NCBI GenBank assembly: GCA_964035545.1 | Contig: CAXIUT010000305.1 | Coordinates: 1-20,504 of the forward strand | Direction of reading: 5' to 3' | DNA length: 20,504 nt | Source: Bugula neritina | Taxonomy: Eukaryota; Animalia; Bryozoa | Shown here: positions 1-20,504 of the stretch, piece after piece | Position numbering within the stretch: position 1 is the stretch's first letter | How the letters are laid out: each line of letters begins with the position of its first letter | Notes under the pieces: generated by a model | The model's input: only the letters and a program-made list of their open reading frames with translations | Database searches by the model: none | Told to the model about the DNA's origin: nothing | Made by a program: the position numbers and the translations under genes

Positions 1-69
1 CCAACCCCAACCCCAACCCCAACCCCCAACCCCAACCCCAACCCCAACCCCAACCCCAACCCCAACCCC
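1..69. repeat. Left telomere, (CCCCAA)n
   Basis: ~11 tandem CCCCAA units at the extreme 5' end (one C5 variant); Tetrahymena-type ciliate telomere repeat, C-rich strand 5'. Confidence 0.97.
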
Positions 70-457
70 TAAAGAAAATAAGGAAATCGTTAAAATATCA
101 ATTTTATAACTATTATAATGATATTTTTATGCTCAATTTTTGATGAGAATATTATTTTCAATGTTTATTTAATCATAAAATATCAAGAAAGTCTTCAATC
201 AGAACGATTTATCTCTTTTCTTAATGGTTTTCTTTAAAAAATAATTTATTAATCACATAACTTTTTTTATAATGAAACATAACAGGTTGGTTCATCTTTA
301 CTTTTATTTCTATTTTTTTTCTATGATTTTTAAAGAAAATTTAAAAAATACTAAAAAGATTATTGTTTTGATTTTAATAGATTAGATTTATAGACACTTT
401 TTAATGAGATTTATTCTATCGTTTTTTATTTATTTAAGATATAATTATTTGATATTT

Positions 458-1229
458 ATGGAGAAAGTGTAAATAAATCAAGTCCCTTTAGTTTAATCTA
501 ATGGTAATACTTCTCTAATTTAAGTAAGTTAAGCTAGTTAAACAGAGAGTTCTCTTGATAGATCCTTTGAAAGCTGTAGTAATTCTTTTGACTTCTGTGT
601 CCATTTTATCAACAAAGCTGATTAAACGGTTGACAGTCAATTTGTAAATGCAGAAGACAACTTAACTCTAAATGAATGTCTCACTATTCTTCAGGACAAG
701 CTTAAAAGAGCAATGACCGAGGTTGTATTTAAAAAGAAAATTTAATCAGAATCTATTATTCCCTAAACTCGATTATCGGAACTTATTCAATGCCCTGATG
801 ATGACATCTATATTTTATATGGTATTTTTTATCTGAGGTAGAGGGAATTAAGCCAATAGTTAAGAAAGTGTAAAAAGAGATCAAATATGATACAATCACC
901 AAATACTCATATTTAGACGAAAAGAAATTTGTTAAGTAAAAATAATTTGAATTAGAGTCTATATTCCTCTGCCTGGAATTGGTGAATTACCACCGTAAAG
1001 TATAGTTACTCGCTTTTTGGACAGAAGCTTTTAAATAAAAATTCACTAATACCAAGGAAAAAATTGGATTTTTGCTGTTCCGAGAACTCAATGCTGCATA
1101 TTGGTCAAAACATCTAAAGTGACTCAGAAACCCGACAAGTTAATTGTGAGCATTGGCAAAATTGCAGAAGGGGATAGCTGGTTCAGCCTACATAAAGTCA
1201 AATGCATTGGATAAAAAGACACCGATTGA
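458..1229 (+). CDS. CS-domain (p23/HSP20-like) protein, calcyclin-binding protein/SIP-like
   Basis: Table 30; ATG 458, TGA 1227-1229; two 20-nt GT-AG introns (822-841, 936-955) restore frame. C-terminal ITKYSYLDEKKFVKVYIPLPGIGELPPESIVTRFLDRSFEIKI...W resembles the CacyBP CS domain. Confidence 0.8.
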
Positions 1230-1333
1230 TCCTTTAAACATCTAATCTTAGCCAGTTATAAAATTATTTGACATATTTCTAACAATATTGAATGTTGATT
1301 AACAGCTATAATTATATTTTTTCTTAGCAAAAG

Positions 1334-2509
1334 ATGAGATCTGATCCAAGTCGATATTCTGAGAGAAAAAATCTCTCTAAGCAAGTACTTCTTAAAGAGA
1401 ATGTGGAGGAAATAAGTCAAGAACAAGATGGAATCTATAGAATAGCAGCCAAAGTTAGATTTCTTTAAGATGATGTAAACAATATCATTCACCAAAACAA
1501 ATAAATAGTTGCTTAAAACAAATGTCTTAACAACAGACAAAGAGAACTTTAGCTTGAATTACAGCATTAATAATCTTAAATATCTTAACTTTCTTTGCAA
1601 GTAGAACAATAACTGGGTATTGGAGAGTCTATATTTGCTTATTAGACTGATTTGGTTGCAATAGGGAATAATATCAACTCTCTTCACAATCGTATTAACT
1701 CCAAAGCTAAAAATTTATAAGTTTTAAAGATGGAAAAAGACTTTCGAATAGAGCAGCAATTAAAACTGAAATAAAATAATAACATATTTGCATATGAAGA
1801 GAATAGATAGATTTAAATAATAAATATATTGTATCAGCAACATTTATTCAATAAATAAAGCTGTAATATTGAAAAAGAATAGGTTTAGACTATTATATTA
1901 AGGTGTTAATAATTTTCAAATAAACTTAGTTTAAGAGAAAAAGGACTAAAGGATTTAATAAAATAAAATTCAAAAGAACTAGTCAATGATAAATAGAAGA
2001 TAATAAAAAGTTCTTTTTAACTAAATAGATTACATCAAAAGTTAAATGATTATAATAAACAAAGTAACTCTCTAAAAAAATTGTTCAATTACTAAAATCG
2101 AGACATCATGATTGACTAAATGCTCCGCGAGTAATAAATGTTCTAACACTAACTTAACAATAAAAATAAAAAATACCATCTTTTGATGAATTAAAATACA
2201 AAAATATCCAATAGTTTAGTTTAAAAATTTTATTAAACTAAAAAAAGTATTTAAAAAGACTTGAAAAAAGAATAGTAATTACTAAAATAAGAGTCATATA
2301 TTCATTGTTCTTTATAAGGTTAGTTGCTAGCTGCTAATCGAAAACTTTAAAATATACTAGTTTCAAGGAATATTATCTACAATTAAACAGACAATCCTCC
2401 TCTCAAACTAAATATCAAACAACTTTCAAATTTATACCTTCAATTATAAATATAACTTGCAGAAAAACTAACAGAACTATCAATGATCAAATCATAACTA
2501 TCTATCTGA
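1334..2509 (+). CDS. Hypothetical coiled-coil protein (~391 aa; alternative in-frame ATG at 1292)
   Basis: TGA-free frame from 1292/1334 to TGA 2507-2509 in table 30; E/K/N/L-rich, heptad-like (RQRELELELQHEESEISELSLQVEQE). No recognisable family motif. Confidence 0.7.
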
Positions 2510-2612
2510 TACTAATTTATATATAGATTTAATAACTGCTATTTTCAATCAATTTGTAAAGATAAATTTCAATATAAAACTTATCTTTTTCAATATCTAT
2601 TATTTATTCATA

Positions 2613-2832
2613 TTATTCTGCACTATCTGTCTTGTTACTAGATTATTTCCCATTATTACTACACTATCTGTTTTATTACTATACTATCTGTCTTTGTTTC
2701 GACACTATCTGTCTTTGTTACGGCACTATCTGTTTTATTTCTAGATTATTGGCCTTTATTACTAGATTATTTGCCTTTATTACTATACTATCTGTCTTTG
2801 TTTCGACACTATCTGTTTTATTACTAGATTAT
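2613..2832. repeat. Minisatellite, ~11 degenerate 19-21-bp units (e.g. TTATTACTAGATTATTTGCCT / TTGTTTCGACACTATCTGTCT)
   Basis: Units directly visible in tandem; one further unit resumes at 3134-3154 beyond the GC-rich insert. Confidence 0.85.
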
Positions 2833-3135
2833 CTCACAAAGAGAGCGAATGGATAGGTACGTTGACCTCGAAGCACAGGAGACTTCTGGGGGCGTACCGG
2901 TCAGGGGATGCGATTCTGGTGGAGGCTATGAAGATAGCCACCAAGGAATTCCCTGACATCTCCACATCAGAAATCCTCCACGGATCCTAATAGCCATAGC
3001 TACCGGAGCCGCCTCCTAAGGACCGAGGCCCAACGACTGACCTGAAAGGGTCAGAGGTTTAAGTCTAGCAGATACCCGATGACCTGTAAAAGCCCTAGAG
3101 GCAGACAAAGGACACCAAAAAACTTTGATTGATTG
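2833..3135 (+). mobile_element. Putative 5'-truncated non-LTR retroelement/retroposed insertion (303 bp)
   Basis: ~53% GC (hand count, 2841-3120) in an otherwise very AT-rich window. Flanked by the 13-bp direct repeat ATTACTAGATTAT (2820-2832 and 3136-3148). Carries a frame open from the 5' boundary to TGA 3126-3128, then a (TTGA)3 tail. No RT or endonuclease motif is visible, so the class is inferred. Confidence 0.5.
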
Positions 3136-3196
3136 ATTACTAGATTATTTGCCTGAATATTATTTAATTTATAATAAAGAAGATATTAAATTTTGA

Positions 3197-5632
3197 ATGG
3201 GTTCTTCAAAATCTCAAGTTTTTAATAAAAATCGATAGTAAAATATTTCTGTTCCAATATCTTTAGACCTTTCTGAAGAATCATATCTTGAAAATGAAGG
3301 CAAAATAATATTGTTGGGTCAAACAAGAACTCACTCTAAAGTGGTTGAATGTGACCTGGTGTTTAATTCTTTAAAAAGCATTTCAACTAGAATCCACATT
3401 CCTCTTCCAACGATTCATTTGAATTCTTTAAAGAAATTATCAGATTGGTCTACAATAATGTCTCATGAGGGTTTAAATCAATAGCCTCCTTTCAGTAAAA
3501 TGTTTTGTCTTTCTCTTAGAAACCATAGAATCTTTATTTGTGGAGGGTGCGACTTCGAAGGTTTCAATGTGAGGAAAGAAGCCTTTTACTATATCAGACT
3601 GGAATAAAGACTCAAAAATAGAAAAGATCGTTATTCAGTCAATAAGAAAGATAAGAATAAACCTCAACTTTAAAATAATGGCTTTTAAAAACTATCCTCA
3701 ATGAAAGAAAAACGTCATTCTCACACAGGAATCTACTGTAGTTCATTAAAATCTATTTTAGTCTTTGGAGGAATTAATCATCTAAACGAAATCATTAGCT
3801 CTTGTTAAATCTATGACTCTTTAAAAAGTAGTAATGATATTATTTTAGATTAATGGACTAATTTACCTTCAATGAAAAGGTCTCGTTCGAATGCTCATTG
3901 TTTCTAGTATAAGAACAAGATATATGTTTTTGGAGGCAGGTCAGTCAAAAACTATTTACCAAATGATATTGAAGTATATCTTCTAAATTCAAAAAAATGG
4001 TAACTTTTAAATGTAAATGCAATACTATTTAGTTTAAACTTCACCAAGGAATATAAAAAGCCCTTATTTTTTCTTTAAAATAGCACTAAGTATTGATAGT
4101 TGGAGGCTAAACTTCCTACTCTAACAATAAAGTCATCAACAAAATTAATCTCTAATAAAAAACTTATATCTTCCACTCCTAACTTCCCAAAAATTCTCCT
4201 TCTCCTAAAGGAAATAGAACAAATAAGAATGAACTTTTCTTATTCGGAAATTAAAAGGAACAATCTTATATATTTTATGATAATGAATGGATATAAAAAA
4301 AACTTGCCTACAACAATCTCATCTAACCAGAAGATCTTCCTAGCTTTTCTTTTTCTAAAGAAAGTCTTATTGTTAAAAGTTCACCTACTATTACGACCAA
4401 ATAAAAGATAGAGCATTAAGAGGAAGAACTTTTCTTTGGAAATGATCAATATCCTTGTCTTCTTTTTTATAATCCTAAATCAGGATCCATTACAATGGAA
4501 AGTGTTCCTACTTCTATTAGACTGAAGTCAAAAATGTAGGTGCTTAAACTTTAGTTTGGAAAGTATGTTCTTTTAGGAGGTTCAGACCACACTCTTCATT
4601 AATCATCTAGAAATTGTTTTTTATATAACAAAACCAACGCTTCTGCCTCTGAAGTGACCTAAATGATAAAAAAAAGAAGTAATTTTTCTGTTGTTTATGT
4701 CTCAAATTATATTTACGTTTTTGGAGGTTTCGATTATGAAACAAAAAGAGCTCTGAGAAGTTGTTAAAAGTATAGTTTATTGGAGAATGAATGGAAGGAA
4801 ATAGAACCACTAGGAAGAAGTAGATCTGGAAGTCGAGCTGAAACAATATCTAAGAATAAGATTGCTATCGTAGGAGGATTCATTGAAGAATCTCAAATAG
4901 GATAAATCTAAATGTAAGTTTTTCTAATCAAGATACAACATATCAACTAATACAATTGAAGTATTCTTTCCTAAGACAGCCATTCTTGGTACTGCATCTC
5001 TTTTGTTCTCTTTCTAGGAAGAAAAATCATTTTATTTGCTGAGTAGTCATCAAAATAAATTTATTTATTCCAAAATAACTTATGATAAAAATAACAAAGG
5101 TTCTTAGAAATAAGCATCAAACAATTTTTAAAGTTAAAAACAAGAACAGATATCGAAAAGAAATTATCTTCTCAAAATAAAATAGGAGAATTAAGATCAA
5201 CTAAAAAATAAATAGAAAAAAGAAAATTGTTTCTCATCAGAGGAATAAGTATCTTTGGATTAAACTATTATTTCAGAAATACAAAAAAGGTAACAATTTT
5301 CAAGTGAAATGATTTCAGGGTAGTTGTTGTAAAAAACAGAGTCATAAAGATCTCGTCAAAAAGGATTAACTCTTGACTTAGGTCTTTAAAAATACTCCAA
5401 TCAATCATCTTTCAACTAAGTTCCCTAAAATGTATATTCTGTTGTTACGGAGCATTAAAAATCATAAACTCTATTTAGCCGTAAGAACTACATTGGTTGT
5501 CTTATTTGTAAAAGAAAAGATATATTTTACTTTATTCGAAATAAAGTAATTGAACAAATTAGGTTTGATGATTTGTTTTTAGATGCTAAAAAAGTTAATT
5601 CCTAAAATTTAAAACTCTAATGGCTCACTTGA
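3197..5632 (+). CDS. Kelch-repeat beta-propeller protein (~791 aa), predicted N-myristoylated
   Basis: ATG GGT TCT TCA AAA TCT (MGSSKS); repeated kelch GG...Y...W motifs (ILVFGG..SCEIYD..NEW, IYVFGG..SCEKYS..NEW); introns 3828-3848 (21 nt), 4013-4032 (20), 4914-4932 (19); TGA 5630-5632. Confidence 0.88.
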
Positions 5633-5706
5633 TAACATCAATTTGTTAAAATCAATAACTTTGAGTTTATTAAATATTTATTATATTGATTAAAACAAAT
5701 TATACC

Positions 5707-6960
5707 TCAATCACAAGTTATCTTCCTTTAAAATGCTGATATCGCTACTGAAACTCCTTGAATAATGCTATAAGGACTCTCAATATCTAAATGAAAAACA
5801 TCTGCTCCTGCCTTTCCAAATATCAAGTAGTATTTATCTCCTTCTTAAGAATCAGATATTACAAAGTTCTTTATACTTGGCTGTAAAGCTCTCCCTTGAA
5901 AACTTAAAATATATGACTTCAATCGCTAGTTCCATTTGGCTGATTTACTAACATATCTCTCAATTCTATCTTGCCACTTACTTTTTTCAAAAACCTCATC
6001 CAGATACTCAAAAGGGATCTTTTACTTGGGAAGATAAACTAACATTTTTCTAGGTCCATTCATTCCTAATAGATTGGTTTAATAAGATATCGTGAGTAAA
6101 CTGTTTTATCCTTAAGATTTTAATAGAGTAAACTTATTTCCTAGAAGAGAAGATTAGAGACTAGCTACTTTAGAATAAACGAACTAAGAATTTTAACTGA
6201 ATCTTAGGTACAAATTGTATTGCCATAAACCCTATTTTTTAATTGTCAAGACGTGTTTCAGTCCTTTTTAAAAATATACATTGTACTAGATGATTCCGTC
6301 TTGATTTTGTTTATCTCTTCTCATTATGAATTGAATTTTTCTACTTTATTCAAGTTTTTAAAACAATATTTATTTACTCAAAGGCATTTATTCAACTCCT
6401 TCTTCTTTCTTCAACTCGTCCTTTTTGAAAATCAAATTTTCATCTACTATCTTGGCGGATTGCTTCTCTTCTTCCTCTGAACTACCACTTCTCCAACTAA
6501 GCAAATGACTTCTATTGCTATTATCTATTACTAGCTCAGAATAAGTCTCTTCATCATTGTTATTATATTTATCATGCTGCTCATATATGTCTTATGTTTC
6601 TCTTCCTACATCTTATTTTTATTCTGAATTCTCTTCTTTTACTTCAGTATCTTACAGATAGAGGTTTAACATCTTTTTAGATTTTTTACTTATGATTTTT
6701 ATTTCTTTTAGTTATTGATTCTATTTCTAAGAATAATTGTTTCTTTGTTGTTGTTATTATTCCTATCTTTAAAAGGTGTTTTCTTCATCAACATCTACAA
6801 ACATTTTGGATTTAGTTTTTTCTTTTCGATCTGTTTTTTTACGATTTCCTTTTCTAAGACTGTTTTTGACTTCTTTAAAAGGAACCACTTTCATATCCAA
6901 TTCTTCTTCTCTCTATTCGTAAAATAAACTTGGCTTTAGCTGAGATAAATTCAATTTCAT
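5707..6960 (-). CDS. Tubby-like protein (C-terminal Tub domain), 417 aa
   Basis: Intronless in table 30; Tub motifs YETNLLGMNGPRKMLVYLP, KWNERLKSYILSFQGRALQPSIKNF, LIFGKAGADVFHLD..PYSIIQGVSVAISAFERKITCD-stop; acidic N-terminal half. Confidence 0.9.
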
Positions 6961-7125
6961 CTAAGTTCTTATGGAAAATATATTAATCTTTAACTAATCA
7001 CACTTATCAAATCAAAAATAAATAAACATAAAAATGACTCATAATATTTAAACATTTATTCTACAATTTTTTAAGATGCTATTATTTTAGAGGTGGCTCC
7101 CTTTGGAGGGCTATATAATATTTTA

Positions 7126-8748
7126 ATGAATTCTAGAGCCTTTCAAGAAATAACTCACTACCTTTAAAAAGAATTAGAAAAAATACCATCACAATATATT
7201 CAAGAACTTATCCGATAACTCTCTCCAGGTATCAACTTGTCTTCAGTTAACATCTTCGAACATCTATTCAGAGTTCTTCTCTATTAGTATGAACAAAAAA
7301 CAAGAGTCTGGATTGACTCCAAACTTGAAGATATTAATGTATAAATCATAAGAAAGGCTTCTTTATTTGATTCAACTCTAGCAAGTCGTCTGAAAATAGC
7401 TCTAAGTCGTTCTTCTTATCTCGAAGCAGTGCAAATAATTTCATAAAAAGGAACTTCAATTGATCTTGACTTGAATGAAAAAATTATAAACAAAAGCTTT
7501 GATAGTAAAGCTGAGCAGTCAGGAAAGACCAAATCTGGCTTCAACTTTGAGATAATTAAAAGTTCAACTAATAAAACTGAACCAATTTATAATAGCAGAC
7601 TTGTGGATAATAAAGGAAGTTAGAATTGTAAAAATTTGACTCAAAAACCTCAATGTTTCTGTGTAATTGAAAGAAGTCCTTTATTTACAAAGGATGAGCA
7701 GTCTTTTGAATGTAAACATTGTCAAAAATTATTTCACACAACCTGTATGAAAAAAAAATCTTCTTCTTAATTTTGTTGCTATTGTCATCTCTAGAGAATG
7801 GTTCCTATCAAAAAAGTTGAATCAACACTTTATACAGGTCTTTTTAGAAAAAATATAAAAAAACATCAAGCTAATATATTTTTGCCTCAACTTCAGAATA
7901 ATTAAAAAATTCAAATTAGATGTTTAAGACTAAAAGAAGGAGCTCCTACATCTTGTCTTTTTCCTGATTTGGGATAGCTTACAGTCAATGGTAGTTTGAT
8001 AAAATCATTTTAACCTATTAACAAACAGTCTTGTCTTAAACATCGAAAAGATGAGCCTTTTTCTTTGTTTAAAGGAGATTATTACCCTAATCAAGATAAT
8101 TTATTCGTGTTAAATGAGCAGTTATTTAGTTCTAAATAAAAATAAATAAGAAACTAGTCAGAAAACCATTTGTTTGGAGTTTATCTTGTTTCTGATATAT
8201 CTCTTTAACGTTTGATCTAAACGATTGAATAGAAAAACACTTTGGGCTTTTCAGAATCCGCAAAAATATTGAATTAAAGTTTTAATAAGTTTGGAAAGGG
8301 AGATGAGGAACTAACTTGTTAACTTGTTAAAATTCCTTTAACTTGTCCCCTTTCTACGATGAGAATTTAAATCCCTGTTAGAGGTATATTTTGTAATCAC
8401 TTTCAATGTTTTGACCTTAAAAATTATCTCAGTATGGTTTCGTCTTCGACTAATCCAAGATGGAATTGTCCCCTCTGTAAAAGCTTAGCCTATTAACTTG
8501 AAGTAGATTCTATCCTTGCCCACATTTTGAAAGATATAACTCAAATATAGAAGGCTCAGTAAATTCTTTTTTTCAAGAATGGAGATTATACGCCAATAAT
8601 AGATGACGAGCCTGATGTAAATAGGAGCAATATAAGAAAACTAAATATTCCTGAGAAGTAGGCTAAATAGAAATCCATTATAGATCAAAAATAAATTAAA
8701 AATAGTTTTATCCTGCCTTAAAACGCTGAAGTAATTGATTTAGACTGA
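7126..8748 (+). CDS. SIZ/PIAS-type SUMO E3 ligase (PHD finger + SP-RING/zf-MIZ, C-terminal SIM)
   Basis: PHD CFC...CKHC...HTTC...CCYC; SP-RING LTCPLSTMRIEIPVRGIFCNHFQCFD...WNCPLC; terminal EVIDLD SUMO-interaction-like motif; TGA 8746-8748. True start may lie upstream (7034; see findings). Confidence 0.88.
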
Positions 8749-8894
8749 GTTGATAGTTATATAACAATCTTTATCCCAATCGTATTATTTTTAATGTGAT
8801 CAATAATTTTAGTCAAACATTTATTTTTAAGTTGAAATATTTGAAAATTATCTTATTTCTGTTTTTTAATCAGATAAAATAAACTTTAACTGTC

Positions 8895-11020
8895 ATGAGA
8901 AATGAATTAAAAAATAAACAAATAGCTACCATCAACTCTAATAAAGAAATCTAATAATTCTATGATCCATTCAAACCCAATCAACCTATCAGTAAAACCT
9001 CTAAAAGTTCATTTTCTTCCTGCATAACTCTTTTCACTGATTAAGATTCATTCTTATCTGATGATTTTTAATCTTAATATATCGTCAAACCTCCTCAAAA
9101 CTTACTTGAAGAGAAATAATAAACTCAAGATATCAAGAATGACCCATTTTTAAAAAAGATTTTAGCCAACTCAAAACAACCAGCTTTTAAGAATAGAGAA
9201 GATAAACCATTGCTAGTGAGAAGTAAATAGTCTTTTTGCTTCAATAATAATCTGATTTTGAAGTATCCCCAAACTCCTCATTTTAAAAATCAGCTTCAGT
9301 CTCCATTCTGTAAATTCAATACCTAACATCGAAATCATATGGAACTCCTTAAACAAAGAACAGGAAAGGGAGATTTCCAAGCAATTGACATAAATTCAGA
9401 CCCTTTAAATTTCATCTCATAAAGTTTACGATACTTTATAGGAATATCTCAAACTCTAAAATAAAAAGATTGTAATTTTGCTTCTAGAGCTTTGTTAAAA
9501 TTGGCTTGTTATGTTGAACCTTTCAATTAAAAAGCATGGAAAAAGTATATTTAAAATGAATAACATAATGGTCATATTTACAAAGCCTTTACTTTATCAA
9601 AAACTGCTTTTCTCTTCACTGAACAATAAGAATTTGCCAAAAGCTATCTCAATAATGGATAAAAATGTGGAATATCTTTACCTGAAATGAGAGGAATCCT
9701 TAACAGTGTAGATCACCCTTAAATATTTGAAAAAGGAGTTCTCTTGTAAATAGGTAAATTAACTCTAAAGCATTAATCTATTTGGAAGGGATTGAAAGTC
9801 CTTTTTTAGATTTGTCTTTGGAACGATTTTAGACTTCCTGTCTGTTCTCTTGTGATCTTTCTATCGAAATATTTGGAGAGTAATGGTTAAAGATAGAAAG
9901 CTTTATTTCTTCTGAAAAGATCCTTTGGAAGAGGAATGACTAAACTCGAAGTCTATACTACATATATTTAAATTAAATTGAGATAATAAAAAGGACAACT
10001 TAAGGAAGGACTAATAAAAGAAGTCCTTTAGTATGTTTAATGTATTTCAAGTGAGAATAGATATAAACTCTATTTTTAAATAGCTGAGCTATTATTTAAA
10101 AGAAATGATCCCAAATATAAACAATTTGTTGAGTAAGCATATATCTCAGCGAAAAAGTATTGTTGTCCAGGAAACGGAAGTATAAAAATATTACGTCATC
10201 TATATTTTGCTCTTATCAAGTGGAAAAATCTCGCTCCTCCTCAATTAGATACTGATATGGCTCGTCTAGAACTTAATCGCTATTAATATATCACAAAAGG
10301 CACTCTAAAAGTATTTAGTTTTTCTGACTGGAAATACTATCTTCACTATGGACTCCTTTAAAAAGACCAAATACTTTTCGAGGCATCCAAAAAATGGGGA
10401 TATACTGGAAGACTTATAGCTTAATGGATTCATTCTCTTAGAAATTCCAGAAATATAAGAGATATATTGAGAATATGGGGTTAAAAAGTTGAAGAGGTTC
10501 CAAAATCAGGATAGCTTTGGTGTGAAGGAGGTAGAATATATGCAGAACTTGGTGATTACCAGAGTGCTTCTAAATGTTTTAAAGCAGCTATACATTTTAC
10601 TCCTCAGTTTGGAGATTCTTTTGTTGAACTATTGCGAATTTATTTGATGAAAGGACAATTTCTCTAAGTAGATAAACTTAAAAAAGTAACTCTTCCATTA
10701 GATTAGATAGTTTTATTGTCTGAACCCTTCTATGGTCATGTCTGGTCTTTTATTCGTGAATCTGGTTCGGGATTAACAAAATTATCTCTTCTGTAACGAC
10801 TACTTTATTTAGAAACATGTGGGATTTAGCATCTTCAGAAATAAATAAAACCTTATATGCCCATATAAAAAATTAAAATATTGGAGTTTAACATCTAAAA
10901 CAGGCTGTTTCAGCACTAACAGGCTATGAACCTTATAATAAAGCCTATAGTAATCCAAATAATCCTTAAATAAGAAGAAAACTTTTTGCTTCATACGAAC
11001 AACTTGAGAATAAAAATTGA
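8895..11020 (+). CDS. HAT/TPR-repeat protein, PRP6-like C-terminal region (~694 aa)
   Basis: Long table-30 ORF; helical-repeat motifs EVPKSGELWCEGGRI, AIHFTPQFGDSFVE, EPFYGHVW; introns 10686-10706 (21 nt, in-frame) and 10793-10812 (20 nt, frame-changing); TGA 11018-11020. Confidence 0.75.
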
Positions 11021-11080
11021 TTTCAATATCATCACTACTTTTATTGAAAAAAATATAAAAATAATTATTAATCTTTCTCT

Positions 11081-11173
11081 GGGGTTGGGGTTGGGGTTGG
11101 GGTTGGGGTTGGGGTTGGGGTTGGGGTTGGGGTTGGGGTTGGGGTTGGGGTTGGGGTTGGGGTTGGGGTTGGG
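11081..11173. repeat. Internal telomere tract (GGGGTT)15.5, oriented as the right telomere of 1-11173
   Basis: 93 bp of perfect G4T2 on the + strand, 60 bp after the HAT/TPR gene stop. Confidence 0.97.
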
Positions 11174-12663
11174 AACCATAAGAACAACTCCAACTATCCC
11201 TAAAATAGTTAATCCTATTTGAAGTGGCCGACTTAAAAAAGATAAATCTGAACTCTCTTCTTCCTTAATACCTGACTCAGAAGATTTATTTCTCTGACAA
11301 TAATTTACCCCAATACTATCCTCAATATTTTAACTCTATTCTTATTGACATTTCTCTTCTCTTTGAAATTCAAGATAGTTCTTTTGCTTTATTTCAACAG
11401 AATTTATCAAAACTTCACTTAAACATAGTAAAATTAGCTGCTTCAAAAATCTAAAGTCATTATGATCATCATTATCTAGCTAACACTTACCCCATCGATA
11501 ATCTCGAGCCAGCTCATATTTTTTAGTACCTTAGTTATATATTTTTTAAGTGCAACAAGTGATGACAAAGGGAGGAGATTTTCCAAATGAACCTTGAAGA
11601 AGCCTTTCTAACTTTTAGGGATAGTTTTGTCTCAGTATTTCTTCTATATCTAGCCAGTTAACTTGTTGACTTTTATTTGTCTAGTATATTTTCTTTTTAA
11701 AAGACTTTATTTATGAAGTAGTATAGCTATCTCCCTTTGCAATCACAGGGATAATGTTAACTGTTGATTATATTTTTTTCATAATAAACCATTCACACTC
11801 ACTCACCCATGGTCCTGAAATAAAGAAAATACATCCATGAATTCTAGTATCCTTACTTTTATACTATTTTCTGTCTTTCTTCAAGTATTCATCAAAACCT
11901 GAAGCAATCATATCTTCTAGTGCATTGATGTATTTCTAAATCTTACTTTCTTAAAAACCTGGCAAATCAATTAGAGAAACATCTAAATCCATATTTTATT
12001 GTTTTTCATTCCACTAATAAACCTTTTTCTCCTGAGTTCTTGTTTTTAGCTTGGAAGGTTAATGCTTTTGATTACAAAAAGTATCAATAAAAGAAGTCTT
12101 CCCAATCCCACTTCTCCCAACTAACAAAATATTCAACTGACTCTACATAAAAATCCACTTACCCCTTTCTGACTTTGATGGTTTTGTTTATTTCCTTTGC
12201 TTTAAATTCCTTTTTTATCTTAACTTCCATTGCGACTGATCTCTCCCAATCTGCTTATAAAATCTTCATCGATACTGATGGACTATGAGTCTAGAATATC
12301 AGTTCCAAAATCTGGATGTTTTTTCCTAAATAAAAAAAAGTATTACTTTTAGATTAACTTCTTTGTTTAAATAAAGATCTTTTCTGGATGATCCTTTCTT
12401 CGAGATAATATTTTAATTTTTAGTTGGTTTTTACTCTTTTTCATTGTTTTGTATTGACCACTCTCCTTTGAGATGTTCGAGAAGAGCAGTTTCTTCAGTA
12501 TTTTTGAACTCTTTTTGACTATTTGTAGATTTAACTTCTATCTCTGAGTACTAAATAAACTACAGTCACTGGAAGGGGCATTTAGTAAATCACTTTGGAT
12601 CTTTTAATTGCAAGAACGGTTCATTTGTCTAGATATTGACTCTTATTCATCTCCGAATTCCAT
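11174..12663 (-). CDS. Septin GTPase with C-terminal hydrophobic segment; 3' end truncated at the internal telomere
   Basis: G1 LLVGRSGIGKTSFI, G3 DLPG, DTRIHGCIFFI, G4 IPVIAKGD, PPF, septin-unique-element-like RDYRWGKCELDNDDHNDF. ATG 12663; 20-nt intron 12143-12162; 5' exon structure ambiguous (candidate introns 12326-12346, 12544-12563). No TGA before the telomere. Confidence 0.88.
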
Positions 12664-12831
12664 CTTTGAAATCTTATTACAAATCTTATTATTAATCTTA
12701 TTGATAAACTATAGATTGATAATCATAAGACTTTTTCTTGCACAAAAACACATAAAATTATTTTTTTGATCGAATTATTCTATATTTAGAATGATAAGAT
12801 AATTTGGATTAAGATAGTGAGATGTTTCAAA

Positions 12832-14529
12832 TCATTTCTTTAAGAACAAATGTTCAAAAGCTTATTGAGGGTTTAATCGTAGAGATGGTTCATACTACAA
12901 ACAGCTCTTTATAAAATCTTTAGCCCCTTCAGATATCTTTAACTTCTTGCATAACTCTGTTGGAAAATCTACATTCATAGCCTTCAGAATTACTTCTCGA
13001 CGTATTATTTGACCTTGCGTAAGACCTTAGCCAAAAGGTTTCTTTCCAAAAATCATTTCGAAACAAAGAACTCCCACTGACCATATATCTACCTTTGGAG
13101 ATATTTTAGGTTTGTATTCCTGAAAAGTCTATGGAGGTAAATAGTAGTAGGTTCCTACTCCTTGAGATGTGAGTTCCATTTTTGTATCCTAGCTATCTTC
13201 CATCACTTTGCAAAGTCCAAAATCCACTATCTTAATAACTCCATTATGAAAAATGATATTTCCTGGTTTCAAGTCGTAGTGAATAACTTTTTACTTTAAT
13301 CCATAGAGATAGTTTAGAGCACACATGATTTGTTTGATAATAATTTTTACTTCTTTCTCAGGAATTACTTTATGCCTTCTCATATACTTGGATAGCTCAG
13401 GACCAGCACAATATTCTAACTCAAAAATAACACTCTTTTTATTTTTGTTTATTTCGAGTACACGATGAAGCTTGGCAATATTAGGATGGTTCAAAGTTTG
13501 TTGAATCTCGATTTATCTCTAAATGTGTTTGAAAATTTAATCTATATTTTCGAAGTAATTCTGTTTTCAAAAATTATCTTTTTTATTGCTACCATCTAAT
13601 TAGTTTACACATTATAACATTTATAAACTTCTCCAAAACCTCCAGAACCTAACAACTCCAAAGTTTGATACCTAAATCATTGCTCACTTACTTTTGGTAA
13701 ATAATGGGCCACTTCTATAAATTAAACTGAGATTTATCTTCTTTAGCTGCCAATTTAAGTCTCTACCTATATTCAGAAGCCTCCTTCTACTTAAACTCAA
13801 GATTCTTATTTAAATTTGATAGTTCCTAACTCTTATGATTTTTACCTTCAAATAAAACTCAAGAGAACCTTGCAAACAGATAAAATCATGACATAAGTAA
13901 TGTTTAGACTTTTTTTATCCTTCAATTCTAATTATCCTTTTTTCAATTTAGTTGATCTTTTAGCGAATGAATATCAAGGCTGATCCCTCAACATACTTTT
14001 TACCATTCTCAATATAGTAGCCCAGTTATTAGTTCAACTTTCTTCTCTATTTTCTATTTTATTTTGCCTGAGCTAGTATCATTTATGACATCTTTTTTAT
14101 TGATCTATTAATTTGCTTCCTTTTCTTTCCACAACTATCTCTTTTTCCTTTCATACATCCCTTCTAGTTCAAGTAACTGTTCCTACTTGCTTTTAAGTTT
14201 TACTTAAAGTCCATTTACAACATCTTTTTTACTATTTTACTCTTCTTTTTTACTATTTTACTCCTCTTTTTTACTATTTTACTCCTCTTTTTTACTATTT
14301 TACAACTTTTAAGGAAAACTTTGAGACTATTGAGATAGGTTTTTAGTTAAGAAAGATTTTATTTTTAATTGCTGCATTTCTTTTTCTAAGTAATATGGAT
14401 AAAACCTGTTTTGATTTTGGATGTTTTTTTAAGACAGATTTCCTTTCGAGGTTGTAGATTACTTTTTGGTTAAGAAGAAAGAGTCAAAGGGTCTATAGTA
14501 TCAAATTAAGAGTTTAGCTAGTCTGACAT
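12832..14529 (-). CDS. TLK: Tousled-like Ser/Thr kinase
   Basis: [71 protein letters not shown] (TLK signature); N-terminal coiled coil ending EDKSQF. Introns 14386-14405, 14135-14156, 13826-13845, 13672-13691; one frame discontinuity near 13531-13567. Confidence 0.9.
14225..14302 (-). repeat. Coding 21-bp tandem repeat in TLK, (ENSKKEE)x~3.7
   Basis: TAAAATAGTAAAAAAGA(G/A)GAG units on the minus strand; reads ENSKKEE only with TAA=Glu. Confidence 0.8.
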
Positions 14530-14762
14530 TTTTTGAATTAACTCCAAAGATCAATAATTAATATTAACTTATAAATCGATTTATGAATTCAAAAATCAAA
14601 AAATAAATAAAAAGGTAGTCAGTTCTTCGGCAACAGTCAAATAAGAATTACTCTCTCGAATTAAAGTTAAATATATCAATAAGAACTCAAATAAGTATTT
14701 TCTGGACTCCTCTATTTTTGTTATGTTACTTTAATGATGACTATATTGTTTATATGTATGAG

Positions 14763-16758
14763 ATGATTCAAGGCTATAAGATCCAATGCCATATTAACTC
14801 CATAGACTTCAATGCAAATTGCTCTCATTTCGCCACTGGCGGTCGAGACTGTGTTACCTTTCCCAAACCCAGGTATCCGCATCTTCTCCCTTAACCAACA
14901 ATAAAAATGCTGGTTCGATATCAAAAAAACATATGGAAAGTACAAAGGAACCACTATTACTAAAGCTTGTGTCAGTCAACTTGCTTGGAATAAAGAAGGA
15001 AGAGAAGTTTTAGCCATAGGGACTAGTTCAGGTCTCGTTCTGGCCTACCAAGCTGAATAGCCATATAAAAACATAATGCAGGTGAAAGGTCACGAAGGTA
15101 TTTACTTGCTAAATCAGGTAACATCAGGAACGTAGAATGGAATCCAGGGTCAAGAGATAGATTTATCTCTGCTTCTTTTTAGAATGAAATAATCGACTGG
15201 GATATCAGGTATTAAATCATAGATATAAAGAGTACAAAAAGAAGTAGATAGACATACTTTCAGCTAAAACACTAAAATAAGAGATATCAAGTTCAACCCT
15301 TTCAGACCAGAACTTCTAGCAGTTCAATCTTCAAAAAAACTTTAACTTCTAGACCTAAGAAAAGATAAACAAATCATAGCCTCCTATGACATCGATAATA
15401 ACTAGATGCAAGGGATTGGTGTTCAATGGGATCCAGTCAATGCCTCGAGAATAGCTTCCGCTATATCTAAAGAAATAACTTTGTTTGATGTCAGTTCAGG
15501 GAAGTTCTAAGCTATGGATGGTGTGACTCACTACTCTCTTATTAAATCTTTTTACTGGATGAAAAGCAAGCCTACCTTTTTTGGAATAATGGGAGATCAT
15601 CCGTAAAAGAATCTTTTTTTTTACGATCTTGAAGACAAATATAAAATGGCTTATATGTACGGAGGACATGGCAGATCCATCGAATGCTGGAAAATGGATA
15701 ACAAATAATCTATGTTGATATCTGTTTCTAATCATAAAGACAAAGCTCGTACTGGTAACAATGTCAATGCATATGCATTTTTAGTTGCCCAGTATACCCA
15801 AAATTACTTTGACCCAAACGATTCTAAATTCAATCATCCTCTTTCTCATAACAATGATTCTAACCTAGCATTCTCTGTCAACCTAGAAGCTCCTCCTGTC
15901 AAAAGAAGTCACCATATTGAAATAATAAGAAAAAAAAGTACTAAAAGAATTCAAACTCCTCCAGCTCTTTTTGTCTTTAGAGAATAACCTGAATGGAATT
16001 GTTCTGGATTAAACCTATCTCTTAAAGAGTAATTGACTTACTTGGATAAACACTACCTTCTAGAAGGAAATGCTGAAAAGATAGTGCTTTGCAATAGTGA
16101 AGTAGCTATTAAAGTGGGTAAAATTCATTGTGCATAAGTTTGGAAACATCTATTTGCTTTACTTATGGCTCCAGAAGAATAGTAGATAACTTTGTAAACT
16201 ATTTTTGAAAGAAAACTACAACTAGAAGTATCAATCATAGACAATAGAGTTGTTCTTCTCGACCAACAAAAAGTAAAAACAACTCATCGAATTGAGATCA
16301 GTAGTCTACTTCAATGGCTCATTGATTAACACAATTAACTTCAAACTACTGCTCTAGCCACTATCTATCTTCTTAATAATGTTCCAGGACTCCTTCATGA
16401 TGATTTTATTGATGGGGTACTCGCTCCTTACATCTAACTTCTTCGCAACTTATAACTGTTCGAGATAGCAACCAAGACAATCTTAATGACTAAAAGCAAA
16501 AAGTACACTCAAGTAACTGAGAAAGATACAAAATATAGTGTGACTTGTGGTTCATGTAAACTTTCAGTGTCAAAAGGGTAGTGCAATTGTAATTTGCTTT
16601 GTGTTATCTGTGAAGGTCGTTTAAGTCAAAAACTTGTTATTTGGTGTAAATATTGTGGTCATGGAGGACATGCAGAAGACTACTATAAATGGTTCAAAGT
16701 AGATCAAAAAATACTTTGTCCTCACGGTTGTGGACACAGCTGCTTCACTATTAGTTGA
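14763..16758 (+). CDS. WDR24: WDR24/Sea2-like GATOR2 (SEACAT) subunit: WD40 propeller plus C-terminal zinc ribbon/RING
   Basis: WD repeats (ATGGRDCIRIF, GHEGNIRNVEWNP, WDIR, IRDIKFNPF); YLLEG..LCNSEVA..VWK; YIELLRNLELF; C-terminal CVICE..WCKYCGHGGH..WF..CPHGCGHSC. Introns 14851-14872 (22), 15098-15117 (20), 15209-15230 (22). Alternative in-frame ATGs at 14583 and 14754; WDR59/MIOS not fully excluded. Confidence 0.8.
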
Positions 16759-16781
16759 TTCAATCACTTATAATATCATTT

Positions 16782-16961
16782 ATAATATCTTTATATTATC
16801 ATTTACAACTGCTTTACTATCAGTCAATCACTTCATAGTATCTTTATATTATCATTTACAACTGCTTTACTATCAGTCAATCACTTCATAATATCTTTAT
16901 ATTATCATTTACAACTGCTTTACTATCAGTCAATCACTTCATAATATCTTTATATTATCAT
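16782..16961. repeat. 53-bp tandem repeat x3.4 between the convergent WDR24-like and eRF1 genes
   Basis: Unit ATAATATCTTTATATTATCATTTACAACTGCTTTACTATCAGTCAATCACTTC at 16782, 16835, 16888, partial at 16941; one mismatch among copies. Confidence 0.92.
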
Positions 16962-17035
16962 AAAGATAAGTAGTTAAACAATATAATTATTTTTGGTATT
17001 TAGATGTTATATAAGATATGACAATGACATAGCAA

Positions 17036-18349
17036 TCAGATGAAGTCATCGTCTTCTTCCTCGTACTCTCCTTCTTCATAAATGAAGTTGTCGATATCAA
17101 TTTTGTAACGCAAAAAGCCTCCTAATCCAGAAAATCCTTTTAGAAACTGAGTGCCTTCAGGAGATTTATCAGTGACAAACTCTATTTCACATCCGAAATC
17201 TTTGTAGTGCATAGATAACCATTCAGGCAGAGAGGTAGGTTAGTTTTCTTCTTCTATTTTCTATAAACTCACCTCAGTATCTTTGTCTTTATAGAGATCA
17301 GGATTGTTGATGTTATCTGGTTTGATGTAAGCTGATGACAGTTATCCTGTTTAACTGTTTCTGAGTCTTAATCTTATGTAATCCAGGTCTTCAAAACAAA
17401 CGATTCTGCCAACAGTTCCTGATTCGATCAGCTTCATTGTTTCCTGGACACCATACACAACCAGATTATCTCCAAGAGCAATGTGGTCAAAAAATTAGGA
17501 AATAAGTTTTTTTTATTTTATAAACTTGAGGTTTGTTAAAGATTCAGCTGATTTTTAAATAGCTTGATTGAGTCCATTTTAAAATCCATAGGAAACATCT
17601 ACAATGTTAACAACTTTAGTTTGAAGTCTAGGATCAAACATATCTGTTTTATTGAGATCATTTTTAAAGTCAGCACTACCAGCCAGCACCAATCCAGTCA
17701 CATTACAAGCATTGTCAGTTATAAAACATTGAACTGCTACCTAACACACCTTCCTTAAATAGTTATGTCTCTTCTACATCCTTAAACGAGCAAAACGTAC
17801 TGAAGATTGTCCTCCTTTGTGATGCTTTTTTGGCAACTCGACAGTAAACTTATTAATAATATCCCGAGCGTTGCCCTGAAGAGTAGCATAGAGAGCTCCA
17901 TTACCATCCACTATTATAAAACCAAAAGGAGGCTCACTGATTAGGAGTTATTTTTTAAGCTCTTCCAAATAAAAACGAGAATCACAGTTATAAATAGATA
18001 AATTAACAGGTTTGAAAGGCTAGAAATCGCAGACAAGTTTTTTCTATGTGGTTGAGTTAGCATCCATTATTCTTCCACAGAATAGAACAAGCCCGTTTTA
18101 GGGAGCTCGTTGATAAAGTTTAAGTCTTTACCTGGCAGCCATTTGAGCTTCAACAACACTTTGTTTATTAGACTTGTCTTTAATCTGTGATGCTCTTCCC
18201 ATTTATTCGTTGAGCAACTTAGTACACTATGATACGTTCTTTTTGGGAGGCATAATGATAGTCACTACACTGCCATTAATTTTAGCTGTTTCTAATCGAT
18301 AGAAAAGTTTCTTCATCCGGAAGATCTCGATAGAATGGTCCGCCTACAT
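17036..18349 (-). CDS. ERF1: Eukaryotic peptide chain release factor 1 (eRF1), 437 aa, variant-code type
   Basis: Intronless in table 30; [29 protein letters not shown] (YxCxxxF), [76 protein letters not shown], acidic tail; TGA stop. Confidence 0.97.
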
Positions 18350-18564
18350 CTGTTGAAATATTTATATTATCAATCAACCCACAACACTTAATATCAACAT
18401 TTCTTTTATATTCTTTAATTAAAATATAATTCTGACTTTCATCTTTTTCTTGATTTAAATTTATATTTATCAACAATAATATTCTTTCAAAAAAACCTTT
18501 TACAAGATAGATAAGGCTTAACGGTTCTTGTTAATAAAGAAGGCAAAGACAAGATAAGTACCAA

Positions 18565-18636
18565 GGGCGATTGGTCTAGTGGTATGATTCCTGCTTTGGG
18601 TGCAGGAGGTCCCGGGTTCAATTCCCGGATCGCCCC
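18565..18636 (+). tRNA. trnP: tRNA-Pro (anticodon UGG)
   Basis: 72 nt; acceptor GGGCGAT/ATCGCCC, D-arm TGGTCTAGTGGTATGA, anticodon arm CCTGC-TTTGGGT-GCAGG, T-arm CCGGG-TTCAATT-CCCGG; followed by a T5 Pol III terminator. Confidence 0.96.
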
Positions 18637-18776
18637 TTTTTATTCACTATTACAACTTCTCTTAACTTCATTCCTTTCCTCTACCCTCTTGACCTCTATT
18701 AGACATTTTTGATTTACATCATTCTTTTATTTAGCCTGATTCTTTTAGATAAAGTTATCATTTATATGATTATTAA

Positions 18777-20129
18777 ATGAACTTATAAGAGAGGAGAAGC
18801 GAACACTCTCGATCGCGTTCGAGAGAGAAAGATAAAAGAAAAAGATCTTACGAATAAGATTCTGAACAAGAAGAGGACTTCCAAGCAAATCAATAAATCA
18901 TTCGTTCTCTTCTCAGGATTGAACAAAACCGATAACAACCCATTGATAAATTTGTTAAAGTTCTCTGGATTTACAAAGGAAAGCTCGCATATCATTCCAA
19001 CTCTCTTGAACTAATGAGTGAAACTAAAATTTACCTTAGAAAGCTATCTCCTCATCAGCTAGAGTAGATAAAATCAGGGAGCCATACATTCCAAAAAGCA
19101 TAAAAAAAGCTATCGAACTCATTTACTGGTTACTGGAATGCTCTTCATAATTTGAGTAAATCAGTTTTATCTGAGAAGCGAGGATAGAATGTTATAAATC
19201 CAGCTTTCGCCTCAAAAGTAGAATAGATAATTTAAAAGCCAGTATAAGAGTTACTGTAGATGAAGAAAAAGATTTAGTAAACATTGGTGGGAAGAGGAGG
19301 TAGTGGTTAAAACTTCTGGACTTGTGTAGTAAGTAAAATAGAATAAAAATTATCAGAAAATCAACTTAAAACCTTCTATTAAAAATTTAGATAAACCCGT
19401 CCTTAATAAAAAAACAAATAAGAAGATTCAGAAGGATAAATGTTTGAAGAACCTATCTCGCCTACCTTAGGACCAGCTTCTCTTGTTAATCACAAATTCA
19501 TCACCACATAAGAACAAGAATTAGCAGAAAGACAACTTTTAGGACAAAAAATATTCAAATAATAGTTTGAAAAATGTAGATAAAAACTATAAGAGACTCT
19601 ATCTCTCCCCAAAGACCATAACTTATTCAGTACAGCTATCATCAACGACTCCACTGTTGCTATCGATTATATCACTCAATAAATTATAGAGTTTTAGAAG
19701 TACAAAAGACTTGAGGAGGATGAAGAAGAGTTTGATGATTGGGTACCTTGTGATACTGAAGGCAGGTTCAGAGACAAAAAGCCACAATATATAAACAGAA
19801 GAAGGGTAACAATTGAGTGGAACAAATATAACACAATGCATTATGATGAAGAGAATCCTCCTCCGAAAGCAGTACAAGGCTACAAGTTCAATATTTTTTA
19901 TCCCTAACTGCTAGACAATCAAAAAACACCTCAATATCATTTATAGACAACAGAGAGTCCTGACTACTGCATTATAAAGTTTAAGGCAGGTCCTCCTTAC
20001 AAAGATATTGCTTTCAAAATTCAAAGAAGAGAATGGGATTTTACTTAAAAATCAGGATTTTAAAGTATATTTCATAAAGGAATTTTACAACTCTACTTCA
20101 ACTACAAAAAACCGAAGTTTAGAATATGA
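18777..20129 (+). CDS. CACTIN: Cactin (spliceosome-associated), 450 aa
   Basis: Intronless in table 30; cactin C-terminal motifs KPQYINR..EWNKYNTMHYDEENPPPKAVQGYKFNIFYPEL, FKAGPPYKDIAFKI..REW, LQLYFNYK; mid-domain RSLLRIEQNREQPID; TGA 20127-20129. Confidence 0.93.
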
Positions 20130-20230
20130 TTTTAAATTTATCTTCAATAAATCACCATCACAAAACATCGTATCAATTGCACATAAACATAGTATCAAGT
20201 GCACATAAACACTCATATGTGTACCTTAAC

Positions 20231-20293
20231 TCATCTTTTTGAACATAAACTATATCATCTTTTGAACATAAACTATATCATCTTTTGAACATA
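20231..20293. repeat. Subtelomeric 23-bp tandem repeat x2.7 (TCATCTTTTGAACATAAACTATA)
   Basis: Directly visible; two related degenerate ~22-bp units (..GCACATAAACA..) precede it from ~20171. Confidence 0.8.
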
Positions 20294-20408
20294 GACTTTT
20301 TGGATTAAAATTAGTCCAAATATTGTCTTAAGAATATCTAGATAGTTATTGAATATCCTTTTTTATTGAATATAGATTGATTAGCTATTATTTAAATGAT
20401 ATAAAAAA

Positions 20409-20504: not shown

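Follow-up and report, generated by a model that had tools for sequence, protein, structure and literature searches.

The GC-rich block of 303 bp described here is a genuine insert flanked by a target-site duplication (TSD). It is probably the dead 3' end of an element from an unclassified non-LTR family, LINE-type by its hallmarks only, and would have been inserted by target-primed reverse transcription. It lies in a window (the whole stretch of DNA analysed) that is a complete contig of 20,504 bp, C314, with CCCCAA repeats at its left end and GGGGTT repeats at its right end. The contig has about 30% GC, and only TGA interrupts its reading frames. It is a telomere-capped somatic minichromosome of a ciliate with the peritrich code. 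The assembly from which it comes (321 contigs, 216 Mb in all) combines a small number of very large non-ciliate chromosomes with hundreds of small telomere-bearing contigs.

The genetic code of this ciliate was tested on the window's eRF1 gene (17039-18373, minus strand), which has 19 in-frame TAA or TAG codons. We aligned it to the eRF1 exons on C1, which belongs to the large-chromosome organism, an animal. Because eight of the 12 alignable TAR positions fall on Glu, including invariant positions such as DF-E-PF and RLRM-E-KRH, UAR is read as Glu in the ciliate. The window holds some further features of its own. A tract of about 15 GGGGTT repeats lies mid-contig (11081-11173), oriented as the right-end telomere, which suggests an alternative fragmentation site or two joined minichromosomes. 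An intact tRNA-Pro(UGG) gene at 18565-18636 (plus strand) is the sole Rfam or ARAGORN match in the window.

Table 1. Features of the insertion and its surroundings, in window coordinates.
Feature	Coordinates	Strand	Basis or properties
Minisatellite of 21-bp period, the target; insert within its last unit	2613..2834	.	TRF and sequence
Intact paralogous unit TTATTACTAGATTATTTGCCT, identical to the rebuilt empty site	2756..2776	+	Sequence comparison
TSD, 5' copy, 13 bp, ATTACTAGATTAT	2820..2832	+	Sequence, exact repeat
Inserted element	2833..3135	+	303 bp, 51.5% GC; 85% identical over 2850-3134 to G000:C163:22241-22522(-)
51 codons open to the 5' edge, coding remnant	2835..2987	+	GC3 0.67, 0 TAR, 5 GAR; syn:nonsyn 10:8, p=0.002
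46 further codons in the same frame; Glu-rich acidic ORF tail or 3' UTR	2988..3125	+	7 TAR; divergence 4:11
A6 run preceding the tail (A7 in copy 2)	3117..3122	+	Sequence, copy comparison
(TTGA)3 tail, holding the first in-frame TGA (3126-3128)	3125..3136	+	Sequence, copy comparison
TSD, 3' copy, 13 bp, ATTACTAGATTAT	3136..3148	+	Sequence, exact repeat
ORF of the next gene (context)	3197..4093	+	Starts 48 bp past the TSD; insert in its upstream region

The block is an insertion with a duplicated target because it is bounded by exact 13-bp repeats and its removal rebuilds an intact minisatellite unit (Table 1). Joining the flanks through one copy of the TSD gives the 21-mer TTATTACTAGATTATTTGCCT, which is found intact once more at 2756. 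This look-alike of the empty site, 60 bp from the insert, provides an internal control for a retroposon-type insertion. Flank repeats of at least 12 bp that abut the span were seen in fewer than 0.1% of random 300-bp stretches of this DNA. The insert also stands apart in composition from its flanks (about 27% GC), and it is the only GC peak of such height in the window (0.50 versus 0.22-0.35 nearby). An earlier note, made from the sequence of this stretch, had described the identical TSDs, the minisatellite unit regenerated by removal of the insert, and a (TTGA)n tail that overlaps the start of the TSD, and each of these was borne out. The length and GC-richness that it gave also stood, but its figure of about 53% GC is corrected here to 51.5%. 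Empty-site alleles, which it had proposed as a check, did not turn up in the assembly, which has no second contig of the locus.

The insert is intergenic, with the upstream ORF stopping at 2506. The product of the gene at 3197 (plus strand) has MGSSKS at its N-terminus, which may be an N-myristoylation site. Of the 690 bp that separate this gene from the preceding one, 316 belong to the insert and its duplication, and the gene's promoter may perhaps have been displaced.

A DNA search of the whole assembly, also proposed in the earlier note, returned one further, diverged copy, on the minus strand of contig C163. The two copies share 85% identity over 285 bp, with three 1-nt indels. C163, which is 22.6 kb long, ends in telomere repeats about 50 bp away from the copy. 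A separate 12-bp direct repeat, TTATTAATATTA, flanks this copy; in shuffles matched for composition, a flank repeat of 12 bp arose in 1e-4 of trials. With two copies, separate TSDs and a common tail, the insert belongs to a repeat family. Both copies are found less than 3 kb from a telomere and are alike in orientation to it, with the tail facing inward. Neither has terminal inverted repeats. Copy 2 carries three frameshifts and a CGA-to-TGA change.

The 3' ends of the two copies are alike. Each consists of a run of six or seven A, one or two bases, and (TTGA)2.5-3, and they stop at the identical point. In copy 2, the A7 run is followed by C and then by TTGATTGATT. In the window copy, the last A of (TTGA)3 is also the first base of the 3' TSD copy, and the tail has TGA in all three frames. 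A pattern search that allowed three mismatches found the same 3' end nowhere else in the 216 Mb. Nor is (TTGA)n a general gene-end signal, being absent at 13 host stop codons. At the other end, the starts of alignable sequence in the two copies are no more than about 10-17 nt apart, and their first 13-17 nt cannot be aligned. Such near-coincident 5' ends would be unlikely under random 5' truncation, and the 5' truncation claimed in the earlier note is accordingly doubtful, with both independent copies (n = 2) starting so close together. The coincidence could reflect a truncation hotspot, a discrete non-autonomous element of about 300 nt, or trimming of a longer germline element during DNA elimination.

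In the whole 216-Mb assembly, where the ciliate genome is only partly present and searches for copies and for a parent gene are limited to that extent, we found no further DNA copy and none longer than about 300 bp. A six-frame search of the assembly with the 51-aa piece encoded by the 5' half returned nothing besides the known copies. The longer copies with reverse transcriptase (RT) or APE domains that the earlier note had hoped for were found by neither route, and no family member in the assembly bears either domain; the RT matches lie on Mb-scale animal contigs (C1-C9 and C192). Dozens of near-identical RT ORFs on these contigs encode 961 aa, and others about 1,500 aa; they appear to belong to active LINE and LTR families with no relation to the insert. 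An origin from the host animal was also considered and rejected: the large-chromosome contigs match neither the DNA nor the peptide, and their RT genes are unrelated. Other GC-rich islands, examined in about 190 kb of further small contigs, proved to be genes (e.g., beta-tubulin), telomere tracts, or coding repeats, none of them related to the insert or flanked by TSDs. Three small contigs (L019, L020 and L024, i.e., G000:C12, C13 and C17) have 43-50% GC throughout, versus about 30% for the ciliate contigs, and may come from a third organism or the host.

As the earlier note stated, one frame is open from the 5' boundary of the insert, with an ATG only at about 2928. The frame is in fact open from 2487, has no in-frame ATG before 2928, and meets its first TGA at 3126. 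We assessed its divergence by projecting copy 2 onto copy 1 and permuting the substitutions with their kinds preserved. Over codons 2850-2987, this frame has 10 synonymous and 8 non-synonymous differences between the copies (p=0.002). Four of the five other frames give 1-3 synonymous versus 16-17 non-synonymous differences over the same span, and the fifth, which is antisense, gives 8 versus 11. Given this bias of one frame to synonymous changes over 2850-2987, the 5' half derives from a gene on which purifying selection acted as the lineages of the two copies diverged. The same pattern is seen between LINE subfamilies. From 2988 to 3125, the ratio of 4:11 is the neutral expectation (p=0.49).

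Where the ORF ends is less clear. Seven in-frame TAR codons, at 2988, 2991, 2997, 3060, 3066, 3087, and 3096, led the earlier note to propose an ORF end written in the UAR=Glu code; the codons and the host code are as it described, but the end itself is ambiguous, with TAR occurring only past codon 51. For an ORF running to TGA 3126, the region from 2988 on has eight TAR trinucleotides, seven of which fall in this frame (p about 0.003 to 0.008). The frame is also free of TGA before the tail, where the other frames have three each (p=0.09), and its GC by codon position (0.57, 0.37, 0.59) is coding-like. The copies also differ by two GAG/TAG exchanges. Against such an ORF, the final 46 codons contain all seven TAR, the first 51 being free of them (Fisher p=0.004), and TAR relative to GAR goes from 0/5 to 7/9 (p=0.02). 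The selection signature, moreover, ends exactly at the TAA-TAG of 2988-2993. This split in TAR use and selection would be expected of a standard-code ORF followed by a 3' UTR of about 135 nt. We give roughly even odds to a host-code reading that runs to TGA 3126 and to a stop at TAA-TAG 2988. With the stop at 3126 the 3' UTR would be 0 nt long, and with the stop at 2988 about 135 nt, in either case followed by (TTGA)3.

GC-richness alone is no proof of foreign origin, as the ciliate's own beta-tubulin gene (L017, G000:C10, about 1519-2841, minus strand) has 45.6% GC, a GC3 of 0.44, 37 GAR codons, and no TAR. The highly expressed genes of this ciliate, to go by beta-tubulin, appear to shun the reassigned codons. 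The GC3 of the insert's constrained part is higher than that of beta-tubulin, and the 3' regions of the host are AT-rich. Because the constrained part has such a GC3 (0.67), is free of TAR, and ends at TAA-TAG, an origin under the standard code is possible. The insert might be what is left of a LINE family whose composition is foreign to this genome, one that may have arrived horizontally, used the standard code at first, and favoured subtelomeric sites in a fixed orientation, but we hold this fuller account to be rather unlikely.

The 51-aa piece had no credible relative by phmmer among 1.8 billion proteins, nor did one appear in the contig collections. Three HMMER matches (P0001-P0003) were rejected as tandem-repeat proteins, whose E-values arise from summed matches of about 21 bits with 8/17 identity. 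A word search with the same piece found no relative either, and neither search showed similarity to the LINE ORFs of Paramecium or Tetrahymena. The ESM Atlas gave only unnamed clusters below 0.9, and a scan of 185,579 prokaryote genomes found no relative. Five pieces searched against Pfam at E up to 10 gave no match, FCD included. A virus-derived insert was rejected as well, with no IMG/VR match by pattern or by protein. By these searches, the element family is without detectable relatives.

The possibility of an RNA gene was followed up separately. Rfam gave no match for the insert at the gathering threshold or even at E up to 10, a result the earlier note had named as bearing against its interpretation had a match appeared, and ARAGORN found no tRNA-like region. 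Folding of either strand was no better than that of shuffled sequences (z-scores of -1.6 and -1.4). RNAalifold on the two copies predicted 71 pairs, none of them compensatory, and the GGCTAT/ATAGCC and CTGACC/GGTCAG hairpins are, by eye, weakened in copy 2. With no Rfam match, no significant fold, and no compensatory pair, the reading as an RNA gene is rejected.

A retroposed LINE-type fragment would account for these observations as follows. An endonuclease encoded by the element would nick the two strands of a minisatellite unit at points 13 bp apart. The RNA would then anneal through its (TTGA)n end to the nicked target by microhomology, the duplication starting with ATTA. Reverse transcription would copy the A-run, the 3' region, and at least the last 51 codons of the ORF, and repair of the staggered cut would produce the 13-bp duplication. 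The insertion presumably took place in the germline, and the copy may have been kept through macronuclear development and stayed on the somatic minichromosome because it is short and intergenic. The hallmarks fit target-primed reverse transcription: each copy has its own TSDs, the 3' end is a fixed A-run and tetranucleotide repeat with microhomology to the target it overlaps, there are no terminal inverted repeats, and the ORF is open to the 5' edge. Nicking and copying fits, and cut-and-paste transposition does not, because the TSDs differ in length (12 vs 13 bp) and terminal inverted repeats are absent. The earlier note had arrived at a truncated, unknown LINE-like copy; the TSD, the tandem-repeat 3' end, the family, and the coding signature are in keeping with that, but no longer copy and none bearing RT or APE was found. 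The note had also called the copy young, a description based only on its perfect 13-bp duplication and unbroken frame.

Other explanations can be weighed against the same evidence. The block may be complete as it stands, a discrete non-autonomous retroposon of about 300 nt (SINE-like or derived from a LINE 3' end) mobilised by a partner LINE that recognises its tail. In its favour, the independent copies start within about 10-17 nt and finish at the same base, both have TSDs, and no longer copy is found in the assembly. We consider it unlikely, however, as there is no tRNA-, 5S-, or 7SL-like head and no Rfam similarity, the first 13-17 nt of the copies do not align, and the excess of synonymous differences in the first 51 codons would be unexpected for a non-coding element. 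The near-equal copy lengths would also be explained if the germline element were much longer and were mostly deleted as an internal eliminated sequence (IES), with an excision boundary set by sequence; the tail would be kept, and the 5' edge would be an excision junction. The 169 REP tails retained in Tetrahymena offer a precedent (PMC6564038). In both copies, however, an intact 5' TSD abuts the retained part, so that the left boundary of the IES would on each occasion need to lie only a few bases from where the element begins, which makes trimming of this kind a rather slim prospect.

A retrocopy of the 3' end of a highly expressed ciliate gene, made by a LINE enzyme (i.e., a processed pseudogene), draws on the resemblance between beta-tubulin (45.6% GC, 0 TAR and 37 GAR) and the first 51 codons of the insert (GC3 0.67, 0 TAR and 5 GAR). 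It is nevertheless improbable: both copies finish in (TTGA)n and not in a poly(A) tail, no parent gene is found in an assembly that represents the ciliate in part, and the second half, at 51% GC and rich in TAR, is unlike either host 3' UTRs or highly expressed coding sequence. Marginally less probable still is a functional family of small RNA or small protein genes near telomeres that is not mobile. The GC-richness on an AT-rich background and the two copies less than 3 kb from a telomere in the same orientation speak for such a family, but the flanking duplications and the restored repeat unit point to insertion. There is also no Rfam match, significant fold, or compensatory pair, the hairpins are broken in copy 2, and that copy has three frameshifts and an in-frame TGA, with no in-frame ATG before 2928 in the frame. 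Finally, captured foreign DNA, such as the 3' end of a bacterial GntR/FCD regulator stopping at TAA 2988, would be compatible with the GC content and with the TAA-TAG at 2988 as a bacterial gene end, and one GntR/FCD protein encoded on a metagenome contig has 14 of 22 residues identical to codons 10-31. That match, however, was picked out of 241 million records through an exact 8-mer seed, and 32 bits is what chance gives at such a scale. Pfam FCD does not match, no relative occurs in the 1.8 billion proteins or 185,579 prokaryote genomes, and capture would leave the two copies with their separate TSDs and shared repeat tail unexplained, so that this origin is barely credible.

Taken as a retroposed LINE-type fragment, the insert can be compared with elements already described. 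The LINEs of Paramecium (groups 1-5) form a ciliate clade, their 3' ends are short tri-, tetra-, or pentanucleotide repeats, and LINE sequence makes up 0.84% of the DNA destined for the macronucleus (PMC5405496). In Tetrahymena, the macronucleus keeps 169 REP tails, and the Tt.REP tails are of 54 bp (PMC6564038). The insert is like these elements in its oligohymenophorean host, its short-repeat 3' end, and the retention of fragments in the macronucleus. It differs in having no detectable similarity to LINE proteins (the 51-aa C-terminal piece being what was tested) and no RT or APE, in being far richer in GC than its host (51.5% vs 30%), and in residing in a host with the peritrich code. LINEs of the RTE clade have short or very short 3' UTRs with AT-rich tetramer ends; SR3, for example, has a 177-bp UTR and (TAAG)n, with duplications of 10-12 bp (PMC1291365). 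With RTE-1, SR2/SR3, and Bov-B, the insert shares an ORF that ends near the 3' terminus, a short 3' UTR, and AT-rich tetramer repeats, and truncated 3' parts of RTE-clade elements yield short non-autonomous elements. This likeness is structural only, as the clade is defined by RT and APE domains that the insert does not have. SINEs with LINE-derived tails are similar in their size of about 300 nt, near-coincident 5' ends, LINE-type repeat tail, and TSDs. In contrast to them, the insert lacks a pol III-type head (tRNA, 5S, or 7SL, by Rfam and ARAGORN), and its 5' half has coding-type substitutions.

The earlier note had also stressed that the copy is retained in the soma. This is true, the contig being somatic and telomere-capped, but it is not unusual given Paramecium and Tetrahymena; remnants of LINEs have been described before from the somatic DNA of ciliates, and somatic retention is unsurprising. 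For peritrichs, we found no description of transposons in the searchable literature, and a comparative-genomics paper on peritrichs omits them. Two dead copies without an enzyme-coding relative open no new question by themselves, and the significance of the insert alone is modest. What it offers is a clean instance of retroposon-type insertion in a peritrich-code ciliate, on a somatic minichromosome. It also suggests that in this ciliate, as in Paramecium and Tetrahymena, short retroelement fragments escape DNA elimination or are tolerated by it. The split ORF, in which a constrained, TAR-free half is followed past TAA-TAG by a neutral, TAR-rich half, provides a handle on how mobile elements face stop-codon reassignment. 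If the family did originally use the standard code, translation in a UAR=Glu host would continue past its TAA-TAG stop to the TGA inside the (TTGA)n tail, and the insert would show a standard-code mobile element working across a genetic-code boundary in nature.
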